This document shows, piece after piece, positions 1 to 64,000 of a stretch of 64,000 bases of DNA (position 1 is the first letter of the stretch; each line of letters opens with the position of its first letter). The translations under genes and the position numbers were made by a program. The notes below the pieces were generated by a model, which saw nothing but the letters and a program-made list of their open reading frames with translations, ran no database searches and was not told the origin of the DNA. The stretch covers positions 1 to 64,000 of the IMG/VR virus record IMGVR_UViG_3300047284_000516. One strand, written 5' to 3'. Origin of the DNA: a virus.

Positions 1-150
1 CCTGTCATATCGTTGAAAGAGACAGGGGAACTCAATCTATGCCCATATGGTAATAAAATCATAGTAGGGGATGGAGGAATAGAATATGCAAATGGAGCTC
101 CCTTCAATGCATTAGCTGTATATGATGTTGATGGTAATAGACTATTATGA
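1..150 (+). CDS. 3' end of an upstream ORF (partial), probably virion-associated
   Basis: Frame 1 is open from the window edge to TGA at 148-150 (PVISLKETG...VDGNRLL); ATGA overlap with the next ORF. Confidence 0.55.
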   Translation, partial: PVISLKETGELNLCPYGNKIIVGDGGIEYANGAPFNALAVYDVDGNRLL

Positions 151-935
151 TAACATGTGGCCCAGCAACTGTAACAGATAATCTTGTTACCCTACTAGAT
201 TGGGCAAATAAGAGATGTTACCAGCAAGGAAATACTACCTTTACTAATTTAGTTGGTACCAACACTGGCTATCTTAAGAATGGTGCTACATACTCTAACC
301 TCTATCCATCCGATCATATTGTTATGGATAATTTTTTTAATCCTGGACTACAGACAATCAATGATAGGATTGATATTAATACAAGAGGGGATGGGATTGA
401 TCGGTTTGACAAAACGGACAGCTTCTCTTTTTGTATTTGGATATACACAACTTCAAGTACTCTTTCTAGAATTGTTTCATCCGGAAACTCTGGTACTGCA
501 TTGGATAGTGATGGAGTGGCAATTCCCTTTGTATTCTTGGATAGAAACTCCTTTGGATGGTGGAATGAATATGGATCAGGTGATAACAGTCTCACCGTGT
601 ATTATCCGGATCTAGTATCCCTAGGTGAGTGGACCCACGTTGGGGTAACATACAAATATAATGAAGGGAACTCCAACGTAGTACGACTGTATAAGAATGG
701 AATTCTAGTTGCTACTAATCAGATAAGTACTTCATCCCATTCAGCTGCATCTGTGAAAACCCTAGATAGCTTCCAGTGGACTTTAGGTGGTGGACACTAT
801 GCATCTAACTATAATGCTAGTCTTGGATGTAAGATTGGTATGTTTTGGATGTATAATAAGATGCTGACTAATGAAGAAGTTTATAGAGTATATAAGGGCC
901 ATGAAAGACGTTTTAAACCTAATATCGTACAGTAA
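147..935 (+). CDS. LamG/concanavalin A-like lectin-domain protein (probable virion or tail accessory)
   Basis: FSFCIWIY, EWTHVGVTY, VRLYKNG and MYNKMLTNEEV are typical LamG_3 motifs; lies just upstream of the neck genes. Confidence 0.75.
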   Translation: MITCGPATVTDNLVTLLDWANKRCYQQGNTTFTNLVGTNTGYLKNGATYSNLYPSDHIVMDNFFNPGLQTINDRIDINTRGDGIDRFDKTDSFSFCIWIYTTSSTLSRIVSSGNSGTALDSDGVAIPFVFLDRNSFGWWNEYGSGDNSLTVYYPDLVSLGEWTHVGVTYKYNEGNSNVVRLYKNGILVATNQISTSSHSAASVKTLDSFQWTLGGGHYASNYNASLGCKIGMFWMYNKMLTNEEVYRVYKGHERRFKPNIVQ

Positions 936-945
936 GGAATAACTA

Positions 946-1689
946 ATGGCTATCCCAACCACAAGACAAGAATTCAAACAATATTGCCTACGTAAATTAG
1001 GGGCTCCAGTTATTGAAATTAATGTGGATGATGATCAGGTAGAAGATCGTATTGATGAGTCGCTCAAATACTATTGGGACTATCACTTTGATGGTACAGA
1101 GCATATTTACTACAAACATCAGGTTACAGAACAAAATAAGACTGATGGATTTATTACACTTCCTGACAACATTATTGGTGCAGTAAGAATATTTCCAATT
1201 GGGGATCCATCTATAAGAAACGATGAACTTTTTAATATTCAGTATCAGATTGCCTTGAATGATCTGTATACACTTACATCTGTATCAATGATACCCTATT
1301 TTACCACAAGAATGCACCTCTCTTTGATCCAAGAGATGTTGGTTGGTCAGCAACCTATCAGATATAACCGACATACTAATAAACTCTACGTAGATATGGA
1401 TTGGGACAAATACAAAGTAGGGGAATATCTCTTAGTAGAGGCCTACAAGGTTATAGATCCCGATACGTATACGGACGCGTGGGGCGATAGATGGCTTCAA
1501 GAATATGCAGCTGCTAAAATCAAATATCAGTGGGGTACCAACCTTACTAAATTTACCGGACTGCAGCTTCCTGGTGGTGTACAATTTAACGGTGAAAAGA
1601 TACTTGATGATGCTAAAGCAGAACTGGATAAATTAGAGCAGGAAATGATATCATCCTATTCCTTGCCAGTAATGGATATGATAGGTTAA
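946..1689 (+). CDS. gp13: Neck protein gp13
   Basis: YCLRKLGAPVIEINV...QWGTNLTKF...LPGGVQFNG; T4 gene order. Confidence 0.93.
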   Translation: MAIPTTRQEFKQYCLRKLGAPVIEINVDDDQVEDRIDESLKYYWDYHFDGTEHIYYKHQVTEQNKTDGFITLPDNIIGAVRIFPIGDPSIRNDELFNIQYQIALNDLYTLTSVSMIPYFTTRMHLSLIQEMLVGQQPIRYNRHTNKLYVDMDWDKYKVGEYLLVEAYKVIDPDTYTDAWGDRWLQEYAAAKIKYQWGTNLTKFTGLQLPGGVQFNGEKILDDAKAELDKLEQEMISSYSLPVMDMIG

Positions 1690-2421
1690 ATGTCTACCAA
1701 TCTATTTTTTAATAATTTTAAAAACAGTCAGGAGCAAACCCTGATTGAGGATCTGATTGTTGAGTCCATCAAAATCTATGGTATGGATTTAATCTATGTT
1801 CCTAGAACACTTCAAGCCTATGATGCTGTGTATGGAGAGGATCCCATACCCCTATATGAATCTCCATATGAGATTGAGATGTATATTAAGAATGTAGAAG
1901 GGTTTGAAGGAGAGGGAGATTTCTTATCAAAATTTAATCTTCAAATTAGAGATCAAATAACCTTTACTGTAGCAAGACGATCATTTGAAATTGCTATTAC
2001 CGATAATAATAATGAGGTAACACGTCCAAGAGAAGGGGATTTAATATATTTTCCCCTCAATGGAAAGGTGTTTGAGATTAAGTTTGTTGAGCACGAAGCT
2101 ATTTTTTATCAACTAGGTTCTTTACAAACATATGATATACAATGTGAGCTGCTAGAATACAGTAACCAGATCCTTAATACAGGTATAGCAGACATTGATA
2201 ATATAGAAAGAAATTTCTCTCTCTCAATGAACAACTACGCTTTAATTACAGAAGATTTGTATTTGTTGGTAGATGAAGATGGCTATACTATAACCCAGGA
2301 GGCATATAGTACAGAAACGGCAGCGGGAGATGACTTTTCTGACAACGAGGAGATACAAACAGAGAGTGATGAGTTTGTTGACTTCACAGAACTAGATCCT
2401 TTTAGTGAGGGGCGATATTAA
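1690..2421 (+). CDS. gp14: Neck protein gp14
   Basis: ESIKIYG, EGFEGEGDFLSKF, RPREGDLIYFP; follows gp13. Confidence 0.93.
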   Translation: MSTNLFFNNFKNSQEQTLIEDLIVESIKIYGMDLIYVPRTLQAYDAVYGEDPIPLYESPYEIEMYIKNVEGFEGEGDFLSKFNLQIRDQITFTVARRSFEIAITDNNNEVTRPREGDLIYFPLNGKVFEIKFVEHEAIFYQLGSLQTYDIQCELLEYSNQILNTGIADIDNIERNFSLSMNNYALITEDLYLLVDEDGYTITQEAYSTETAAGDDFSDNEEIQTESDEFVDFTELDPFSEGRY

Positions 2422-3284
2422 TGTTCGGTCACGTTTTCTATCACAACACAATTCGTAAGTATGTTATTCTTTTTGGGACCCTATTTAATGATATCTATAT
2501 TAACAGGTCAATTCCAAACAGCGATGAAATTGTAACTACTAAAATTCCAATATCCTATGGTCCAAAGGAAAAGACGCTCTCACGAGTCTTAGGTGATCCT
2601 GAGCTCAATAGAGATGTTGCTATTAGCCTTCCAAGAATGTCGTTTGAGTTGCTATCTCTCAACTATGCTCCTACACGTAAACTAGTCACTACCAATCGCA
2701 ATGTGAATATTGATGTGGATAGTAATAAACTTTTATATCAGTATAATCCCGTACCATACGATTTAATTTTTGAGCTTGACATTATGGTAAAGAATGCGGA
2801 CGATGGTACGAGAATTATAGAACAGATTCTTCCATTCTTCACTCCAGAATGGAATACCACTATCAATTTAATTCCGGAAATGGATTTGTTATTTGATATA
2901 CCAGTAATTTTAAACTCTGTTGATAGTACGGATACATATGAGGGTGATTATCAAACTAGAAGAGCCTTAATATGGACATTGACCTTTACTTTGAAGGGAT
3001 ACATATTTGGTCCTATCAAGCGTCAAGAGGTAATTAAAGAGGCCATTACCAATGCCCTAGCAGCATCTGGTGACTTGGATTTTGAAACGTTTATTTTTGG
3101 AGATACGGTTAATAGTACGGAAATTAGTACTGAAGTTGAGGGTGCTGAACCATCAGCATTGGTTAGTATACAACCAGGATTAACATCCAATGGCACCCCT
3201 ACATCCAACTCAACTCTCAGCATAGATCCCGATCTAATACCGGCAAATAGTGAATATGGATACATCATCACAAAGCAACAATGA
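2421..3284 (+). CDS. gp15: Tail terminator / sheath stabiliser gp15
   Basis: FGTLFNDI, PISYGPKEK, LPRMSFE, IEQILPFF; T4 gene order. Confidence 0.92.
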   Translation: MFGHVFYHNTIRKYVILFGTLFNDIYINRSIPNSDEIVTTKIPISYGPKEKTLSRVLGDPELNRDVAISLPRMSFELLSLNYAPTRKLVTTNRNVNIDVDSNKLLYQYNPVPYDLIFELDIMVKNADDGTRIIEQILPFFTPEWNTTINLIPEMDLLFDIPVILNSVDSTDTYEGDYQTRRALIWTLTFTLKGYIFGPIKRQEVIKEAITNALAASGDLDFETFIFGDTVNSTEISTEVEGAEPSALVSIQPGLTSNGTPTSNSTLSIDPDLIPANSEYGYIITKQQ

Positions 3285-3666
3285 TCCAATTGCGGACATA
3301 CTAGATATTACACCCATTTCACATCACCGAGCTGCTGATGTAGTTATTCTAGATGAGGTTGCTAATAATGTTAGCACTGACTATGAGTATGCACGAGGGA
3401 ATATCATTAATATTTTGGAAAAGGGTAATGAGGCTCTTTCCGATATGATTCAATTTGCTCAACAATCTCAACATCCTCGAGGTTATGAAGTTGTTGCAAC
3501 ATTAATCAAGACCCTCTCTGAAACTAATAAAGATCTGCTGGAACTTATCAAAAAGAAAAAAGACCTAGAAACAACACAAGAAGGTCCCACAAATGTTCAG
3601 AACAATTTGTTTGTTGGATCTACAAATGAGTTGTTAAAGTTGTTGAAGAATAATGGCAAGCAATAA
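3250..3666 (+). CDS. gp16: Terminase small subunit gp16
   Basis: DYEYARGN...HPRGYEV...NNLFVGSTNELLKLL; overlaps the gp17 start. Confidence 0.88.
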   Translation: MNMDTSSQSNNDPIADILDITPISHHRAADVVILDEVANNVSTDYEYARGNIINILEKGNEALSDMIQFAQQSQHPRGYEVVATLIKTLSETNKDLLELIKKKKDLETTQEGPTNVQNNLFVGSTNELLKLLKNNGKQ

Positions 3667-5287
3667 TAAAGAATATTATCTTGGCAATGCAAACCTAAAG
3701 AAAACAAGAGTTCGGATTGAATATACTCCCGAACAAATTTTGGAATTTCAAAGGTGTGCTGAAGATCCAATCTATTTTATTAAAAAATATGTCAAGATTG
3801 TTAACGTAGATCTTGGTGTAATTAATTTTGATCTCTGGGCATTCCAAGAGCAGCTAGTTAAAAAAGCCATTCAAGAGAGATTCGTAATATGTAAGATGCC
3901 TCGACAGGTTGGTAAAACTACCACTGTTGCGGCACTTATACTACACAACGTCTTATTTGCAGAGAACTTCTCTGTAGCTATTCTAGCCAATAAAGAAAAG
4001 CAAGCAAGAGAAATCCTTTCCAGAATTCAAATGGCATATGAAAACTTGCCAAAATGGTTACAGCAAGGAATTGTGGAATGGAATAAAGGGAATATAGAAC
4101 TAGAAAATGGATCTAAAATTCTAGCTTCAGCAACATCCGCAAGTGCTATTCGAGGTACGTCTCAAAATTTAATCTACTTGGATGAGTTTGCATTTGTTCC
4201 ATCAAACATGCAAGAGGAATTCTTTGCATCCGTTTACCCCACCATATCTTCTGGTAAAACAACAAAAGTTCTAATTACATCCACACCCAATGGCTTAAAT
4301 ATGTTTTATAAGCTATGGGTAGATAGTGAGCAAGGGAACAATAGCTATACAAGAGTGGATGTGCATTGGAGTGATGTTCCGGGTAGAGATGAGGAATGGA
4401 AGAAGGAAACTATCCGAAATACCTCTGAAGAACAATTCAGACAAGAGTATGAATGTGAGTTCTTAGGATCATCCAACACTTTACTATCACCTAGTACTTT
4501 GAAGAGACTAGTGTTTAGACACCCCGTCAAGATGTCTCCTGAAGGATTAAAGGTGTATTATGAACCTCTACAGGAGGGACTATACTGCATAGTAGTGGAC
4601 ACGTCAAGAGGTAAGGGTCTCGATTATTCTGCTTTTGTGGTATTTGATTGTACAGAGTTTCCCTATAAGGCAGTGGCAACATTTAAGAACAATGAAATAT
4701 CACCTCTAATATACCCAACCATTATTGAGCAAACAGGTAGATATTATAACAATGCGTTCATTCTAATCGAAACAAATGATATAGGCCAACAAGTAGCAGA
4801 TATAGTATATCAAGATTTGGAATATGAAAATGTTGTTTTCTGCGAAACAATTGGTAAAGGTGGTCAAGTTGTATCTAGCGGCTTCTCAAATTCTAAATAT
4901 GTGGGTGTTCGAACAACTAAACAAGTAAAGCGTATTGGTTGTGGAAATATCAAGTCCTTAATTGAGGAGGACAAACTAATTATTTGTGATTATGATACTA
5001 TTCAAGAATTTTCTAGGTTTAGTCTCAAGAGAACAAGTTATGAGGCAGAAGAGGGGAACGATGATCTGGTTATGTGTCACGTGTTGTTTGGGTGGCTTTC
5101 ATCCCAACCCTTTTTTAAAGAATTAACAAATAACGACATAAGAAAAAAGTTGTTTTTTGAGAAACAAAAAATGATTGAGGAGCAAATGCTTCCATTTCCA
5201 ATAGTAGAAGATGGTCATCAAGATCAGAGCGAGTTTGAGATTGTAGATTTAGAAAATCAAAGCTTCGATCAGTGGATGAGGAACTAA
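3653..5287 (+). CDS. gp17: Terminase large subunit gp17
   Basis: PRQVGKTT Walker A, IYLDEFAFV Walker B, ITSTPNG, DDLVM nuclease motif. Confidence 0.97.
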   Translation: MASNNKEYYLGNANLKKTRVRIEYTPEQILEFQRCAEDPIYFIKKYVKIVNVDLGVINFDLWAFQEQLVKKAIQERFVICKMPRQVGKTTTVAALILHNVLFAENFSVAILANKEKQAREILSRIQMAYENLPKWLQQGIVEWNKGNIELENGSKILASATSASAIRGTSQNLIYLDEFAFVPSNMQEEFFASVYPTISSGKTTKVLITSTPNGLNMFYKLWVDSEQGNNSYTRVDVHWSDVPGRDEEWKKETIRNTSEEQFRQEYECEFLGSSNTLLSPSTLKRLVFRHPVKMSPEGLKVYYEPLQEGLYCIVVDTSRGKGLDYSAFVVFDCTEFPYKAVATFKNNEISPLIYPTIIEQTGRYYNNAFILIETNDIGQQVADIVYQDLEYENVVFCETIGKGGQVVSSGFSNSKYVGVRTTKQVKRIGCGNIKSLIEEDKLIICDYDTIQEFSRFSLKRTSYEAEEGNDDLVMCHVLFGWLSSQPFFKELTNNDIRKKLFFEKQKMIEEQMLPFPIVEDGHQDQSEFEIVDLENQSFDQWMRN

Positions 5288-5298
5288 AATGAAAATTT

Positions 5299-5306
5299 TA
5301 TAAATA
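5299..5306 (+). promoter_or_regulatory. T4-type late promoter (gp55-dependent)
   Basis: Exact TATAAATA in the intergenic gap before gp18. Confidence 0.85.
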
Positions 5307-5349
5307 TGAATAACCGTCTCTACACAACTACTCTGAGGGGAGAATAAAC

Positions 5350-7458
5350 ATGCCATTCCAAGTTAGTCCTGGCGTAAATGTTTCTGAAATTGATCTGACC
5401 ACAGTGGTCCCAGCTGTATCTTCAACGGAAGGTGCAATCGCTGGTGTTTTCCGTTGGGGTCCTGTTAATGAGCGCGTGCTTGTCGATTCCGAGCTCGCAC
5501 TTGTTAATAGATTTGGTCGACCAACAACATTAAACGCTGAAACCTTTTTCACAGCAGCAAACTTTTTAGCATATGGCAATAAGCTGTATGTTGTTCGTGC
5601 TGCCAATACAACCTCTACCGATGTCTCCATTCTGGCTAGAAATGCTGTTGCTAACGTAGCAGCTATTACAAGTTTTGCCAATGGAGAGGTCAATGCACCA
5701 GCTCTGGTTATCAAGAATGAAGCACATTATGATGAAGTAGGTGCTTCTGCTGCTCTTGTGGATACAGATGTTCTGTATGCAGCTAGATATCCTGGATTGC
5801 TTGGCAACTCGCTTAAGATCTCAGTTTGCGATTCCACGGATGCATATTCGTCTGCTACAACCTTAACAGGTGGCGATGCCAACATTGAATCCTCTACAGC
5901 TAGAACATTTGTTTCTGGTGAAATTGGTAACAATACAGTTCGTGTTTATGTTGCTCCTTCATCTACTGGTACAGTAGGAGAAGCCAATACTCGCGCTACA
6001 TCGTTGATATCGCTTCTGTCGGTCGGTGATTATATCGAGTTGGGTAACACAACAATTGGTAAACAGAAGATGAAAGTTGTTGCATTTGATGCGGATGCCA
6101 CAACCGACACATCAAATGGTTCCAACACATTTGCTTTCTTTGATATTACAACAGATAGCCCATACAACTTGTCGCAAGAGATTGCAAATGATACGTTGAC
6201 ACGTTACTGGGAATATCATAATGTTGTTGATGCTGCTCCAGGTACTTCAATTTATCAAGCTGCTAATGGTAACTCTGCCATCAAAGATGAACTGCATGTG
6301 GTGGTTGCTGACGAAGATGGTCAGATCACTGGTGCTCCTGGAACAATTCTGGAGGTGTATGCTGCAGTATCTCGTGTGGTGGAATCCAAAACACCAGAGG
6401 GCGCATCCAACTACTTCAAGAATGTTATTAATCAGAATTCCAGATATGCTTGGTATCTGAATGATAGATCTGGTGCTGCATCTGGTACCATTGCTTCAAT
6501 TGCTACATCTTCCAATGCTAAACCTCTGACACTTTCTTTCCAAGGGGGTCTAGATGGTAAAGATGAGAGTACAATTGCTCTAGCAGCTCTTCTTCCTGCA
6601 TATGATCTTTACAGATCAGCCGAGGAAATAGACATTTCCCTGGTTCTGCAAGGTAAAGCCAGAGGATCTCAATTGGCTAACTATCTGATTGACAACTTAG
6701 CAGAAGTCAGAAAAGATTGTGTTGTATTCATCTCTCCAGAAAAGGAAGATGTAGTTTACAACGAAGGTAGCGAGTCTACAGATGTTGTGGCCTTCCGCAA
6801 CGAGCTGAGAAGCACTTCCTACGCTGTTCTTGATTCTGGATACAAATATCAGTATGACAAATATAATGACCTCTACCGCTGGGTTCCATTAAATGGTGAT
6901 ACAGCAGGTCTCTGTGTTCGTACAGATGATGTTCGTGATCCATGGTTCTCTCCTGCTGGTTTTAACAGAGGTCAGATAAAGAATATTGTCAAACTAGCAT
7001 ACAATCCCCAGAAAGCAGCTAGAGACATTCTCTACAAAGCTGGTGTCAATCCGGTTGTTACTTTCCCTGGTCAAGGAACAGTTCTGTTTGGTGATAAGAC
7101 TCTGTTAGCAAAACCAAGTGCTTTCGATCGAATCAACGTTAGACGTTTGTTCATTGTTCTTGAGAAAGCAATTGCAACGGCTGCTAAATTTACATTGTTT
7201 GAATTTAACGACGACTTTACTCGTGCGCAATTCCGTAACCTGGTAGAGCCATTCCTCCGTGATGTTCAGGGTAGACGAGGAATTTACGACTTCAAGGTTG
7301 TTTGTGATGGAACAAATAACACTGGAGAAGTTATCGACAGAAACGAGTTTGTTGGAGACATCTATATCAAACCAGCAAAGAGCATCAACTTCATTCAGTT
7401 GAACTTTGTTGCTGTAAGAACTGGTGTTGAATTCTCCGAGGTCGTAGGTCAGGCTTAA
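5350..7458 (+). CDS. gp18: Tail sheath protein gp18
   Basis: SPGVNVSEIDLT, PWFSPAGFNRG, FDRINVRRLF, YIKPAKSINFIQLNF. Confidence 0.97.
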   Translation: MPFQVSPGVNVSEIDLTTVVPAVSSTEGAIAGVFRWGPVNERVLVDSELALVNRFGRPTTLNAETFFTAANFLAYGNKLYVVRAANTTSTDVSILARNAVANVAAITSFANGEVNAPALVIKNEAHYDEVGASAALVDTDVLYAARYPGLLGNSLKISVCDSTDAYSSATTLTGGDANIESSTARTFVSGEIGNNTVRVYVAPSSTGTVGEANTRATSLISLLSVGDYIELGNTTIGKQKMKVVAFDADATTDTSNGSNTFAFFDITTDSPYNLSQEIANDTLTRYWEYHNVVDAAPGTSIYQAANGNSAIKDELHVVVADEDGQITGAPGTILEVYAAVSRVVESKTPEGASNYFKNVINQNSRYAWYLNDRSGAASGTIASIATSSNAKPLTLSFQGGLDGKDESTIALAALLPAYDLYRSAEEIDISLVLQGKARGSQLANYLIDNLAEVRKDCVVFISPEKEDVVYNEGSESTDVVAFRNELRSTSYAVLDSGYKYQYDKYNDLYRWVPLNGDTAGLCVRTDDVRDPWFSPAGFNRGQIKNIVKLAYNPQKAARDILYKAGVNPVVTFPGQGTVLFGDKTLLAKPSAFDRINVRRLFIVLEKAIATAAKFTLFEFNDDFTRAQFRNLVEPFLRDVQGRRGIYDFKVVCDGTNNTGEVIDRNEFVGDIYIKPAKSINFIQLNFVAVRTGVEFSEVVGQA

Positions 7459-7484
7459 TCAAATAACTAACGGGAGAACAACAA

Positions 7485-8036
7485 ATGGCATTTGATATCA
7501 ACGAAATTAGAAGTCAGTTAACTTTTGGGGGAGCTCGTAGTTCCCTCTTCCAAGTTACTATCACTAACCCAGCAACGTCAGCTGCTGATTTGAAGGTTCC
7601 TTTTCTGGTTAAAGCTTCCCAGGTTCCTTCTTCTTCATTGGGTCTGATTGAAGTTCCATACTTCGGTCGTAAAGTTAAGCTTGCCGGTGACCGTGTATTT
7701 GGTGACTGGACAGTTACAGTAATCAATGACGAAGACTTCCTGATCAGAAATGCAATGGAGACCTGGTCCAACCAGATTAACTCTCTTGCTGGTAACCTGA
7801 GAGGATTTGGCTCGTCTAGCCCTCTTCTATATAAAGCAACAGCTGAAGTTACTCAGTTCTCTAAGACTGGTGTACCTATCAGAACATATAAGTTTAACGG
7901 AATCTATCCTTCTGAGATTGCACCAATGGATCTTAGCTGGGAAGCTACTGATTCCATTCAAGAGTTTACCGTGACTTTCCAGTACGACTGGTGGGAAGTT
8001 AGTGGCGGTAATACTGGTAACGCAGGCGGTATTTAA
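7485..8036 (+). CDS. gp19: Tail tube protein gp19
   Basis: GGARSSLF, VPYFGRKVKLAGDR, WTVTVINDEDF. Confidence 0.95.
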   Translation: MAFDINEIRSQLTFGGARSSLFQVTITNPATSAADLKVPFLVKASQVPSSSLGLIEVPYFGRKVKLAGDRVFGDWTVTVINDEDFLIRNAMETWSNQINSLAGNLRGFGSSSPLLYKATAEVTQFSKTGVPIRTYKFNGIYPSEIAPMDLSWEATDSIQEFTVTFQYDWWEVSGGNTGNAGGI

Positions 8037-8046
8037 TTGATGTAAT

Positions 8047-8075
8047 AGGACGGGCTCCACTGCCCGTCCTTCTTC
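8047..8075 (+). terminator. Stem-loop, probable intrinsic terminator after gp19
   Basis: AGGACGGGC-tccact-GCCCGTCCT followed by TCTTC. Confidence 0.65.
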
Positions 8076-8087
8076 TAAGGTTATAAT

Positions 8088-9665
8088 ATGGAATTATTTG
8101 GTTTCGAGATACGAAAAAAATCCCAAGAACAAGAACAGCAGACCCAACCTTCCTTTGCTCCAAAGATTGAGGAAGATGGTGCTGTTGTTGTAGCTGCTGG
8201 TGGTGTATATGGCACCTATGTTGATTTGGAAGGCTCTGTAAAAACTGAAGCTGAATTGATTGATCGATATAGGGAGATGTCAAGTCATCCAGAAGTGGAT
8301 GGTGCTATTGATGATATTGTCAATGATGCGATAACGGTCAATGAAGACCGAAAGATTGTAGATCTCAATCTTGATGATACAAAGCTTTCAGCTGCTATTA
8401 AAAAAACAATAGATCAGGAGTTTCAAAATATCCTTGAGATGTTAAACTTCAGCACTCAGGCATATGATATTTTTAGAAGATGGTATATTGATGGTAGATT
8501 ATACTATCATGCAATTATAGATGTGGAGAATCCATCCGATGGTATCAAAGAAATACGGTATCTGGATGCAAGAAAGATCCGCAAAGTCAGAGAAGTGACA
8601 AAAAAGAAAAGACCAGGAGTACCTATTCCTGTAGCAGATACAATACAGGAGTATTTCATATACAATGATAAAGGATTTAAGACTGCTACTGGGTTTACTA
8701 ATTCTGGTAGTGCAACTGGTGTAAAGATTGCTAAGGATAGCATTCTTCATGTTACATCCGGTTTATTGGATAGTAGCAGCACAACCGTACTTTCCCATCT
8801 ACATAAAGCCATTAAACCATTGAACCAACTTCGTACATTGGAAGATGCAACTGTAATTTATAGAATATCTAGAGCACCTGAGCGTAGAATTTTTTATATT
8901 GATGTTGGTAATCTGCCAAAAATGAAGGCTGAACAATATTTAAGAGATATGATGGCACGTCATAAAAATAAAGTTGTCTATGATTCCCAAACGGGAGAAT
9001 TGAGAGATGATAGAAAGTTTATGACAATGTTGGAAGACTACTGGCTCCCTAGAAGAGAGGGTAGCAGAGGTACAGAAATAACTACTTTACCAGCTGGCCA
9101 AAATCTTGGCGAATTGCAGGATGTAGAGTACTTTCAACGTAAACTATTCCAGGCTTTGAATGTTCCTGTTACGCGTTTGGAAAAGGACAATACGTTCACC
9201 CTAGGAGAGTCAAATCAAATTTCTAGGGATGAGATTAAATTCTCTAAATTTATTGATCGCCTTCGCTCCAAGTTCAACTTCTTATTCCTATCAGCTCTCG
9301 AGAAACAATTGATTCTTAAGGGCGTGATGACCAAAGATGAATGGAAAGAACTTAGCTCAAAGATTCGATTTGATTACTCTACAGATAATCATTTTGAAGA
9401 GATGAAAAATGCGGAGATACTACGAACAAGAGCTCAGACACTTCAACTTCTTGAACCATTTGCTGGTAAGTATTTCTCACACACTTGGATTCGAAAAAAT
9501 GTACTTATGCAATCCGATAAAGAGATTGAGGAGCATGATCAGGAGATTGCTGATGAACAGGATATGGATCAGTATCAAGATATGGATCAATTTATGGCAA
9601 ATCAGCAAGCAGCTGCTCAGGGCAACTTCCCCTCTCAGCCCCCACCCAATAATAGTGATGAATAA
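8088..9665 (+). CDS. gp20: Portal vertex protein gp20
   Basis: IYRISRAPERRIFYIDVGNLPK, EDYWLPRREGSRGTEITTLP. Confidence 0.97.
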   Translation: MELFGFEIRKKSQEQEQQTQPSFAPKIEEDGAVVVAAGGVYGTYVDLEGSVKTEAELIDRYREMSSHPEVDGAIDDIVNDAITVNEDRKIVDLNLDDTKLSAAIKKTIDQEFQNILEMLNFSTQAYDIFRRWYIDGRLYYHAIIDVENPSDGIKEIRYLDARKIRKVREVTKKKRPGVPIPVADTIQEYFIYNDKGFKTATGFTNSGSATGVKIAKDSILHVTSGLLDSSSTTVLSHLHKAIKPLNQLRTLEDATVIYRISRAPERRIFYIDVGNLPKMKAEQYLRDMMARHKNKVVYDSQTGELRDDRKFMTMLEDYWLPRREGSRGTEITTLPAGQNLGELQDVEYFQRKLFQALNVPVTRLEKDNTFTLGESNQISRDEIKFSKFIDRLRSKFNFLFLSALEKQLILKGVMTKDEWKELSSKIRFDYSTDNHFEEMKNAEILRTRAQTLQLLEPFAGKYFSHTWIRKNVLMQSDKEIEEHDQEIADEQDMDQYQDMDQFMANQQAAAQGNFPSQPPPNNSDE

Positions 9666-9678
9666 ATAGGAGTATGGA

Positions 9679-9867
9679 ATGGATAATGTAATGGCATTGG
9701 TTCAGTTTGCTAAACAACAAGATGCAGTATCGTTTAAAGATACCTTTGATCAAATCATGGCTGCAAAAGTTTCTGATGCTGTGATGGCCCACCGTGAAGT
9801 GGTTGGCAAGGATATGTTTACAACACCAAATACAGATAGTCAAGAGGATACAGATGAAGACTCTTAA
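9679..9867 (+). CDS. Small acidic prohead core protein (gp67-like)
   Basis: Position right after the portal, small and acidic, strong AGGAG SD. Confidence 0.6.
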   Translation: MDNVMALVQFAKQQDAVSFKDTFDQIMAAKVSDAVMAHREVVGKDMFTTPNTDSQEDTDEDS

Positions 9868-10531
9868 ACAAATATTACAAGCTGGCTTAACACCCAGTAC
9901 AGAAGATGGAAAGCGTTTTGTTAGAAAGCACGTTGTCCAGGTTCAAGATGACATTGCAGGTAATGGAGATGATGTATACAATGCCTCCAATATCAAAAAA
10001 GCTAGTGCAGATGAGCCTAATCATGGTCATGAGCCTGGGGTAGATGAGCTGTACTATGAGGGCGTTGAACGGGATGAGGTAAGATCGGCAGACTATAAAT
10101 ATAAGCTCGAGCCATCAGGTCAATTGCGTAAAGTACCAGCAAAGACAGCAGTGTTTGGTAAGGACGAAAAGTCTGAGCTAGCTCGTAGATCTAAATTAAT
10201 GCATCAGCAGGATGAAGAGGTAGATTTGGAAGAAAAAACTCTCACCCCTGCTGAGAAAAAGAAAAGAGAAGAGGTCGCTCAGGCTATTGAGAGAGATAAT
10301 CCAGATATGCCCATGGCTAAAAAAATGGCTATTGCAACTTCCACAGCTAAAAAAGTAGCTGAGGAAGTGGATTTAAATACCCAACAATTTATCGATTCCA
10401 TCATGGCTGAGTTGGATGAGGAAGGTCAACAAATTCTTCAGAGTATTCTGGATGAAGAAGGTATTGAATCAGCAGTATCTCTTATTCAAGAAGCTTTAGA
10501 GGAAGATGATGGAGATCGGGAAAATGGCTGA
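9854..10531 (+). CDS. Probable prohead core / internal head protein
   Basis: ATG at 9854 (MKTLKQIL) preferred over the track's 9794 start; Glu-rich with EEVDLEE-type segments; between gp67-like and gp21. Confidence 0.55.
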   Translation: MKTLKQILQAGLTPSTEDGKRFVRKHVVQVQDDIAGNGDDVYNASNIKKASADEPNHGHEPGVDELYYEGVERDEVRSADYKYKLEPSGQLRKVPAKTAVFGKDEKSELARRSKLMHQQDEEVDLEEKTLTPAEKKKREEVAQAIERDNPDMPMAKKMAIATSTAKKVAEEVDLNTQQFIDSIMAELDEEGQQILQSILDEEGIESAVSLIQEALEEDDGDRENG

Positions 10532-10778
10532 ATTGGTAAAAATAGTTGGTGAAGAAATCACTCTTAGCGCAGCTAATGATGTAGCAACTGCCACAGTGGT
10601 TCGTATATACAATAATAATGCTGGTGCAGTTTTAATTACAAGACGTGATGAAGATACTAATATCCTTGGTACCATGACAACAGCTCCTGGTGAAGTTTTG
10701 TATCTAGTTAAAACCGCTACCGATACCTTATCTACTAATACTGGTTCGGTCCTTGCAACTCCTACTGCATACCTATAA
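10524..10778 (+). CDS. Small beta-rich hypothetical virion protein
   Basis: ORF MAELVKIVG... within the head operon, GGAG upstream. Confidence 0.5.
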   Translation: MAELVKIVGEEITLSAANDVATATVVRIYNNNAGAVLITRRDEDTNILGTMTTAPGEVLYLVKTATDTLSTNTGSVLATPTAYL

Positions 10779-10782
10779 CGCC

Positions 10783-11439
10783 ATGAAACTATTTACAGAG
10801 ATTACAGAAGAAGTTCAATGTATAGTAGAGGAAAAGGATGGAAAGAGAAATCTTTTTATTCAAGGTCCTTTCATACAAACCGAAAAGGTCAACAGAAACA
10901 ATCGTATCTATAGAAAGCATATCGTAGAAAAGGAAGTTGGTCGATATGTTCAGAATTATATTAATGCAAACAGAGCACTTGGTGAACTAGGCCATCCAGA
11001 AGGACCTTCTATAAATCTAGACCGAGTAAGTCATAAGATTGTTAGTCTTGTTCCCGAGGGAAATGACTATATTGGTAAAGCTCAAATTTTGGATACCCCT
11101 ATGGGTAACATTGCTCGTAATCTAATTGAAAGTGATGTGGTAGTTGGAGTGTCCACTCGCGGATTAGGATCAATCAGAGAAAAGAATGGTATTATGGAAG
11201 TTCAGGATGACTTCTTTTTAGCTACGGCTGCGGACATTGTTGCTGATCCATCTGCACCTGATGCATTTGTTCAAGGCATTATGGAAGGTGTGGAATGGAT
11301 TTGGGAAAACAATCGCCTCAAAGCAAAACAGCTTGAGGAAATCAGAGATGAAATTAAGGCTACTAGCAAGAGAAATCTTGAAGAAGCAAAGATTAAAGCC
11401 TTCCATAGTTTCATGAATTTAATATCAAAACAACACTGA
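10783..11439 (+). CDS. gp21: Prohead protease gp21
   Basis: ALGELGHP, GVSTRGLGS, DIVADPSAPDA; start reassigned to MKLFTE. Confidence 0.95.
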   Translation: MKLFTEITEEVQCIVEEKDGKRNLFIQGPFIQTEKVNRNNRIYRKHIVEKEVGRYVQNYINANRALGELGHPEGPSINLDRVSHKIVSLVPEGNDYIGKAQILDTPMGNIARNLIESDVVVGVSTRGLGSIREKNGIMEVQDDFFLATAADIVADPSAPDAFVQGIMEGVEWIWENNRLKAKQLEEIRDEIKATSKRNLEEAKIKAFHSFMNLISKQH

Positions 11440-11440
11440 T

Positions 11441-11448
11441 TATAAATA
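11441..11448 (+). promoter_or_regulatory. T4-type late promoter
   Basis: Exact TATAAATA before gp22. Confidence 0.85.
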
Positions 11449-11477
11449 ATCACGTTATTTACTAAAGGAGTAATAGC

Positions 11478-12476
11478 ATGTCCAAAAAACAATTAGATGA
11501 AAAGCTGGTTTCTGGTGGTGGCGAGACAGGTGTTTCTCACACTGCTGATCCTGCTGATAAGTCTGCTACTCTCCCAGCATCTAAACTTGGTAATGGTGAG
11601 CCAATGAAGAAGATTGATGATCCATCGAATACAGGTGTTGAGGAAACAGATCCTGCTTCCAATTGCAAGGCTACAGGTGATAACTCAGCTTCTAACAGAG
11701 ATTCTGTTGATATGAAGGGAAGTGCTGCAAGTGCAAAGATTCCTTCTATGAAAGAAGATGTTGATGCGCTGTTTCATGGTGAGGAGCTCTCTGAGGAGTT
11801 TAGAGAGAAAGCAACAACAATTTTTGAAGCAGCAGTTACAGCAAGAGTTACGGAAGCTATTGAAGCTTACGAGCAACAAATTGAAGCAACATTGCAAGAA
11901 GCAAAAGCAGCATATGAAGCTGACCTTTCAGAGAAGCTTAGCTCATATATTGACTATGTTGTTGAGCAGTGGATGGAAGAGAATCAAGTTGCTATCGAGT
12001 CTTCCTTAAAAACTGAAATGACAAACGATTTTATTCAGAAACTCCACACATTATTTGTTGAGAGCTATGTAGAAGTTCCTGAAGATAAAGTTGACGTTCT
12101 AGGTGAAATGGCCTCAAAGGTTGAAGAACTAGAAGCAAAATTAAACGAAGCCCTTAATGAAAACATCCAGTTGACAAATCAACTTCATGAAACCGCTCGT
12201 GATAAAATCCTCAAGCATGTGTCTGAAGGTCTTACAATGACTCAGGTCGAGAAGTTTACGACACTTGCCGAAAGCGTTGAGTTTGACTCAGCAGAAACCT
12301 TTGAAAAGAAACTCCTCATTGTCAAGGAGAATTATTTTCCTGCAGTCAAAACTACAACATCCCTTAACGAAGAAATGCTAGTTGAGGATGAGGGTGGTGA
12401 AGAGGATGTTAAGAAGGTGTCTTCTGGTTCAATGGCTAACTATGTCGCAGCTATTTCTAGAACACTGAAAAAATAA
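11478..12476 (+). CDS. gp22: Prohead scaffolding protein gp22
   Basis: ELSEEFREKATTIFEAAV, YVVEQWMEEN, coiled-coil character; precedes gp23. Confidence 0.93.
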   Translation: MSKKQLDEKLVSGGGETGVSHTADPADKSATLPASKLGNGEPMKKIDDPSNTGVEETDPASNCKATGDNSASNRDSVDMKGSAASAKIPSMKEDVDALFHGEELSEEFREKATTIFEAAVTARVTEAIEAYEQQIEATLQEAKAAYEADLSEKLSSYIDYVVEQWMEENQVAIESSLKTEMTNDFIQKLHTLFVESYVEVPEDKVDVLGEMASKVEELEAKLNEALNENIQLTNQLHETARDKILKHVSEGLTMTQVEKFTTLAESVEFDSAETFEKKLLIVKENYFPAVKTTTSLNEEMLVEDEGGEEDVKKVSSGSMANYVAAISRTLKK

Positions 12477-12480
12477 CATT

Positions 12481-12488
12481 TATAAATA
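12481..12488 (+). promoter_or_regulatory. T4-type late promoter
   Basis: Exact TATAAATA before gp23. Confidence 0.87.
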
Positions 12489-12527
12489 AAAATAACCCAA
12501 ATTTTACTAGGAGAGGGGAAACCAACC

Positions 12528-13850
12528 ATGTACTTAAACGAAGAAATCCAAAACAAGTGGGCTCCTGTACTGGATCATAATGATCTCGGTGCAATTAAGG
12601 ACTCACACAAGCGTGCTGTTACAGCCGTTATTCTTGAGAACACAGAGCGCGCTCTGAGAGAATCTGCTGGTCTTGGCGCACAGCAATCTCTGCTTGAGAC
12701 ATCGTCTATCGTTCCTGCTAATGCTACAGGCAGCGCAATCGACAACTTCGATCCAGTTCTTATTTCGCTGGTTCGTCGTTCGATGCCTAACTTGATTGCT
12801 TATGACATCTGCGGCGTTCAGCCAATGACAGGTCCTACAGGTCTGATTTTCGCAATGCGTGCTCGTTACGGTAACCAAACAGGTACAGAGACATTCTATA
12901 ACGAAGTTAACACAGCATACAGCTCTGTTGTTTCTGGTGCTAACACACTGGGTCAAAAGCATGTTGGTGGCGTTCCTACAACTGCTAACAATGCTGAAGC
13001 AGGTGTTTATAACTTCGGTTCCGGCATGTCTACTGCTCAAGCAGAAGCACTCGGTACAGACAGTAACACAGACTTTGCTCAGATGGCATTCTCGATTGAG
13101 AAGGTTACTGTTACAGCTAAGTCCCGTGCTCTGAAAGCTGAGTACACAATGGAACTTGCTCAGGATCTGAAAGCAATTCATGGTCTTGACGCTGAGACAG
13201 AACTCTCTAACATTCTGTCTGCTGAAATTCTTGCTGAGATCAACCGTGAAGTTGTTCGCACAATCAACGTTACAGCTGTCCGTGGTGCTGCAGAAGGCAC
13301 AACAACTGCTGGTATCTTCGATCTGGATACAGATTCGAATGGTCGTTGGTCGGTTGAGAAGTTCAAGGGTCTGATGTTCCAAATCGAGCGTGAAGCTAAT
13401 GCAATTGCTAAAGCAACACGTCGTGGTAAAGGTAACCTGCTGATCTGCTCATCGGATGTTGCGTCCGCTCTGCAGATGGCTGGTGTTCTTGACTACACTC
13501 CTGCTCTTAACAGCAACAACCTCAACGTCGATGACACAGGTGCCACATTTGCTGGCGTTCTGAATGGCCGTATGCGTGTTTACATCGATCCATATGCAAC
13601 AGGTAACTATATGACAGTTGGCTACAAGGGCTCGTCTGCCTTTGATGCTGGTCTCTTCTACTGCCCATATGTTCCTCTTCAGATGGTTCGTGCAGTTGAT
13701 CAAGGCTCCTTCCAGCCAAAGATCGGCTTCAAGACACGTTATGGCATGGTTGCAAACCCATTTGCTGAAGGTGCTGCAGAAGGTCTTGGCGCTCTCACAA
13801 AGGACAGCAACGTTTACTACAGACGCGTTCTTGTTAACAACCTGATGTAA
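12528..13850 (+). CDS. gp23: Major capsid protein gp23
   Basis: GVQPMTGPTGLIFAMR, KSRALKAEYTMELAQDLKAIHGLDAE, FQPKIGFKTRYG. Confidence 0.99.
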   Translation: MYLNEEIQNKWAPVLDHNDLGAIKDSHKRAVTAVILENTERALRESAGLGAQQSLLETSSIVPANATGSAIDNFDPVLISLVRRSMPNLIAYDICGVQPMTGPTGLIFAMRARYGNQTGTETFYNEVNTAYSSVVSGANTLGQKHVGGVPTTANNAEAGVYNFGSGMSTAQAEALGTDSNTDFAQMAFSIEKVTVTAKSRALKAEYTMELAQDLKAIHGLDAETELSNILSAEILAEINREVVRTINVTAVRGAAEGTTTAGIFDLDTDSNGRWSVEKFKGLMFQIEREANAIAKATRRGKGNLLICSSDVASALQMAGVLDYTPALNSNNLNVDDTGATFAGVLNGRMRVYIDPYATGNYMTVGYKGSSAFDAGLFYCPYVPLQMVRAVDQGSFQPKIGFKTRYGMVANPFAEGAAEGLGALTKDSNVYYRRVLVNNLM

Positions 13851-13900
13851 TAAAGGTTGACCTGCACAACTATAATTACTATAATAGTGCGCAGAACTTT

Positions 13901-13925
13901 AAGGGGGCCTAGTGCCCCCTTTTTT
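13901..13925 (+). terminator. Intrinsic terminator after gp23
   Basis: AAGGGGGC-ctagt-GCCCCCTT followed by a T-run. Confidence 0.85.
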
Positions 13926-13941
13926 ATTATAGGAGAAGAAC

Positions 13942-14457
13942 ATGTCAGCATATGATCTACAACCAGTCAACAAGAACTTCTTATCTCCATTGGGATTCAG
14001 CTTCAAGATTAAGAAGGCTCCTAATGTAAACTACTTTGTTCAGTCTGCAAATATACCCTCGGTATCAATAGAAACGGCTGAGGTATACAATCCGTTTGTC
14101 AAGGTTCCCTTTGCTGGATCAATGCTTCAGTATAGTACTTTATCTGTTACATTTAAAATAGATGAGGATATGAAAAACTATTTGGAGATTATGGCGTGGT
14201 TGGAGGGAATTGGATTTCCGGAGAAGTTTCAGCAGTATCAGGACATTGCATCAAGATCGTTTGGAGATGGTCTAACCTCTGATGTATCCTTATTCGTATT
14301 AACAAGTGGTAAGAATCCTAACAGAGAAGTAGTATTTTATGATGCCTTTCCTATTGACCTTTCAGAGGTTATGTTTGATACTACTCAGTCAGATGTGGAG
14401 TATCTTACAGCTACTGCATCTTTCCGATATAGGCAATTTAAAATACAGAACATATAG
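13942..14457 (+). CDS. gp3: Tail completion protein gp3
   Basis: NFLSPLGF, YFVQSANIP, IDEDMKNYLEI, DAFPIDLS; position between gp23 and uvsY. Confidence 0.85.
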   Translation: MSAYDLQPVNKNFLSPLGFSFKIKKAPNVNYFVQSANIPSVSIETAEVYNPFVKVPFAGSMLQYSTLSVTFKIDEDMKNYLEIMAWLEGIGFPEKFQQYQDIASRSFGDGLTSDVSLFVLTSGKNPNREVVFYDAFPIDLSEVMFDTTQSDVEYLTATASFRYRQFKIQNI

Positions 14458-14460
14458 CAT

Positions 14461-14895
14461 ATGAAACTTGAAGATATTTTTACATTATGGAAGCAAGATA
14501 CCCAGATAGATCGATCGGAGTTGGGTCTTGAGAGTCTAAAAATCCCCCAACTCCACGAAAAGTATTTCAGCATACTTTCCACAGAGCGAATGATCTTGAA
14601 AAAGTTGGAAAAGGAATTCAAACAACTTTATAGAGCTAAGATAGAATACTATAGTGGTACAATTAGCGAAGAAGAGCTCGCTGAGTGGGGTTGGCAACCA
14701 TTCACCCTTAAAGTAATCAAGAGTGACATTTCTATCTACACAAGTGCCGATAAGGATCTGAGTGCTGCGGAGCTCAAGATAGATCTTCAAAACGAAAAGG
14801 TACAACTACTCGAATCTATTATTAAAAGCATTACCAATAGAGGGTTTGCGATTAAAAATGCAATAGATTGGGAGAAATTTAAGATGGGTGCATGA
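14461..14895 (+). CDS. uvsY: Recombination mediator UvsY
   Basis: ESLKIPQLHEKY...RGFAIKNAIDWEKF. Confidence 0.9.
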   Translation: MKLEDIFTLWKQDTQIDRSELGLESLKIPQLHEKYFSILSTERMILKKLEKEFKQLYRAKIEYYSGTISEEELAEWGWQPFTLKVIKSDISIYTSADKDLSAAELKIDLQNEKVQLLESIIKSITNRGFAIKNAIDWEKFKMGA

Positions 14896-16352
14896 CAGAC
14901 AAGCTAATTATTGAGAAGTTAAATGATGTGTATATGAGGATACAATCCGATGCTAGTGTAGCAATGGAGCTCTCGGAGCATTTTACATTCTCAGTACCAA
15001 ATGCAAGATTCTCACCACAGTTTCGTAATAAGGTGTGGGATGGGAAGATACGTTTGTTTGCGCTCGCTGGCCGGACCTTGTACCTCGGTTTGATACCCTA
15101 TGTGGAGGAGTTTGCTAAACAACGAAATTATCAAATTGAATATGTTAATCGAAATGACTTTTGCTCAGAGTCTTTTTCTATTCAAGAAGCAAATGATTTT
15201 GCTTCAACCCTTTCCCTACCTCTGTCCCCAAGAGACTATCAGATAGCAGCCTTTACGCATGCAGTAAGAAATAGAAGGGCTCTATTACTTTCTCCTACAG
15301 CTTCAGGTAAGTCCTTGATCATATATCTTCTGACCAGATATTATGAATCTAAAAAGAAGACTCTAATCATTGTACCAACAACTTCTTTGGTTCATCAGAT
15401 GGCATCAGACTTTGAAAGCTATGGTGCAGCAAAGGATTGGAGTCATAAAATATTTTCTGGAGAGGAGAAAATTACTGATCGTCAGGTAATCATAACGACA
15501 TGGCAATCAATTTACAAGCTGCCAAAGCCATGGTTTGCTAAATTTGATACAGTAATAGGAGATGAGGCGCATCTATTTAAAGCCAAGTCATTGATATCCA
15601 TCATGAGCAAGCTAGAATCGTGTTCTAACAGGTTTGGATTCACTGGGACATTGGATGGCACTCATACAAACAAACTCGTCTTAGAGGGGCTATTTGGCGC
15701 CGTAAAACAGGTAACAACAACAGCTGAGCTAATTGAACAGAAACACCTCTCTGCTTTTAAAATCAAGGCTATCATTCTCAAGCATCCAGATGGTATATGC
15801 GAGCAATACAAAAAGAGCACCTATGATGAGGAGATCAACTATCTTTTTACATCGCAAAGTAGAACAAACTTTATTGTAAACTTGATTATTTCTTTAAAAG
15901 GTAATACACTACTGCTGTTTAAGACTATTGATCATGGCCAAAGATTGTATAGAGAGATAGGGGATCAAATAGAAGATGGTAGAAAGATTTTCTATGTTGA
16001 TGGTGGTGTTGATGGAGTAGTAAGAGAGGAAACAAGGAAGGCAATAGAACAGGAGGAGAATTCCGTTATTGTTGCATCACTTGGTACTTTCAGCACAGGA
16101 ATCAATATTAGAAACCTACATAATATTGTGTTTGCTAGTCCCAGTAAGTCGAGAGTGAAGACTCTTCAATCCATAGGCAGAGGTCTTAGAAAAAGTGACA
16201 CAAAAACATTAGCTGTTTTGTATGATATTGCTGATGATATGTCATGGAAATCACGTAACAACTTTACATTACTTCATTTTGCAGAGAGAATAAAAATGTA
16301 TAATGAGGAGATGTTCGATTATAAGACATATAATGTCAAACTAAAGGAGTAG
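14892..16352 (+). CDS. uvsW: SF2 helicase UvsW
   Basis: SPTASGKS, DEAH, LQSIGRGLR. Confidence 0.96.
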   Translation: MTDKLIIEKLNDVYMRIQSDASVAMELSEHFTFSVPNARFSPQFRNKVWDGKIRLFALAGRTLYLGLIPYVEEFAKQRNYQIEYVNRNDFCSESFSIQEANDFASTLSLPLSPRDYQIAAFTHAVRNRRALLLSPTASGKSLIIYLLTRYYESKKKTLIIVPTTSLVHQMASDFESYGAAKDWSHKIFSGEEKITDRQVIITTWQSIYKLPKPWFAKFDTVIGDEAHLFKAKSLISIMSKLESCSNRFGFTGTLDGTHTNKLVLEGLFGAVKQVTTTAELIEQKHLSAFKIKAIILKHPDGICEQYKKSTYDEEINYLFTSQSRTNFIVNLIISLKGNTLLLFKTIDHGQRLYREIGDQIEDGRKIFYVDGGVDGVVREETRKAIEQEENSVIVASLGTFSTGINIRNLHNIVFASPSKSRVKTLQSIGRGLRKSDTKTLAVLYDIADDMSWKSRNNFTLLHFAERIKMYNEEMFDYKTYNVKLKE

Positions 16353-16356
16353 GACC

Positions 16357-16749
16357 ATGACAGTCACAATCCTTAAACTAGTTAACGGTGTTGAGGTCAT
16401 CGGGGAGAATATAGAAATGACGTCAACATTTATAGTACTTAAGCATCCTATGCAGGTACTATATAAAATGGGATATGGGAATCTTCCCAATATTTCCTTG
16501 GTTAAGTATAGCGTGTTTGCTGATGGAGAAGATATAACCTTTCCATTTACACACATTATCAATGTCATTACACCAAGGACAAAGTTTGTAGATTTTTATA
16601 AGACAGCAGTGAATACATTACTTACAGAATATGAAGGGGTAATTGATGATCAACTTGATAAAGCTATTGACCGAGAACAATCCAATGAAGATCTCAGCGA
16701 ATACATGAGCAGCGTTCTAGAAAATTTTGACTCAACGACCCAACATTAA
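16357..16749 (+). CDS. Conserved-position hypothetical protein between uvsW and gp55
   Basis: ILKLVNGVEVIG N-terminus, AGGAG SD. Confidence 0.6.
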   Translation: MTVTILKLVNGVEVIGENIEMTSTFIVLKHPMQVLYKMGYGNLPNISLVKYSVFADGEDITFPFTHIINVITPRTKFVDFYKTAVNTLLTEYEGVIDDQLDKAIDREQSNEDLSEYMSSVLENFDSTTQH

Positions 16750-16750
16750 T

Positions 16751-17314
16751 ATGACAACACACTACGTAGACAACAGTAAACTATTTGAAGAGATCAAGAT
16801 CTACAGAATAGGGGTATTGGAATTCAAAGCTGGCACACGGAAGGTAAAACCTAAGATTCCGGAATACATTGGTACTTGTATCCTTCTAATAGCAAATAGA
16901 TTATCTCATAAACCCAATTTCATTAACTACTCATACCGTGAAGAAATGATTAGTGATGGAATTGAAAATTGTATCAGCTATATTGATAACTTTGATCCCG
17001 AAAAGTCAGATAATCCATTTGCATATTTTACACAGATCATTTACTATGCTTTCCTGCGAAGAATTGCCAAGGAAAGAAAGCAATTATATATTAAGCACAA
17101 AACACTAGAAAATAATATGCTGATGAATATTTTGGTGGAACAGCATGGAAGCGATGAGAATGAATTCCAGCTTGATCTACAAGATATGGATTTTGAAAAT
17201 ATGAATGAATTCATCAGATCATTTGAACAAAACATTGATAAGAGAAAGACCAAGAGACAAAAGGGTCTTGATCAGTTTCTAGAGGATGATAATGAAGATA
17301 GCAATACTGGGTGA
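16751..17314 (+). CDS. gp55: Late-transcription sigma factor gp55
   Basis: HYVDN, NFINYSYREEMISDGIENC, NPFAYFTQIIYYAFLRRI. Confidence 0.95.
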   Translation: MTTHYVDNSKLFEEIKIYRIGVLEFKAGTRKVKPKIPEYIGTCILLIANRLSHKPNFINYSYREEMISDGIENCISYIDNFDPEKSDNPFAYFTQIIYYAFLRRIAKERKQLYIKHKTLENNMLMNILVEQHGSDENEFQLDLQDMDFENMNEFIRSFEQNIDKRKTKRQKGLDQFLEDDNEDSNTG

Positions 17315-18356
17315 TGTTCACTTTGGAGCACGTAATGATAGTGTACACTTCTCAAAATTTTTCGAGAAGTTCTATCTAGATATATTCTTTCCCTATCTCG
17401 ACAAACATAAGATCACTACTATCTTTCAATTGGGAGATGTGTTTGATCGTCGCAAATACATCAACTTTGCATCTCTCCATGCATGTCGACAGTATTTTTT
17501 TGAACAGGTACAATCTCGCGGCATCGATACCTACATTTTAGCTGGGAATCATGATGTGTTCTATAAAAATACCAACGATGTAAACTCGTTAGAACTCCTT
17601 ACAAAGGAATACGATCGGGTTAAAATCATTGCATCACGCCCAAAGGAGGTGGAATTAGCCAACAACTCTTTCCTTTTTGTCCCCTGGATATGCGAAGATA
17701 ATTACGATCAGACGATCAGAACTTTAAAAACAACGCAGTCACCTGTAGTTTTAGGTCATCTGGAGCTAGCAGGATTTGAGATGACCAAGGGTCATATGAT
17801 TGAAGAAGGCATGGATCCTTCGCTGTTCTGTAGATTTGAGCATGTGTTTTCTGGACACTATCATCACAGATCATCAGCATACAACATAACATATGTGGGT
17901 ACACCATATGAAATAACATGGTCTGATTATGGTGATCAAAAAGGCTTCCATATCTTTGATACCGATACCAGAGAAGCAACCTTCATTACAAATCCGTTTT
18001 CTATATTCAAGAAGTTGTATTATAATGATAAGGATAAGGGCTCCGACTACATTGCATCAATAGGACTGGAGAACTATGTGGGTTGCTATGCAAAAGTTAT
18101 CGTTAAGGAACGTACAAATCAGTTCATGTTGGAAAGCTTAATTGATCAAATGGAGAAGATTGGTGTTGTTGATCTTCAGGTTGTCGAGGAGACAGCGTTT
18201 AGTGATAATTTAACTGAAGAGCAGATCATTAATGAAGCAGAGGATACGTTAACCATTCTTACAAAGTATACCGATCAGCTGGATGTTGGGGTGGACAATA
18301 AAAAACTGCAAGCATTGCTTACAGACCTTTATAATGAAGCGTTGAGTATTGAATGA
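17286..18356 (+). CDS. gp47: Recombination endonuclease subunit gp47 (Mre11/SbcD-like)
   Basis: GDVHFG, GDVFD, GNHD, SGHYH metallophosphoesterase motifs. Confidence 0.95.
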   Translation: MIMKIAILGDVHFGARNDSVHFSKFFEKFYLDIFFPYLDKHKITTIFQLGDVFDRRKYINFASLHACRQYFFEQVQSRGIDTYILAGNHDVFYKNTNDVNSLELLTKEYDRVKIIASRPKEVELANNSFLFVPWICEDNYDQTIRTLKTTQSPVVLGHLELAGFEMTKGHMIEEGMDPSLFCRFEHVFSGHYHHRSSAYNITYVGTPYEITWSDYGDQKGFHIFDTDTREATFITNPFSIFKKLYYNDKDKGSDYIASIGLENYVGCYAKVIVKERTNQFMLESLIDQMEKIGVVDLQVVEETAFSDNLTEEQIINEAEDTLTILTKYTDQLDVGVDNKKLQALLTDLYNEALSIE

Positions 18357-20071
18357 TTACATTTAACACCATCAAGTGGAAGAATTTTCTCTCGACGGGC
18401 AATGCTTTTACGGAAATAAATTTAAATTCACATCGAACATCATTAATTGTTGGTAATAATGGAGCAGGTAAGTCCACTATTTTAGATGCTTTGTGCTTTG
18501 CCCTATATGGTAAACCGTTTAGAAAGATTAACAAACCACAACTCCTCAATTCCATCAATGGAAAAGAATGTGTGGTTGAAATTGAATTTAGTGCTCACAA
18601 TAAAACATTTAAGGTTGTTCGTGGAATAAAGCCCAATATATTCAAGATCTTCCAGAATGGGGAAGTTATTAATCAACATGCTGATATGAAAGATTATCAA
18701 GAGTATTTGGAAAAGCAAGTACTGAAGATGAATTTCAAATCGTTTTCACAAATTGTGATTCTTGGAAGTGCATCCTTCGTTCCATTTATGCAGTTGTCTG
18801 CTGCCAATCGTAGAGAGATTATCGAAGATCTTTTGGATATTCAAATCTTTACTACAATGAATATTCTATTGAAGGAAAAGCTATCCCTTCACAAGGAACA
18901 TCTAACGAGTCTAGAATATAAGATTAAAAATCTCGAAGATCAAATAGAGATTGAAAAAAGGCATAACGACGATATTAAGGAATCAAAGGATGCCTCGATT
19001 AGTCAGAAGCAAAAGCAGATAGGGGATTTGCTAGCAGATAATCAGCTACTTTCAACTAAGGTTCAGGAGTTAATTGATCAGGTCAATCAATACAATCAGC
19101 AGCTCACACAAGAGACAGAAGCTGAAGATAAGCTAGACAAGTATGATAAAATGCATAGGACATGCATCACCAAATATACGCACCTCAAAAAAGAATTGAC
19201 GTTCTTTGAGGAGCATGATCAGTGTCCTTCGTGCAAGCAACCTATTCTCTCTGCATACAAAGATACTATTTTAGAAAACGATCGGGAGCAATTGAAGCAG
19301 TATGCTGAGGCAAAGCAAAAGCTGGAGCAGAAAAAGGCTAAAGTGGAGCAGCTAATTGATAGTTTTGCAGCCTTGCATAAGAAAATCAATCATCTACAGC
19401 AACAGATAGCTGACTATAATAACAAATCAACTCTCAACAATCGAATGATCGATATGATTAATAAGGATATCGAATCGTTAAAAGTTAACGAAGACCATCA
19501 TCAAAAAAATCAAAAGACAATAAAGGCACTACAAATTCAGCTTCGCAGTGTTGGAAATGAACGAGAGGATGCAGGAGAGCACAAGCGTATGCTTGATCTA
19601 GCTGCTACACTTCTCAGAGATGGTGGTATAAAGACTAAAATTATTAAGCAATATGTTCCAATTATCAATCAGTTGATTAATAAGTATCTAACATCAATGG
19701 ATTTCTTTGTCAATTTTGAATTGGATGAGAATTTCAATGAAACAATTAAGTCCAGATTTAGAGATGATTTTAGTTATGAGTCTTTTTCAGAGGGGGAAAA
19801 ATCAAGATTGGATCTAGCATTGCTGTTTACTTGGAGAGCAATTGCAAAGATGAGAAACTCGGCGAGTACCAATCTTCTAATATTGGATGAGGTATTTGAT
19901 GGTTCGTTGGATGGAACCGGTAATGATGAACTCTTGAAGATTTTAGACAGTCTGTCTCATGGTAACAACGTATTTGTTATCTCTCATAGAACCGATGCAA
20001 TGTTGGATAAGTTTGAGAGAGTTCTCAAGTTTGAAAAGCATAAAAATTTCTCTAGGATTGTTGAAGCATGA
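18353..20071 (+). CDS. gp46: Recombination ATPase gp46 (Rad50/SbcC-like)
   Basis: GNNGAGKST, CPSC zinc hook, FSEGE signature, LILDEVFD. Confidence 0.96.
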   Translation: MITFNTIKWKNFLSTGNAFTEINLNSHRTSLIVGNNGAGKSTILDALCFALYGKPFRKINKPQLLNSINGKECVVEIEFSAHNKTFKVVRGIKPNIFKIFQNGEVINQHADMKDYQEYLEKQVLKMNFKSFSQIVILGSASFVPFMQLSAANRREIIEDLLDIQIFTTMNILLKEKLSLHKEHLTSLEYKIKNLEDQIEIEKRHNDDIKESKDASISQKQKQIGDLLADNQLLSTKVQELIDQVNQYNQQLTQETEAEDKLDKYDKMHRTCITKYTHLKKELTFFEEHDQCPSCKQPILSAYKDTILENDREQLKQYAEAKQKLEQKKAKVEQLIDSFAALHKKINHLQQQIADYNNKSTLNNRMIDMINKDIESLKVNEDHHQKNQKTIKALQIQLRSVGNEREDAGEHKRMLDLAATLLRDGGIKTKIIKQYVPIINQLINKYLTSMDFFVNFELDENFNETIKSRFRDDFSYESFSEGEKSRLDLALLFTWRAIAKMRNSASTNLLILDEVFDGSLDGTGNDELLKILDSLSHGNNVFVISHRTDAMLDKFERVLKFEKHKNFSRIVEA

Positions 20072-20571
20072 CTTTTAAAATTGTACATCACACGCACCCA
20101 CTACTATCACAGAAACTTGAGTCATTTGACTTTCTCGATCCTCCTGTAGATCCAATAGAATTTGCAAAGGAACTATTTGAAACAATGATTGAAAGTGAAG
20201 CTATTGGCCTTGCAGCTAATCAATGTGGGTTCCCCTATAGGGTGTTCTGTATTAAATCCAATCCCGGTATTGTTTGTTATAATCCTAGGATAGTAGATTC
20301 TTCTACAAAAGAGGTCTTGTTGGATGAGGGGTGCGTATCCTATCCCAAATTATTTTTAAAGGTTAAACGACCACAAACTATTAAGGTTAGATACGATGAA
20401 CCGAATGGTAATACTGTAACAACAAAGTTTACTGGAATTACAGCAAGAGTATTTCTCCACGAGTATGATCATCTTGAGGGGATCAATTTCACAAGACGTT
20501 CAAATCGAATTCACTTGGACAGAGCACTTCGCCAGCAAAAATGGTTACTCCGTCACACTAAGCATGCTTAA
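20068..20571 (+). CDS. def: Peptide deformylase
   Basis: All three PDF motifs: GLAANQ, EGCVS, HEYDH. Confidence 0.92.
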   Translation: MTFKIVHHTHPLLSQKLESFDFLDPPVDPIEFAKELFETMIESEAIGLAANQCGFPYRVFCIKSNPGIVCYNPRIVDSSTKEVLLDEGCVSYPKLFLKVKRPQTIKVRYDEPNGNTVTTKFTGITARVFLHEYDHLEGINFTRRSNRIHLDRALRQQKWLLRHTKHA

Positions 20572-20725
20572 AGCGGCATGGAGGTTATGGGCAAAGGCTT
20601 TGGGAGAGAAGGCATCCCCAGATAATAAAGAAGCAGACCTTGTTGCTTGTATTAGAACAATAATTGTAGTAACATATCTTATGACTAACATTGTTATTGT
20701 AGCAGGGGTCATACATCATTGGTAA
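20564..20725 (+). CDS. Small membrane protein
   Basis: MLKAAWRLWAKALGEK... with a hydrophobic C-terminal helix; start reassigned to ATG 20564. Confidence 0.6.
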   Translation: MLKAAWRLWAKALGEKASPDNKEADLVACIRTIIVVTYLMTNIVIVAGVIHHW

Positions 20726-20735
20726 GGAACAAAAA

Positions 20736-21584
20736 ATGGCTAAACTAAAAGTATCAGAGTTGTTTTACTCTTTGCAGGGCGAGGGAAGATATATGGGTAT
20801 CCCCTCTATCTTCCTCAGAACATATGGATGCAACTTCACGTGCTCTGGATTTGGTATGGGTCTTGGAGAGAAAAGTGAAGAGCGATTGCAAATTGTAGCA
20901 GAAAATTATAAATCATATAAAGATTTACCACTTGTTCATACTGGCTGTGACAGCTATGCTTCATGGGATCCAAGGTTCAAACATCTATCACCAATGTTGG
21001 AAACTTCTGCAGTAGTGGATAGTATTAAGCAGATACTTCCTGGTAATCGTTGGGGAGACGTTCATTTGGTGATTACTGGTGGCGAGCCTCTTTTAGGTTG
21101 GCAACGCTCATATCCTGAGCTTTTGGATGACCCGAGAAACAAAGATCTACAAGAGATCACATTTGAGACGAACGGTTCACAATATCTTACACCAGAATTT
21201 GAGAAGTATCTTTTCGAAGAATGGACTCGCCACGGTAGAGATTACCAGAAGTTGACATTCTCCGTATCTCCTAAACTATCTGTATCAGGGGAACGGTGGG
21301 AGGATGCTATCAAGCCAGAAGTTATTAAACAGTATGAGACGGTTGGATACACATACTTGAAGTTTGTTGTAGCTAGTAAGTATGATGTATCTGAAGCGGA
21401 AAATGCAGTGAATGAATATCGCAAAGTTGGCTTTGGTGGTCCAGTTTATCTCATGCCCTGCGGTGGCACTGAGCAACTTTATGAACTCAATAAAACACAA
21501 GTAGCTGAACATGCAATGAAGTTGGGATGGCGATATTCCGATAGACTACAGATTCCACTCTTTAAAAATGCATGGGGTACATGA
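20736..21584 (+). CDS. queE: 7-carboxy-7-deazaguanine synthase QueE (radical SAM)
   Basis: ELFYSLQGEG, FLRTYGCNFTC...GCDS, VITGGEPLL, FETNG, SVSPKL, RLQIPLF. Confidence 0.9.
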   Translation: MAKLKVSELFYSLQGEGRYMGIPSIFLRTYGCNFTCSGFGMGLGEKSEERLQIVAENYKSYKDLPLVHTGCDSYASWDPRFKHLSPMLETSAVVDSIKQILPGNRWGDVHLVITGGEPLLGWQRSYPELLDDPRNKDLQEITFETNGSQYLTPEFEKYLFEEWTRHGRDYQKLTFSVSPKLSVSGERWEDAIKPEVIKQYETVGYTYLKFVVASKYDVSEAENAVNEYRKVGFGGPVYLMPCGGTEQLYELNKTQVAEHAMKLGWRYSDRLQIPLFKNAWGT

Positions 21585-22018
21585 TGGCATACAAATATTC
21601 ATTTCATGACTATAGTAATGATATTTTAAATCTTTACAGAAAGATTGTGGACTCTGGAACAAAATACGATTTGGTGGTTGGGGTTGCCCGAGGAGGCGTT
21701 ATTCCAGCAGTGCATTTATCCCATCTTCTTGAGGTTCCATATGCTACTCTTCAGTGGTCTACAGCAAAGGATCGGGTACAGGAGAGGAGTAATCCGCATA
21801 TTATGTGTGCTAAAGGTCCTGTTCTGATTGTCGATGATATTGTAGATGATGGTGGCACAATGAGAGGTATTATGGAGTCATATCCCCAATGTGATACCGC
21901 TTCTTTGTTACTGAATGTAACCAATAGATATAATGTGGTTCCGACATTCACATCATGGAGTTTTAGTAGAGAGGATGTTCCTCAATGGATTGATTTTTGG
22001 TGGGAGACTATTGCATGA
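21572..22018 (+). CDS. Type I purine phosphoribosyltransferase (Gpt-like)
   Basis: VGVARGGVIPA, PRPP-binding loop VLIVDDIVDDGGT, C-terminal WIDFWWE; true start may be one of the next ATGs. Confidence 0.85.
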   Translation: MGYMMAYKYSFHDYSNDILNLYRKIVDSGTKYDLVVGVARGGVIPAVHLSHLLEVPYATLQWSTAKDRVQERSNPHIMCAKGPVLIVDDIVDDGGTMRGIMESYPQCDTASLLLNVTNRYNVVPTFTSWSFSREDVPQWIDFWWETIA

Positions 22019-22521
22019 CAACAAAAGTAACAAGGCATTACAAGTACGTTTCAACAAAAGAATATCATGACGCATTTCCATGTGCATATAGGCAGTGGAG
22101 AGCGGATAGTCATTGCAACTTGATTCATGGATATAGTTTTTCCATGAAGTTCTTTTTTGGTACGGATGATTTGGATGTGCGTAACTGGGCAGCAGATTAT
22201 GGGGGTCTAAAGGAGTTGAAAAAGATCCTTGAGGATCAGTTTGATCATACCCTTTTAGTATCGGAAGATGATCCAGAGCTCGAGACATACAAATTATTGC
22301 AGCAAAAGAATATGGCAAAGCTAACAATTCTTCCAAAGCTCGGATGCGAGGGTCTAGCAGATATGCTATACAAATATGTTAATGGTGTATACATTCCAGA
22401 TATGTGGGGTCCGGGTGAAGCAGAGCGTCTCTGGTGCTTCAGAGTAGAGGTTAGAGAGACGCAGACCAATATGGCTTTCAGACAGGGTCATAGAGAATGG
22501 GGGGAAAACCTTCTTGATTGA
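22015..22521 (+). CDS. queD: 6-carboxy-5,6,7,8-tetrahydropterin synthase QueD
   Basis: SHCNLIHGY, DYGGLK, FDHTLL, EVRET; context with queE and folE. Confidence 0.88.
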   Translation: MTTKVTRHYKYVSTKEYHDAFPCAYRQWRADSHCNLIHGYSFSMKFFFGTDDLDVRNWAADYGGLKELKKILEDQFDHTLLVSEDDPELETYKLLQQKNMAKLTILPKLGCEGLADMLYKYVNGVYIPDMWGPGEAERLWCFRVEVRETQTNMAFRQGHREWGENLLD

Positions 22522-23197
22522 TTGTAAGGCGTTTATGATTGTTGTAAAAGACAATCACGTCTCGCAATTCTATTCAAAGGTATGTATTCCTTCTTGGGAG
22601 AACAGGGGTGTGGATGTGCAGCTGTGGCAGGCCTCTACACCCCTTACTATAGACAAACGTCTTAGATTTGCTCCCATGACTACAATCAAGTACAGATCAC
22701 TTGGTATATCAAAAGAACTCACACCCACAGAACGGGCAGTATGGTCAAGCCACTTTAGAATGTGGGAACACTGCATTAATATCAATCAACCAATACTCGT
22801 ATTAGAGCATGATAGTTTTTGCATCAACATCGATCATTTAACCATACAACCACAAGCGTTTGTAACATATGATAAGGGAGCAATGGGCTGCTATATCATA
22901 CGACCGGAGTTTGCTAGGGTGTTAGTTGAGGATGCTATCAAGATTAGAATAGATTGTGGACCACTGGGATATGTAAAGTGGCGATCAGAAATACACAAAA
23001 TACCGATTATTACAGCCGAACACCCCTCATACAAAATGGTTTCGAACCAAGTATATTGTCCAGACTATGGACGTACTGTTGATCACTACACGGGAACAGA
23101 CGCTAAGAATCATATGCATCGATTCAATAAATTTGGATATCTTTTTGTAGATAGAAAAGGAAATGTTGACCTTAACCGAGTGATTGAGGTATTATGA
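22514..23197 (+). CDS. Glycosyltransferase family 25-like protein
   Basis: TERAVWSSHFRMWEHC...PILVLEHDS and CYII resemble the GT25 E-x-G-C-x-x-S-H...LILEDD pattern. Confidence 0.6.
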   Translation: MIDCKAFMIVVKDNHVSQFYSKVCIPSWENRGVDVQLWQASTPLTIDKRLRFAPMTTIKYRSLGISKELTPTERAVWSSHFRMWEHCININQPILVLEHDSFCINIDHLTIQPQAFVTYDKGAMGCYIIRPEFARVLVEDAIKIRIDCGPLGYVKWRSEIHKIPIITAEHPSYKMVSNQVYCPDYGRTVDHYTGTDAKNHMHRFNKFGYLFVDRKGNVDLNRVIEVL

Positions 23198-23218
23198 GTT
23201 ATATTTTATGGAGGTAGT

Positions 23219-23902
23219 ATGGAAAAACACTTGTCGGAAGTAATTAGAGATCGTCTCAAGCAAAACAATAAGAGATACTTTGCTAGCGACAATATTTCTG
23301 ATTATATCACTGAAGATGAACAGAAGCAATTGGTTGAGGAGCTAACAGTAAAGTTTGAAGGGGTATTAGACTCGTTGATTATCGATAGAGAGAATGATCC
23401 CAATAGTCACGGCACTGCAAAGCGTCTCGCTAAAATGTATGTCTATGAACTAATGGAGGGTCGTTATTCTCCAATGCCTGATGTTACAGCGTTTCCAAAT
23501 CAAGGAGCGGATCGCTTTGAGGGAATGCTGGTAGTGAGGGCAGAGCTTGTGTCTATGTGTAGCCATCACCATCAGCCAGTTAAGGGGGTAGCAATTATCG
23601 GTATCATTCCTACAGGAGAAGTGATTGGCCTGTCCAAGTATGCGAGGATTGCTCAGTGGTGTGCTCGTAGAGGAACACTGCAAGAAGAGCTTGCCAATCA
23701 GATTGCTAAAGAAATTATGAATGCAACGGATACAGAGAATGTGGCTGTCCACTTAGACATGATTCATGGGTGTATGGAGAACCGAGGAGTGATGGCTCAT
23801 TCTAGCCAGACTCAAGCTACTGTGGTTCATGGGTTGTTTCACAACGATTCGGTCAAGGCTGAGTTTTTATCTCACGTCGATCGGCAGCTTTTAAGACGAT
23901 AA
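23219..23902 (+). CDS. folE: GTP cyclohydrolase I FolE
   Basis: SMCSHHHQP, IGLSKYARI, LQEEL, HGCMENRG. Confidence 0.95.
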   Translation: MEKHLSEVIRDRLKQNNKRYFASDNISDYITEDEQKQLVEELTVKFEGVLDSLIIDRENDPNSHGTAKRLAKMYVYELMEGRYSPMPDVTAFPNQGADRFEGMLVVRAELVSMCSHHHQPVKGVAIIGIIPTGEVIGLSKYARIAQWCARRGTLQEELANQIAKEIMNATDTENVAVHLDMIHGCMENRGVMAHSSQTQATVVHGLFHNDSVKAEFLSHVDRQLLRR

Positions 23903-24485
23903 AGGAGCCATCCTCGCATGAGCTTATCATTTTTTTCATTTCGTAATCGGATAGTTGATAAGCTCTTGCTGCAGCTCTTAATGAATAAAAATAGCCATTA
24001 GGTGTTTTGACGTGGTTGGAATGTGGTCTGTTTTTAAGGTATTTTTCTTTTGATTCTTTTCTAAACATTGGATTGTGTTCTGTCATTCTTTTCTTTACTA
24101 TTTGTTTAACCTTTTCAGAAGCAAAAATATTATCCTTACCTTTTTTATATGTCCCTTTGCGTTTTCTTGTTTGAACACCTTTAAAATGGCTTTCTTTGCT
24201 CCAGCCCGGAGGAGGAACATGAAAGGATTTATCAAATAATTTATAAGCCCACATCATTTTGTGTTTATTTTGGCCTTCAGTAAATTTTATAAGTAAAAGA
24301 TGTGCTAGTTTGTGTTCTCGGAATGTTAACAGTACGATATTTTCTTCATCGTCGTTGCCACCCAGTGACCTTGGAATTATGTGGTGGAATTGCTGGTCGT
24401 CACCTTTAACTTTAACACGTCGTTGACTTTTAGCTCTTTCTATTAGAAGATTGTAGTGTTTTAGATATTTGTTTGTTGTGAACAT
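23853..24485 (-). mobile_element. Free-standing HNH homing endonuclease
   Basis: HHIIPRSLGGNDDEENIVLLTFREHKLAHLLL; only long credible minus-strand gene; own TATAAATA upstream; start 24485 or 24500. Confidence 0.85.
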
Positions 24486-24516
24486 AATGGCTGCATCCAA
24501 AAGGTTGTATGTAAAC

Positions 24517-24524
24517 TATTTATA
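24517..24524 (-). promoter_or_regulatory. T4-type late promoter driving the HNH gene
   Basis: TATTTATA on + equals TATAAATA on the minus strand, about 30 nt upstream of the HNH start. Confidence 0.7.
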
Positions 24525-24539
24525 AAAAGAGGTGTTAAG

Positions 24540-24899
24540 ATGCAAATCGCTAACAAAAAATTTATTTGGGTTACGTTTCAACGAGAAGGTATACACAACT
24601 ATCCTATGGCTCCAGAGGGAGTGGAGTTTCTTAAATACCCACATCGTCATATATTTCATTTCAGAGTAGAACTGGAAGTATTTCATGATGATCGTGATGT
24701 GGAGTTTATTTTATTTAAACGAGAATTGGAAGCCATGTTTAATCAAAAGGGCATGCAGTTTGACTTTAAATCATGTGAAATGCTAGCAGATGATATCGCC
24801 AAGTATGTAAAGGAGCATTATCCTAATCGGGATTTAGTTGTCGAAGTCAGTGAAGATGGGGAAAATGGATGTCGTAACTACTATCAAGGAGTACAGTGA
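24540..24899 (+). CDS. Second QueD-like T-fold protein, probable DpdL-type 7-carboxy-7-deazaguanine decarboxylase
   Basis: GIHNYP, PHRHIFHF (HxH metal motif), DRDVEFI, SCEMLA, EVSEDGENG; adjacent to the transglycosylase. Confidence 0.6.
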   Translation: MQIANKKFIWVTFQREGIHNYPMAPEGVEFLKYPHRHIFHFRVELEVFHDDRDVEFILFKRELEAMFNQKGMQFDFKSCEMLADDIAKYVKEHYPNRDLVVEVSEDGENGCRNYYQGVQ

Positions 24900-25741
24900 T
24901 GGCTTCGCCAATTAATTTCTGTCATATCGCACCTATTCCTCATTTGAAGGATTTTGTATCAACGAACAATGTTCATCTTACTCTTGCTCATTTAGTAGAA
25001 ACCAGTGATGAATATGCAGATTTCTATCATAACCGAAAGTCTGGCCAGGTTATTATGGATAATAGTGCATTTGAAATGTACAAGCAAGGTCGACCAATGT
25101 ATGATCCAAGTAAGCTGATTGATATGGCCCGAAGGTGTCGAGCAGATTATATTGTTATGTCAGATTATCCGGGAGAGTCTTGGCTAAAGACTAAGCACGC
25201 AGCTCAAGAATTAATTCCTCAGATCAAACAAGCTGGATTCAAGACATTCTATGTTCCTCAAAGTGAGCCAGGGCATCTCGAAGGGTACATTGCTTCTTTA
25301 GTCTGGGCGTTAGAAGATGGTGATGTGGATATGATTGGTCTTTCAATTCTCGGTGTACCTATGGCTATGGGAATCAAGCAGGATCACAACAAAGCATATT
25401 TTGCTCAAAGATTCCTCAGTCGTTGGCGATTGTTTCAGATTCTTGATCAGCGTGGGTATCTCTCACACACTGAAAGAGCAACTAAGCGCTTTCATTGCCT
25501 TGGAATGCAGGATGGACCCAATGAGATCTTGCTGCTGAAGCCATGGGCTCAGCACATCTACTCTTGGGATTCTAGTGCTGCTGTATGGGCAGGATTGAAT
25601 TATATTAAGTTTGATAGTTCACCTACGGGCTTGATGCATGGAAAGTATGAAGCGGAGGTTGATTTTAACTTCAAAGCAAGTCCAGCAACCATTAAACATG
25701 TGATGCGTAACATTAATTACATTAACAGTCTATGCGCATAA
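24896..25741 (+). CDS. TGT-fold guanine transglycosylase (DpdA-like, possibly DpdA3 type)
   Basis: IMDNSAFE (cf. DSGxF), MSDYP, FYVPQ, RFHCLG and YSWDSS occur in the order of TGT/DpdA catalytic motifs. Confidence 0.7.
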   Translation: MMASPINFCHIAPIPHLKDFVSTNNVHLTLAHLVETSDEYADFYHNRKSGQVIMDNSAFEMYKQGRPMYDPSKLIDMARRCRADYIVMSDYPGESWLKTKHAAQELIPQIKQAGFKTFYVPQSEPGHLEGYIASLVWALEDGDVDMIGLSILGVPMAMGIKQDHNKAYFAQRFLSRWRLFQILDQRGYLSHTERATKRFHCLGMQDGPNEILLLKPWAQHIYSWDSSAAVWAGLNYIKFDSSPTGLMHGKYEAEVDFNFKASPATIKHVMRNINYINSLCA

Positions 25742-26292
25742 TTGCTCTCTCCGGTCCCAAAGGTTCTGGGAAAGATACTATTGGTCGTCTACTAATGGAC
25801 ATGTATCCCGGTACACGAACGGTGGCATTTGCTGACCCCATTAAGAAGAAGATCCAGCAGTTTTTTGAACTCAATAGTGATGATCAAGAACAGTATGATT
25901 TGTTTAAGCGTACACGAATCTCATATCAGCTGCCAGGTTACCTAACACACACTATTGAAGGTAGACATCTAGTACGGGAGATTGGTATGCTGATGAGATC
26001 ATATGATCCAGATCAGTTTACAACATATGTGCGAGCCCAGATCATGCAATATCCAGATACATTATGGGTTATCACAGATCTACGGTTTGATAATGAGATT
26101 GCAATGCTTACGGAAATGAATGCAAAGTTTGTAAGAGTGATTCGTAAGCATTACGAATATGATGGCCATATAACGGAACAGCCTATACTATCGCAAGATA
26201 ATTGTGATTATATTATTAACAATAACTCAAACATTGAAGCAATGAAATTTCAGCTTCGTGAGATGGTTGAGTCCTTTTGGGAGACAGAATGA
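25732..26292 (+). CDS. Deoxynucleoside monophosphate kinase (T4 gp1-like)
   Basis: SGPKGSGKDT P-loop, FADPIK, ITDLRFDNE, HITE. Confidence 0.88.
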   Translation: MRIIALSGPKGSGKDTIGRLLMDMYPGTRTVAFADPIKKKIQQFFELNSDDQEQYDLFKRTRISYQLPGYLTHTIEGRHLVREIGMLMRSYDPDQFTTYVRAQIMQYPDTLWVITDLRFDNEIAMLTEMNAKFVRVIRKHYEYDGHITEQPILSQDNCDYIINNNSNIEAMKFQLREMVESFWETE

Positions 26293-26792
26293 AACATATT
26301 TTAGGACCTAATTCACGAAGCTCGCTGACAAATGTGGCAAGCGGTGACTCACAGCCCAATGCTGTAGATCTTCGTCTTAGCAAAGTGTTCCAAATGAAGA
26401 ATGCTATTTTTCAGCTAAGCAATGAGCAGAAACAACATAGAGGGATTGAGCATGAGATTGTACCGGATGAGGAGGGATACTTTAATCTTTCAGTTGGAAG
26501 CTATGAGGTCGTTATGGAAAACATTATCCGTGTGGGGGAGAATGAAGCAGGTTGGGTTATCACTCGCTCTACTCTCAATCGTAACGGTTGTTTCCTTACT
26601 AGCGGTCTCTACGATAGTGGTTATCATGGTGCTATGGCTGGTGTATTGCATGTTACAACCGGTCCAGCAAGAATTAAGCAAGGCACACGGATCGGACAGT
26701 ACCTGAGTTTTGAGGCAGAGTCTCTTAGCAGCTATGATGGGGATTATGGTATTAATAAACAGCATGATAAAAAATATGGAGAAGTTAAATGA
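26289..26792 (+). CDS. dUTPase / dCTP deaminase superfamily protein
   Basis: QPNAVDLRL, TRSTLNRNG, YDSGYHG, TRIGQ. Confidence 0.8.
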   Translation: MKHILGPNSRSSLTNVASGDSQPNAVDLRLSKVFQMKNAIFQLSNEQKQHRGIEHEIVPDEEGYFNLSVGSYEVVMENIIRVGENEAGWVITRSTLNRNGCFLTSGLYDSGYHGAMAGVLHVTTGPARIKQGTRIGQYLSFEAESLSSYDGDYGINKQHDKKYGEVK

Positions 26793-27640
26793 GTTTTGAA
26801 ATTAAGATCTCGCTAGAGGAACTACAGAAACGTAAGTTGTTTGTTGCAACCCCAATGTATGGTGGCCAATGTGCTGGAATGTATGCTCGCTCCATTGCCG
26901 ATCTTTCTGCTACATGCGCAAAGAATGGTATTCAGCTGCAGCTGTATTTTTTGTTCAATGAGTCTTTGATTACAAGAGCACGTAACTATTGTGTTGATGA
27001 ATTTTTGCGTAGCGAAGCTACGCATATGATGTTCATTGATAGTGATATTGGATTTAACCCACAAGACGTATTGGCTCTACTTGCATTGCAAGATGATGAG
27101 AGCCCATATGATGTGATTGGTGGACCATATCCTAAGAAATGTATTTCCTGGGAAAAGATCAAACAAGCGGTGGATAAAGGTGTAGCCGATGAGAACCCCA
27201 ATGTCCTGGAGCGCTTTGTGGGAGACTATGTGTTTAATCCTAAGTCTGATCAGCGTGAGATTCCAATTGGGAAGCCAGTGGAAGTTCGTGAACTTGGTAC
27301 AGGTTTTATGATGATCCGTCGATCTGCATTTGAAAAATACCGTGAGGCATTTCCTCACCTTAGCTATAAGCCTGACCATGTACGAACGGAACACTTTGAT
27401 GGTAGCCGCGAGATTCACGCATACTTTGATTGTATTATTGATCCGGAGAGCAAGCGTTACTTGTCCGAGGATTATATGTTCTGTTACAACATGGCTAAGA
27501 TCGGTGGCGGTGTATGGCTGTGCCCCTGGATGAAGATGAACCACGTGGGGTCCTATGTGTTTGGTGGTAGTCTGGCTGACTTAGCTTCTATTGGAGCATC
27601 TGCTACTGCTGATGTGAATAAAATCAAGAAGAAGGGTTAA
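26789..27640 (+). CDS. GT-A fold glycosyltransferase-like protein
   Basis: FVATPMYGG, NESLITRARN, MFIDSDIGF (DxD), GTGFMMIRR, YLSEDYMFC. Confidence 0.7.
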   Translation: MSFEIKISLEELQKRKLFVATPMYGGQCAGMYARSIADLSATCAKNGIQLQLYFLFNESLITRARNYCVDEFLRSEATHMMFIDSDIGFNPQDVLALLALQDDESPYDVIGGPYPKKCISWEKIKQAVDKGVADENPNVLERFVGDYVFNPKSDQREIPIGKPVEVRELGTGFMMIRRSAFEKYREAFPHLSYKPDHVRTEHFDGSREIHAYFDCIIDPESKRYLSEDYMFCYNMAKIGGGVWLCPWMKMNHVGSYVFGGSLADLASIGASATADVNKIKKKG

Positions 27641-27642
27641 TT

Positions 27643-28299
27643 ATGAAACTGAGTACGAGAACCATTCAGATTCTAAAAAATTTCTCGACCATCAACCAAT
27701 CTCTGCTGTTTAGGCAGGGTGATGTGTTGAGAACGACGACACCCAGTAAAACAATCATGGCAAAGGCAACAATTGCGGAGAATTTTGATACAGAGTTTGC
27801 CATCTATGACCTCTCACGTCTAATCAATACACTTTCTTTGTTTGGGGATCCTGAAATCCACCCACTCGATGGTTATCTGCAGATTTCTGAAGGATCACAG
27901 TGTGTAAAATATAATTACACCGATGTTGATTCTATTGTTACACCCTCAAAGGAGATTAAGCTGCCACAATGTGAGATTAATTTTCGTATGACGAGTGCCA
28001 ATCTTTCATCTGTCCTAAAGGGGATGAATGTTCTTGGTCTACCTGAACTGATGGTCGTCGGGGATGGGAAGAATATTTTCCTGTCTGCTGGTAATGTAAA
28101 GCAAAGTTCTGGTGATAACTACAAGATCAATGTTGGCGACACAGAGCACGAATTCAATATTGTCTTCCGTGCAGAGAATGTAAAGATGATGGCAGAGGAC
28201 TATGAAGTACAGATCTCGTCCAAAGGGATTGCTCATTTGAAAGCATCAGATGTAGAATACTGGATTGCAGCAGAGAGTAGTTCAACATTCTACAATTAA
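27643..28299 (+). CDS. gp45: Sliding clamp gp45
   Basis: MKLSTRTIQILKNFSTINQS, FAIYDL, EYWIAAE. Confidence 0.93.
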   Translation: MKLSTRTIQILKNFSTINQSLLFRQGDVLRTTTPSKTIMAKATIAENFDTEFAIYDLSRLINTLSLFGDPEIHPLDGYLQISEGSQCVKYNYTDVDSIVTPSKEIKLPQCEINFRMTSANLSSVLKGMNVLGLPELMVVGDGKNIFLSAGNVKQSSGDNYKINVGDTEHEFNIVFRAENVKMMAEDYEVQISSKGIAHLKASDVEYWIAAESSSTFYN

Positions 28300-28307
28300 G
28301 GAATAAC

Positions 28308-29246
28308 ATGAGGGAAGAATTTCTATGGGTAGAGAAGTATCGTCCACATAAAGTGGAGGACACAATTCTACCAGAACATCTGAAAAGTATATTTCAGAAA
28401 TTTGTTGATGATAAAAATGTTCCTAATTTGTTGCTTGCCGGTGGACCAGGAGTAGGAAAGACTACAATTGCAAAGGCTATGTTGGATGAGCTGGAATGTG
28501 ATTACATTGTCATTAATGGCTCTTTGAACGGCAACATTGATACCCTTCGTAATGAAATTCTGATGTTTGCCTCTTCCATCTCCTTTAAAGATACCAGAAA
28601 GTATGTTATCATTGATGAGGCAGATTATTTAAATCCCAATAGTACGCAGCCAGCTCTTCGTAACTTTATTGAGGAGTTTAGTAAGAATTGTGGGTTTATC
28701 TTCACCTGCAACTATAAAAATAAGATTATCGACCCCCTTCATTCTCGCTGCAGCGTGGTGGATTTTAAGATTCCAAAAGACGAAAAGGTAATGATGGGTA
28801 AAGGATTTCATCGTCGCGCTATGGAAATCCTTGATAAGGAATCGGTAGAGTATGAACCAAAAGCAGTGGCAGCAGTAATTCAGAAGCACTTTCCAGACTT
28901 CCGTCGCATTGTTAATGAGCTGCAGCGCTATGCTGCTACAGGTAAAATTGATACTGGAATCCTCGTTGACTTTGCAGATGAGAAGTTTGACCAACTTGTT
29001 GATTATATGAAAAGTAAGAACTATAGTAATGTTCGCAAGTGGGTACACGAAAACATTGATATGGATTCTGCTGTTCTTTATCGACGAATCTACGATAAAC
29101 TTAGTGCACTTGTTACACCCAACAGTATCCCTGCTATTGTTGTTCATTTAGCAGAATATCAACATAAGGCTGCGTTTGTTGCAGATATGGAAATTAATAA
29201 TGCAGCATGCCTGGCAGAAATAATGGTGACAGCACAGTGGCAGTAA
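28308..29246 (+). CDS. gp44: Clamp loader large subunit gp44
   Basis: WVEKYRP, GPGVGKTT, IDEADYL, LHSRC. Confidence 0.96.
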   Translation: MREEFLWVEKYRPHKVEDTILPEHLKSIFQKFVDDKNVPNLLLAGGPGVGKTTIAKAMLDELECDYIVINGSLNGNIDTLRNEILMFASSISFKDTRKYVIIDEADYLNPNSTQPALRNFIEEFSKNCGFIFTCNYKNKIIDPLHSRCSVVDFKIPKDEKVMMGKGFHRRAMEILDKESVEYEPKAVAAVIQKHFPDFRRIVNELQRYAATGKIDTGILVDFADEKFDQLVDYMKSKNYSNVRKWVHENIDMDSAVLYRRIYDKLSALVTPNSIPAIVVHLAEYQHKAAFVADMEINNAACLAEIMVTAQWQ

Positions 29247-29449
29247 AATACAAGAATCGGGTTGGAGATATTGCTGTTCTTAAGAATGGTCGATATGGTG
29301 TCTATAATGGTTTTAATGGCAGATTCCATAGAGTTGTGGAGAGTCAGGGAGACTGGCCATTTCCTATCATTCACTTCCTAGAAACTAATCAGTTTAGTCT
29401 GGTAACAAAATCCAAACTAATAGATGATCTTGAACCAGCCCTCTTTTAG
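29237..29449 (+). CDS. Small hypothetical protein
   Basis: Fills the gap between gp44 and the oxygenase; probable GTG start overlapping the gp44 end. Confidence 0.4.
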   Translation: MAVKYKNRVGDIAVLKNGRYGVYNGFNGRFHRVVESQGDWPFPIIHFLETNQFSLVTKSKLIDDLEPALF

Positions 29450-30011
29450 CTTACATCGTAATGTTGTACATGTTAGATCGTATGAAGAGGATAGCGCTAG
29501 AAGCTTTCTAGAGCGTCATAGAGACGATAACTTTCATCGCAGTCAAATCTATCGTACCGATACTAAAGCGGCTCTTATAGACGATTCTAGAACGTCCAAA
29601 CAAGCTGATATACATCCTAGCGATCAACATATGCAGCGATTGGCTGAGTTAACACGTAAGGTCAACCATAGCATATTTGTAGCTTCTGTTGATCGATATT
29701 GTTTTGAAACTAATTTTCTAAGATACGACAAAGGAGATCAGTTTACTAAACACAATGATATGATCCTTCCCAAGGATCCTTCTAGGATTGATAGGCATCC
29801 AATTAGAAAGCTTACAACTATCCAATTAATCTCGGATCCTGATCAATTCATGGGAGGAGAATTGAGATTCTTCTATGGGGAAGTCAGATTTAGGATGGAG
29901 ATGGGCTTTGCAGATGTGTTTATTTTTCCCTCATATGTCAATCATGTTGTGGAACCTCTTCAATCAGGCACAAGATACAGTATCGTATCTTGGTCACACG
30001 GACGATTCTAA
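29424..30011 (+). CDS. 2OG-Fe(II) oxygenase (PKHD/P4H-like)
   Basis: HND, RKLT, GGELRF, FPSYVNHVVEP, RYSIVSW. Confidence 0.85.
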   Translation: MILNQPSFSLHRNVVHVRSYEEDSARSFLERHRDDNFHRSQIYRTDTKAALIDDSRTSKQADIHPSDQHMQRLAELTRKVNHSIFVASVDRYCFETNFLRYDKGDQFTKHNDMILPKDPSRIDRHPIRKLTTIQLISDPDQFMGGELRFFYGEVRFRMEMGFADVFIFPSYVNHVVEPLQSGTRYSIVSWSHGRF

Positions 30012-30428
30012 ATGAACCCATACGATTTTGTTAAAACCATTAATAATAAATCTTTAGATTTAATGAAGGACAAGCAAGCAGAGCGTCACTATGTGCCGTT
30101 TATTACCAATAGATTTTATTCACTTTTCCCTGAAACGTTAGTATATGCCCAAATACTAAATCAGTATCATACTATTGACAATAAGCTGCAATATCACTTT
30201 TTACTAAATACTGTTCGTCGAGGTAATCGATTTTCTAAGCAAACCAAAAACGAGGTTGACGGTGATATTGAAGTTGTAAAGTTATATTATGGCTACAATA
30301 ATGAAAAGGCCTATCAAGCTCTTCAACTATTAACCAAAAAACAATTAGAACAACTGAGGTTGAAAGTTCAACAGGGTGGGATAAATGGGAATCATAGAAA
30401 CACTAGTGGAAGTCAAATTACAGAATGA
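30012..30428 (+). CDS. gp62: Clamp loader small subunit gp62
   Basis: YVPFITNR, QYHFLLNTV, YYGYNNEKA; precedes regA. Confidence 0.88.
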   Translation: MNPYDFVKTINNKSLDLMKDKQAERHYVPFITNRFYSLFPETLVYAQILNQYHTIDNKLQYHFLLNTVRRGNRFSKQTKNEVDGDIEVVKLYYGYNNEKAYQALQLLTKKQLEQLRLKVQQGGINGNHRNTSGSQITE

Positions 30429-30780
30429 AGATGACTTTTTAAAGATAAGAGAGACACTAACGCGTATTGGTGTACCCTCAAAAAAAGAAAATAAATTATT
30501 TCAGTCTTGCCATATTCTACACAAACAAGGTAAGTATTACATAGTACACTTCAAAGAATTGTTTGCGTTAGATGGTAAACCTTCAAGTCTTTCAGATGAT
30601 GATGTTGCTAGACGAAACACTATTGCAAATTTGCTGGCAGAATGGGGATTACTAATTTTAGTAAAATCCGAGCGTACAGAACAACCAGTGGCTTCATTAT
30701 CACAGATAAAGATTCTTCCATATGGTGAGAAGGATGAATGGGAACTAGTAGCAAAATATAATATAGGAAGAAAACGCTAA
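30385..30780 (+). CDS. regA: Translational repressor RegA
   Basis: DDFLKIRETLTRIG, QSCHILHKQGKYYIVHFKELFALDG. Confidence 0.96.
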   Translation: MGIIETLVEVKLQNEDDFLKIRETLTRIGVPSKKENKLFQSCHILHKQGKYYIVHFKELFALDGKPSSLSDDDVARRNTIANLLAEWGLLILVKSERTEQPVASLSQIKILPYGEKDEWELVAKYNIGRKR

Positions 30781-30823
30781 ATGTCTGTTTGGATTTTTAT
30801 CATGAACCTTTTAGGAGTTAACC

Positions 30824-31357
30824 ATGATAGATCCAATCACAGCACTATCTCTAGCAACAGCCGCATTCAATGGTATCAAGAAAGCTGTTGAGTTAGGTAA
30901 AGAGGTACAAGATGTTTATTCACAACTCAGTCAATGGGCAGGTCACATTGACGATCTCCGAGACGCACTTTCTCAGATAGAGAAACAAGAAGCTCGTCCA
31001 AGCATATTTAAAAAAATTACATTTGAAAAAAGTGCTACGGCAGAAGCATTCGACAAATATGCTGCCGAGCAAAGAATTGTGGAAATGGAGAAAGAAATAT
31101 TTCACATGTTTATCTATGGTGAACTCCAAGACCTTGGTATTGATGGCTATCGACGCTTTAAACAGATGAGAGAAGAGATCAGACAGAAACGTCAAAAGAT
31201 GATTCTTGATCAGATTAGAGCAAAACGAGATTTTGTGGATTCTGTTAAACTGTGGTCTGCAATCGGCTTAGCATTATTGGTAGGGATTACAACCATATGG
31301 ATAACTGTTGATGTGATTCTTGATCATGGGGTACAATCGGGAAAGATAAAGAAATGA
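30824..31357 (+). CDS. Hypothetical protein with C-terminal TM helix
   Basis: MIDPITALSLA..., coiled-coil body, hydrophobic LWSAIGLALLVGITTIWI. Confidence 0.65.
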   Translation: MIDPITALSLATAAFNGIKKAVELGKEVQDVYSQLSQWAGHIDDLRDALSQIEKQEARPSIFKKITFEKSATAEAFDKYAAEQRIVEMEKEIFHMFIYGELQDLGIDGYRRFKQMREEIRQKRQKMILDQIRAKRDFVDSVKLWSAIGLALLVGITTIWITVDVILDHGVQSGKIKK

Positions 31358-31461
31358 AATATGAACAGTTATTTGATATAGGGGTTATGTGGTATATCTT
31401 AATTTGGTTCACCCCATATGCAATGATTCCTCAACCTAAAAAAGGAGAAAGAAAATGCTAG
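31354..31461 (+). CDS. 35-aa hydrophobic peptide (not in ORF track)
   Basis: MKYEQLFDIGVMWYILIWFTPY...; ATGA overlap with the previous stop. Confidence 0.45.
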   Translation: MKYEQLFDIGVMWYILIWFTPYAMIPQPKKGERKC

Positions 31462-31568
31462 AAGCACTTTTTTGGATTTTAATTGGTGCATTTATTGGAT
31501 GGCATGTTCCCCAGCCACTTTGGGCTAAAGCTCTTCAAGAAAAAGCTCTTGCACTTTTCAAAAAGTAA
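31455..31568 (+). CDS. 37-aa membrane peptide (not in ORF track)
   Basis: MLEALFWILIGAFIGWHVPQPLWAK...; AAGGAG SD; TAATG junction with the dCMP deaminase gene. Confidence 0.6.
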   Translation: MLEALFWILIGAFIGWHVPQPLWAKALQEKALALFKK

Positions 31569-32008
31569 TGGAAAAGTGGAATAACAGATTTATTGATTTG
31601 GCCCACCACATATCGGCTTGGTCTAAAGATCCACGTACGAAGGTAGGTGCGGTTGTGGTCAATGACTTAAGACAGGTTGTTGGTCTTGGTTATAATGGGT
31701 TTCCCCGAGGTGTAGAAGATACGGAAGAACGCTATAACGATAGAGTTACCAAATTACTTTTTGTAGCTCATGCAGAACAAAATGCCTTGGACAGTTGCTA
31801 CGGAGAGACAAAAGGAGGTACACTATACTCTACCCTATTTCCTTGTTGTAATTGTGCTAAAAGCATCATTCAACGTGGGATTAAAAAAGTGGTAACTTAT
31901 CCTATTGATCAGGATAAAACAGATACACACCATTTTGGAGTATCTTTAATGATGTTTGAAGAAGCAGGAGTTCATGTTGAGTATGTGGAAGATGCCAGTA
32001 ACATTTAA
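31568..32008 (+). CDS. cd: dCMP deaminase
   Basis: SKDPRTKVGAV, GYNGFPRG, HAEQNA, PCCNC. Confidence 0.93.
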   Translation: MEKWNNRFIDLAHHISAWSKDPRTKVGAVVVNDLRQVVGLGYNGFPRGVEDTEERYNDRVTKLLFVAHAEQNALDSCYGETKGGTLYSTLFPCCNCAKSIIQRGIKKVVTYPIDQDKTDTHHFGVSLMMFEEAGVHVEYVEDASNI

Positions 32009-32174
32009 TCAAGATGGTAGCATTGTGGTTTTTAACAGAAATGATCAATGTGTGGGAATGGGAGAATATCTCGATCAAAAATTTGTTTTGATTGAGGAAG
32101 GTGAAGTTAAGAATTTTGCTAATGCAGTGCAAGCTTTTTCATATTTGAATACTAAATATCGTACAGCGGCATGA
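31992..32174 (+). CDS. Small hypothetical protein
   Basis: MPVTFNQDG...; fills the gap before the hsp20 leader. Confidence 0.45.
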   Translation: MPVTFNQDGSIVVFNRNDQCVGMGEYLDQKFVLIEEGEVKNFANAVQAFSYLNTKYRTAA

Positions 32175-32233
32175 GCTGCTAACCTATGCCTTCGGGGTAG
32201 GTCTTTTAAACTCGCTTAATTAAGGAGCACAAA
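32164..32233 (+). promoter_or_regulatory. Structured 5' leader of hsp20, ROSE-like RNA thermometer candidate
   Basis: Three hairpins; the last (CTC-G-CTTA/TAAG-GAG) pairs a UCGCU motif with the SD. Confidence 0.6.
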
Positions 32234-32758
32234 ATGACATATATTAAAGATGTGTTTGGCCGAGATTTGTTCAAAGATTTTGATCGTTTTTATGTTGGTT
32301 TCGATGATCAGTTTAATCGCCTAGCTAAAATGCATGACGATATTGCCAAAAATATTCCCAACTATCCTCCATACAATATCAAGAAGACTGACGATAACAA
32401 ATACACAATTGAGCTTGCGGTTGCTGGTTTCGCAAAGTCGAACATTGATATCTCCTTCGAAGATGATAAGCTAATCGTCAAAGGATTTACAACTGACGAT
32501 GATCAAGCTGGTAAAAATTACCTGTATCAAGGAATTGCTAACCGAGCATTTACAAGAATGTTTGCGCTCAATGATCAGGTTGAGGTTCAGAGTGCTGAGC
32601 TCGTAAATGGTATGCTTAAGATTTTTCTGGAGCGCATTATTCCAGAGCACAAAAAGCCAAAGAAAATTGAAGTTAGTGATGAGCCATCCACGGTTTCTTC
32701 CTATGCAGCTAACAACAAAACGCTGTTGATGGAGGATCAAGATGTTGAGCACAATTAG
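32234..32758 (+). CDS. Small heat-shock protein Hsp20 (IbpA-like)
   Basis: NYPPYNI, IELAVAGF, GIANRAFTRMF, NGMLKIFLERIIPE. Confidence 0.95.
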   Translation: MTYIKDVFGRDLFKDFDRFYVGFDDQFNRLAKMHDDIAKNIPNYPPYNIKKTDDNKYTIELAVAGFAKSNIDISFEDDKLIVKGFTTDDDQAGKNYLYQGIANRAFTRMFALNDQVEVQSAELVNGMLKIFLERIIPEHKKPKKIEVSDEPSTVSSYAANNKTLLMEDQDVEHN

Positions 32759-32846
32759 GATTTTCTTCAATAATTTGTTAGAAGCTATACAAGAAGCACA
32801 GCTACAACGTGCTAAGCATTTAATAAAATATCATCATTGGGAGTAA
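32742..32846 (+). CDS. 34-aa hypothetical peptide (not in ORF track)
   Basis: GGAGG SD 6 nt before ATG; MLSTIRIFFNNLLEAIQEAQ... Confidence 0.45.
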   Translation: MLSTIRIFFNNLLEAIQEAQLQRAKHLIKYHHWE

Positions 32847-32873
32847 TATAGGGCGGCCATGTGCCGCCTTATA
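32847..32873 (+). terminator. GC-rich hairpin (terminator or processing signal)
   Basis: TATAGGGCGGC-catgt-GCCGCCTTATA; no long U-tail. Confidence 0.45.
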
Positions 32874-32903
32874 CATACCTGGGTTGCATAAAAAGGAGCC
32901 CGT

Positions 32904-33518
32904 ATGTACACTTTAGAATTATTTCAACAACTTTTTCCTAAGACAAATGTGGAGACTTTAGAAACATTTGTTGGTCCACTCAATGACACTGCAAACAACT
33001 ATGAGATAAGTGAGAGCCCTCTAAGAGAGGCAGCGTTTATCGCTCAGGTTGGTCACGAGTCTGGGGATCTCAGATTTACCAAAGAAAATTTAAATTATTC
33101 AGCGGAATCATTAATGAAGGTGTTCCGCAAATACTTCAATCCACAACTCGCAGCACAGTATGCAAGAAATCCTGAAATGATTGCCAATCGTGTATATGGT
33201 AATCGTATGGGTAATGGTCCTGAAGAATCGGGCGATGGATGGAAGTATAGAGGTCGAGGTCTAATACAGCTAACTGGTAAAAATAATTATTCCCGTTTAG
33301 CTAGTGCTTGGGAACTCGAGATGGATATCCTAATAGATTACTTGGAAACCCCATTTGGAGCAGCTATGAGTGCTGGCTGGTTTTGGGATACAAATAAATT
33401 AAACAGAATTGCAGATAGTCAGGACTTTGTACTGTTGACAAAACGCATTAATGGTGGTACTATAGGCTTAGAGCATAGACAAAAGCTGTATGACAAAGCT
33501 ATGTCACTACTGACATAA
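32904..33518 (+). CDS. Glycoside hydrolase family 19 endolysin
   Basis: FIAQVGHES, ENLNYS, YRGRGLIQLTGKNNY, TKRINGG. Confidence 0.92.
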   Translation: MYTLELFQQLFPKTNVETLETFVGPLNDTANNYEISESPLREAAFIAQVGHESGDLRFTKENLNYSAESLMKVFRKYFNPQLAAQYARNPEMIANRVYGNRMGNGPEESGDGWKYRGRGLIQLTGKNNYSRLASAWELEMDILIDYLETPFGAAMSAGWFWDTNKLNRIADSQDFVLLTKRINGGTIGLEHRQKLYDKAMSLLT

Positions 33519-33534
33519 TATATTATGGAGTTTT

Positions 33535-36117
33535 ATGAGATTTTATACAACCGTACAGCAGTATGGTAACAATATCTTTGTTCGTGGATATGAGCACGGT
33601 AAACGGTTTCAGCGAAAGATCCCCTACCAGCCGTACTTATTTGTAAGAGGTGGCAATTCCGTCAAGAGCGAGTTTAAAACCCTTGATGGTCACTTTGTTA
33701 GTAAGATTCAATTTGAAGATATTGACAGTGCAAGACGATATGTAAAGAATTATGAAGACGTGGAAGGCCATACAATATATGGTCTCGATCGTTGGATATA
33801 TCCGTTTATCAACGATTTCTATCCAGGTAAGATTGAATATGATGCGTCTCTGATCTCCGTCCTTTCAATAGACATTGAGACAGATTCGGAGAGTGGATTC
33901 CCCAATATTGAGACGGCCGATAAAGCTATTATTTCGATTGCTATGAAGTGTCGAGGTAATATGACGGTATTGGGTTTGAAACCATACACTGCTACCGATG
34001 ATGTTGAATACATTCATTGTTCCACCGAACAAGTGCTCCTTGAGAAGTTTCTAGAGCTTTGGAATTCAGAGAAATATTCACCTGATATTGTTACGGGTTG
34101 GAACGTAGAGTTTTTCGATATGCCTTATATCGTTAACCGTATTCGTCGCATACTTAGTGACAAGCACGTCAAAATGCTCTCACCATACAACATCATGGTT
34201 GTAAGGAAGTTTAGCATTGCTGGTCGAGATTACGAAAACGAACATCCTGTGGGGATCAATGTCCTTGACTATCTAAGTCTCTACAAAAAGTTTACATTTG
34301 CGCAGCAAGAGAGCTTTAAACTAGATCATATTGCATTTATCGAGCTTGGGGAAAAGAAGTTGGATTACTACTCCCTTGGATATGAAAGTCTAGATGATCT
34401 ATACAAACGAGATCACCAAACGTTTATTGATTATAACATACGAGATGTCTTGCTTGTGGATAAGCTTGACAAGAAACTTGGCTTGTTGGACCAAGTGTAT
34501 GCCCTAGCTTATGATGGTAAAGTTAACATGATTGATACACTGACTACAGTAACAATGTGGGATGTTATCATTCACAACTATCTCCTCACCCAAGGGACAG
34601 TAATTCCGATGCCCAAACGAAGTGAGAAGAAACGTAAGATCGAGGGAGCATATGTTAAAGATCCTCAGGTGGGTAAGCATGATTGGGTAGTATCATTTGA
34701 CCTTAACAGTCTTTACCCTCATCTCATCATGCAATACAATATTAGTCCTGACACTCTAGTGCATCAGATTGATCGATATGCTAATGTTGAGGCACTGGAT
34801 GAGCAAGGTGAGCTTACAGACTTCAGAATCACTGATAGTATTGGTATGTTTATTGAGGATCGGGAACTGGATAAGGAAACCATAAGAAAGTTTCTTGCTG
34901 ACAACAATTGCACCATTACTCCCACAGGCTGTTTGTTCACAAAAGAAAAGCAAGGATTTCTACCAAAGCTGATGGAAGCCATGTATGAAGATCGATCAGC
35001 TTGGAAAAAGAAGATGATTGAAGCCAAGAAGCAATATGAGGTGACTCCTTCTGCTGCTCTGGAATCAGAGATTGCACGATGCCACAATATGCAGCTTGCA
35101 AAGAAGATTCAGCTGAATAGTGCTTATGGTGCTTTGGGTAACAACTTCTTTCGGTGGTTTGATCCACGTATTGCTGAGTCGATTACTAAAGCAGGCCAGC
35201 TATCCATCCGATGGATAGAAAAGAAGATGAACTTATATTTAAACAATCTTCTTAAAACAGAGTCAGTCGATTATGTCATTGCATGTGATACGGACTCCAT
35301 GTATCTGAACCTCGGTCCTTTGGTAACAAAGTTTATTGGGGATCTACCTGTTGAGAAGATTGTACCAAAGCTCGATAAGGTCTGTAGTGAAAAGTTTGAA
35401 CCTTTCATTGACAAGTGCTATGAAGAACTTGCGGAATATGTAAATGCATATGCACAGAAAATGAAGATGAAGCGAGAGGCGATCGCCAATAAGGGGATCT
35501 GGACAGGTAAAAAGCATTACATCCTTAATGTGTGGAATAATGAGGGTGTTGCATATAAGGAGCCTAAACTAAAGATGATGGGCATTGAAGCTGTTAAGAG
35601 CTCCACTCCTCCAGCTTGTAAGGAAAGCATTAAAGAAGCACTTGGTATTATTATGAATCAGAACCAAGATGACTTGATCGAGTATATCGAAAACCTTAGA
35701 TGTAAGTTCAACACACTACCCTTCGAAGAGATTGCCTTTCCTCGAAGCGTGAAAGAGATGAATAAGTATTATGATCCTGCGATGGGATACAAGAAGATTA
35801 GTAGATCTGGAGTGCCTATCCATGTTCGTGGAGCGTTGGTTTTCAACCATATGATTATGAAGCGCAAACTCCAACATCTTCATCAGCTGATCGGAGATGG
35901 TGATAAAATTAGATACTGCTACTTACTAGTACCCAATCATCTCCAAGAAAACGTTATTGCGACACCAGGTAAGCTGCCCACAGAACTAAACTTGAATCAA
36001 TTTATAGACTATGATCAGCAGTTTCAGAAAGGATTCTTGGAACCCATTAACGCCATTGCTCAGGTTATTGGTTGGCAGACTGAACGAAGAGCATCATTAG
36101 AAGACTTTTTTGCATAG
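33535..36117 (+). CDS. gp43: Family B DNA polymerase gp43
   Basis: Exonuclease DIETD; polymerase SFDLNSLYP, KIQLNSAYG, DTDS; C-terminal clamp motif SLEDFF. Confidence 0.98.
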   Translation: MRFYTTVQQYGNNIFVRGYEHGKRFQRKIPYQPYLFVRGGNSVKSEFKTLDGHFVSKIQFEDIDSARRYVKNYEDVEGHTIYGLDRWIYPFINDFYPGKIEYDASLISVLSIDIETDSESGFPNIETADKAIISIAMKCRGNMTVLGLKPYTATDDVEYIHCSTEQVLLEKFLELWNSEKYSPDIVTGWNVEFFDMPYIVNRIRRILSDKHVKMLSPYNIMVVRKFSIAGRDYENEHPVGINVLDYLSLYKKFTFAQQESFKLDHIAFIELGEKKLDYYSLGYESLDDLYKRDHQTFIDYNIRDVLLVDKLDKKLGLLDQVYALAYDGKVNMIDTLTTVTMWDVIIHNYLLTQGTVIPMPKRSEKKRKIEGAYVKDPQVGKHDWVVSFDLNSLYPHLIMQYNISPDTLVHQIDRYANVEALDEQGELTDFRITDSIGMFIEDRELDKETIRKFLADNNCTITPTGCLFTKEKQGFLPKLMEAMYEDRSAWKKKMIEAKKQYEVTPSAALESEIARCHNMQLAKKIQLNSAYGALGNNFFRWFDPRIAESITKAGQLSIRWIEKKMNLYLNNLLKTESVDYVIACDTDSMYLNLGPLVTKFIGDLPVEKIVPKLDKVCSEKFEPFIDKCYEELAEYVNAYAQKMKMKREAIANKGIWTGKKHYILNVWNNEGVAYKEPKLKMMGIEAVKSSTPPACKESIKEALGIIMNQNQDDLIEYIENLRCKFNTLPFEEIAFPRSVKEMNKYYDPAMGYKKISRSGVPIHVRGALVFNHMIMKRKLQHLHQLIGDGDKIRYCYLLVPNHLQENVIATPGKLPTELNLNQFIDYDQQFQKGFLEPINAIAQVIGWQTERRASLEDFFA

Positions 36118-36126
36118 GAGAAATAA

Positions 36127-36399
36127 ATGGCTTTTGAGATTAGCGACGATGATTTTGGATTCTCGGCAGTAAGTGAGGATGAGCTTAAACAGCTCGAGCG
36201 AGAGCTTCAACAAGTTGCAGAAAAAAACAGTGAAACAGCAATGGTAGCAGAAAGTAAACTGGATGCAATCTACAAAGCAGTTATCCCGCTTCTGAATAAC
36301 CTAATGAAGAATCCGGAAAAGGAATACATCTATTGGCCAGACCGCCAAGTCAAAGTGAAGGCCTTCATGGAAAAACTGGAGAAAATATACAACTCATGA
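36127..36399 (+). CDS. Hypothetical protein
   Basis: DDFGFSAVSEDEL...PLLNNLMKNPEKEYIYWPDR; AGGAG SD. Confidence 0.65.
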   Translation: MAFEISDDDFGFSAVSEDELKQLERELQQVAEKNSETAMVAESKLDAIYKAVIPLLNNLMKNPEKEYIYWPDRQVKVKAFMEKLEKIYNS

Positions 36400-37232
36400 A
36401 ATACGTAGCCTTTGTTTCTGGAATATCTCTCTCTGCTGTAGCTGCTTTTTATTCGGTCCTTGGTCTCACAAGTATCTTTGCAGGAGCATTTTGGGCAGTG
36501 GTGGTAATGGGAGCAACACTAGAAGTATCAAAAGTAGTGGCAACATCATGGCTGTTTCGTAACTGGTCAAAGGCATCTAAGTGGCTTAGAAATTATCTTA
36601 TGGGAGCAGTGATTGTTCTGTCCCTAATTACCTCTCTCGGTATCTTTGGGTTTCTCTCAAAGGCTCATAGCAATCAAACTATGTTGACGTCGGATCAGTA
36701 TGGACAGATACTGATTCTTGACGAGCAAATTCTCATAGCAAAGGACGATATTGAACGCACAAAGAAAGCACTTAGACAGTTAGATGTTAATGTGGAGCAA
36801 TTACAGACAAAGGGACCTGAGTTCGCTGATCAGGCAAATAAATTGCAGTTATCTCAGCGTCGGCAACAGACCGGTCTTGTTAACAATTTAAAGCAATCTC
36901 AATCCAGTTTGATAGATTTACAAAAGCAGCGTGCTTTGCTAAAAAGTGATGTAAAAGGTATAGAAGCTGAGGTTGGACCAATAAAATATATTGCAAGTTT
37001 TATTTACGGGGAAACAAGCCAAGATGTGTTGGAAAAGTCTGTAACATGGCTTATAATCATTATCATATTTGTCTTTGATCCTATGGCTCTTGCTTTGATC
37101 ATGATTTCCAATATGAAAACCACCAAAACATACTATAAACGAAAGACAGGTATTATTAATAAAGTTAAGAAAACGATAGCAAAGAAGAAGAATGTTGTTG
37201 AGGTAGGTAAAAATTCTATTATGAGGATGTAA
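36396..37232 (+). CDS. Multi-pass membrane protein with coiled coil
   Basis: Three N-terminal hydrophobic helices, [10 protein letters not shown], heptad region, [10 protein letters not shown]-terminal TM; start reassigned to MKYVAF. Confidence 0.7.
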
Positions 37233-37233
37233 C

Positions 37234-38256
37234 ATGACCGACTTTTTTAGAGATATAGTAAAAGAAATTAAAGATGAAAACACTTCTATAGTGGCAGATG
37301 GAGAATCAAGTGCTGAATTTACTGGGTTTATCGACACAGGATCTTATATCCTTAATGCTGTTCTTAGTGGATCTATTTACGGTGGAGTCCCTAATAATAA
37401 AATCACTGCTTTTGCTGGGGAGTCTGCTACTGGTAAAACGTTTTTTGTTCTAGGAATTGTTAAACAATTTCTAATAGACAATCCTACCGGAGGAGTAATT
37501 TATTACGATACGGAGGCTGCAGTTACAAAAGAGATGATGGAGAAGAGAGATATTGATACCCGAAGGGTAATTGTGGCAGAACCTGATACGATTCAGAAGT
37601 TTAAGACCCATGCTCTAAAGGTATTGGAAGCATATCAAAAAAAGCCAAAAGAACAGCGACCTCCGATGTTAATGGTACTTGATAGTCTAGGACTTCTCTC
37701 CTCTGCAAAGGAAATGGAGGATAGTCTGGATGGTAAGGATGTGCGAGACATGACAAAGTCTCAGTTGATTAAAGGGGTTTTCAGGGTACTAACTCTCAAA
37801 CTTGCGCAGGTACAAGTTCCAATGCTTGTTACCAATCACGTGTATGAGTTGGTAGGTTCATATGTTCCAACAAAAGAAATGGGTGGAGGATCAGGGTTAA
37901 AATATGCTGCCAGTACTATTGCTTTCCTCAGCAAAAAGAAGGAAAAGGATGGGGATGGAGACGTTATCGGAAATATCGTCAAAGTCAAAATGCACAAGTC
38001 CAGACTCTCTAGGGAAAACCAAGACGTCAGTGTGTTACTTACTTATGAAAAAGGCCTCGACCGATACTACGGTCTCCTCGACCTAGCAGAAAAATATAGT
38101 ATCTTTAAAAAGGTCTCGACGAGATATGAACTTCCGGATGGTAAAACAGCCTTTGGTAAGCAGATTAATGCTGATCCAGAAAAGTATTTTACTGAGGAGG
38201 TGATGAAGAAATTGGACGAAGCAGCTAAACAAGAATTCAGTTATGGAGGTAGTTAA
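37234..38256 (+). CDS. uvsX: RecA-like recombinase UvsX
   Basis: [30 protein letters not shown]. Confidence 0.95.
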
Positions 38257-38975
38257 TGGTACGTAAAACTGTGAAAAGAGAGTTGTCTCCTGGTACGGTG
38301 GTGGAGGAGGTTCTTCCTGCGGGTACAGAGATTACTGGGGAACAATCTAGTAAGGTTGTTCAATTTGATGGACTGTTTCCAACCTTGTTTGGAGAGATCA
38401 AGGTAAATGAGATTAATCTGCAAGCAATGGGGAAGGATATTCTAGCTTTAGCAGACGGTAAAGAAAACTATCAAGGAGGATGGACTTCATTCTTCGATCA
38501 GACAGATATCAGTGGGGTTACTGGTATGAATCTGCTCGCACAAATAGTTCTTGGAGTTGCTGCAGCTATGGTCAGGGAACAGAAAATTGCGGCAGATCTT
38601 GAAAAACCCAGTCTTCAAATGTGGGCTAGTGTGATTCGCAAAGATGGTTTTCATGGTATTCATAACCATGCGGGAAGTGTGGTATCGGGGACTTTTTATG
38701 TTAAGGTTGATGAGAACTCCTCTCCAATTACTTTCATGAATCCTACCCGCAATCTTCGCATGCATGAGCCAAAACCTAGAAGCAGAGAGGACCTCGGTCC
38801 CTTTAATAGTGAGATTGCTGTTATGCAACCTACACCAGGTCAAATGTATGTTTGGCCATCTTGGTTAGAGCATTTTGTGGACAAGCATCGTGGATCTGAA
38901 CCACGTATTGCAGTATCATTTAATGTTGACTATCCATGGGACGTAGGTAATGCTGACCAAACAGATTCTCAGTAA
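38256..38975 (+). CDS. Putative 2OG-Fe(II) oxygenase (TIGR02466-like)
   Basis: HGIHNH, SGTFYV, WPSWLEHFV, RIAVSFN. Confidence 0.8.
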   Translation: MVRKTVKRELSPGTVVEEVLPAGTEITGEQSSKVVQFDGLFPTLFGEIKVNEINLQAMGKDILALADGKENYQGGWTSFFDQTDISGVTGMNLLAQIVLGVAAAMVREQKIAADLEKPSLQMWASVIRKDGFHGIHNHAGSVVSGTFYVKVDENSSPITFMNPTRNLRMHEPKPRSREDLGPFNSEIAVMQPTPGQMYVWPSWLEHFVDKHRGSEPRIAVSFNVDYPWDVGNADQTDSQ

Positions 38976-40326
38976 TTTACTGCAGAATGAGGATTACCTA
39001 CGAAAGGTAATCCCCTTCCTAAAGGAACTATACTTTCAAACTCGAGTCGAGAGTAAACTCTACACCTGCATTGAAAATTACATCCAAAAGTATAATCATG
39101 CTCCTTCTAAAATAGCGCTTACTATTGAGCTTGATCAGATACGAGGTGTTTCTGAGGAAGAGTTTAAGGATCTAAAGCAATTAGTCGATGAAGTATATCT
39201 GGAGGGAGTGGATAAACAAGATACAGACTGGCTGGTAGATCAGACAGAGAAGTTTTGTAAGGATAGGGCTCTCTACAATGGTATTATGGAGTGTGTTGGA
39301 ATTCTAAACGGTAAAGAGCAACGTTCTCCTGGAGAAATGCCGGATATCCTAGCCAATGCCCTAGCAGTTTCCTTTGATAATCATATTGGCCACGACTTCT
39401 TCGATGATGCTACTGATCGATATGAATTCTATCACCACAAAGAAAATCGTATACCATTTGACCTCGATTACTTTAATAAGATTACTGCCGGAGGGCTACC
39501 AAATAAAACCCTCAGCGTGGTTCTAGCTGGTACTGGTGTTGGAAAGTCTCTCTTCATGTGTCACTGCGCAGCTGCTCATTTATTAAAGGGATTCAATGTT
39601 CTCTACATTACGATGGAAATGGCAGAGCAAAAGATTGCAGAACGTATTGATGCAAATACGCTAAATGTAGCGTTAGATGAGCTGAAAGAGCTTCCTAAAG
39701 AAACGTATATGAAAAGGATCGAAAAAGCTCAATCGAGATCTAACGGAAAGCTGGTAATTAAGGAGTATCCGACAGCATCAGCAAACTCTTCACACTTTCG
39801 ACATCTCTTAAACGAACTCCGTTTGAAGAAGAAATTTAGACCAGATATCATATACATTGACTATCTTAACATTTGTGCTTCTTCAAGAATGAAGCATGGA
39901 GCAGGGGTTAATTCATATACATACATTAAAGCAATTGCAGAGGAATTGAGAGGATTAGCTGTTGAGTATAATGTTCCTATTGTAACGGCAACACAGACTA
40001 CAAGAAGTGGATTTAGCAATACTGATATTGGTTTGGAGGATACTTCAGAATCATTTGGATTGCCAGCTACTGCGGATTTAATGTTTGCGTTGATCACAAC
40101 AGAAGAACTGCAAGCTCTTAATCAAGTTATGGTAAAGCAGCTAAAGAACCGTCATAGCGATCCAACAATCTACAAGAAGTTTGTTATTGGTATTGATAGA
40201 TCGAGAATGAAGCTTTATGATGTAGAACAGTCAGCTCAAGATGATTTGATAGGAGAGGATCAGGATGATGAACCATTATTTGATCGCTCCAAACCTATCA
40301 GTCAAAAATTTCAAGGATTTGCATGA
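38950..40326 (+). CDS. gp41: Replicative helicase gp41
   Basis: AGTGVGKS, ITMEMAE, YIDYLNIC, SESFGLPATAD. Confidence 0.96.
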   Translation: MLTKQILSNLLQNEDYLRKVIPFLKELYFQTRVESKLYTCIENYIQKYNHAPSKIALTIELDQIRGVSEEEFKDLKQLVDEVYLEGVDKQDTDWLVDQTEKFCKDRALYNGIMECVGILNGKEQRSPGEMPDILANALAVSFDNHIGHDFFDDATDRYEFYHHKENRIPFDLDYFNKITAGGLPNKTLSVVLAGTGVGKSLFMCHCAAAHLLKGFNVLYITMEMAEQKIAERIDANTLNVALDELKELPKETYMKRIEKAQSRSNGKLVIKEYPTASANSSHFRHLLNELRLKKKFRPDIIYIDYLNICASSRMKHGAGVNSYTYIKAIAEELRGLAVEYNVPIVTATQTTRSGFSNTDIGLEDTSESFGLPATADLMFALITTEELQALNQVMVKQLKNRHSDPTIYKKFVIGIDRSRMKLYDVEQSAQDDLIGEDQDDEPLFDRSKPISQKFQGFA

Positions 40327-40520
40327 CATTTTACTTAAAAACGTTTAGTCTATGGTTGCTATTGTTTCCTTGTCTTCTACTGTTCAACATTGGTAAAGTA
40401 GTTGTTCATTTTTTAATTTGGGTTTTCGATTTGCCAACTCGTGTATGGATTCTCTGCATGGCTTTACTATCTGAGTTCTCGGAAGAAGATGAGGAAGATG
40501 AGGATGAATCTAACATTTGA
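40323..40520 (+). CDS. Small membrane protein with acidic tail
   Basis: Hydrophobic N-terminal two thirds, EEDEEDEDE tail; ATGA overlap. Confidence 0.5.
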   Translation: MTFYLKTFSLWLLLFPCLLLFNIGKVVVHFLIWVFDLPTRVWILCMALLSEFSEEDEEDEDESNI

Positions 40521-40974
40521 GGGATGTGGAACAGAAGCGCAAATAAAACTGTTAACTTTAGCAACAAATTACTTTGCTTCAGAACTTCTTTCAAGAAAAA
40601 TTACAAACCATATGACCGTAAATATTATTGTGAGATCAAATATTAGAGAGCATGGCCTATGTGTTCCCGTTGGGTTTAACACCAAGAATATAGCGAGAGA
40701 TTTTGATATTGAAATACGAAAGAAGAAAAGTATTAAGTCAATGATATCAACTCTTGCCCATGAGATGGTTCATGTTAAGCAATATGCACTGGGTGAAATG
40801 TGTGAGTTGGGTAGCCACTGGAAGGGTAGAAAGGTTGATACTCGAAAAACTGGGTATTATGATTTACCATGGGAAATAGAGGCCTTTGAAAAGGAGGCTA
40901 CTTTATATAAGAAGTTTGTTGAGAAATACGGAAAGCCCAAAATCCATGAACATCGTGTCCACATGGGTATTTGA
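40504..40974 (+). CDS. HExxH zinc metallopeptidase-like protein
   Basis: TLAHEMVHVKQY...LPWEIEA. Confidence 0.75.
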   Translation: MNLTFEGCGTEAQIKLLTLATNYFASELLSRKITNHMTVNIIVRSNIREHGLCVPVGFNTKNIARDFDIEIRKKKSIKSMISTLAHEMVHVKQYALGEMCELGSHWKGRKVDTRKTGYYDLPWEIEAFEKEATLYKKFVEKYGKPKIHEHRVHMGI

Positions 40975-41821
40975 ACCCTGGTTACATTCCAAAGGCAGTA
41001 GTCACAGTTGGGCAGTAGTTTCGGAAATGCTGGCGTGTATGAAGTGTTCATCACAACAAATACGCAAGTTTTATGGTAATCATATCATTTATACTGATAA
41101 ACAAAGTTACCAATTTCTTTCGAGATTTATTGATAGTGACTTTGAAATTGTTCATGATGAGGTGTTCAAAAAGTATTCTTCCCATTTTTGGATTCTACCA
41201 AAAATAGCAACATACAAACTGCAAAGGTCTCCTTTCGTACATATAGACCTGGATTTCATTCCTCTTCAGTCTCTTTCCGAAAGAAAATTACGAGCAGATA
41301 TCCTTTGTCAGGGATATGAGGATGTATCGGAAGATATAGCTAGCAATAAGGCATACACGCTATACCGACACAAAGATAAATTCATCCTCCCCTCATACAT
41401 GTCGCGATATGATATAGGAAAGTTTCCATCTGTTAATGTTGGTCTTCTCTACATGCAGGATCTGGGATTTCGAGATTTATATGTTAATGAAGTAGAAAAA
41501 TTCATTGATAGGAACCATCAAGCTATTGTGGAATGTGATATAGAAATGTGTGTAATAGAACAGCACATTCTTTCTTTTTTAATCAGAGAGCGTAATATGA
41601 GGGTGGAGACTCTCATTCCAATGAGATGGGATTTAGCAATTGATAACCCATGGTTTATTCATTTTGTGGGATACACATATAAGGGTAACCACTATCCACA
41701 AATGAAGGATATAAGGAATGAGATAATAGGTCCCTATATTGATCAGAATATTAGAGAAATTTCGCGAGAGTTGTGTGAATTGAAAGGTAATTATGCGCTG
41801 CGTAGCAACATGGAGCTTTGA
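40946..41821 (+). CDS. DUF6734-like, glycosyltransferase-like protein (paralog 1)
   Basis: WILPKIATY...PFVHIDLDF, NVGLL, CVIEQ; start reassigned to MNIVSTW. Confidence 0.6.
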   Translation: MNIVSTWVFEPWLHSKGSSHSWAVVSEMLACMKCSSQQIRKFYGNHIIYTDKQSYQFLSRFIDSDFEIVHDEVFKKYSSHFWILPKIATYKLQRSPFVHIDLDFIPLQSLSERKLRADILCQGYEDVSEDIASNKAYTLYRHKDKFILPSYMSRYDIGKFPSVNVGLLYMQDLGFRDLYVNEVEKFIDRNHQAIVECDIEMCVIEQHILSFLIRERNMRVETLIPMRWDLAIDNPWFIHFVGYTYKGNHYPQMKDIRNEIIGPYIDQNIREISRELCELKGNYALRSNMEL

Positions 41822-42638
41822 ACCATGGTTACAAAATAAAGGCAGTGTATGGAAGGATACAAAAGCCTTTCTTACGTGTGCAAAAATTGCTATAGAGCAG
41901 ATCCATGACCTCTATGATAAACCGGTTATATACACGGATAGACTGGGTGTTGAGGTATTTACGGAGCTTACCTCTAAATGCACACCTATCGACACATATA
42001 CTAATGTATTCGATGGAGTGCCTCTAAATCTCTGGGCTTATCCAAAGCTACTCACATATAATCAACAAGAAACTTCATTTTTTCATTTCGACTTAGACTT
42101 CCTCCTTCTCCATCCCATACCACCATCATACTGGAAAGCTGATATAGTAATACAGAACTACGAGGACTTAAAGCCTCAGCATATGAGGGAATACTATAAC
42201 CTCGATCAGTATGGCGATCAATACCATCTTCCGAATGTACTGCGTAAAAATGATCTGGAGCTGATTCCTGCTGTCAATATGGGATTTGTTTATTTTCGGG
42301 ATCCTGTTTTAGCTAAATTCTACTCCGATCTTGCTATTGAATTTATTACAGAAAACAGAAGCATACTGCAAACAGATAAGGCAGTACATATGTGTGTAAT
42401 AGAGCAGCAAATCCTAGGTAATATTATCCATGATATGCGTTTAAAAACTATGGAGTTAATTAATTGGAAAGAACCAGACGATGCGTGGAGTCAAAATTTT
42501 GCTCATATATTTGGCAAAGAAAAGTTAACAGATCACTGGTCCAATGTCCTTAATTTAGCCAAACAGACCGGTAATATGTCAAATGTTGACTATATAGCTT
42601 CAATGCTGGATGATAGGAAAAGTTATGAAATTAACTAA
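41793..42638 (+). CDS. DUF6734-like, glycosyltransferase-like protein (paralog 2)
   Basis: WAYPKLLTY...FFHFDLDF, NMGFV, CVIEQ; co-linear with the previous ORF. Confidence 0.6.
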   Translation: MRCVATWSFEPWLQNKGSVWKDTKAFLTCAKIAIEQIHDLYDKPVIYTDRLGVEVFTELTSKCTPIDTYTNVFDGVPLNLWAYPKLLTYNQQETSFFHFDLDFLLLHPIPPSYWKADIVIQNYEDLKPQHMREYYNLDQYGDQYHLPNVLRKNDLELIPAVNMGFVYFRDPVLAKFYSDLAIEFITENRSILQTDKAVHMCVIEQQILGNIIHDMRLKTMELINWKEPDDAWSQNFAHIFGKEKLTDHWSNVLNLAKQTGNMSNVDYIASMLDDRKSYEIN

Positions 42639-42756
42639 ATTACTCAAGAAATATTATATCGCATGCCTTAGTCACAAGAAAAAGGCAGAACGGAATATCT
42701 TTAACAAATTACTACGCAAGTCCTTAAAACAAAAACGCACCCATAGTGCACAGTGA
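42625..42756 (+). CDS. 43-aa basic peptide (not in ORF track)
   Basis: MKLTKLLKKYYIACLSHKKKAERN...; AGGA upstream; fills the gap. Confidence 0.4.
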   Translation: MKLTKLLKKYYIACLSHKKKAERNIFNKLLRKSLKQKRTHSAQ

Positions 42757-42762
42757 GTGGAT

Positions 42763-43065
42763 ATGAAAAAAATACTTTTTAGTCTCTTGTTCGTCTCTCT
42801 ACCAGTATTTGCTGCTCCTTTTGATGTTACCCTAAGGCATCCATGTGACACAACACAGATAGTTGCAGACTCTTTACTCAATAAGCACAATGAGTTGCCT
42901 ATTGTATATTCGGAGATAATGGGGGACAATCAGCAACTAATTCAAATTACAGTTTGGTATAACAAAGATAAACGAACAGTTTCAGTGGTTCAGACATCCA
43001 AAACAGCAAAGGTGAGCTGTATCATTGCTGTGGGTGAGCAAGCAGAAGTAGTAAGTATTAAATAA
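42763..43065 (+). CDS. Small exported protein
   Basis: Signal peptide MKKILFSLLFVSLPVFA; two Cys. Confidence 0.6.
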   Translation: MKKILFSLLFVSLPVFAAPFDVTLRHPCDTTQIVADSLLNKHNELPIVYSEIMGDNQQLIQITVWYNKDKRTVSVVQTSKTAKVSCIIAVGEQAEVVSIK

Positions 43066-43241
43066 CTCGGTGTCGCCTAGCCTGGTAGCGCATCTGAGTA
43101 TAATAAAGGAAATTCTCTCTGTGGCGTAACCTGGCAGCGTACTACGTTTGGGGCGTAGTGGTTCTGGTTCAAATCCAGACAGGGAGACCAATATGTAATG
43201 GTAGCAGAGGGTCCAAGGTTCAAATCCTACCATCGAGACCA
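43066..43241 (+). pseudogene. Split, degenerate tRNA (Pro-like) interrupted in the anticodon arm by an insert carrying tRNA-Pro
   Basis: 5' half CTCGGTG...AGCCTGGTAGCGCATCTG (43066-43096) and 3' half CAGAGGGTC...GGTTCAAATCC...CATCGAG-A-CCA (43205-43241) form a 7-bp acceptor stem. Confidence 0.7.
43115..43190 (+). tRNA. tRNA-Pro(UGG)
   Basis: CTCTCTG/CAGGGAG acceptor, CTACG-TTTGGGG-CGTAG anticodon arm, TCTGG-TTCAAAT-CCAGA T-arm, encoded CCA. Confidence 0.9.
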
Positions 43242-43248
43242 CTTTGAA

Positions 43249-43322
43249 GCCCCTATAGTTAAATGGTATAACATCGGTTTTGTAATCCGAGGTTCGCAGT
43301 TCGATTCTGTGTAGGGGCACCA
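43249..43322 (+). tRNA. tRNA-Thr(UGU)
   Basis: GCCCCTA/TAGGGGC acceptor, loop TTTGTAA, GTTCGATT T-loop, CCA. Confidence 0.9.
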
Positions 43323-43323
43323 T

Positions 43324-43446
43324 ATAAAACTCTTTGTAGTAGCTACAGCGGAACAACTGAAATGCTTGCCATTTCCGGAAAAAGCAAGTACCAGCCGTGA
43401 AGAGTAGGGCTACCATGGATTCAAGCGCCGTACAGAGAGCTTTTAT
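43324..43446 (+). ncRNA. Unassigned structured RNA directly after tRNA-Thr
   Basis: Closing stem ATAAAA-CTCTTTGTA / TACAGAGAG-c-TTTTAT plus nested helices; no + strand ORF in the track. Confidence 0.55.
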
Positions 43447-43475
43447 GAGTTTCCTTCAAGCAACTAAATATCTAC

Positions 43476-44078
43476 ATGGAATATATCTCCGATGTCGATG
43501 TTTATCATAATATCGACCTAAACCATCTGTGGATCTATGATAAACTGATCCTCTCTAAGAAGTTGGGCTACCTCTGCGGTCCTTCTGGTATACCTGTGCC
43601 TACAGATGCTTGGTATATTGTGAGACCAATAACAAATATTCATATGATGGGAAAGGGTGCATACCGAGCGTTTTTGACTCCCACATCTTGTAATATTCCA
43701 GATGGATATTTTTGGTGTGAGATGTTTGAGGGTAGACATTTTTCAATTGATTATTTTTGGGGTGTACAGCATCTAACGGTAGAGGGAATAAAGCGTACTG
43801 ATAGATTAGACAGATTTTATAAATGGACGAAGATAGATTTCAATTTCACTCTACCAGACTGTTTAAAAGAGGTGGCTGTTGTCAACAAGTGGTTGAATAT
43901 AGAAATGATTGATGGTAATATTATTGAAGCTCATATGAGATTTAATGATGATTTTCGAAATCACAATGGAAGTGAAATCTTTCCAGTGTGGAAAGATGAT
44001 CCCAGCTTTGTTGTTCCAGGAGCGGAATGGTATGAAAGCAAAGCTGCTGATCGATTGGGCTTCTGGGTAATGTCATAG
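43476..44078 (+). CDS. Putative ATP-grasp-like protein
   Basis: IYDKLILSKKLG, YIVRPITN-x4-GKGA, WCEMFEGRHFSID, NIEMIDGNIIEAHMR resemble ATP-grasp elements. Confidence 0.5.
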   Translation: MEYISDVDVYHNIDLNHLWIYDKLILSKKLGYLCGPSGIPVPTDAWYIVRPITNIHMMGKGAYRAFLTPTSCNIPDGYFWCEMFEGRHFSIDYFWGVQHLTVEGIKRTDRLDRFYKWTKIDFNFTLPDCLKEVAVVNKWLNIEMIDGNIIEAHMRFNDDFRNHNGSEIFPVWKDDPSFVVPGAEWYESKAADRLGFWVMS

Positions 44079-44115
44079 AAAAATACATTCAGGAAGAATA
44101 GCAGTACCAAATAAT

Positions 44116-44192
44116 ACCACCGTGGTCTAATCGAATAAGGCAACGCTCTTCTAAAGCGTACGATGGGGGTTTGAATCCCTCCGGTGGTGCCA
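44116..44192 (+). tRNA. tRNA-Arg(UCU)
   Basis: ACCACCG/CGGTGGT acceptor, ACGCT-CTTCTAA-AGCGT anticodon arm, CCA; variant T-loop TTTGAAT. Confidence 0.85.
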
Positions 44193-44211
44193 AACAACTT
44201 TAGGTGAACTT

Positions 44212-44433
44212 TTGATGGTTACTCGCTACAACGAAGACGGAAGTATTACTGATGGTACGTTTGATGATGTTAAAACAAGCTGCCGTGAGAGATTTGCAAA
44301 TGGCATCCACAAATACACTATTAGCAAGATGTGGATAGAAACAACCAATCAAGAATTCCTATCAAGACTGGAGGACTGGATGAAAGAGCCTTGGGGCACA
44401 TATCCACCTCTCCCTCCTAGAATGAAAAAATAA
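44212..44433 (+). CDS. Small hypothetical protein between tRNAs
   Basis: 73-aa ORF, TAGGTG upstream, stop abuts tRNA-Leu. Confidence 0.5.
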   Translation: MMVTRYNEDGSITDGTFDDVKTSCRERFANGIHKYTISKMWIETTNQEFLSRLEDWMKEPWGTYPPLPPRMKK

Positions 44434-44518
44434 GCGATTGTGGTGGAATTGGTAGACACAGCAGACTTAAAATCTGCCGGCGCAAGCTGTGCGGGTTCGA
44501 CTCCCGCCTTTCGCACCA
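44434..44518 (+). tRNA. tRNA-Leu(UAA)
   Basis: GCAGA-CTTAAAA-TCTGC anticodon arm, long variable arm, GGTTCGACTCC, CCA; two U-U mismatches in the acceptor stem. Confidence 0.85.
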
Positions 44519-44535
44519 ATAATAAAGGATAACAA

Positions 44536-45015
44536 ATGTTTAAACTAGATTTAGATGAAGTCAAAGAGTTCATTCAAAATACCTCCCCTTCCTCTAAAAT
44601 CTATTTGGGATGCGATTCAGAAAGAATCCTCCATAAGAACATTTGGTACGCTGACTACACTGTAGCAGTAGTAATCCACAAAGATGGTAAACATGGCTGC
44701 AAACTATTTGGTGAAGTAATCAGAGAAAAAGACTTTGACCAAAAGGAAAATAAACCAAGATTTAGACTTATGAATGAAGTGTATAAAGTATCGGAACTAT
44801 ACCTAAACTTAGCAGAATGCTTTGGCAATAGGCATGTAGAAGTTCACCTTGACATTAACCCAAATGAGATGTATGGTTCTAGTTGTGTAATCAATGAGGC
44901 AATTGGATATATTAGAGGCACTTGTAATGTAATTCCAATGGTAAAGCCAAAAGCATTTGCTGCTACTTGTGCTGCCGATCGCTACAAGGAAGTTAGAAAT
45001 ATCCGATCGGTGTGA
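44536..45015 (+). CDS. RNase H-like YkuK-family protein
   Basis: IYLGCDS, RLMNEV, EVHLDIN, AATCAADR. Confidence 0.8.
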   Translation: MFKLDLDEVKEFIQNTSPSSKIYLGCDSERILHKNIWYADYTVAVVIHKDGKHGCKLFGEVIREKDFDQKENKPRFRLMNEVYKVSELYLNLAECFGNRHVEVHLDINPNEMYGSSCVINEAIGYIRGTCNVIPMVKPKAFAATCAADRYKEVRNIRSV

Positions 45016-45110
45016 TAGAAATATAATAATGGATTAAAATCCATAATTCAGGGAAACTATTGATAAGTATCCATGCGGTACTTAACTCCTCAACATGAAA
45101 AGGAAGAAAA

Positions 45111-45659
45111 ATGAAAACAGTAGGTGATAAGATTAGTGAATTTGTAGTAACTGGTGTCAATCCTGGTAGCGACCAATTCTTTGACATCACAGAAAAGTCT
45201 TTTGAAGGTAAATGGAAAGTTATTGTATTCTATCCAAAAGATTTCACATTTGTATGCCCAACTGAGATCGTTGCATATGATAAGTTGTTCCAAGACTTTG
45301 CAGATCGCGATGCCGTCCTTCTGACAGGTTCTACAGATAACGAATTCTGTAAACTTGCTTGGCAGCGTCATCATGAGGATCTCTCCAAGATCAAACATAT
45401 TCAGTTTGCTGACACTCAGCGTCGTAATGCAGATTACGATACTCTGAGTCTTGCTGATCAACTTGGTGTATTCTTTGCACCTGCAGGCGCAGCACTTCGC
45501 GCAACATTTATTGTTGATCCTGATAATGTGATTCAGCACGTAACAGTTAATAACCTCAACGTTGGTCGCAGTCCAGATGAAACATTGCGTATTCTCGACG
45601 CACTTCAGACTGGCGAACTCTGCGCATGTAACCGTGCTGTGGGTGGAGAGACCCTATAA
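45111..45659 (+). CDS. ahpC: Peroxiredoxin AhpC
   Basis: FYPKDFTFVCPTEI, RATFIVDP, GELCAC. Confidence 0.95.
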   Translation: MKTVGDKISEFVVTGVNPGSDQFFDITEKSFEGKWKVIVFYPKDFTFVCPTEIVAYDKLFQDFADRDAVLLTGSTDNEFCKLAWQRHHEDLSKIKHIQFADTQRRNADYDTLSLADQLGVFFAPAGAALRATFIVDPDNVIQHVTVNNLNVGRSPDETLRILDALQTGELCACNRAVGGETL

Positions 45660-45661
45660 TC

Positions 45662-46327
45662 ATGTTAGAGACCATCTGTGATACAATGGTCGAAGCTTAC
45701 CGTCGCAATTGGATTACTAGTCGCGACGGTAACGTAAGCATTCGGCATCATGATAGAGACCATTTTTACATCACTCCATCTGGTGTGCGGAAACAGACTT
45801 TGCAACCGGATCAGTTCAAGAAGATCGGCATTGTAGAAGGATTTTATGGTCAACCTCCTCGTTTAGAGCATAATTATGAAGTACGTGATTACACAGACAT
45901 TAGTAAAAATCTGAAACCTAGTGGTGAGATTCCATTGCATTTTGGATTGCAAAAAGAGTTGGGGCAGCACTCTAGTGATGTGAGGGTTGTAATGCATTTT
46001 CATCCAACTTACTGTGTAGCTGCGATGCATGCTGGGATTGAGCTTGCAGACCTAACAAAAGATTTCCCCGAGCTATCGCGGTATACGAAGGTTGCTTCAA
46101 ATGTAGGAGATGTTCCTCCAATCAGTCAAGAACTTGCCGATCGCTGTTTTGAAAATCTTAAATTGGATAAAAATGGCTTCGTAAAATATGATATTGTTGG
46201 AATCAAAGGTCACGGTGTAGTGAGTATCGATACTTCACCGTGGAGGGCTTTTGAACACATTGAACGGCTTGAGCATATTTGTCAAATAGTACTAGTTTCG
46301 AAAGGATACACAAATGCAGTGGGTTGA
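45662..46327 (+). CDS. Class II aldolase/adducin-family metalloenzyme
   Basis: DGNVSIR, ITPSG, KPSGEIPLH, VMHFHP, KGHGVV. Confidence 0.85.
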   Translation: MLETICDTMVEAYRRNWITSRDGNVSIRHHDRDHFYITPSGVRKQTLQPDQFKKIGIVEGFYGQPPRLEHNYEVRDYTDISKNLKPSGEIPLHFGLQKELGQHSSDVRVVMHFHPTYCVAAMHAGIELADLTKDFPELSRYTKVASNVGDVPPISQELADRCFENLKLDKNGFVKYDIVGIKGHGVVSIDTSPWRAFEHIERLEHICQIVLVSKGYTNAVG

Positions 46328-46823
46328 TACACTTAAAGAAGGGTTACCAGATTATGCAAAGGACACCCGCCTTAATATCGATGCAGTAATTAAACGTAGT
46401 GCGCTTGATCCAGAGATGGTTGAGTATGTGGCACTAGCTGCAACATTTGCTACTGGTAATACAAAGCTCTGGACATGGATTGCTAGTCAACTTACCAACG
46501 AGACCGAAAAGAATGCCGCACTCACAGCAGCTTCTTTAATGGGTATGAATAATGTGTGGTATCCGTATGTCGAGATGGCAGAAGATGAGCAATTAACAGG
46601 TCTACCTGCTCAGCTTCGTATGAATGCTATTGCTACGCATGGCGGTACAACAAAGGCTAGATTCGAAGCTTACAGTCTAGCTGCATCAATTGTTGGTAAA
46701 TGTCACTTCTGTGTCAAAGCTCACTACAATACTTTGAAAAAAGAAGGGTACACTGTTGAACAATTGAGAGATTTAGGTAGAATATCATCAGTGATTGCAG
46801 CAGTATCTAAGATCATGGTTTAA
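46314..46823 (+). CDS. ahpD: Alkyl hydroperoxide reductase AhpD
   Basis: LPDYAKDTRLN, MNNVWY, SIVGKCHFCVKAH (CxxC plus His). Confidence 0.92.
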   Translation: MQWVDTLKEGLPDYAKDTRLNIDAVIKRSALDPEMVEYVALAATFATGNTKLWTWIASQLTNETEKNAALTAASLMGMNNVWYPYVEMAEDEQLTGLPAQLRMNAIATHGGTTKARFEAYSLAASIVGKCHFCVKAHYNTLKKEGYTVEQLRDLGRISSVIAAVSKIMV

Positions 46824-46827
46824 TCAT

Positions 46828-46904
46828 GCCCTGGTAGCTCAGTTGGTCAGAGCAGGCGACTCATAATCGCTTGGTCGGGGGTTCAAGTCCCTCCCGGGGT
46901 ACCA
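46828..46904 (+). tRNA. tRNA with CAU anticodon, probably tRNA-Ile2 (lysidine) rather than Met
   Basis: GGCGA-CTCATAA-TCGCT-TGGTC arm resembles bacterial tRNA-Ile2; paired first base pair, so not an initiator; CCA. Confidence 0.8.
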
Positions 46905-46910
46905 AACACT

Positions 46911-46934
46911 AGTCCCTCCTAGCGAGGGACTTTT
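46911..46934 (+). terminator. Intrinsic terminator after the tRNA
   Basis: AGTCCCTC-ctagc-GAGGGACT-TTT. Confidence 0.8.
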
Positions 46935-46950
46935 CATATGACCTTAATGG

Positions 46951-46978
46951 TTGACTATTTACTTATTTGTGGTATAAT
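46951..46978 (+). promoter_or_regulatory. Sigma70-type (early) promoter
   Basis: TTGACT-16 nt-TATAAT right after the terminator. Confidence 0.7.
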
Positions 46979-47004
46979 AATCATATGAACCGTGAGGAAT
47001 CAAT

Positions 47005-47511
47005 ATGATTAAAAATACTGATGTTAGAGTAAAAAGTAGAGAGACCATATTTGTTTCACGCCAACTTCTATATGGGCGCAGTAAGCGTATTAGTTATGTA
47101 AAGACAGCGATCGCTCTGATAGATAGGTCATTACCTGAATTCCGTAAACTACTCAATCTTCCTGATCTGTTGGTTTTTAGGATCAGTAGAATGAAAGGTA
47201 AATATGCAGGGAAGTATTGTAGTGGAGATAATGTGGTATGGCTTTCACCTCTCGCTAAGTGGGAGCAGTTACTAGAAACTATTGCCCATGAGCTTGTCCA
47301 TGCTGAACAATATCATCAGAAACGATTATCTTCTGTTTTCCTAGATCGTACAGGTTGGGTGCTTCAGTGGAATGGAGATCTTAATTATTCTAAGGGTACT
47401 ACATATAATTCATATCGTAAACAGCCTTGGGAAATAGAAGCTTTTGATCGGCAGGGGCCTCTTGCAGATCAGATCAAACAATACTTTGAAAGAGAAGGAA
47501 TTACACTATGA
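47005..47511 (+). CDS. HExxH zinc metallopeptidase-like protein
   Basis: TIAHELVHAEQY...QPWEIEA; same family as 40504-40974. Confidence 0.75.
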   Translation: MIKNTDVRVKSRETIFVSRQLLYGRSKRISYVKTAIALIDRSLPEFRKLLNLPDLLVFRISRMKGKYAGKYCSGDNVVWLSPLAKWEQLLETIAHELVHAEQYHQKRLSSVFLDRTGWVLQWNGDLNYSKGTTYNSYRKQPWEIEAFDRQGPLADQIKQYFEREGITL

Positions 47512-47939
47512 AATACACAGTAGCATTGGAAGAAAATGAGGACGGTGAGCTTGTACTGCCTGTTACCCAAGCAATCCTCGATGAGGTAGGTTGGAAAGAG
47601 GGAGATACGCTAGTGTGGTCAGATAATGGGGATGGCACATTTACGTTGACCCGCAAACCTCAGGAAACAGAGCTTGTGATGGTGGAAGCAATATCTCAGT
47701 TTCGTATGAGATATTGCGTAGAGGTTCCCAAAGGAAAACGTGAATATGCGCTTGATACTGTGGTGATGGAAGAGGCTAAGGAATTCTCACAGTTGTCTCT
47801 TGGGGAAACTATTGTTTCCGATCGTATCGTTTCATTAGAAGATGCAATCCAATTGTTCAGAGAGGAACACAATTATCTTACATCGTGGTCTGATGAACAG
47901 ATTATCGGCTTCTGCATTACCAAAATCAATGGCAGTTGA
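47508..47939 (+). CDS. AbrB/MazE-like N-terminal domain protein
   Basis: DGELVLPVTQAILDEVGWKEGDTLVW swapped-hairpin pattern. Confidence 0.6.
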   Translation: MKYTVALEENEDGELVLPVTQAILDEVGWKEGDTLVWSDNGDGTFTLTRKPQETELVMVEAISQFRMRYCVEVPKGKREYALDTVVMEEAKEFSQLSLGETIVSDRIVSLEDAIQLFREEHNYLTSWSDEQIIGFCITKINGS

Positions 47940-48426
47940 AATATACGAGAATTTTTTGGAGATCAAGCTGCTAGATGAGTTGAGGAGATATCAAACAAAC
48001 CTTCTCAAATCTAAGCAGCATAGTTTATTTACTAATATGACCTGGGAGCAGACGATAGTTCTTGAAAGTGCTCCGGTTTTAATTCATACTTTGGCCAGCG
48101 ACACCACTTTATATGAACAAATACATCAAACAATTACAACAAAGATTGAAATGCTGCCAAAGCATATCATGCTCTACACATGGACTCGATTTAGCTATAT
48201 TCCATGGCATAATGATTGGACCCACAAAGCAGGTCTTACAGTATATTTAAATAAATCCAAAACTGTTAATTCAGGTGGTATTTTCTTGTATAAAGAAGAT
48301 GAACAAATTAAAGGAATTGCTCCGGAAGGAAATCAAGCAGTCCTAGTACGAGGTGGTGTTGAACATTGTGTTACCCCAGTTATAAGTACAGGAGTACTTC
48401 GTAATACACTACAAGTGTTCTTTTAA
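47929..48426 (+). CDS. 2OG-Fe(II) oxygenase
   Basis: IPWHND, TVYLN, GGIFLY, EHCVTPV, RNTLQVF; start reassigned to MAVEIY. Confidence 0.82.
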   Translation: MAVEIYENFLEIKLLDELRRYQTNLLKSKQHSLFTNMTWEQTIVLESAPVLIHTLASDTTLYEQIHQTITTKIEMLPKHIMLYTWTRFSYIPWHNDWTHKAGLTVYLNKSKTVNSGGIFLYKEDEQIKGIAPEGNQAVLVRGGVEHCVTPVISTGVLRNTLQVFF

Positions 48427-50103
48427 ATGAAAAATAATGTAACCTTTGTAACCGGTATTTGGGACATGGGTCGTGATCAGCTTACGGATGGGTTTGGTCG
48501 ACCTTTCTCACATTATCTTGAGCGTTTTGAGCGCCTTCTCAATCTGAATATCAACTTAGTGGTCTTTGGGCCCAAACAGTTGGAAAATATAGTTTTGGCA
48601 AGGAGCTCTCGCAACAGAACTTTCTTCAAGCAAAAAGAACTTTCTGACTTCGATTCTTGGTTTCCTTTCTTCGATAAGGTGGATCAGCTCCGCACAAGCA
48701 GCGAGTGGCTATATGATCAGCCGACATGGCTATACCAATCCCCTCAAGCAGCTCTGAAGTATTACAATCCCGTTATCATGTCTAAGTTTTTTATGTTGAA
48801 TGATGCAATGTATTTTGATGGACATGCATCAGATTATTATTTTTGGATAGATGGTGGATTAATTAATACTGTCCCAGCAGAGAAAATAGTAAATGCTAAT
48901 TATACTCCTGAATATCTAAAAGCCAATAATGCTGAGGATAAACTTCTATTCCTCAGCTTTGATTATCAAGGTAGTCATGAGATTCACGGATTTAAACGAG
49001 AGGGATTGGAAACCTTCTGTGGGAAGAAGACAACGAGAGTTCCTCGAGGAGGATTTTTTGGTGGTAGAAAGGATATTGTTAGATCATTTAATCCACGATA
49101 CTATGATCACCTAAGTCAGTCTCTTCATGCTGGTTATATGGGAACTGAAGAGAGCGTGTTTTGTATTCTTGATGCAAAATATCCAGAAGACATCCACCAT
49201 TTTAATGTGGATGGGGGAGCATTGTATCCCTTTTTTAATCATTTGCAGCAACACCAAGTACCAGAAGAAACGGTCAAAGTGTATGATCGTTCCTTTGATC
49301 AATTGAAGACCGCAATCTATATTCTCACATTCAATAGTCCAGAACAAACAGAGTGGTTGCTAAGATCATTTGAGTTGGCAGATCCCAATTTTATTATCAA
49401 ACCAGATATTTTTCTTATCGATAATTCAACGAATAAAAATACTACCCTTTCCTATCAAAAGCTTTGTAAACAGTATGGGATCACATATCTAAAGCAAAAG
49501 GAAAACATAGGAATTACTGGGGGCAGACTATTTGCAGCAAAGCATTTTCATCAAAATGACTATGACTATTATCTATTTTTTGAAGATGATATGATGCTCC
49601 ATGCACCATCATATACTACTTGTAATGCAGGATATCCTTCTTACAAAACTAATCTGTTTAACAAGACACTACACATCATCCATGAGGAAAAATATGATTT
49701 TTTGAAGCTGAGTTTTTCCGAATTTTATGGAACAAACAAGAAGCAATGGGCATGGTATAATATCGATGATCATATTAGAGAGAAGTGGTTTCCAGACCAT
49801 CCAACCAAACACAACTATGCCGAGGCTCCAGAAACGATCTTTGGACCGAAAAAATCCTACCAAGATGTTGACTATATGGAGGGAGAGTGCTATTATTGTA
49901 ATTGGCCTTTGTGGTTTTCAAGAGAGGGTAATTATAAGGTCTTCATTGAACCTGGTAACAGTTATCCATCCGAACAATGGGTTATGAAGAATACATTCTA
50001 CTTGCAACGAGAGGGATATGTTAAAGCAGCAATACTACAACTGTCTCCCATCAATCATTATAGATTTGCTCACTATGAGCAAGAAGAGAGGAAAGAAGTA
50101 TGA
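48427..50103 (+). CDS. HtrL/YibB(WlaTC)-like glycosyltransferase fused to a GT2-like domain
   Basis: N-half VTGIWDMGR...YFWIDGG...GGFFGG...MGTEES; C-half YILTFN...LIDNS...FFEDD. Confidence 0.7.
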   Translation: MKNNVTFVTGIWDMGRDQLTDGFGRPFSHYLERFERLLNLNINLVVFGPKQLENIVLARSSRNRTFFKQKELSDFDSWFPFFDKVDQLRTSSEWLYDQPTWLYQSPQAALKYYNPVIMSKFFMLNDAMYFDGHASDYYFWIDGGLINTVPAEKIVNANYTPEYLKANNAEDKLLFLSFDYQGSHEIHGFKREGLETFCGKKTTRVPRGGFFGGRKDIVRSFNPRYYDHLSQSLHAGYMGTEESVFCILDAKYPEDIHHFNVDGGALYPFFNHLQQHQVPEETVKVYDRSFDQLKTAIYILTFNSPEQTEWLLRSFELADPNFIIKPDIFLIDNSTNKNTTLSYQKLCKQYGITYLKQKENIGITGGRLFAAKHFHQNDYDYYLFFEDDMMLHAPSYTTCNAGYPSYKTNLFNKTLHIIHEEKYDFLKLSFSEFYGTNKKQWAWYNIDDHIREKWFPDHPTKHNYAEAPETIFGPKKSYQDVDYMEGECYYCNWPLWFSREGNYKVFIEPGNSYPSEQWVMKNTFYLQREGYVKAAILQLSPINHYRFAHYEQEERKEV

Positions 50104-50717
50104 CGTGGACCTTTGATTTTGAAATGCCTACAACAAAGCTGAAGGATCAAGATCTTACGGATTTTAATATCCATGAATGTTTTCTGTGGAAAGAGGCAAC
50201 AACGGAAGATGATTTAAAATTTGCAGCTGATCTGATTATAGATCAACATGCAACAATTGGTAATGATAATACTGTGAAAAAGGATATTCGCAATCACCTT
50301 ATAGGGGAAGAAATAGAGATTGATGCAAAAAGTGGGTCCTTTTTCATGTTGCTCAAGGAAAGGATCAACTCGGTAAATTTCTTTCACTATAATTATCGTC
50401 TGTGGTCTGTAGAAGCACTCCTACCCTGTAAATATGATGAAAATCATTTTTATAAGATGCATAGTGATCGTATTATGCAAAAATCTAACGTTGAACGAAA
50501 AATGACGGTTTTGATAGGTCTTACTAATGAGTCAGCATATCAGGGTGGCGAGGTAATTGTCTCAGCTTCGGGGAATGATAAATATTCCACGATTGTAAGG
50601 TTAAATCGGGGCGATATGCTTTTTATTCCATCGTTTGTTCCTTACAGTGTCTCTAAAATAAAAAGTGGCAGCAATCAAATGTTAATATCTTGGGTACTAG
50701 GTCCCAAGTTTGTATAA
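50100..50717 (+). CDS. 2OG-Fe(II) oxygenase-like protein, distal His apparently replaced
   Basis: MHSD, RKMTV, YQGGE, FIPSFVPYSVSKI, LISWVLGP. Confidence 0.7.
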   Translation: MTWTFDFEMPTTKLKDQDLTDFNIHECFLWKEATTEDDLKFAADLIIDQHATIGNDNTVKKDIRNHLIGEEIEIDAKSGSFFMLLKERINSVNFFHYNYRLWSVEALLPCKYDENHFYKMHSDRIMQKSNVERKMTVLIGLTNESAYQGGEVIVSASGNDKYSTIVRLNRGDMLFIPSFVPYSVSKIKSGSNQMLISWVLGPKFV

Positions 50718-51375
50718 AATAGGAGCAACCATGGACGCAGGATTAATTGCAAGCGCCTTTGATGAATTTAATACAACAAAGGGAAACGGCCCAACAGCCG
50801 AAGATGGCAGTATTCTTACTGGCCACATGTATCACAATGCATATTCACGAGTACTGGCTACACGATATCCAGCCTCTTTGCTTGAAGTTGGGGTAACGAG
50901 AGGACGATCAATTGCCGCTTGGAAAAAACTTCTTCCAGAGGCTCAAATTGCTGGTATTGACAAAGTTGATCCTTTAACCATTGATGATGGCTATGTTGGT
51001 CTTTTCCCAAGAGCACCAGATACTTCTACCTGGGACCTGTTTGTTGGTGACGCTACTCGTCGCTCCTTCACATCAACGATTCCCAATACATATGATATTA
51101 TTGTTGATGATACCAACGCCACGTGGGAAGAGCGTTGTGCAATTTTCGATAACCTGATTGACAAATGCAACAACATTTATGTGTTGGAGAGTATTCAGGG
51201 TGCCCGCCATGAGCGATTTATTCGCAATATGGTTAAAGCTAAAGGTTATACTAATATTCTAACATTTGATTCTCGTTTGCAGGGAATGATTGCATACAGT
51301 GGTGGTCCAGAAGAGTCGTTTACATATATGATGATGGTGGTGATTAAAGATGATTCTGTGCAATTGGCGGGGTAA
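50710..51375 (+). CDS. Class I SAM-dependent methyltransferase-like protein
   Basis: LLEVGVTRGRS, IAGID, YDIIVDD, YVLE. Confidence 0.7.
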   Translation: MYKIGATMDAGLIASAFDEFNTTKGNGPTAEDGSILTGHMYHNAYSRVLATRYPASLLEVGVTRGRSIAAWKKLLPEAQIAGIDKVDPLTIDDGYVGLFPRAPDTSTWDLFVGDATRRSFTSTIPNTYDIIVDDTNATWEERCAIFDNLIDKCNNIYVLESIQGARHERFIRNMVKAKGYTNILTFDSRLQGMIAYSGGPEESFTYMMMVVIKDDSVQLAG

Positions 51376-52126
51376 GATTGGATATGGTGATATAATTTCG
51401 CCAATTTGTTATGCGCATAACATTGCATCTAGACTAGAAACACCTTTTTATCTGAACTTTCACTGGCCCTTTTCTAAGGGCCATAAAATTAATCAGCACG
51501 ATCCTGAGACCCTATATGATCGTGCTGATATTGTTGCATCTTACTGTGTTCCAGCTGATGTAAAAATCAATCATATCTTCAATTCTTCTCTCCCCTACAA
51601 TCACAATGCTTACAGCTTTGTCGATGGGTTACATAATCATTGGTACTCTAAAATTACCAATCTACCAGTCAATCAATATAAAATAGTGGTTTGTGGCACA
51701 CATCATAATGAAATTCCGTTAGATCAATATGGTAAGCCATGGAAGGATCCAGTAGGTCCTAAGGAATGGAGAAAGTTGGTAACTGATCTTTCAGTGGATC
51801 ATCTACCTGTAGAGGTCAGCTATCGGACACCACTAAAAGATCTAATAGAGGAGCTTTCCACATCATCGTTGTATATTGGGTATCATGGATCTGCTGCATG
51901 GGTAGCAAGATTCATTGGAATTCCATCTATCATCTTTTCTTCCAACACCGACCTCACTCGAATGAGTTTTATGGGGGCTTTAGTCAAAGCAACAATGGAA
52001 AGCACATTTGTTCATTCTATAAATCAATATCGAACCATTAGTTTAGAAAAACTCAATACCTTTCAAAGGCAGTTTATGAATTATCAAATACCTTCCAAAT
52101 TAATTAAAGAGCTGAGAACAACATGA
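51350..52126 (+). CDS. GT-B glycosyltransferase (GT9 heptosyltransferase-like)
   Basis: IGYGDII, LYIGYHGSAAWVARFIGIPSIIF. Confidence 0.6.
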   Translation: MILCNWRGKIGYGDIISPICYAHNIASRLETPFYLNFHWPFSKGHKINQHDPETLYDRADIVASYCVPADVKINHIFNSSLPYNHNAYSFVDGLHNHWYSKITNLPVNQYKIVVCGTHHNEIPLDQYGKPWKDPVGPKEWRKLVTDLSVDHLPVEVSYRTPLKDLIEELSTSSLYIGYHGSAAWVARFIGIPSIIFSSNTDLTRMSFMGALVKATMESTFVHSINQYRTISLEKLNTFQRQFMNYQIPSKLIKELRTT

Positions 52127-52797
52127 AAATTTTTATTGGTTATGATTCTCGTGAGCATATAGCAGCAGAAGTCTGTAGGTTTTCAATTCTTAGAAAAAAT
52201 CCTAATTTGGATGTAACATTCCTTAAGACGGATTCCATACCCGAATACACTCGGCCTCGTGAGTTGCAGCAATCAACGGATTTTACATATACAAGATTTC
52301 TAGTTCCATACTTATCCAACTTCAAAGGATATTCCTTATTTGTTGATTGTGATTTCCTATTTCTTGATGATCCGGAAGAGTTATTAAAATACATAACCAC
52401 CGACCACGCTATTGCAGTTTGTAAGCATCCCTCCTATGTTCCCAGAACAGCTATGAAGATGGATGGTATCAAACAAACAAATATTAACCGTAAGAATTGG
52501 GCAAGCTTGATATTGTATAACAACGAGCACAGTTTTAATAGAATTCTTACTCCTGATTATATTAACACAATAAAACCAGGAAGATTGCTGCATCAGCTGT
52601 TCTGGTTGAGAGATGAGTTGATATCATCAATTCCACTAGATTGGAACTGTTTGGATGATTATTATTACTTGGAGCAACCCAAAGCAATCCATTATACAGA
52701 TGGAGGACCATGGTTTCCAAATTATCAAAAGACGTGCTACTCATCACTATGGAAAGCAGTTTATGACCTCTACAAACACGATACTGAATTTAACTGA
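52123..52797 (+). CDS. GT8-like glycosyltransferase
   Basis: IFIGYDSRE, STDFTYTRFLVP, FVDCDFL (DxD), RKNWAS, IHYTDGGPW. Confidence 0.8.
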   Translation: MKIFIGYDSREHIAAEVCRFSILRKNPNLDVTFLKTDSIPEYTRPRELQQSTDFTYTRFLVPYLSNFKGYSLFVDCDFLFLDDPEELLKYITTDHAIAVCKHPSYVPRTAMKMDGIKQTNINRKNWASLILYNNEHSFNRILTPDYINTIKPGRLLHQLFWLRDELISSIPLDWNCLDDYYYLEQPKAIHYTDGGPWFPNYQKTCYSSLWKAVYDLYKHDTEFN

Positions 52798-53269
52798 TCA
52801 ATACACACAGCTACATAAAGATCCTTCTATTTTTAGAGGATATTCACTATCCGAACATATCCCAGCAATTCAAACCATAGTACAAAATAGCAATATCAAG
52901 ACGTTGTTGGATTATGGCTGCGGTAAAGCTGAGATGTATGATCTTCATAGATTAAGACAATTGTGGAAATTGGATTCCATTTCATTATATGATATTGGAG
53001 TTCCCAAGTACACCTCAAAGCCTGTGGGACGGTTTGATATGACGGTTTGTGTAGATGTTCTTGAGCATATTCCATTGGAGCTTTTAGATCAGACAATGGA
53101 TGAGTTGAATAAATATACCAGCAAAGTTCTATATCTTTGTGTCAGTTGCCACCCTGCATCAAAGAAACTTCCTGATGGAAGGAATGCACATCTGAATGTA
53201 CAAACAAAGGAGTGGTGGAAGCAAAGAATTAAACAAATGGATGTTTACACCAAACTCACCTTTTCATGA
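52763..53269 (+). CDS. Class I SAM-dependent methyltransferase
   Basis: LLDYGCGKA, FDMTVCVDVLEHIP, GRNAH; start reassigned to MTSTN. Confidence 0.82.
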   Translation: MTSTNTILNLTDQYTQLHKDPSIFRGYSLSEHIPAIQTIVQNSNIKTLLDYGCGKAEMYDLHRLRQLWKLDSISLYDIGVPKYTSKPVGRFDMTVCVDVLEHIPLELLDQTMDELNKYTSKVLYLCVSCHPASKKLPDGRNAHLNVQTKEWWKQRIKQMDVYTKLTFS

Positions 53270-54015
53270 TCAATATCATCCTCACATATTATAATGAACC
53301 TCACTTCCTTAAGTGGTGGCATTATAAAATAAATCAGTATAACGAGCATGTTCCAAACAGCTGTATGCTGACAATTGTTGATGATGGATCTATGGAGCAG
53401 CCTGCATCTAATTTCTTCAACAATGTATCCAAAGCCCATTGCAGTCTCTATCGAATCACCGAAGATATAGGCTTTAATAGCCATGGAGCTCGTAACCTCG
53501 CTATGAGATTGACTGATACCAAATGGAACTTCCTATCTGATATTGATAGACGGTATTATGATGAATCAATGTATGATATCTTTCGCAAAGTGAAGGAGGA
53601 TTCCCTCGATCCATCCATCTACTATCGTTTCGTTCCAGTTAATGAAAGGTGGCCCACATCTATTAACGACTTTATTGTAGCTAAGGAATTATTTTGGAAG
53701 ACTGGTGGGTATGATGAGGAGTTTGCCAATTGTCATTGGGGAGATAGATTATTTTTTGAGAATTTAGATCAATTTGCACAGCCATCTTTGGATCAAAAAT
53801 GGGTTATCAAATATATGAGGAATGCGAGACACGTGGAGTATTCAGATACATTTAAGACTCTATATCCAGACGATAATACTCTTATTCATCCTAATGTATG
53901 GAAAAATGATAGGTTAAGAACTGGTTTAGTAAACTATGTTTCTGAGAGAAATAAATACGAGCACATGAGACAAAGAAAACCCATTATCCAATACTCTTGG
54001 GAAAGAATATTCTAG
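53266..54015 (+). CDS. GT2/GT7-like glycosyltransferase
   Basis: IVDDGS, GARNLAM, LSDID, TGGYDEEF...WGD. Confidence 0.78.
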   Translation: MINIILTYYNEPHFLKWWHYKINQYNEHVPNSCMLTIVDDGSMEQPASNFFNNVSKAHCSLYRITEDIGFNSHGARNLAMRLTDTKWNFLSDIDRRYYDESMYDIFRKVKEDSLDPSIYYRFVPVNERWPTSINDFIVAKELFWKTGGYDEEFANCHWGDRLFFENLDQFAQPSLDQKWVIKYMRNARHVEYSDTFKTLYPDDNTLIHPNVWKNDRLRTGLVNYVSERNKYEHMRQRKPIIQYSWERIF

Positions 54016-55776
54016 ATGTACTTAGAAGAAAAACTAACACCAGAATCCAAACTCACCCACCTCGAGCATGTTGAGGATCACTTCTTGAATAGTGGCCATA
54101 GCGGCTATCATCATGGGGTTAACAACCTACAATCGGTTAAGGATCACCTTCAAGGTAAGCAATCAGCTGCAACCATCTCAACGAAATACGATGGTAGTCC
54201 TTCTATAGTTTTTGGTCGTCATCCAGATACTGGTAGATTTTTTGTTGGATCCAAATCTGTGTTTAATGTGGAACCTAAAATCAACTACAGTGAAGAGGAT
54301 ATTGACAGAAATCATGGCCATGCCCCTGGATTAGCACAAAAGCTGAAACATGCTCTTAGACATCTACCAAAAGTAACCCCGCCCACTGGAGTGTTCCAGG
54401 GGGATGTGATGTATTCGAGAGAAAAGGAAGGAGATGATGTTACTGAAAAGGATGGAAAATATCACTTCACTCCAAATACCATCACATACTCAACAGATAA
54501 AAATTCCGAACATGGTAAGGCTATCAAAAAAGCTAAATTTGGTGTTGTGGTGCATACGGCCTATAAGGGTAAAAGTTTTGATAAGTTGGAGGCGGAATAT
54601 AATCCAGAGATTCGAGATTTCCAATCGCATCCAGATGTTCATGTCATTTCGTCAGCGTTCAAACCATCGAAAAAGCTTTCTCCTCAAAAGTCAAAACAAG
54701 TTGAATCGCATATTGCCGAGGCTGATAAAGCAATAGGGAAGTTTGATGTAAATCCACATCCGAGCGTCTCAGATCATCACAGCGACCTCAAATCATATAT
54801 CAATCAGCAGATTGTTGCTAGTGCAAAGCCAACAGTAGAAGGCTACAAGAAGTGGGCCACTGACAAAGCGATCAAAGAGGCTTCAAAGGTCAAGACTCCA
54901 GCAGTAAAGGCTGCAAAGTTGGCAAAGCATCAAACAAGAATGAATGTTGTGGATCAGAACAGAGGACACTTTCAAGCTGCCATTGATACTCACCATCATC
55001 TCCAACAAGCAAAGGGGATTTTGGTCGATCATATGTCTTCATCTTCAGAGTTTGAAACATCAGTGAATGGTAAAAAAGTAAAACCAGAGGGCTTTGTTAG
55101 TGTTATTAACAATAGACCAACCAAGCTCGTGGATAGGGAAGAGTTTAGTAGAACTAACGCTTTGATATCAAAGAATAGAAAAGAGCAAGCCCCAGAAGAG
55201 ACAAGAAAGGGAAGGCATATTACGATCAGCTACGGTCGGATGAATCCCCCACATACAGGTCATCAGCTTCTTGCAAAGAAATTAATCGACAATGCTAATG
55301 AAGAGGGCGGAGATCATCTTCTCGTTCTTTCTCACTCAACTGATCCCAAAAAGAATCCACTAACTCCTGAACAGAAGCTAAAGCACGCAAAGAGACTGTT
55401 CCCGGAAAACAATATCAAGGTATCGGACAGTAATAGTCCTACTCTTCTCCATCATCTAGCAAATCTGCATGCAAAAGGATATGAACATGCTACTGTGGTA
55501 GCTGGATCCGATAGAGTACCAGAGTTCGAAAAGCTAGTTAATAAATACAATGGAGTGAAGGGATCGCATGGATTCTACAACTTCAAAACAATCAAGATTG
55601 CTAGCAGTGGAGAAAGAGATCCAGATTCAGATGAAGCAGAAGGTAACTCTGCTTCTAAGATGAGAGGGCATGTCACAAATAATGACTTCCCCAAGTTCAA
55701 AAAAGGTTTACCTTCCCACGTATCAGATCAACACGCTAAAGAACTTTATAATGATGTAAAGAATGGCATGAAGTAA
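54016..55776 (+). CDS. DUF6267-like domain fused to an HxGH nucleotidyl(cytidylyl)transferase
   Basis: N-part HLEHVED...TKYDGSPS...KPEGFV...KLVDREEFS; C-part GRMNPPHTGH, VAGSDRV, SASKMR. Confidence 0.78.
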   Translation: MYLEEKLTPESKLTHLEHVEDHFLNSGHSGYHHGVNNLQSVKDHLQGKQSAATISTKYDGSPSIVFGRHPDTGRFFVGSKSVFNVEPKINYSEEDIDRNHGHAPGLAQKLKHALRHLPKVTPPTGVFQGDVMYSREKEGDDVTEKDGKYHFTPNTITYSTDKNSEHGKAIKKAKFGVVVHTAYKGKSFDKLEAEYNPEIRDFQSHPDVHVISSAFKPSKKLSPQKSKQVESHIAEADKAIGKFDVNPHPSVSDHHSDLKSYINQQIVASAKPTVEGYKKWATDKAIKEASKVKTPAVKAAKLAKHQTRMNVVDQNRGHFQAAIDTHHHLQQAKGILVDHMSSSSEFETSVNGKKVKPEGFVSVINNRPTKLVDREEFSRTNALISKNRKEQAPEETRKGRHITISYGRMNPPHTGHQLLAKKLIDNANEEGGDHLLVLSHSTDPKKNPLTPEQKLKHAKRLFPENNIKVSDSNSPTLLHHLANLHAKGYEHATVVAGSDRVPEFEKLVNKYNGVKGSHGFYNFKTIKIASSGERDPDSDEAEGNSASKMRGHVTNNDFPKFKKGLPSHVSDQHAKELYNDVKNGMK

Positions 55777-55787
55777 TTGGAGATTTA

Positions 55788-57455
55788 ATGAATTATGCAA
55801 ATGTGACGTGGGGGAATTCTCACCGTTTCCCTAACTATATTGGTAGATCCTATCCCCCCTTAAAAGATACAGACTTCACTCTGGCATTTTATGGAAGCCA
55901 TAATGCCTCCTTTACAATTGCAAAGGGTGGTCAGATTTTAGAGGTACTGGAGTTCGAGCGCTTTATTAACTACAAAAATGCTGGTGCTGCCCAGTATAAA
56001 ACCCCATTACAGGAAAATATTATTCCTCTTGTAGATGGTGTGCAGAAATACTTTGAAAACAAGTACCAAGCCTTTACATACAAATATGTTCTCTATCAAA
56101 ATACTTCCGTAATTATAGATGGTATTGTGGTGGATGTACATAATATATTTCCTACATCCCATTATATCGACTGTCTCCACCACTACTCCCATGCAGCAGG
56201 ATGTTTCTATCAATCACCCTTCGAAGCTGCTCTTACGATCACTAGCGATGGAGGTGGAAATGATGGGGTGTTTAATGTGTTTTATTGTGAACGCGGTGAA
56301 GAACCTAAGTTCATAACTGAATATCCATTAGACCTAGGTTTCCCATACATGAGCTTTGGTGAATACTTGGGGGACATCAAGAGGGAATCCACTCTTGCTG
56401 ATGGTAATCTCGTATATTCTGGTAAAATCATGGGTCTTGTATCATATGGTAAAGTTAGAGAGGAGTGGGTTGAACCCATGAAGAAATATTATCTCTCGCT
56501 TCCAAGTGGAGAGACATATGCAGATTTAATCCAGCTGCTTGGTAAGCAGATGGGAATAGTATTTGATACTGAGAATAGATTATCTGGCCGAACAGCTTAC
56601 GATGTTGCCGCTACATCACAGTTTGTGTTCGAAACTATTTTGTTTGAATGTATTGATCAGCATGTAGAAGGATATCCTAATCTTCCCCTATGCTTTGCTG
56701 GGGGTTGTGCTCTCAATATTCTAGCAAATACCGCAATGTCAACTAGATATGGTAGAGAGGTATTTGTTGGACCTAACCCCAATGATTGTGGTCTTTCGTT
56801 GGGAATGATGCTAAGTGTCCTAAAACCAGAACAACCCTTTAATGCAACCTACAGTGGCCCCATGTTATTTGATACTCAGATGCTGCCCTACTATATCCAC
56901 GAACGACCCTATACTCTTCAAAATCTCAATGTTGAATATCTTGCAGAAAAGATTGCTGACGGTAAAATAGTGGGAGTAGCTAGAGGTCGTGCTGAGCATG
57001 GACCAAGAGCTCTGGGTAATAGAAGTATTCTTTGTAATCCTGCTATAGCAGATATGAAAGACATTCTTAATAAGAAAATAAAAAATAGGGAATGGTATAG
57101 ACCGTTTGCTCCGGTAGTTCGTATTGAGGATGTCAGTAAGTATTTTGAATGGGATAAGGAATGTAAATGGATGTCATTTGCTCCAATGGTCAGAGAGGAA
57201 TATAGGAACAAATTACCATCTATTACACATGTAGATGGTACTGCAAGAGTACAGACCGTCCGCAGAGAAGATAATCCTTTCCTCTATGATTTGATAACTG
57301 CAGTAGGTAATCGTACGGGTTACTATGTCCTCTTAAATACCTCCTTTAACGTTGATGGCAAACCTATCCTTTCCACCATAAAAGATGCATTAACTATTTT
57401 TGATAACAAGGAAATGGATGTGTTGGTGATAGAGGATCAGCTGATCAGTAAATAA
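55788..57455 (+). CDS. NodU/CmcH-family carbamoyltransferase (two-domain)
   Basis: HHYSHA, SDGGG, GKIMGL, GGCALN, PNDCG; C-domain EHGPRALGNRS, REWYRPFAP, HVDGTARVQT, LNTSFN. Confidence 0.93.
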   Translation: MNYANVTWGNSHRFPNYIGRSYPPLKDTDFTLAFYGSHNASFTIAKGGQILEVLEFERFINYKNAGAAQYKTPLQENIIPLVDGVQKYFENKYQAFTYKYVLYQNTSVIIDGIVVDVHNIFPTSHYIDCLHHYSHAAGCFYQSPFEAALTITSDGGGNDGVFNVFYCERGEEPKFITEYPLDLGFPYMSFGEYLGDIKRESTLADGNLVYSGKIMGLVSYGKVREEWVEPMKKYYLSLPSGETYADLIQLLGKQMGIVFDTENRLSGRTAYDVAATSQFVFETILFECIDQHVEGYPNLPLCFAGGCALNILANTAMSTRYGREVFVGPNPNDCGLSLGMMLSVLKPEQPFNATYSGPMLFDTQMLPYYIHERPYTLQNLNVEYLAEKIADGKIVGVARGRAEHGPRALGNRSILCNPAIADMKDILNKKIKNREWYRPFAPVVRIEDVSKYFEWDKECKWMSFAPMVREEYRNKLPSITHVDGTARVQTVRREDNPFLYDLITAVGNRTGYYVLLNTSFNVDGKPILSTIKDALTIFDNKEMDVLVIEDQLISK

Positions 57456-57456
57456 A

Positions 57457-58566
57457 ATGGCCATCAGATTACCTTCTGATATTCCATTTTTCTATAGTCC
57501 ATATTATTGGCCTCAAGAGCTTCCAAAGCCAGAGGCTAATAAATTCTATCTTGCTGTCAATGGTTGTCATAATGGTTCAATAGTAATAGCCAAAGGTAGT
57601 ACAATTATTGAGCATCTAGAATTTGAAAGACTGCTGGGTATCAAAAACGTAGGTATAGCTGATTATCTTACCCCACCAAACAATCTCATCTTTCCTATAT
57701 GGAAACGGATTATGCAGTTCCTCATGAACAAGCATAACATAGAGCTCTTTGATATCTGTTTCTATAATGCCACCTACAACATACTGACGGACAAGAAGCA
57801 TTCAATACTTGATCTGATTCCCATTACACAAAGAATAGAGATACAGCATCACGTTGCTCATGCCATGGGTAGTCTCTACCAATCCCCATATAATGAAGCT
57901 TTATGTGTCACAGCAGATGGAGGTGGTAATGATGGTATATTCTATGTGTACAGGTGCTCTAAAGGTCACAATCCAAAGATGATTGTAGGAAGTCCATTAG
58001 ATTTAGGACTTACATATGCTGCACTGGCGCACTATCTAAAGGAAATAAAACAAAAAGATTGGTTGAACGGTAACTTAGAATATCCAGGTAAGTTGATGGG
58101 GTTAGCGGCATATGGTACTGTAGTACAGCAGTGGATCCCAGAAATTAGAAAGTATGTATGTAACAAACCGGGAATGAGAACATACTATGATTATCACGTA
58201 ATAGAGCAGCATATTGCGGAATTAGGAAAGCGGATAGGTATAACATTTGATAAAAACCGGAGAATAGAAGGTCAAATGTCATATGATCTAGCAGCTACAT
58301 TTCAGCATGTATTGGAGCAAGTGTTCATGGAGATAATTTCTCCAATTGTAGAATATCATCAACTTCCTGTTTGCTTTTCAGGTGGGGTTGCATTAAACGT
58401 GTTACTAAATACGAAGCTAGCAAAGGTTTGTGATTTGTTTGTTGGACCAGCTCCTAACGATAGTGGGATAGCTCTTGGTGCAATGCTTCATTTCATTAAA
58501 CCTCTGGAACCGTTTGACGGAACCTATAGTACTCTCGATCTACTAGATGATTACTTTTATAAATAA
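57457..58566 (+). CDS. Carbamoyltransferase paralog, N-terminal (Kae1-like) domain only
   Basis: HHVAHA, ADGGGNDG, GKLMGLAAYG, GGVALN, PNDSG; stops at the interdomain boundary. Confidence 0.85.
   Translation: MAIRLPSDIPFFYSPYYWPQELPKPEANKFYLAVNGCHNGSIVIAKGSTIIEHLEFERLLGIKNVGIADYLTPPNNLIFPIWKRIMQFLMNKHNIELFDICFYNATYNILTDKKHSILDLIPITQRIEIQHHVAHAMGSLYQSPYNEALCVTADGGGNDGIFYVYRCSKGHNPKMIVGSPLDLGLTYAALAHYLKEIKQKDWLNGNLEYPGKLMGLAAYGTVVQQWIPEIRKYVCNKPGMRTYYDYHVIEQHIAELGKRIGITFDKNRRIEGQMSYDLAATFQHVLEQVFMEIISPIVEYHQLPVCFSGGVALNVLLNTKLAKVCDLFVGPAPNDSGIALGAMLHFIKPLEPFDGTYSTLDLLDDYFYK
58558..58565 (+). promoter_or_regulatory. T4-type late promoter
   Basis: Exact TATAAATA at the start of the right-hand late block. 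Confidence 0.8.
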
Positions 58567-58605
58567 AGTTGCAGTAAGGCTACGGTAAACCTGCATGGAG
58601 AAAAC

Positions 58606-59637
58606 ATGGAGTCAACAGAAAAAAAAGTAGAACCTAAAAAGGTTGCTACCAAAAAGAAATCTACTAAGGATGATATCGTCCTTAACCCCACTTACAAATC
58701 AGAACTTTCTTCTGTGAATGAGCGAGTACTGTCAGTAGTACAACGTCTTCAGAGAGCAAGAAGCTTGAAAAGAAGAGAGCCCATTCTCCTTCTTAAAAAG
58801 CAAATAGCAAAGTTCAGACCTCATACAAAAAAACAACTAAAATTAAAAGCTTCGCAGATTGCAAAGAGCGCAGTTAGAGCTCGCTTTGCAGGATCGAGAG
58901 GTAAATCATACAGCACTCTTTCACTTGCTGATAGAGCAAGTGTTGATCGCCTAGTAGAGCCAAAAAAACAACTGGTAAGTCTTATCAAGCAACGCCTTGC
59001 TCCAAAACTCAGAGCTGCAGATATGAAGCGTCTATCTGCTGTACGATCTGGAAAACCAGCAAAAGGCATTAAAGCGTATATTAGCGGAACCATTAGTCAA
59101 TCATATGAACCAAAGCTTCTGGATTCACTGTTTGAGAAATCAGAAGCTTCAGGAATTCCTTTTGAGTTTTTAGAAGAAGTATTCCTACGTGAAATGTATT
59201 CGTCTAATGATCAGGAAGTAGCGTTCAACAGAGTAAACTCCTTCATTAGAATGGGCAAATCATATTTGGAAACAGATGTTGATCTGGCAGAAAAACTAAG
59301 GGAGTTTACAGTTAAAGAAGAAGTGACGATAGAGAAACAATACTTCTTTGTCGAAGATGAGGAAATTGGAATGGCAGACTTCAATCAGTTCAGTGAAGCA
59401 ACCTACCAAGGAAGAGAAGTATCTCTCAACAAACCTTCTGCTGGAGATGTAAAAAAATCTAAAGTATTTGTTCGTCATCCAGAAACTGGTAATGTTGTTA
59501 AAGTTAATTTTGGTGATAAGAATATGACGATTAAGAAGGACAATCCAGCAAGACGTAGATCGTTTAGAGCTCGCCACAACTGCGATAATCCTGGTCCCAA
59601 ACATAAAGCACGGTATTGGTCGTGCAAGGCATGGTAA
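58606..59637 (+). CDS. Basic late protein with C-terminal DUF6321-like domain (probable virion protein)
   Basis: VKVNFGD...RRSFRARHNCDNPG...ARYWSCKAW; follows a late promoter. Confidence 0.65.
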   Translation: MESTEKKVEPKKVATKKKSTKDDIVLNPTYKSELSSVNERVLSVVQRLQRARSLKRREPILLLKKQIAKFRPHTKKQLKLKASQIAKSAVRARFAGSRGKSYSTLSLADRASVDRLVEPKKQLVSLIKQRLAPKLRAADMKRLSAVRSGKPAKGIKAYISGTISQSYEPKLLDSLFEKSEASGIPFEFLEEVFLREMYSSNDQEVAFNRVNSFIRMGKSYLETDVDLAEKLREFTVKEEVTIEKQYFFVEDEEIGMADFNQFSEATYQGREVSLNKPSAGDVKKSKVFVRHPETGNVVKVNFGDKNMTIKKDNPARRRSFRARHNCDNPGPKHKARYWSCKAW

Positions 59638-59640
59638 AAA

Positions 59641-60027
59641 ATGGCTCAAAAACATATTCTTAAGCTAACGGAAACAGAAGCAGTATTGAAGTGCTACATT
59701 ACCAACCCAGCTGGAGGTACTATTGATATTAGTCTGCAAACAGATCTAACTGGAGACGATGAGACGTTTATAGGTGATCCAATTGTAACAATTCAAGAAA
59801 TATTTTGGGGTGCTAAGAAGGATAAGCAGATTGATCTCACTCGAATCGTTCCTTCTGATCCAACTGGAGTTCATGGTCACTATTATCTTACAAATTCTGG
59901 ATCCTATGATTTTGTAGGATTTGTGGATAGCACCTATGCTAGTAAAGACATCAGAATAATTGGCGATGGAGCATTCCATGTCATTATCAAGCTTCGTAAA
60001 GTTCAAGGTTGGTCACATAATAATTAA
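59641..60027 (+). CDS. Hypothetical late protein
   Basis: 128-aa beta-rich ORF in the late block. Confidence 0.6.
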   Translation: MAQKHILKLTETEAVLKCYITNPAGGTIDISLQTDLTGDDETFIGDPIVTIQEIFWGAKKDKQIDLTRIVPSDPTGVHGHYYLTNSGSYDFVGFVDSTYASKDIRIIGDGAFHVIIKLRKVQGWSHNN

Positions 60028-60059
60028 CTCTAAATACTAAAACCACAAAGGAGAAGTAA

Positions 60060-60929
60060 ATGATCAAAGATATTCCCCCAGGTCTCGCTCACACAGTTAG
60101 AGACATCCTCAAGCAATCTACCGAAAAGTTCTTAGAGCAAAAGGCCGATGAGCAAGCTCGTTTGGCTGCTATTAGAGAGGGTAAGGCTCACACTGTTCCT
60201 ACAACCGACAAAGAAAAAAAACTAGCTGCGCTTGCTGAACCCAAAGATAAAATCACCCATGCTGATGTTATGGTTGGTCGTGGCGTTAAAAGGGAAGAAG
60301 TTGAAGAGCTTGATGAATTATCAAAAGATACATTAACAAATTATAAAGATAGAGCAACCAAAGTCGCAAAACAATTAAAATGGGCTGCTCATTATAATTC
60401 TGGTGATGACTGGGAGGCAGCAGATAAATCGTATGATAAGCACCTCAAGCGTATGAAAGGTGTTAAAGCAGCAACAGCAAGACTTGCTAAAGAAGAAGTT
60501 GAAGAGATTGATGAAGCTGGTAACAAAATGTTCCCAGGTACACCAGAGTATGAGAAGAAGTTTGGTAAAGTTCCTCAGGAAATGAAAGCTGGCGAAAAGA
60601 AAAAGACATCTCAGGGTGAAATGAAGAAGACGGAGAAGGGTGTCCAGCATACACGTGCCTACGAAGAAGCAGAGGCTACTGAAGCTAATGTTGAGGAAGA
60701 GACCGATACACCAGGTAACTCGACACACCAATGCGCTGTTCATGTCAAACATGCAACATTTGGTGAAGGAAAGACACTATTCAGTCAGCATGCAGAACCC
60801 GATTGGAATGCTAATGGATATATTTCGTGGTACGATGTTATGTTTGAAGAGGGAATCAAGCGCGTAGAGACAACGGATCTGGACATCCTAGTCTCTGAAT
60901 CGCACATGAGTCATAAGAAAAAGAAATAA
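60060..60929 (+). CDS. Probable internal head protein (Glu/Lys-rich, modular)
   Basis: EEVEELDE and EEVEEIDE linkers; AAGGAG SD; CTAAATA upstream. Confidence 0.6.
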   Translation: MIKDIPPGLAHTVRDILKQSTEKFLEQKADEQARLAAIREGKAHTVPTTDKEKKLAALAEPKDKITHADVMVGRGVKREEVEELDELSKDTLTNYKDRATKVAKQLKWAAHYNSGDDWEAADKSYDKHLKRMKGVKAATARLAKEEVEEIDEAGNKMFPGTPEYEKKFGKVPQEMKAGEKKKTSQGEMKKTEKGVQHTRAYEEAEATEANVEEETDTPGNSTHQCAVHVKHATFGEGKTLFSQHAEPDWNANGYISWYDVMFEEGIKRVETTDLDILVSESHMSHKKKK

Positions 60930-60945
60930 AATTCAGGAGCTCTAA

Positions 60946-61629
60946 ATGAGTAAACCATTTGGGTACGAAAAGTTTGTAAAGAATTACCAAAAGATCACTG
61001 GTAAGACGCCTGACCAGCGTGTGAAGGAGTTGGACGACTTTCAGAAAAAACTAGCCCAACAAAAAGCTGAGTTCGAAGCAAGACATGCTAAGAGTGAGCT
61101 TAAAGAATCCTATAATGATAATGACCTTTATTCTATCCATAAGGATACTAAAAAAGTAAAACATCTAGGCAACCCTTATCGTAACCCTGCTGCTAAGATG
61201 CACAAACAAAAACATGAAGCAGAAGGTCATAAGGTCGTAACTGGCAACGATCTTAACATGAAGAGAGTGTCATTTTCTGAAGAGAAGATGAAAGGTGAAG
61301 ATCCTTGCTGGAAAGACTATGAGATGGTTGGCCACAAAATGAAGAACGGTAAGAAAGTTCCTAACTGTGTTCCAAAAGAGGAAACCTCGATGATTAAATT
61401 TAAATCCCATCTAAAAATAGAAGAGGCTGTTAGTTCTATTGAAAAAGCATTGCAGGATACTCCAAAAGGTCTTGAAATACACATGAAGCACAAGGAGACA
61501 GGTAAGATACAAAAGACTACTTTCCTGGGTACCCATAGTGCTGTTAAGGCTGCACATGATCACATTAAGCAAATGGGCAAGAAGGGTTATGAGTTCCATT
61601 CTCATAAACTAATCGAAGAAGCAGAATAA
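60946..61629 (+). CDS. Probable internal head protein (modular)
   Basis: LKE/IEE junctions, DPCWKDYEMVG...VPNCVP module. Confidence 0.6.
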   Translation: MSKPFGYEKFVKNYQKITGKTPDQRVKELDDFQKKLAQQKAEFEARHAKSELKESYNDNDLYSIHKDTKKVKHLGNPYRNPAAKMHKQKHEAEGHKVVTGNDLNMKRVSFSEEKMKGEDPCWKDYEMVGHKMKNGKKVPNCVPKEETSMIKFKSHLKIEEAVSSIEKALQDTPKGLEIHMKHKETGKIQKTTFLGTHSAVKAAHDHIKQMGKKGYEFHSHKLIEEAE

Positions 61630-61630
61630 A

Positions 61631-61948
61631 ATGCCAATAAAAGCGGGTAATGTCAAGGTTGGTACTAATAAGGAGCTGGAACATGAGCAGCCTCCTGAGC
61701 CAATCAATCGATCTAGTATAAGAGCTGGATCAATTGTTAGGAGAGCTCCCAAAGAAGTTGCTCCCCCTCCCGCTGAGCAGCCTCCAGTACCTCAACCAAC
61801 AATTAGACCTGGACCTCCTCCAAAACCTAAACGTGTGCGGAGCGTAGCAGCAGATCCTAGAGAGGCGGTATTGGTAGTGAACGGTAAACAAATGAAGATT
61901 GGTAAGAAATCTAAATACCTACTCGACATGCTTTCATTGGATGAATAA
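61631..61948 (+). CDS. Proline-rich hypothetical protein
   Basis: APPPAEQPPVPQPTIRPGPPPKPK; abuts the upstream stop. Confidence 0.55.
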   Translation: MPIKAGNVKVGTNKELEHEQPPEPINRSSIRAGSIVRRAPKEVAPPPAEQPPVPQPTIRPGPPPKPKRVRSVAADPREAVLVVNGKQMKIGKKSKYLLDMLSLDE

Positions 61949-61968
61949 CTTTTTAAAGGAGCAAAAAA

Positions 61969-62289
61969 ATGGCACTATGGGGTAAAAACGATCAATACAG
62001 TGATGCACCTAAGTTTGTAGTAGATGCAGCTACTGGACAAGATGGACAGGATCAATTTGGTAACACAGTATTTGGTGTAGACACAACAGAAGCTGGTGTT
62101 ACACCTGTTACCCATGCTGGATGGGTAAGACGGGTGGAAGGTACTGGAGGTCGTGCTGGTCGTATTCAGTATGAGACTCTCGTAGCTACTGGAACTATTG
62201 CTGGGGATGCTACAGGTGGTGCAGGTAACACAACAGCTACAGCTAATAGCACTGGTACAGCTGACGATACATTATTCCCTGATTCCTAA
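61969..62289 (+). CDS. Small virion structural protein
   Basis: MALWG...THAGWVRR...GGRAGRIQYETLVA; Gly/Thr-rich; strong SD. Confidence 0.65.
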   Translation: MALWGKNDQYSDAPKFVVDAATGQDGQDQFGNTVFGVDTTEAGVTPVTHAGWVRRVEGTGGRAGRIQYETLVATGTIAGDATGGAGNTTATANSTGTADDTLFPDS

Positions 62290-62291
62290 TT

Positions 62292-62612
62292 ATGGCTGAT
62301 AGAGCAAAAAAGATTTCTGAGCTTACGTCTCTGGCTGCTGCGGCTACTAATGATGTTGTAATCATTCTAGACTCGTCAGAGTCGGAGACTAAGTCTATAT
62401 CTGTTGCTTCGTTGTTTGGCAGTGTCCCATCTAATACCACATTTGGTAACGCCGCTATCGTTTCTGCTAACACACTCGTTGTAAGAAACAAAACAACCCC
62501 AGCAAATAATTCGGTTACTGTGACTGAGGGAACAATTTTTTATGATGAAAACTATCTCTATGTTGCAATAGCTAACAATACCATTAGACGAGTGGCACTG
62601 AGTACATTTTAA
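62292..62612 (+). CDS. Small fibre-like virion protein
   Basis: KKISELTS N-terminus, GTIFYDENYLYVAI...RRVAL C-terminus. Confidence 0.6.
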   Translation: MADRAKKISELTSLAAAATNDVVIILDSSESETKSISVASLFGSVPSNTTFGNAAIVSANTLVVRNKTTPANNSVTVTEGTIFYDENYLYVAIANNTIRRVALSTF

Positions 62613-63004
62613 TGCACGACAAACTTGACGAAACAAATTTTTTATTGTATGCAGCAAAGCACTATGATAATCCTCAGTATTTTGATACTGTTGAGTTTTA
62701 TGAAGACCTTAGCAGATTTAAATACATTAAGAGGTTATTAAACAAGTATGAGGAAACTGGGGATCTTAAGGAACGTTTAATTATTAATCATCTAGTGGTT
62801 TTATACAATGTGTTTGGTGCGGAGGCATGTACTCGTTTGCTTTTTCTTAAATTGAATGATCAGCTGCATCTGATAAAGCCCTTTTTGTTGATGATGGGAA
62901 CGCTTCCAAATGTAGTAAGAAATATAGGTTTAACTGGTAGTGACATAACAACAGATGATATAGTTTCAGATACAACCATAGAAGAGATACTAAGACAATT
63001 ATGA
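62612..63004 (+). CDS. Conserved T4-like hypothetical protein
   Basis: NFLLYAAKHYDNP...FKYIKRLL...ERLIINHLVVLYNVFG. Confidence 0.7.
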   Translation: MHDKLDETNFLLYAAKHYDNPQYFDTVEFYEDLSRFKYIKRLLNKYEETGDLKERLIINHLVVLYNVFGAEACTRLLFLKLNDQLHLIKPFLLMMGTLPNVVRNIGLTGSDITTDDIVSDTTIEEILRQL

Positions 63005-63501
63005 TCGATCCTAAATTAGATTCCCATTATGTTCATATGATGCTACAAAGGCTATCTACTCCCTTTAAGGATTGGCCAGCATATCAAATGGGTATTATTG
63101 ATATCAAAGGCAATATTCTAAAGGAGCGTGACGAACTGTCGGATGAGCAGCTAAAGAATTGGACATTATTGGATCTCCTTGCTTGTAATTTAAGAAGAGA
63201 TCTTTATAAAGTAGCTGGAGCAAAACAAAAATTATCGTCTATGCAAATGGCCCTCAGCTATTTAAAACAAACAACAACCAAGGCAGCATCATCAGAAGTG
63301 GGATTGAAAAGACAGCAAGGACAACTCTTCAAATTCACTAAATACAACCCAGTGAAAGAAGATATTGCTAATGCAGTAGGAGGAGGTAATGTGGCAGGAT
63401 TGGGTGTTGGTCCACAAGGTGAACCTCCAGTTTCAAAGGCAGCACTAATAAAAAGATCAATCCTCAATAAAAAGAAAAAGAACAATGGGGAAACAAAATA
63501 G
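63001..63501 (+). CDS. Conserved T4-like hypothetical protein
   Basis: TPFKDWPAYQMGIIDIKGNILK; C-terminal VKEDIANAVGGG...GEPP module. Confidence 0.65.
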   Translation: MIDPKLDSHYVHMMLQRLSTPFKDWPAYQMGIIDIKGNILKERDELSDEQLKNWTLLDLLACNLRRDLYKVAGAKQKLSSMQMALSYLKQTTTKAASSEVGLKRQQGQLFKFTKYNPVKEDIANAVGGGNVAGLGVGPQGEPPVSKAALIKRSILNKKKKNNGETK

Positions 63502-63922
63502 TAGTGAGTCGTGGATAAATCGTAAATGGCGTCCAGCTATGGGCTGGATGTACATGACGGTTTGCATCTTTGACTTTATCTTATTTCCAATTATGTTTAC
63601 AATAGTGCAGTTTTGGGAGTTCGAAGCTGCTAATGATGCATTTCGCCAATGGGAACCTATCACCATGACTGGTGCAGGTCTCTTTCATTTAGCGATGGGT
63701 GCTGTGCTTGGCATTACAGCATGGTCGAGAGGTCAGGAAAAGATGACCTCGTCTTCGTTTGGACCTATGGGAATGGGTATGTCTCATAATCATTCATATA
63801 ACAATGAGTATGTAAGTCAAACCCCAATTAAAAACAATAAACCCAAACATCAACCAAGACCTTCTCGCGACGATGATGATGAGGAAGCTGGGTTTGATCG
63901 CTTTGGGAACCCAATAGATTAA
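63485..63922 (+). CDS. Holin-like membrane protein (GTA 3TM-holin-like)
   Basis: WRPAMGWMY, two TM helices, GAVLGITAWSRGQEK. Confidence 0.6.
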   Translation: MGKQNSSESWINRKWRPAMGWMYMTVCIFDFILFPIMFTIVQFWEFEAANDAFRQWEPITMTGAGLFHLAMGAVLGITAWSRGQEKMTSSSFGPMGMGMSHNHSYNNEYVSQTPIKNNKPKHQPRPSRDDDDEEAGFDRFGNPID

Positions 63923-63934
63923 AGGAAGATACAT

Positions 63935-64000
63935 ATGGAACAATTCGACACAATAGCGAGGATAGCCGTGTTAGAAAATGAAGTTAAAAACATTGCCAAG
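63935..64000 (+). CDS. 5' end of an ORF running off the window
   Basis: AAGGA SD, MEQFDTIARIAVLENEVKNIAK. Confidence 0.55.
   Translation, partial: MEQFDTIARIAVLENEVKNIAK

Follow-up and report, generated by a model that had tools for sequence, protein, structure and literature searches.

The 64,000-nucleotide stretch of DNA analysed here (the window) belongs to a T4-like phage and carries a phiST-type module for genome replacement by 7-deazaguanine (dDG), inserted between the peptide deformylase gene and the GT-A and gp45 genes. The core of this module has been described: in Cellulophaga phage phiST, FolE, QueD, QueE, DpdL and DpdA3 give 100% dDG (Cui et al. 2023, PMC10516641). Since this set was published for phiST together with a dNTP pyrophosphatase, the combination is not an undescribed one, as the original prediction had it. 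What is new, judging from gene neighbourhoods, is the company kept by DpdA3, namely a neighbouring putative kinase and a dNTP pyrophosphatase. From this company we infer, giving the idea about an even chance, that the base is exchanged on free nucleotides before replication.

Positions 20736-26792 encode, in this order, QueE, a 6-oxopurine phosphoribosyltransferase (PRTase), QueD, a GT25-like protein, FolE, an HNH protein, DpdL, a DpdA3-type transglycosylase, a gp1-type kinase and a dUTPase-fold protein, followed by a GT-A-fold protein and the gp45 sliding clamp (27643-28299). All of the listed genes are real open reading frames on the plus strand except for the minus-strand HNH gene, and all have significant family matches except for GT-A, for which the Pfam glycosyltransferase matches are weak. 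The gene run from queE to the sliding clamp thus stands as first described, as does its reading as a QueC-less 7-deazaguanine DNA-modification cluster, given the presence of DpdL and a DpdA3-type transglycosylase. The module is very common, being found on 462 IMG/VR contigs and in 1234 protein clusters at 50% identity. Our comparison set comprised 85 loci, i.e. 84 close loci and phiST; the 80 loci from IMG/VR form a single lineage with DpdA3 proteins that are 50-57% identical, and their synteny is therefore partly inherited.

FolE, QueD and QueE together convert GTP to the free base 7-carboxy-7-deazaguanine (CDG) by an established pathway, the first step of which, from GTP to dihydroneopterin triphosphate, is catalysed by the GTP cyclohydrolase I FolE. 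In the window, FolE (23219-23902; PF01227, E 7.8e-37; phrog_2197, E 2e-46) has counterparts in 64 of the 85 loci. The QueD-like 6-carboxytetrahydropterin synthase (21997-22521, with the true start probably the ATG at 22015; PF01242, E 2e-14; phrog_2389, E 8e-36) has the motif CxxxHGY instead of CxxxHGH, a variant kept across the QueD proteins of the module. The QueE-like radical-SAM CDG synthase (20736-21584; phrog_2076, E 3.8e-53) has its cluster cysteines at 32, 36 and 71, an unusual spacing, and reaches E 8e-16 with the NCBIfam QueE models, yet stays under their cut-offs; QueE was found in 44 of the 85 loci, upstream of DpdA3 every time.

DpdL (24540-24899), a QueD paralogue of the T-fold, was recognised by tblastn to its counterparts in phiST (E 3e-15, 40% identity) and ACP17 (E 2e-27). 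Its sequence LKYPHRHIF fits the LxxxHRHxF signature exactly and takes the form LxxPHRH[IM]F in relatives. DpdL is present in 82 of the 85 loci, mostly directly upstream of DpdA3. The literature proposes DpdL to be a CDG decarboxylase that yields 7-deazaguanine. Because DpdL is accompanied by a DpdA3-type transglycosylase, the predicted product of the cluster is unsubstituted dDG, probably at full substitution, which narrows the earlier expectation of either dCDG or unsubstituted 7-deazaguanine at high substitution. In line with the initial reading of the window, the whole IMG/VR record of 79,894 bases yielded neither QueC nor QueF nor a canonical TGT, although this record is about 45% complete and a distant queC may lie outside it. 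QueC was likewise not found in six of eight complete relatives; the other two have a partial QueC-like gene elsewhere in the genome.

The DpdA3-type transglycosylase (24896-25741, with ATG 24899 as the probable start) was assigned by predicted fold and profile matches. It is a compact TIM barrel of the TGT superfamily, 280 aa in length and devoid of the zinc subdomain. Its AlphaFold2 model (pLDDT 93.3) matches TGT in Foldseek (E 5e-7) and the phiST protein M4SLA5 in BFVD (TM 0.80/0.86, E 6e-16), even though Pfam TGT gives no match. Structural alignment with VIA-align yielded Z scores of 17.1 for ArcTGT, 16.2 for DpdA (7ui4, a DNA preQ0 insertase), 15.5 for TGT and 14.7 for Cap10. The window protein is 25% identical to that of phiST, and hhalign aligns it with phiST gp042 over the full length (97%, E 1.3e-10) and with CPT_0056 of Campylobacter phage CP220 (93.7%). 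While it shares the barrel with DpdA and the tRNA-guanine transglycosylases (Z 15.5-17.1), it is 100-300 residues shorter, lacks the CxCxxC...H zinc subdomain and belongs to an acidic family (median pI 5.3); the known members of the DpdA/TGT group modify polymers, with partial substitution. D54, D89 and D224 are invariant in DpdA3, and their motifs resemble those of the TGT catalytic aspartates.

Directly behind DpdA3 lies a T4 gp1-type deoxynucleotide monophosphate kinase (25732-26292; PF21448, E 9e-19; phrog_139, E 6.5e-37) with the P-loop GPKGSGKD; the two genes overlap by 10 nt, an arrangement indicative of translational coupling. A putative nucleotide kinase adjoins DpdA3 in all 85 loci: the next gene encodes a gp1-type kinase in 39 loci, a DUF3310 ORF in 45 and an AAA_18 protein in phiST, so that each of the 84 close loci has one of the former two right after DpdA3 and never both. 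DUF3310 is the sole recognised domain of T7 gp1.7, a dTMP/dGMP kinase, and on its own denotes a putative kinase; RHph_I1_18 and five of ten long representatives have it fused to DpdA3. In the tree, the strongly supported branches require just one kinase switch. Among more distant loci, L097 and L098 retain the DCD-fold gene, with DUF1599 in the slot, L099 has an AAA_18 kinase, and L096 shows no recognisable kinase or hydrolase among the genes adjoining DpdA3.

The third member of this group is a dNTP pyrophosphatase of the dUTPase/DCD fold (26277-26792, with a probable start at the ATG at 26289; PF22769, E 1.6e-13). DCD-fold hydrolases occur in 83 of the 85 loci, following the kinase-slot gene in 83 of the 84 close ones, and a dNTP pyrophosphatase of some kind in 84 of the 85. 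Among 50,697 phage records, the hydrolase subfamily was found in four phages only, those with this DpdA3 subfamily. A function as deaminase was rejected: NCBIfam favours the archaeal-type dUTPase model (E 4.6e-24) over dCTP deaminase (E 1.9e-10), and in an alignment to Mtb DCD-DUT (2qxx) the stretch ...TLELSN... has a Val in the putative window of the Glu that we take to be the deaminase catalytic residue, which thus appears absent. The catalytic motif TSGLYDSGYxG is conserved, and its Tyr is presumably a sign of deoxynucleotide preference, as known from the family. We propose dGTP as the substrate, although the enzyme could be an ordinary dUTPase.

Other genes of the run appear peripheral. 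The GT25-like glycosyltransferase (22514-23197, with a probable start at the ATG at 22535 giving 220 aa; PF01755, E 8e-7; 29.5 bits, curated cut-off 24) is grouped with phage GT25 clusters in the ESM Atlas. It has no homologue in the 85 related loci, and a word-based search of 5.8 billion clusters retrieved only the gene itself, marking it as an accessory gene inserted in this phage alone, outside the conserved module. The GT-A-fold protein (26789-27640; phrog_1574, E 5e-64; weak Pfam GT2/Anp1 matches) has homologues in DLP6, Cr30 and phiM12, phages devoid of the module (72%, 56% and 49% identity, respectively); in DLP6 and Cr30, neither of which yielded a DpdA3, the homologue occupies the corresponding position, with peptide deformylase on one side and gp45 on the other. 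By this comparison, GT-A is a backbone gene of the T4-like lineage that adjoins the module without being specific to it, and the notion of two glycosyltransferases adding a sugar as parts of the module falls away. The HNH homing endonuclease gene (23853-24500, minus strand; PF01844, E 3.6e-6; phrog_655, E 8e-21) overlaps the final 50 nt of folE on the opposite strand. It has a homologue in one of the 85 loci, at a different position within the locus, and a homing endonuclease gene is annotated at the equivalent position in Vibrio phage D479; the HNH gene of the window is a selfish insertion outside the pathway.

How the base reaches the DNA can be read in several ways. According to the published model, DpdA3 acts on DNA after replication, as argued explicitly by Cui et al. 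(2023, PMC10516641). Applied to the window, DpdA3 would swap 7-deazaguanine into finished DNA and the kinase and dUTPase-fold genes would serve general nucleotide metabolism. This fits the membership of DpdA3 in the TGT/DpdA superfamily, in which the DNA enzymes characterised so far have polymeric substrates, and the frequent occurrence of gp1-type kinases among T4-like phages without que genes. We nevertheless regard it as rather unlikely. It leaves without reason the obligatory kinase beside DpdA3, the swap for unrelated kinase folds, the DpdA3-DUF3310 fusions and a hydrolase subfamily restricted to DpdA3 phages, and post-replicative exchange needs no dNTP pyrophosphatase. Moreover, it is pre-replicative routes that typically lead to 100% substitution, and DpdL plus DpdA alone failed to give dDG in E. 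coli. Far less probable still, to the point of being hardly tenable, is that the genes are auxiliary metabolic genes boosting the host's supply of queuosine precursors or folate while the phage DNA stays unmodified. FolE and the Que genes are indeed common to the tRNA queuosine and folate pathways, and such a role was once suggested in the literature for DpdA-less phages. However, the missing QueC precludes preQ0 synthesis, DpdL and DpdA3 are specific to phages that modify their DNA, and phiST with the same core has 100% dDG.

The small type I 6-oxopurine PRTase (Gpt/XPRT-like; 21572-22018; PF00156, E 2e-13), whose best-matching relatives of solved structure are a purine PRTase (1vdm, E 3.6e-8) and xanthine-guanine PRTases, could be another entry point. 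It may serve guanine salvage or 7-deazaguanine activation; in the latter case, 7-deazaguanine and PRPP would give 7-deaza-GMP, which phosphorylation and ribonucleotide reductase would turn into 7-deaza-dGTP, with DpdA3 in an auxiliary or proofreading role. The 6-oxopurine type of the enzyme, the embedding of its gene between queE and queD and its recurrence beside QueE/DpdL in the unrelated L096 and PA5oct, the latter without a detectable A1-like DpdA3, speak for this route. Still, it seems improbable: DpdA3, kinase and hydrolase are universal, whereas the PRTase occurs in 22 of the 85 loci (between QueE and DpdA3 in 21 of them), about half of those covering its region, and the Tyr of the hydrolase motif suggests a deoxynucleotide preference. 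The expected co-occurrence with DpdA3/DpdL is hence recurrent but partial; the PRTase is a recurrent yet optional accessory of the module, and its distribution is independent of kinase type.

Returning to exchange on free nucleotides, the constant association of DpdA3 with a putative kinase and, in all but one locus, with a pyrophosphatase argues for a pre-replicative route over the post-replicative model and strengthens the nucleotide-level option raised in the original prediction, the more so as unrelated folds substitute elsewhere. In the phiST operon, a dNTP pyrophosphatase (MazG) and a small kinase-like ATPase (AAA_18) likewise accompany the same core enzymes, with no QueC and with DpdL beside DpdA3. 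phiST, however, is a Cbastvirus and not a T4-like myovirus, has MazG and AAA_18 where the window has DCD-fold and gp1-type enzymes, and lacks the PRTase, GT25-like and HNH genes; the window product is a prediction only. In CP220 (Firehammervirus), for which the literature reports complete dG substitution (100% dADG), an HD-domain phosphohydrolase in fusion with AAA_33 and an AAA_28 protein, with P-loop kinase-like domains, flank the DpdA3 homologue CPT_0056, but the base is 7-amido-7-deazaguanine, and the triad lies among structural genes, far from the other pathway genes. The missing zinc subdomain, the acidity of the DpdA3 family, the DCD-fold gene of L097/L098 and the AAA_18 kinase of L099 also count for the nucleotide-level route; the published model, the single lineage of the loci, the one kinase switch, L096 and the DUF1599 slot count against it.

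T4 hmC (gp56 dCTPase, gp42, gp1 kinase) and dZ (MazZ, PurZ, DatZ) are pre-replicative base replacements in which a hydrolase makes a dNMP and depletes the canonical dNTP, modification takes place at the dNMP level and a dedicated kinase follows; the window kinase is itself a gp1 homologue. Here, by contrast, a TGT-fold enzyme would do the modifying by exchanging the base, a reaction for which we know of no precedent at the nucleotide level. In the proposed route, FolE, QueD and QueE make CDG and DpdL would strip its carboxyl to leave 7-deazaguanine. The dUTPase-fold enzyme would convert dGTP to dGMP, both starving the polymerase of dGTP and supplying the substrate on which the compact DpdA3 would exchange guanine for 7-deazaguanine. 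The optional PRTase would most likely recycle the released guanine via GMP to GTP for FolE, with the GT25-like and HNH genes as passengers. The dedicated dNMP kinase would then phosphorylate 7-deaza-dGMP and the host NDP kinase would complete 7-deaza-dGTP, which the phage polymerase would insert instead of dGTP.

The module occupies positions 20736–26792 of the window, whose parent record comprises 79,894 bases and is 45% complete according to CheckV. It is flanked on one side by homologues of T4 gp47 and gp46 together with a peptide deformylase and on the other by the gp45 clamp and the gp44/gp62 clamp loader, and this T4-like neighbourhood identifies the virus as a T4-like myovirus. A megablast search of 50,697 phage records returned no close nucleotide relative of the region. 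All genes listed in the original prediction are present, as judged by open reading frames, Pfam, PHROGs, DpdL homology and the DpdA3 fold; Pfam and PHROGs name QueE, a type I phosphoribosyltransferase (PRTase), QueD, a GT25-like protein, FolE, an HNH endonuclease, a gp1-type kinase and a dUTPase/DCD-fold protein. Because the genes are tightly packed, most of them overlapping by a few bases, the sequence suggests that they form one operon. Based on database gene calls and in-frame ATGs, the likely true starts of QueD, the GT25-like gene, DpdA3 and the dUTPase/DCD-fold hydrolase are 22015, 22535, 24899 and 26289, respectively. Between the deformylase and queE lies an ORF of 86 aa (20465–20725; phrog_1679, no assigned function), homologues of which are found in six related loci, there ∼5 kb downstream of DpdA3, i.e. 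on the opposite side of the module.

Two glycosyltransferases had been suggested as enzymes that could add a sugar, a role that finds no backing in their distribution. Homologues of the GT-A protein (26789–27640) are encoded by Stenotrophomonas phage DLP6 (72% identity), Caulobacter phage Cr30 (56%) and Sinorhizobium phage phiM12 (49%), and in DLP6 and Cr30 the gene is flanked by the deformylase and the clamp, with the deazaguanine genes absent. Its occurrence in these module-less phages excludes GT-A as a module component and marks it as a backbone gene adjacent to the site of module insertion. The GT25-like gene was likewise discarded, being present in none of 85 related loci (80 from IMG/VR and five isolate genomes) and an orphan by word-based searching across 5.8 billion clusters, in which the protein matched only itself; the ESM Atlas groups it with phage GT25 clusters. 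Nothing links either protein to DNA modification. The HNH homing endonuclease gene (23853–24500, minus strand) lies antisense between folE and dpdL and covers the final 50 nt of folE. Vibrio phage D479 has a gene annotated as a homing endonuclease in the equivalent position, which suggests that homing recurs at this junction.

QueE and QueD each show peculiarities. The former (20736–21584) scores under the cut-off of every NCBIfam QueE model, and its cysteines are found at positions 32, 36, 71 and 242 only, meaning that the radical-SAM cluster motif would be Cx3Cx34C as opposed to the usual compact motif. In the module QueD (21997–22521 by the original call) and its counterparts in the related loci, the CxxxHGH quoted for QueD is replaced by CxxxHGY, in the form of CNLIHGY or CSKWHGY, so that the third zinc-ligand histidine is a tyrosine across the whole lineage.

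Neither the 119-aa T-fold protein (24540–24899) nor the 281-aa TGT-fold protein (24896/24899–25741) finds a match in Pfam or PDB sequence searches, and this silence makes fold and profile methods necessary. For the shorter protein, tblastn recovers the DpdL genes of Cellulophaga phage phiST (CGPG_00067; E 3e-15) and Acidovorax phage ACP17 (E 2e-27), and phrog_17812 is matched with an E-value of 8e-33. Residues 31–39, LKYPHRHIF, correspond to the LxxxHRHxF signature of DpdL, which replaces the CxxxHGH of QueD (Cui et al. 2023, PMC10516641), and relatives keep LxxPHRH[IM]F. By these criteria of homology, the protein is assigned to DpdL, a QueD paralogue and the proposed decarboxylase of 7-carboxy-7-deazaguanine (CDG; Cui et al. 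2023, PMC10516641).

The 281-aa protein was modelled with AlphaFold2 from an alignment of 30 homologues (pLDDT 93), and Foldseek relates the model to tRNA-guanine transglycosylase (TGT) with an E-value of 5e-7 and a probability of 1.0. In the viral structure library BFVD it matches a 259-aa protein of phiST (TM 0.80/0.86), and an exhaustive VIA-align ranking places archaeosine TGT (Z 17.1) before DpdA (Z 16.2) and bacterial TGT (Z 15.5), with unrelated barrels reaching at most Z 14.7. A profile built from the DpdA3 subfamily close to the window protein (A1) matches, along the whole profile, phiST gp042 (CGPG_00065; 97%, E 1.3e-10, 243 columns) and CPT_0056 of Campylobacter phage CP220 (93.7%, E 1.9e-7) in hhalign; these two proteins are the founding members of DpdA3. 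Fold and profile homology together assign the 281-aa protein to the DpdA3 subfamily of the TGT/DpdA superfamily. It differs from TGT in having no zinc subdomain. Three aspartates, D54 (DNSAFE), D89 (SDYP) and D224 (WDSS), are invariant across A1, and D54 and D224 align with conserved aspartates of a distant DpdA3 set as well as of phiST and CP220. Judged by the resemblance of their motifs to the catalytic motifs of TGT, D54, D89 and D224 may correspond to TGT Asp102, Asp156 and Asp280. The family is compact and acidic, with a median pI of 5.3.

DpdA3-like proteins are very common: 1780 relatives remain at 90% clustering and 1234 clusters at 50% identity, and IMG/VR contributes 462 relatives. 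Across the 80 IMG/VR loci and five isolate genomes, the gene order is conserved as gp47, gp46, deformylase, QueE, (PRTase), QueD, FolE, DpdL, DpdA3, (kinase), DCD-fold, GT-A, gp45 and gp44. In the window's record, DpdA3 is encoded with FolE, QueD and QueE and without QueC. Searches for QueC (PF06508), QueF and a canonical TGT across the 79,894-base, 45%-complete record were all negative; QueC is likewise not found by PF06508 in six of eight complete module genomes (Aeromonas phage Ahp1_CNU-2021, Vibrio phage Bakedbeans, Rhizobium phage RHph_I1_18, phiST and the relatives G001 and G002). In the other two, D479 (L091 1336–2142) and G003 (L092 1174–1800), proteins of 208–268 aa encoded far from the module match the C-terminal third of QueC only. 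With no PF06508 match in the 79.9-kb, 45%-complete record, and thus neither QueC nor Gat-QueC in the part covered, the module does not fit a preQ0-based system (dPreQ0, dPreQ1, dG+ or dADG). It is instead a further example of the described system for 7-deazaguanine (dDG) in DNA, in which DpdA3 was proposed as the inserting enzyme and a dUTPase/MazG gene was noted within the same cluster (Cui et al. 2023, PMC10516641). With this core including DpdL already published, the system cannot count as undescribed; what stands of the original interpretation is the QueC-less deazaguanine module, and the suggested nucleotide-level route gains strength from the comparisons below; the new pathway and the glycosyltransferase role fall away.

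What is new is the comparative company that DpdA3 keeps. In the window, its 3′ neighbour is a T4 gp1-type dNMP kinase (PF21448, 68.4 bits, cut-off 27.1; P-loop GPKGSGKD). All 84 lineage loci fill this position in one of two ways, with a gp1-type kinase (39 loci as well as the window) or with a small DUF3310 ORF (45 loci), but never with both. DUF3310 is the sole recognised domain of T7 gp1.7 (E 4.5e-23), a nucleotide kinase for dTMP and dGMP (PMC11897194, PMC9339283). The module ORFs align to gp1.7 residues 123–186, and by analogy a DUF3310 ORF by itself is a putative kinase. RHph_I1_18 and half of the ten long representatives (five) encode DpdA3 and DUF3310 as a single fusion protein. The 80 loci share common ancestry, and the number of kinase-type switches ranges from one to six: the best tree implies five to six, of which well-supported branches force one, leaving repeated switching inside the T4-like lineage unproven.

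Beyond this lineage, DpdA3 of phiST is adjoined by an AAA_18 protein and MazG, and that of CP220 is flanked by an HD phosphohydrolase–AAA_33 fusion and an AAA_28 protein amid structural genes. Among distant loci, L097 and L098 encode DpdL, DUF1599, DpdA3 and a DCD-fold protein in that order and L099 encodes AAA_18 followed by DpdA3; the genes adjoining DpdA3 in L096 include no recognisable kinase or hydrolase. DUF1599 (‘nucleotide modification associated domain 1’) fills the DpdA3-adjacent slot in a distant subclade (L098 5123–5650, L097 5604–5975), a slot that holds a kinase or DUF3310 in other lineages, and was dismissed as a relative of DUF3310, with hhalign detecting no similarity. L097 (IMGVR_UViG_3300033119_001974), with the module order FolE, QueE, DpdL, DUF1599-like, DpdA3 and DCD-fold, seems to use TGA as a coding triplet: with TGA translated as tryptophan, the share covered by open frames of 100 codons or more increases from 0.37 to 0.92.

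The second partner, the DCD-fold gene, follows the kinase slot in 83 of 84 lineage loci, and among 50,697 phage records its subfamily is seen in exactly those four isolate phages that have the same DpdA3 subfamily. By NCBIfam, the protein resembles archaeal-type dUTPases more closely than dCTP deaminases, and it keeps the catalytic Asp/Tyr motif. It aligns a valine with the glutamate of ...TLELSN... in the Mycobacterium tuberculosis DCD-DUT 2qxx, which we take to be the catalytic residue of the deaminase, and its replacement led us to set aside a dCTP deaminase. Taken together, DpdA3 appears always to be accompanied by two partners, a putative nucleotide kinase and a dNTP phosphohydrolase, whose folds are interchangeable, and is sometimes fused to a kinase-type domain.

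A different arrangement is seen in ACP17 and the jumbo phage PA5oct, whose genomes yielded no A1-like DpdA3 (E up to 1). Here, DpdL adjoins a GT-B-like protein with weak GT1/GT4 matches (L086 5698–8381 in ACP17, L087 5224–9609 in PA5oct) as well as a large uncharacterised protein of 424 or 540 aa; the PA5oct locus further encodes an epimerase-like protein and a PRTase. Neither large protein matches the A1 profile, and the gene set may represent a different route of base attachment.

Which enzyme families are present, how they co-occur and which of them are fused is observed, and on this basis we propose a mechanism that would act before replication. FolE, QueD and QueE yield the free base CDG. 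DpdL, as proposed in the literature (PMC10516641), would convert it to 7-deazaguanine; the hydrolase would turn dGTP, its proposed substrate, into dGMP, on which DpdA3 would exchange the base; and the kinase would phosphorylate the product so that the polymerase could take up 7-deaza-dGTP. Similar logic underlies the T4 hmC pathway (gp56, gp42, gp1) and the dZ pathway (MazZ, PurZ). Such a route would account for complete substitution and the requirement for a dedicated kinase, for the compact and acidic DpdA3, and for the failure of DpdL and DpdA to work in E. coli (Cui et al. 2023, PMC10516641). The published model is post-replicative: a modified-dGTP route had been proposed earlier for Campylobacter phages and was dropped in 2023, in a study that mentions neither kinases nor PRTases (Cui et al. 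2023, PMC10516641), and our literature search returned no later paper on the question. We advance tentatively, with slightly more doubt than belief, that DpdA3 is the first TGT-fold enzyme to exchange the base of a free deoxynucleotide (dGMP to 7-deaza-dGMP) rather than a DNA transglycosylase, and that all phage genomes fully substituted with a 7-deazaguanine (dDG, dADG, fdPreQ1) arise pre-replicatively via a conserved phosphohydrolase–DpdA3–kinase triad.

The PRTase can be read in two ways. It exceeds the PF00156 cut-off (50.4 against 26.3 bits) while staying under the NCBIfam equivalog cut-offs, its closest structures are 1vdm (E 3.6e-8) and those of Gpt, and its PRPP loop reads VLIVDDIVDDGGT; by sequence, it is a type I enzyme of the 6-oxopurine type, nearest to Gpt/XPRT. 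We prefer a role in salvaging the released guanine towards GTP, the rival being that it activates 7-deazaguanine itself. Of the loci extending as far as QueE, about half carry the gene, almost always between QueE and DpdA3 and irrespective of kinase type, and a PRTase also adjoins QueE/DpdL in L096 and PA5oct.

While the module itself was already known, the kinase, the dNTP phosphohydrolase and the fusions that surround DpdA3 frame a testable question, namely whether fully substituted genomes arise from a modified dNTP or from DNA editing, and point to a minimal gene set for reconstitution. If true, the pre-replicative route would overturn the published post-replicative model and explain why the reconstitution of DpdA3 in E. 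coli failed, and an enzymatic route to 7-deaza-dGTP would have practical interest. Guanine-free 7-deazaguanine DNA withstands many restriction enzymes, and the window adds a further T4-like lineage, very abundant among environmental phages, whose DNA is probably guanine-free.

Follow-up and report, generated by a model that had tools for sequence, protein, structure and literature searches.

A coupled dpdL-dpdA3 gene pair as the proposed core of a guanine-replacing module in a T4-like phage, and its linkage to nucleotide kinases and hydrolases

The gene pair described here raises the question of whether a phage exchanges guanine for 7-deazaguanine in its finished DNA or before replication, on a free nucleotide. 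Replacement of G reaches 100% in phages with DpdA3, the DNA of phiST and CP220 being fully substituted; dpdL and dpdA3 alone gave no dDG in E. coli, and cells infected with CP220 contained ADG in a nucleoside form (PMC10516641). Vibriophage VP1 also carries full dDG. Speculation in 2019 included a modified dGTP and, alternatively, a hidden 2'-deoxyribosyltransferase (PMC6884629). In the literature to December 2025, all deazaguanine modification of DNA is treated as post-replicative. Both the complete substitution in DpdA3 phages and the inactivity of DpdA3 with DpdL in E. coli are left open there. The dDG system as a kind is already known (Cui, Hutinet et al., NAR 2023, PMC10516641), and what is new here is the evidence from gene linkage, which names candidates for the missing parts: a nucleotide kinase dedicated to the system and a hydrolase of dNTPs.

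The window, that is the whole analysed stretch of 64,000 nucleotides from IMG/VR record IMGVR_UViG_3300047284_000516, contains the following genes of interest.

20736-21584, plus strand: queE, predicted synthase of 7-carboxy-7-deazaguanine (CDG), called because of its position, weak radical-SAM matches in Pfam and the original prediction
21572-22018, plus strand: purine-type phosphoribosyltransferase (PRTase; PF00156, E 2e-13), accessory, with a proposed role in guanine salvage
21997-22521, plus strand: queD, CPH4 synthase (PF01242, E 2e-14)
23219-23902, plus strand: folE, GTP cyclohydrolase I (PF01227, E 7.8e-37)
24540-24899, plus strand: dpdL, QueD-paralogous T-fold protein of 119 aa, putative CDG decarboxylase
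24899-25741, plus strand (alternative start GTG 24896): dpdA3-like gene, predicted compact TGT-fold (beta/alpha)8 transglycosylase
25732-26292, plus strand: T4 gp1-type dNMP kinase (PF21448, PHROG 139), proposed 7-deaza-dGMP kinase
26289-26792, plus strand: DCD/dUTPase-fold protein without the deaminase glutamate (PF22769, E 1.6e-13), proposed dNTP (possibly dGTP) pyrophosphatase

Judged from their junctions, the last four genes form a translationally coupled run. The dpdL/dpdA3 junction reads cAAGGAGtacaGTGATGg, where the TGA stop of dpdL overlaps both GTG 24896 and ATG 24899; the latter was favoured as the start of dpdA3 because of its Shine-Dalgarno (SD) spacing of 7 nt and a 280-aa database entry (P0001). 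The dpdA3 and kinase genes overlap by 10 nt (ATGcgcaTAA), and the kinase gene ends within the ATGA at 26289, whose ATG starts the DCD-fold gene. The run is located in a QueC-less folE/queD/queE cluster inserted between gp46 and gp45 of an uncultured T4-like phage, represented by a metagenomic contig. By tblastn with the window ORF, most related loci were found to carry a conserved queE homologue in the corresponding place, and C40 and H44 of queD are invariant in the corresponding alignment (A3). No QueC was detected on the 79.9-kb contig (~45% complete), in a 100%-complete relative of 222,825 bp (G001) or in the deposited genomes of Ahp1, RHph_I1_18 and Bakedbeans, three of the four isolates that carry these genes. 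Two glycosyltransferase-like genes are also present in this cluster.

The first gene of the pair had been described as a QueD paralogue with H...HxH and without the Cys-x3-HG motif of QueD, and was called DpdL-like on this basis. The residues found agree with this description: H19 and H35-R-H37 are present, and L31 replaces the catalytic Cys of QueD. The local sequence LKYPHRHIF (L31 to F39) matches LxxxHRHxF, defined as the DpdL signature versus CxxxHGH in QueD (PMC10516641). Among 15 aligned DpdL homologues, L31, H35, H37 and F39 show no variation and R36 reaches ≥90% conservation; an hhalign comparison of these 15 sequences with 11 phage QueD proteins (probability 84%, E 7.9e-6) also placed L31 opposite the catalytic Cys. 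The protein showed 40% identity to the phiST DpdL CGPG_00067 (E 8e-24), which carries the same signature, and matched PHROG 17812. The ATG is preceded by an SD sequence, AGAGGTG, rated good, and the genomic context is that of a DpdL, with folE, queD, queE and dpdA3 in the window and QueC not found. At the sequence level, the ORF at 24540-24899 could thus be confirmed as a DpdL. In Bakedbeans gp176 and in MA9V-3, DpdL is fused to N-terminal domains, for which no match was found in Pfam or among the module proteins.

For the second gene, a protein of 281 aa with five motifs and no C-terminal zinc domain had been predicted. All motifs could be mapped: DNSAFE (55-60), SDYP (89-92), VPQ (120-122), HCLG (200-203) and WDSS (224-227). 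Among 66 representatives of the family, D55, N56, E60, D90, Q122, S150, H200, L202, G203, D225 and S227 are invariant or conserved at ≥90%. R176 and K250 are conserved residues as well. The protein ends in a helix at residue 281 and lacks the CxCxxC motif, which appears as CDCYTC in the E. coli Tgt control. It gave no match in Pfam or PHROG, and PF01702 (TGT) matched neither this protein nor anything else on the contig. The ORF is not a chance one, since 1780 homologues at E≤1e-3, falling into 429 clusters at 50% identity, were retrieved from a set of 5.8 billion proteins. A relative is encoded in 418 of the pattern-matched IMG/VR stretches, and the module is therefore common. Near-identical DNA was not found in the phage database, and searches for distant relatives in IMG/VR by way of two proteins (P0222, P0185) and two alignments (A1, A5) gave either no loci or no conserved stretch that could be used.

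Placement of the protein among the DpdA classes points to DpdA3. It could be aligned end to end with the phiST DpdA3 (CGPG_00065) at 25% identity (E 1e-9), the family profile (alignment A1) retrieved the CP220 DpdA3 CPT_0056 with E 6e-38, and in an all-against-all BLAST it was linked to the proteins of phiST and BSP7, not to DSGG-type DpdA or Tgt. On these comparisons the protein belongs with DpdA3. The phiST protein has DNGAG where DNSAFE is found here, and database-scale tblastn from either the phiST or the present clade does not retrieve the other. CPT_0056 of the Firehammervirus CP220 (100% dADG) showed 24% identity over its full length and carries DNSLFE, HLLG and LDTS.

The original prediction had also proposed a compact TGT fold, to be abandoned if the protein were not a TGT barrel. 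The AlphaFold2 (AF2) model (pLDDT 95.8) consists of eight strand-helix units, and the best 50 Foldseek matches were all TGT, with E about 1e-7. In VIA-align, ArcTGT (Z 17.7), Tgt (16.4), DpdA 7ui4 (16.4, 231 residues aligned) and Cap10 (15.4) were the best four of 48,161 chains, followed by generic TIM barrels with Z ≤14.6. A profile search with A1 against PDB sequences gave chance matches only (E ≥0.4). D55, D90, Q122 and D225, all conserved at ≥90%, are situated at strand ends of the model, which would match those of the catalytic Asp pair and of the Asp and Gln that read the base in Tgt and bacterial DpdA (1iq8, 3unt, 7ui4). The hhalign alignment to E. coli Tgt, of which only the register is usable (probability 0.4%, low owing to a single-sequence template), pairs D90 with D143, Q122 with Q, HCLG with YLMG and D225 with D264; D55 is not reached. 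The modelled structure thus confirms the TGT barrel for this member of the DpdA3 family. Compared with Tgt and bacterial DpdA, it is ~100-300 residues shorter, has no zinc subdomain and shares 12-16% identity.

Three features of the protein do not bear on its substrate. DNS in place of DSG had been taken as a hint of a nucleotide substrate, but DNS/DNG is a signature of the DpdA3 family as a whole and therefore uninformative. The same applies to the missing zinc domain: CxCxxC is also absent from the sampled DSGG-type phage DpdAs, no phage DpdA tested having it, and the argument was rejected. Charge was likewise dropped as evidence against DNA binding, because the acidic character of the present family (median pI 5.8) is matched by that of E. 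coli Tgt and of the DSGG-type phage DpdAs. With DSGG-type DpdA of the nt-1 type, reportedly only ~0.1% of G is modified. To our knowledge, all characterised TGT-fold enzymes act on a polymer (tRNA, DNA) or, in the case of Cap10, on protein, and none on a mononucleotide.

The evidence on the substrate level comes from the neighbouring genes. The kinase matched PF21448 with 68.4 bits (cut-off 27.1) and PHROG 139 with E 6.5e-37, and shares 27-28% identity with gp1 as annotated in T4-like Aeromonas phages. In 80 related IMG/VR loci, the gene directly 3' of dpdA3 encodes a T4 gp1-type kinase in 35 cases and a DUF3310/T7 gp1.7-type protein in the other 45, the two being mutually exclusive in this slot. 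T7 gp1.7, a dTMP/dGMP kinase (PMC11897194, PMC9339283), has DUF3310 as its conserved core (E 4.5e-23); by this homology the DUF3310 proteins of ~100 aa would be putative kinases. Fusions of DpdA3 with DUF3310 were found in four database proteins (P0123, P0124, P0137, P0143) and in EVB91_073 of RHph_I1_18; a search for longer fused forms of DpdA3 (493-2000 aa) yielded none.

The DCD-fold gene follows the kinase slot in 79 of the 80 loci. Its AF2 model (pLDDT 90.9) gave dCTP deaminase and DCD-DUT as best Foldseek matches (TM about 0.7). A function as dCTP deaminase was rejected because the catalytic Glu is absent: E138 of E. coli Dcd stands opposite V119, a position without a conserved Glu across 30 homologues. 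Known DCD-fold enzymes take pyrimidines. Among 50,697 phage records, this subfamily occurs only in the same four isolates as the present DpdA3 clade, namely Ahp1, D479, Bakedbeans and RHph_I1_18, where the module genes are annotated as hypothetical or mislabelled (in RHph as a DUF3310-domain protein and a dUTPase). Ahp1 encodes the gp1-type kinase of the module on top of its canonical gp1, and in both Ahp1 and D479 the kinase and DCD-fold genes of the module are extra paralogues.

The 80 loci represent one clade of 50-57% identity with conserved synteny, so the adjacency of their genes could be inherited; the argument therefore rests on the displacement of one kinase by another, on the fusions and on four other lineages. 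These lineages carry other P-loop kinases beside DpdA3, and the same slots are filled with non-homologous parts. Like the present locus, phiST combines a QueC-less FolE/QueD/QueE set with DpdL and a TGT-fold DpdA3 of ~260-280 aa, and a kinase and a dNTP pyrophosphatase are found within the cluster (order MazG, DpdL, AAA_18 kinase, DpdA3). The two enzymes differ in kind, AAA_18 and MazG there against gp1-type (PF21448) and DCD-fold here, and the insertion between gp46 and gp45, the PRTase and the two glycosyltransferase-like genes further set the T4-like phage apart from phiST. MA9V-3 carries a DCD-fold gene, X-DpdL, AAA_18 and DpdA3, and BSP7 a P-loop protein, DpdA3 and a DNA polymerase. AAA_33 also covers polynucleotide kinases. 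In CP220, an HD phosphohydrolase-AAA_33 kinase fusion, DpdA3 and an AAA_28 kinase form a three-gene island between tail genes; DpdA3 is again flanked by nucleotide-type enzymes, which are of other families than here, no DpdL or Que genes are adjacent and the final base is ADG, not DG. A hydrolase of the MazG, DCD or HD type thus lies near DpdA3 in phiST, MA9V-3 and CP220, BSP7 being the exception. In total, at least five kinase families distinct by Pfam, two of them unrelated to P-loop families, were found beside DpdA3. The link to a dNMP kinase, originally noted from a single overlap, is strongly supported by this recurrence in every lineage examined and by the fusions. The DSGG-type DpdA loci of nt-1, Moby, ACP17 and PA5oct showed no such kinase or hydrolase neighbours.

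We propose that dpdL and DpdA3 are the core of a module replacing guanine with 7-deazaguanine (dDG) in the DNA of this T4-like phage. Because of the linkage of kinases and hydrolases to DpdA3, the exchange is suggested to be pre-replicative and most likely to take place on dGMP instead of on finished DNA, a reading to which we assign a probability of about 0.55. FolE, QueD and QueE, for which the conversion of GTP to CDG is established chemistry, would supply CDG, and DpdL would decarboxylate it to the free base 7-deazaguanine, as proposed in the literature. The deaminase-dead DCD-fold enzyme may cleave dGTP to dGMP, so that the exchange would be fed with dGMP and G kept out of the DNA. In the DpdA3 barrel, guanine would be exchanged for 7-deazaguanine by TGT-type chemistry with the Asp pair D55/D225, D90 and Q122 probably reading the 2-amino-6-oxo face of the base, as the alignment indicates; the product would be 7-deaza-dGMP, with guanine released. 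Phosphorylation of 7-deaza-dGMP would fall to the gp1-type kinase or, in sister phages, to the DUF3310/T7 gp1.7-type protein, and host NDK and the phage polymerase could complete the remaining steps. Where present, the PRTase may recycle the released guanine towards GTP.

This order of events resembles known pre-replicative routes. In the hydroxymethylcytosine (hmC) and Z-base pathways, the dNMP is produced by a dNTP hydrolase, which also keeps the canonical base out, and after its modification by a further enzyme it is re-phosphorylated by a dedicated kinase. The T4 set of gp56 dCTPase, gp42 dCMP hydroxymethylase and gp1 follows the hydrolase, modifier and kinase logic proposed here, and the kinase of the present module is itself a gp1 homologue. 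The Z-base pathway with DatZ, MazZ and PurZ offers the same parallel (PMC12783734), with MazG (phiST) and HD (CP220) filling the hydrolase slot as MazZ and DatZ do. In contrast to both routes, modification would here consist in the swap of one base for another by a TGT-fold enzyme and not in chemistry on the attached base.

According to the published model, DpdA3 is an efficient DNA-guanine transglycosylase acting after replication, and its neighbours contribute to the nucleotide supply in general or meet some unrelated demand. It is the conclusion of the authors of PMC10516641, restated in later papers, and agrees with the structural results, as the fold and apparently the Asp pair are common to DNA- and tRNA-acting relatives, DpdA 7ui4 included. 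In addition, gp1 and dUTPase-type genes are frequent in T4-like phages anyway. However, the DUF3310 fusions, the recurrence of five kinase families and three hydrolase folds beside DpdA3 in unrelated phages, the isolated island in CP220, the extra paralogues in Ahp1 and D479 and the occurrence of the DCD-fold subfamily in exactly the isolates with this DpdA3 clade are left unexplained. General supply also does not account for DSGG-type DpdA loci without these neighbours. No precedent is known for an exchange after replication that reaches 100%, and heterologous expression in E. coli gave no dDG. We regard the published model as rather unlikely for this family, though still a serious contender.

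A second alternative assigns the key step to the PRTase, which would join 7-deazaguanine and PRPP to 7-deaza-GMP, followed by phosphorylation, ribonucleotide reductase and incorporation, with DpdA3 in a side role of salvage or proofreading. The PRTase ORF overlaps both queE and queD, and the gene is found again in related loci and, close to queE, in PA5oct, a DpdL-bearing jumbo phage. It was found, however, in just 20 of the 40 related loci with both queE and folE, and none was annotated or seen in the examined stretches of phiST, MA9V-3, BSP7 and CP220, whereas DpdA3, kinase and hydrolase are near-universal and the slot kinases are dNMP kinases. This route is accordingly considered improbable. 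That the module acts on tRNA or boosts host queuosine precursors, leaving the phage DNA unmodified, is hardly credible: DpdA-less Que clusters were taken as queuosine boosters before 2023 (PMC6884629), but with QueC not found there would be no preQ0 or preQ1 for queuosine, the phages phiST and CP220 of the same DpdA3 family and VP1 have fully substituted DNA, and DpdA3 shows no Pfam TGT match, zinc site or tRNA-binding C-terminal domain.

Returning to exchange on dGMP before replication, the chances are about even for the full claim that DpdA3 is the first TGT-fold enzyme acting on a free deoxynucleotide, a dGMP:7-deazaguanine transglycosylase, within a three-slot module with non-homologous hydrolase and kinase fillings. 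If true, DpdA3 would functionally be a nucleotide 2'-deoxyribosyltransferase, and TGT chemistry would be extended to mononucleotides. The DCD fold would include an enzyme with purine dNTP specificity, and the DUF3310 proteins of ~100 aa would be minimal nucleotide kinases. The module would also provide an enzymatic route to 7-deaza-dGTP, a reagent for sequencing and PCR. For the phages themselves, base replacement before replication would then be known in three kinds, with 7-deazaguanine joining hmC/hmU and the Z base.

The two overlapping genes at 24540-25741 very probably encode DpdL and a DpdA3-family protein of a module for 7-deazaguanine in DNA (dDG). The window comes from an IMG/VR viral contig of 79,894 bases with an estimated completeness of ~45%. 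The source phage is T4-like, and no close DNA relative was found among 50,697 phage records. The pair is located in a 7-kb insert between gp46 and the sliding clamp gene gp45, with the gene order peptide deformylase, queE, purine-type PRTase, queD, GT25-like gene, folE, antisense HNH endonuclease, dpdL, dpdA3, T4 gp1-type dNMP kinase, DCD/dUTPase-fold gene and GT-A-like gene.

Features of the locus (window coordinates; strand in brackets where assigned)
18353-20071, gp46
21572-22018, purine-type PRTase, overlapping both queE and queD
22514-23197, GT25-like gene, between queD and folE
23853-24500 (-), HNH homing endonuclease gene, between folE and dpdL, with a 50-nt overlap with the 3' end of folE
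24540-24899 (+), dpdL, 119 aa
24899-25741 (+), dpdA3, 281 aa
26789-27640, GT-A-like gene (PHROG 1574, E 5e-64), between the DCD-fold gene and gp45
27643-28299, sliding clamp gp45

Overlapping stop/start sites join dpdL to dpdA3 (TGATG), dpdA3 to the kinase gene (ATGcgcaTAA, the overlap already noted for the TGT-fold gene) and the kinase gene to the DCD-fold gene (ATGA). The ATG at 24899 is a likelier dpdA3 start than the GTG at 24896, because AAGGAG is located 7 nt before it. At 20736-21000, within queE, the three radical-SAM cysteines are apparently arranged as C32-x3-C36-x34-C71 instead of the usual CxxxCxxC, a spacing to which the weak Pfam radical-SAM matches of QueE (E 0.0017) correspond. 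Vibrio phage D479 carries a homing endonuclease at the site equivalent to that of the HNH gene (L003:5568-6245) and in phage CP220 such a gene lies immediately upstream of the HD-kinase/DpdA3 island (L097:2185-3909); genes of this type thus recur at the edges of the module. The GT-A-like gene before gp45 was also found in most related loci, and ACP17 and PA5oct have GT1-like genes in their DpdL loci. For the glycosyltransferase-like genes of the cluster, no sugar acceptor is obvious on 7-deazaguanine.

The 119-aa protein received no name from Pfam or PHROGs. In line with the original description (H...HxH, no QueD cysteine motif), it carries H19 and H35-R-H37, and L31 is found where QueD has its cysteine. 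The founding DpdL, CGPG_00067 of phage phiST, matched it with 40% identity (E 8e-24), and the residues L31, H35, H37 and F39, which belong to the LxxxHRHxF signature published for DpdL, were invariant across 15 homologues. A profile of these homologues matched phage QueD (E 7.9e-6), the leucine aligning on the catalytic cysteine. Decarboxylation of 7-carboxy-7-deazaguanine by DpdL was proposed by Cui et al., who could not show it (PMC10516641). DpdL also forms the C-terminal domain of larger proteins in phages Bakedbeans (gp176, L005:1111-2262, 383 aa) and MA9V-3 (L088:3647-4528, 293 aa), whose N-terminal parts matched neither Pfam nor other module proteins.

No match to the 281-aa protein was found in Pfam, PHROG or PDB sequences, while 1780 homologues (429 clusters at 50% identity) were present in a large protein set. 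The motifs listed in the original prediction (DNSAFE, SDYP, VPQ, HCLG and WDSS) are all present and are the most conserved columns of this family. An AlphaFold2 model from 66 representatives (pLDDT 95.8) showed an eight-fold beta/alpha barrel, and the predicted TGT fold was borne out by the first 50 Foldseek PDB matches, all tRNA-guanine transglycosylases. Exhaustive VIA-align gave Z 17.7 for ArcTGT, 16.4 for Tgt, 16.4 for DpdA 7ui4 and 15.4 for Cap10, all above generic TIM barrels. DpdA3 of phiST aligned end to end (25% identity, E 1e-9), DpdA3 of CP220 was found by the family profile (E 6e-38), and all-versus-all BLAST connected this clade, phiST/MA9V-3 and Bacillus phage BSP7, with no link from these to DSGG-type DpdA (ACP17, nt-1, Moby, PA5oct) or Tgt. 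The gene is therefore DpdA3 in the broad sense, forming a clade of its own. Its family motif is D-N-[SG]-[AG/L]-F-E, compared with D-S-G-G-[FY]-Q in TGT; in a weak alignment, D90, Q122, H200-x-L-G and D225 are in register with D143, Q, YLMG and D264 of Tgt. The DNS motif, short length and missing zinc domain, noted when a nucleotide substrate was suggested, do not separate DpdA3 from DSGG-type phage DpdAs, which are reported to modify only ~0.1% of G.

Systems of this kind are already known from the dDG system of phiST, whose set of FolE, QueD, QueE, DpdL and DpdA3 without QueC is found here as well. QueC was not found on the 79,894-base contig, in a 100%-complete relative or in three of the four cultured carriers searched. 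The DNA of phiST contains no dG (PMC10516641), and complete dDG substitution was reported for the DNA of a Vibrio phage as well.

The evidence from neighbouring genes goes beyond the literature. Module genes were mapped on 80 related IMG/VR loci taken from 418 confirmed relatives. Directly after dpdA3, all 80 carry either a gp1-type dNMP kinase gene (35) or a DUF3310 gene (45; ~100 aa, usually overlapping the dpdA3 stop), never both; the DCD-fold gene follows this slot in 79/80 and dpdL lies upstream of dpdA3 in 77/80. The DUF3310 proteins (~80-145 aa, median 103) hold the exact kinase slot of sister phages (L014:1371-1652, L023:1788-2105 and 43 other loci). DpdA3 and DUF3310 form one polypeptide in five homologues, including that of Rhizobium phage RHph_I1_18. 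T4 gp1 accepts dGMP. T7 gp1.7, whose conserved core is DUF3310 (E 4.5e-23), phosphorylates dTMP and dGMP (PMC11897194, PMC9339283). Since the 80 loci represent one clade, weight was placed on the displacement of one kinase type by another, on the fusions and on four other lineages.

The slots of the module recur with different parts in unrelated phages:

phiST: MazG pyrophosphatase, DpdL, AAA_18 kinase, DpdA3
Chryseobacterium phage MA9V-3: DCD-fold gene, DpdL fusion, AAA_18, DpdA3
Bacillus phage BSP7: P-loop protein, DpdA3, DNA polymerase
CP220: HD phosphohydrolase-AAA_33 kinase fusion, DpdA3, AAA_28 kinase; a three-gene island flanked by tail genes and distant from all Que genes

AAA_33 also covers polynucleotide kinases. 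The DNA of CP220 was reported to contain 100% dADG (PMC10516641). In BSP7 (L087:258-5687) the DpdA3-like gene is coupled to the P-loop protein directly before DNA polymerase, and QueC, QueD, QueE and FolE are encoded as well; the DpdA3 and kinase arrangement is therefore not restricted to QueC-less (dDG) phages. Loci with DSGG-type DpdA served as controls: in nt-1 and Moby only Que genes surround DpdA, and in ACP17 and PA5oct there are glycosyltransferases and a PRTase with no kinase or hydrolase.

The module enzymes are dedicated. Aeromonas phage Ahp1 (MT161459.1, all module genes annotated as hypothetical) encodes two gp1-type dNMP kinases (36691-37191 and 210755-211375), one canonical (E 3e-50) and one divergent, adjoining dpdA3. 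A second DCD/dUTPase is located elsewhere in the genomes of Ahp1 and D479, and the phage records with the DCD-fold subfamily are precisely the four with this DpdA3 clade. The fold of the subfamily resembles dCTP deaminase and DCD-DUT; lacking the deaminase glutamate, the protein is more likely a dNTP pyrophosphatase.

Pre-replicative base replacement typically combines a hydrolase for dNTPs, an enzyme that modifies the base and a dNMP kinase dedicated to the pathway, as with gp56, gp42 and gp1 of T4 and MazZ, DatZ and PurZ of Z-phages. The linkage is explained most economically if DpdA3 replaces the guanine of dGMP with 7-deazaguanine, a reading to which we give a probability of about 0.55. 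The hydrolase would supply dGMP and remove dGTP, DpdA3 would swap the base, the kinase would pass 7-deaza-dGMP on towards the polymerase, and the PRTase would salvage released guanine to GTP, the pathway's own precursor. Only 20 of 40 related loci encode the PRTase, which fits best as guanine salvage; a similar PRTase (L091:7175-7609, 24% identity, E 1e-9) is encoded close to queE in PA5oct, an unrelated jumbo phage with DpdL. To our knowledge, no TGT-fold enzyme uses a mononucleotide, and exchange by DpdA3 at the DNA level, the published model, is a possible but clearly less probable alternative. Exchange on the nucleotide would account for three published results, namely substitution at 100%, the failure of reconstitution with two genes and the occurrence of ADG as a nucleoside in infected cells (PMC10516641). 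It also brings back an option raised in 2019 (PMC6884629) and dropped in 2023. Given the slot that it occupies, DUF3310 in its short core form may by itself act as a minimal nucleotide kinase; if so, a DUF that is widespread in phages would gain a function.

Follow-up and report, generated by a model that had tools for sequence, protein, structure and literature searches.

An intact tRNA-Pro(UGG) gene nested in the anticodon arm of a second viral tRNA-Pro gene: a probable scar of tRNA gene replacement

Integrative elements such as phages and islands use the anticodon loop or the T-loop of tRNA genes as insertion sites and bring a substitute for the 3' part. These elements are kilobases long, encode an integrase, leave direct repeats and duplicate the 3' part of the same gene. 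Genes which are interrupted in the anticodon-loop region are represented by the archaeal BHB introns, the split tRNAs and the bacterial group I introns. Changes in the tRNA sets of phages are commonly attributed to whole genes being gained or lost and to conversion that is driven by homing nucleases. The homing nuclease SegB of phage T4, a GIY-YIG enzyme, recognises a motif in the T-arm and is encoded by a gene within the tRNA cluster (PMC2330249). In a search of the full-text literature no paper was found on a tRNA gene nested in a tRNA gene, neither for bacteria nor for phages.

The stretch analysed here (in the following the window) comprises 64,000 nucleotides, which are positions 1 to 64,000 of the IMG/VR record IMGVR_UViG_3300047284_000516. 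The record is a viral contig of 79,894 bp with a CheckV completeness of 45%; all of its genes are located on the plus strand, to which the window coordinates below refer, and its GC content is about 39%. The gp41-type helicase is about 60% identical to its counterparts in Synechococcus myophages and in Melnitz and Mosig, two phages of the Kyanoviridae, and this similarity assigns the source virus to the marine T4-like phages.

The nest spans exactly positions 43066-43241 and consists of an intact tRNA-Pro(UGG) gene which lies between the two halves of a second tRNA-Pro gene. It resembles the integrative elements in the point of insertion, the anticodon region, and in that the incoming DNA restores the lost function. 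In contrast to them, the insert is a segment of about 100 nt with a complete tRNA gene of different sequence, without repeats and without a neighbouring integrase. The interruption in the anticodon-loop region is shared with the archaeal BHB introns, the split tRNAs and the bacterial group I introns; however, the break is located 5' of the anticodon and not at 37/38, and the outer gene is damaged elsewhere too. By inspection and folding no BHB could be drawn at the junctions, between which only weak A-U pairing is possible, and a permissive Rfam scan of 43066-43241 matched only tRNA and no group I or other intron RNA. The similarity to the turnover by SegB consists in the T4-like tRNA cluster, in incoming genes that displace the resident one and in a region that is mosaic between relatives. 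Unlike in that system, it is the anticodon arm that is broken, a nearby nuclease gene is lacking, and the nest is not a clean conversion.

The 5' part of the outer gene (43066-43096) covers the tRNA positions 1-30, i.e. the 5' strand of the acceptor stem, the D-arm and the 5' strand of the anticodon stem, and reads CTCGGTG TC GCCT..GCGC A TCTG. The 3' part (43199-43241) reads TGG TA GCAGA GGGTC ..CATCGAG A CCA, so that the anticodon TGG, the second strand of the anticodon stem (GCAGA) and the variable loop GGGTC are followed by the T-arm, the 3' strand of the acceptor stem, A73 and CCA. An earlier note, made from the sequence alone, had proposed that these two halves form a 7-bp acceptor stem and a TCTG/CAGA anticodon stem, and both stems are indeed found: CTCGGTG/CATCGAG is paired at 7/7 positions, one of them as G-U, and TCTG pairs with CAGA. 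In place, the outer halves are called by neither ARAGORN nor Rfam.

In the insert of about 102 nt, the 76-nt tRNA is preceded by an 18-nt leader and followed by a trailer of about 8 nt. The leader or left flank (43097-43114) contains TATAAT, which gave no call as a sigma-70-like promoter, and the 11-mer ATAATAAAGGA. The inner tRNA-Pro(UGG) gene (43115-43190) was identified by ARAGORN, by Rfam and by a Pro covariance model. The right flank (43191-43198) reads ATATGTAA and its boundary is given within a few bases; due to a TG microhomology the boundaries of the insert are uncertain by 2-3 nt. Apart from this 2-nt microhomology no direct or inverted repeats bound the insert, nor does any repeat family extend across its junctions. 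The break lies 5' of the anticodon, between positions 30 and 34, and positions 31-33 are lost or overwritten. It is not a clean break, as three nucleotides of the loop are missing or changed and a target-site duplication is absent.

The origin of the outer gene could be followed by blastn of its halves. The 5' half (34 nt) matched 27 records of cultured phages, and nearly all annotated matches are tRNA-Pro genes; the 3' half (43 nt) matched annotated phage tRNA-Pro genes from end to end (E 4e-4). After splicing in silico the outer gene is 75-79% identical to the tRNA-Pro genes of the phages PG7, Mosig and ST4 and of the viral contig L153, and only 48/76 positions are identical to the inner gene. 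These comparisons show that the two genes have separate ancestries; the outer one represents the common tRNA-Pro type of these phages. An intact tRNA-Pro gene, that of the viral contig L161, has the identical acceptor pair CTCGGTG/CATCGAG. In the closest intact gene, that of L153, the anticodon arm reads TCTGC-TTTGGGA-GCAGA and is followed by GGGTC; the outer 5' part agrees with it through G30 and the outer 3' part from T34 on, with position 37 as the only difference. The hallmarks of tRNA-Pro which had been pointed out before are all present, namely C1-G72, A73 and the anticodon UGG, and both halves are homologous to annotated phage tRNA-Pro genes. The earlier note had further described a gene broken at its anticodon arm with a divergent isoacceptor of the same anticodon in the gap, which agrees with the identity of 48/76 and with the inner gene being the sole intact tRNA-Pro gene in the 79.9-kb record.

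In comparison to its closest intact relatives the outer gene shows several lesions. The mismatches that had been suspected in the D- and T-stems are C12xC23 in the former and C49xC65 and A50xA64 in the latter, and in addition G37 is changed to T. Three of four pairs are left in the D-stem and three of five in the T-stem (CAAGG/CCTAC). Excision of 99 nt in silico results in a 77-nt tRNA-Pro(tgg) which ARAGORN calls at a threshold of 90% and not at its default setting. The anticodon loop of the spliced gene is non-canonical, with either A33 or a mispaired 31-39, plus T37. With the Pro covariance model the outer 3' half reached 8.9 bits and the D-arm 4.2 bits, and the 100-nt insert was not bridged. 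Since only three T-stem pairs remain, it is very unlikely that the spliced outer gene folds as a tRNA. The break between 30 and 34 together with the D-stem mismatch, the two T-stem mismatches and the change of G37 to T characterizes the outer gene, by its sequence, as a pseudogene. All of the mismatched strands match natural alleles found elsewhere (GCCT in L159, CAAGG in L154 and L229, CCTAC in Mosig), and therefore recombination between alleles, and not point mutation, may have shaped the D- and T-stems.

The inner gene is in a different state. It scores 51.7 bits with Rfam RF00005 (threshold 29), is called by ARAGORN at default, and reaches with 73.8 bits the top score among the tRNAs of the record in the Pro-specific covariance model, for which 33 tRNA-Pro genes of phages were used. 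The inner gene is presumably the working one. It is identical at 71/76 positions to a tRNA-Pro gene of the viral contig L009, which is part of a Pro-Ala-Thr array and has no outer halves. Protein searches revealed nothing shared between the 14.7-kb stretch of L009 and the window; another stretch of the same contig (L223) encodes a 67% homologue of the RNaseH-like ORF of the window. No match to the inner gene was obtained among cultured phages at E 0.01, and a 35-nt pattern derived from it had no match in the GTDB genomes. By these searches the gene belongs to a rare lineage.

A relaxed excision test on 892 distinct phage tRNA genes from 80 related clusters served as a control for chance. Junction-spanning calls of 72-79 nt were obtained for nine of the 892 genes, and only for the gene of the window did the outer tRNA have the same isotype and the same anticodon as the inner one. 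As the sole such case among 892 genes, the nest is not due to chance, and no other nested gene was detected among them. The proposal of an intact tRNA-Pro(UGG) nested in a second tRNA at 43066-43241 is thereby confirmed.

The search for relatives of the nest was less successful. Megablast of the region against cultured phages returned nothing, as did exact-pattern scans of IMG/VR with the outer 5' half and with the outer 3' end. With a gapped pattern, an insert of 90-120 nt in the outer tRNA-Pro type was found nowhere in IMG/VR; in GTDB the corresponding pattern retrieved only tandem Pro pairs and complete Pro genes with att-like 3' copies. Nor did the cassette and its flanks turn up at another place. 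The relatives with an uninterrupted outer gene or with the same nesting, for which the earlier note had suggested to look, were thus searched for, and none was found. Comparison therefore gives neither a direction nor an age for the event, a point against the reading as a replacement scar.

Bacterial loci with an incomplete second tRNA-Pro were observed in Vibrio, Salinivibrio and Photobacterium (L238, L240, L256, L259, L271, L283, L293, L296 and others). In these genomes a complete tRNA-Pro(UGG) gene and a terminator are followed by a partial 3' copy, which starts at the anticodon loop and carries a GC-rich insert of about 20-40 nt in the T-loop. These partial copies look like att scars of integrative elements.

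The record encodes exactly five tRNAs, Pro(UGG), Thr(UGU), Arg(UCU), Leu(UAA) and Met(CAU), and small ORFs are interspersed between them. The tRNA-Thr(UGU) gene (43249-43322; ARAGORN and Rfam) begins 7 nt 3' of the outer tRNA-Pro gene. In the window as well as in the phages Sugarland and ST4, tRNA-Pro precedes tRNA-Thr and a few bases separate them, and in phage Mosig the gene order is Pro..Arg(UCU)-Leu(UAA). The ORFs near the nest encode two DUF6734 proteins, an orphan, phrog_3577, an RNaseH-like protein (PF04308), AhpC, an aldolase and CMD. The ORF directly upstream of the nest (42757-43065), whose stop codon abuts the start of the outer tRNA-Pro gene, is an orphan. A 200-aa ORF between tRNA-Thr and tRNA-Arg belongs to a family restricted to viruses and gives no nuclease signal. 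For the ORF downstream of the nest (43476-44078) the best relative shows 72% amino-acid identity, and no tRNAs were present beside its examined relatives (at most 51% identity). In the GC-richer stretch after tRNA-Thr (43324-43446) a permissive Rfam scan detected no family.

Between the tRNA genes, at 45111-46823, genes for an AhpC/TSA peroxiredoxin, a class II aldolase and a CMD-family protein are located. The AhpC and CMD proteins have relatives of 74-86% in the viral tRNA clusters L207, L209, L179, L220 and L160. Because these relatives sit in other viral tRNA clusters, the region around the nest is visibly mosaic; the closest relatives of the ORFs of the cluster are scattered over different contigs. 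A search of IMG/VR gave 305 relatives for the RNaseH-like (PF04308) ORF at 44536-45015. Large tRNA clusters surround the ORF in 78 of the 80 loci examined (L153-L232), and its start is usually found about 17-25 nt past the CCA of a tRNA. By this distribution the PF04308 RNaseH-like protein, which is so far uncharacterised, is conserved and linked to the tRNA clusters of phages.

The most probable explanation, to which we assign a probability of roughly two thirds, is that the nest represents a replacement scar: a piece of about 100 nt with a foreign tRNA-Pro(UGG) gene broke the resident gene, which is now a pseudogene. A resident tRNA-Pro(UGG) gene of the type common in T4-like phages and their relatives would have been located directly upstream of tRNA-Thr. 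The incoming DNA would have broken it in the 5' side of the anticodon loop (30-34) and would have brought along a complete foreign tRNA-Pro(UGG) with its 18-nt leader and its trailer of about 8 nt. The inner gene would then have taken over the supply of tRNA-Pro. The stem-breaking changes of the outer gene may have been acquired afterwards, or this gene may already have been damaged at the time of the break. We infer a single insertion as the origin of the nest, through illegitimate or break-repair recombination at the DNA level in a mosaic tRNA region. The best reading of the locus is accordingly that of a rare, one-off scar of tRNA gene replacement and not of a new kind of split tRNA.

The leader of the insert fits less well to this picture. 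The 79.9-kb record contains only two copies of ATAATAAAGGA, one at the left end of the insert (43100-43110) and the other at 44519-44529. The second copy directly follows the CCA of tRNA-Leu(UAA) on its 3' side and forms the ribosome-binding region of the ORF 44536-45015. In relatives a similar AT-rich spacer with a Shine-Dalgarno site is found after a tRNA and before the RNaseH-like ORF, and at the nest no ORF follows the Shine-Dalgarno-like site of the left flank. By its composition, AT-rich with a Shine-Dalgarno-like site, the leader looks like an orphaned after-tRNA spacer. The 11-nt identity to the trailer of tRNA-Leu begins exactly where a tRNA would end. The match may show only that the cassette originated in a similar tRNA cluster. 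However, a random DNA break does not explain a leader that starts at the trailer point, and this counts against the reading as a replacement scar, as do the unclean break in the loop and the missing target-site duplication.

Among the alternatives, a dedicated selfish process survives best, although we regard it as unlikely. The insert would then be a mobile 'replacement tRNA' cassette, or the result of gene conversion by a homing nuclease, which cleaves the resident gene at its anticodon region and brings its own resistant copy. That the inner and the outer gene share their anticodon speaks for this possibility, as the insert compensates the damage which it caused. A precedent is given by the homing nuclease SegB of T4, which turns over T4-like tRNA clusters, but its target is the T-loop and not the anticodon loop (PMC2330249). 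Pfam and PHROGs scans of the larger neighbouring ORFs revealed no nuclease, integrase or transposase. The only GIY-YIG signal, in a 157-aa frame at 72351-72608 of the record, is below the cut-off with 15.5 bits, and the tRNA cluster is about 29 kb upstream of it. The ends of the insert bear neither inverted nor direct repeats. A mobile cassette is further disfavoured by the lack of a second copy, by the absence of 90-120-nt inserts in this tRNA-Pro type from IMG/VR and GTDB, and by the 892 tRNA genes of related clusters, which contain no further nest. The idea put forward at the outset, that pressure by an anticodon nuclease or an endonuclease had caused the replacement, likewise found no evidence: no nuclease gene is adjacent, and the weak GIY-YIG frame lies about 29 kb away.

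Two further phage nests, which speak for a selfish process as well, were detected when IMG/VR was scanned for two T-loops 28-55 nt apart; both pass ARAGORN at default after excision. In L106 (IMGVR_UViG_3300018430_000106, 4972-5124) a tRNA-Phe(GAA) gene is located inside a tRNA-Arg(UCU) gene. The insert is a 76-nt tRNA-Phe unit which has no flanks, ends with CCC and is placed between U34 and C35 (loop CUU|CUAA). The outer tRNA-Arg(UCU) is otherwise intact, being called by ARAGORN at default after excision, and the 13.3-kb stretch of L106 contains no second Arg(UCU) gene. In L058 (IMGVR_UViG_3300007177_000055, 4995-5146) a tRNA-Ile(GAU) gene interrupts the anticodon loop of a tRNA(CAU), as ARAGORN reads it after excision, for which no CCA is encoded. 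RtcB was found in neither of these two records. Other loci that ARAGORN called at 90%, for example L054 and L101, were rejected due to their poor folds.

Each of the two nests pairs different tRNAs, and both look recent. They raise the chance of a general phenomenon and leave the reading of the window unchanged. The broader proposal, that nesting of tRNAs in anticodon loops is a recurrent and so far undescribed form of tRNA gene turnover which also occurs in phages, is tentative at present and rather improbable. If it were true, the nest of the window would be an old and decayed example, with L106 and L058 as fresh ones. The insert of L106 is exactly tRNA-sized and the left flank in the window starts at the point where a trailer would begin, which hints at a transfer that recognises processing boundaries, possibly via an RNA intermediate.

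It is far less probable that the nest has a function at the RNA level. According to that explanation RNase P and 3' processing would free the inner tRNA, and the outer halves would serve as a ligated nicked tRNA or as a decoy for an anticodon nuclease. The outer gene has kept some of what such a role needs, i.e. the 7/7 acceptor stem, A73, CCA and the TGG anticodon, and the pairing of its acceptor is present in the minimum-energy fold. Host anticodon nucleases are known to shape the tRNAs of phages (PMC10264068). Against this stand the two T-stem mismatches, the D-stem mismatch and T37, and the loop after excision would be non-canonical (A33 or a mispaired 31-39). Rnl1 or Rnl2 was not found in the record, which is 45% complete, and the 176-nt RNA folds no better than its shuffles (z -0.81). 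For the same reasons, the lesions, the ligases and the fold, the analysis gives no support to the earlier note's suggestion of a nicked decoy or a substrate for ligation formed by the outer halves.

An assembly chimera of two strain variants with different tRNA-Pro genes at the locus is equally hard to believe. In its favour, the record was assembled from a metagenome, and the junctions find no confirmation in another contig. However, both junctions lie outside the stretches that the two genes have in common (at most 12 nt and 11 nt). Because the junctions avoid this common sequence, a k-mer misassembly is unlikely; an error in a graph of shared k-mers would lead to hybrid tRNAs and not to a complete gene framed by matching halves. 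Hardly credible is finally an array of the order outer-Pro/inner-Pro/outer-Pro in which the first gene lost its 3' half and the third gene its 5' half, as it needs three genes and two deletions which both end in the anticodon loop, and as tandem Pro genes, common as they are in bacteria (55/81 of the GTDB pattern matches), occur in 0/50 tRNA-Pro loci of the related clusters.

Read as a replacement scar, the locus would be a snapshot of a replacement, with the old gene still visible together with its successor, which is located in the anticodon arm of the old gene. Taken alone, the nest has the value of a curiosity and is most probably a dead relic. ARAGORN and Rfam do not see the outer halves, so that annotation misses such relics. 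Together with L106 and L058, the nest suggests that the anticodon loop of tRNA genes may be a recurrent landing site for other tRNA genes.
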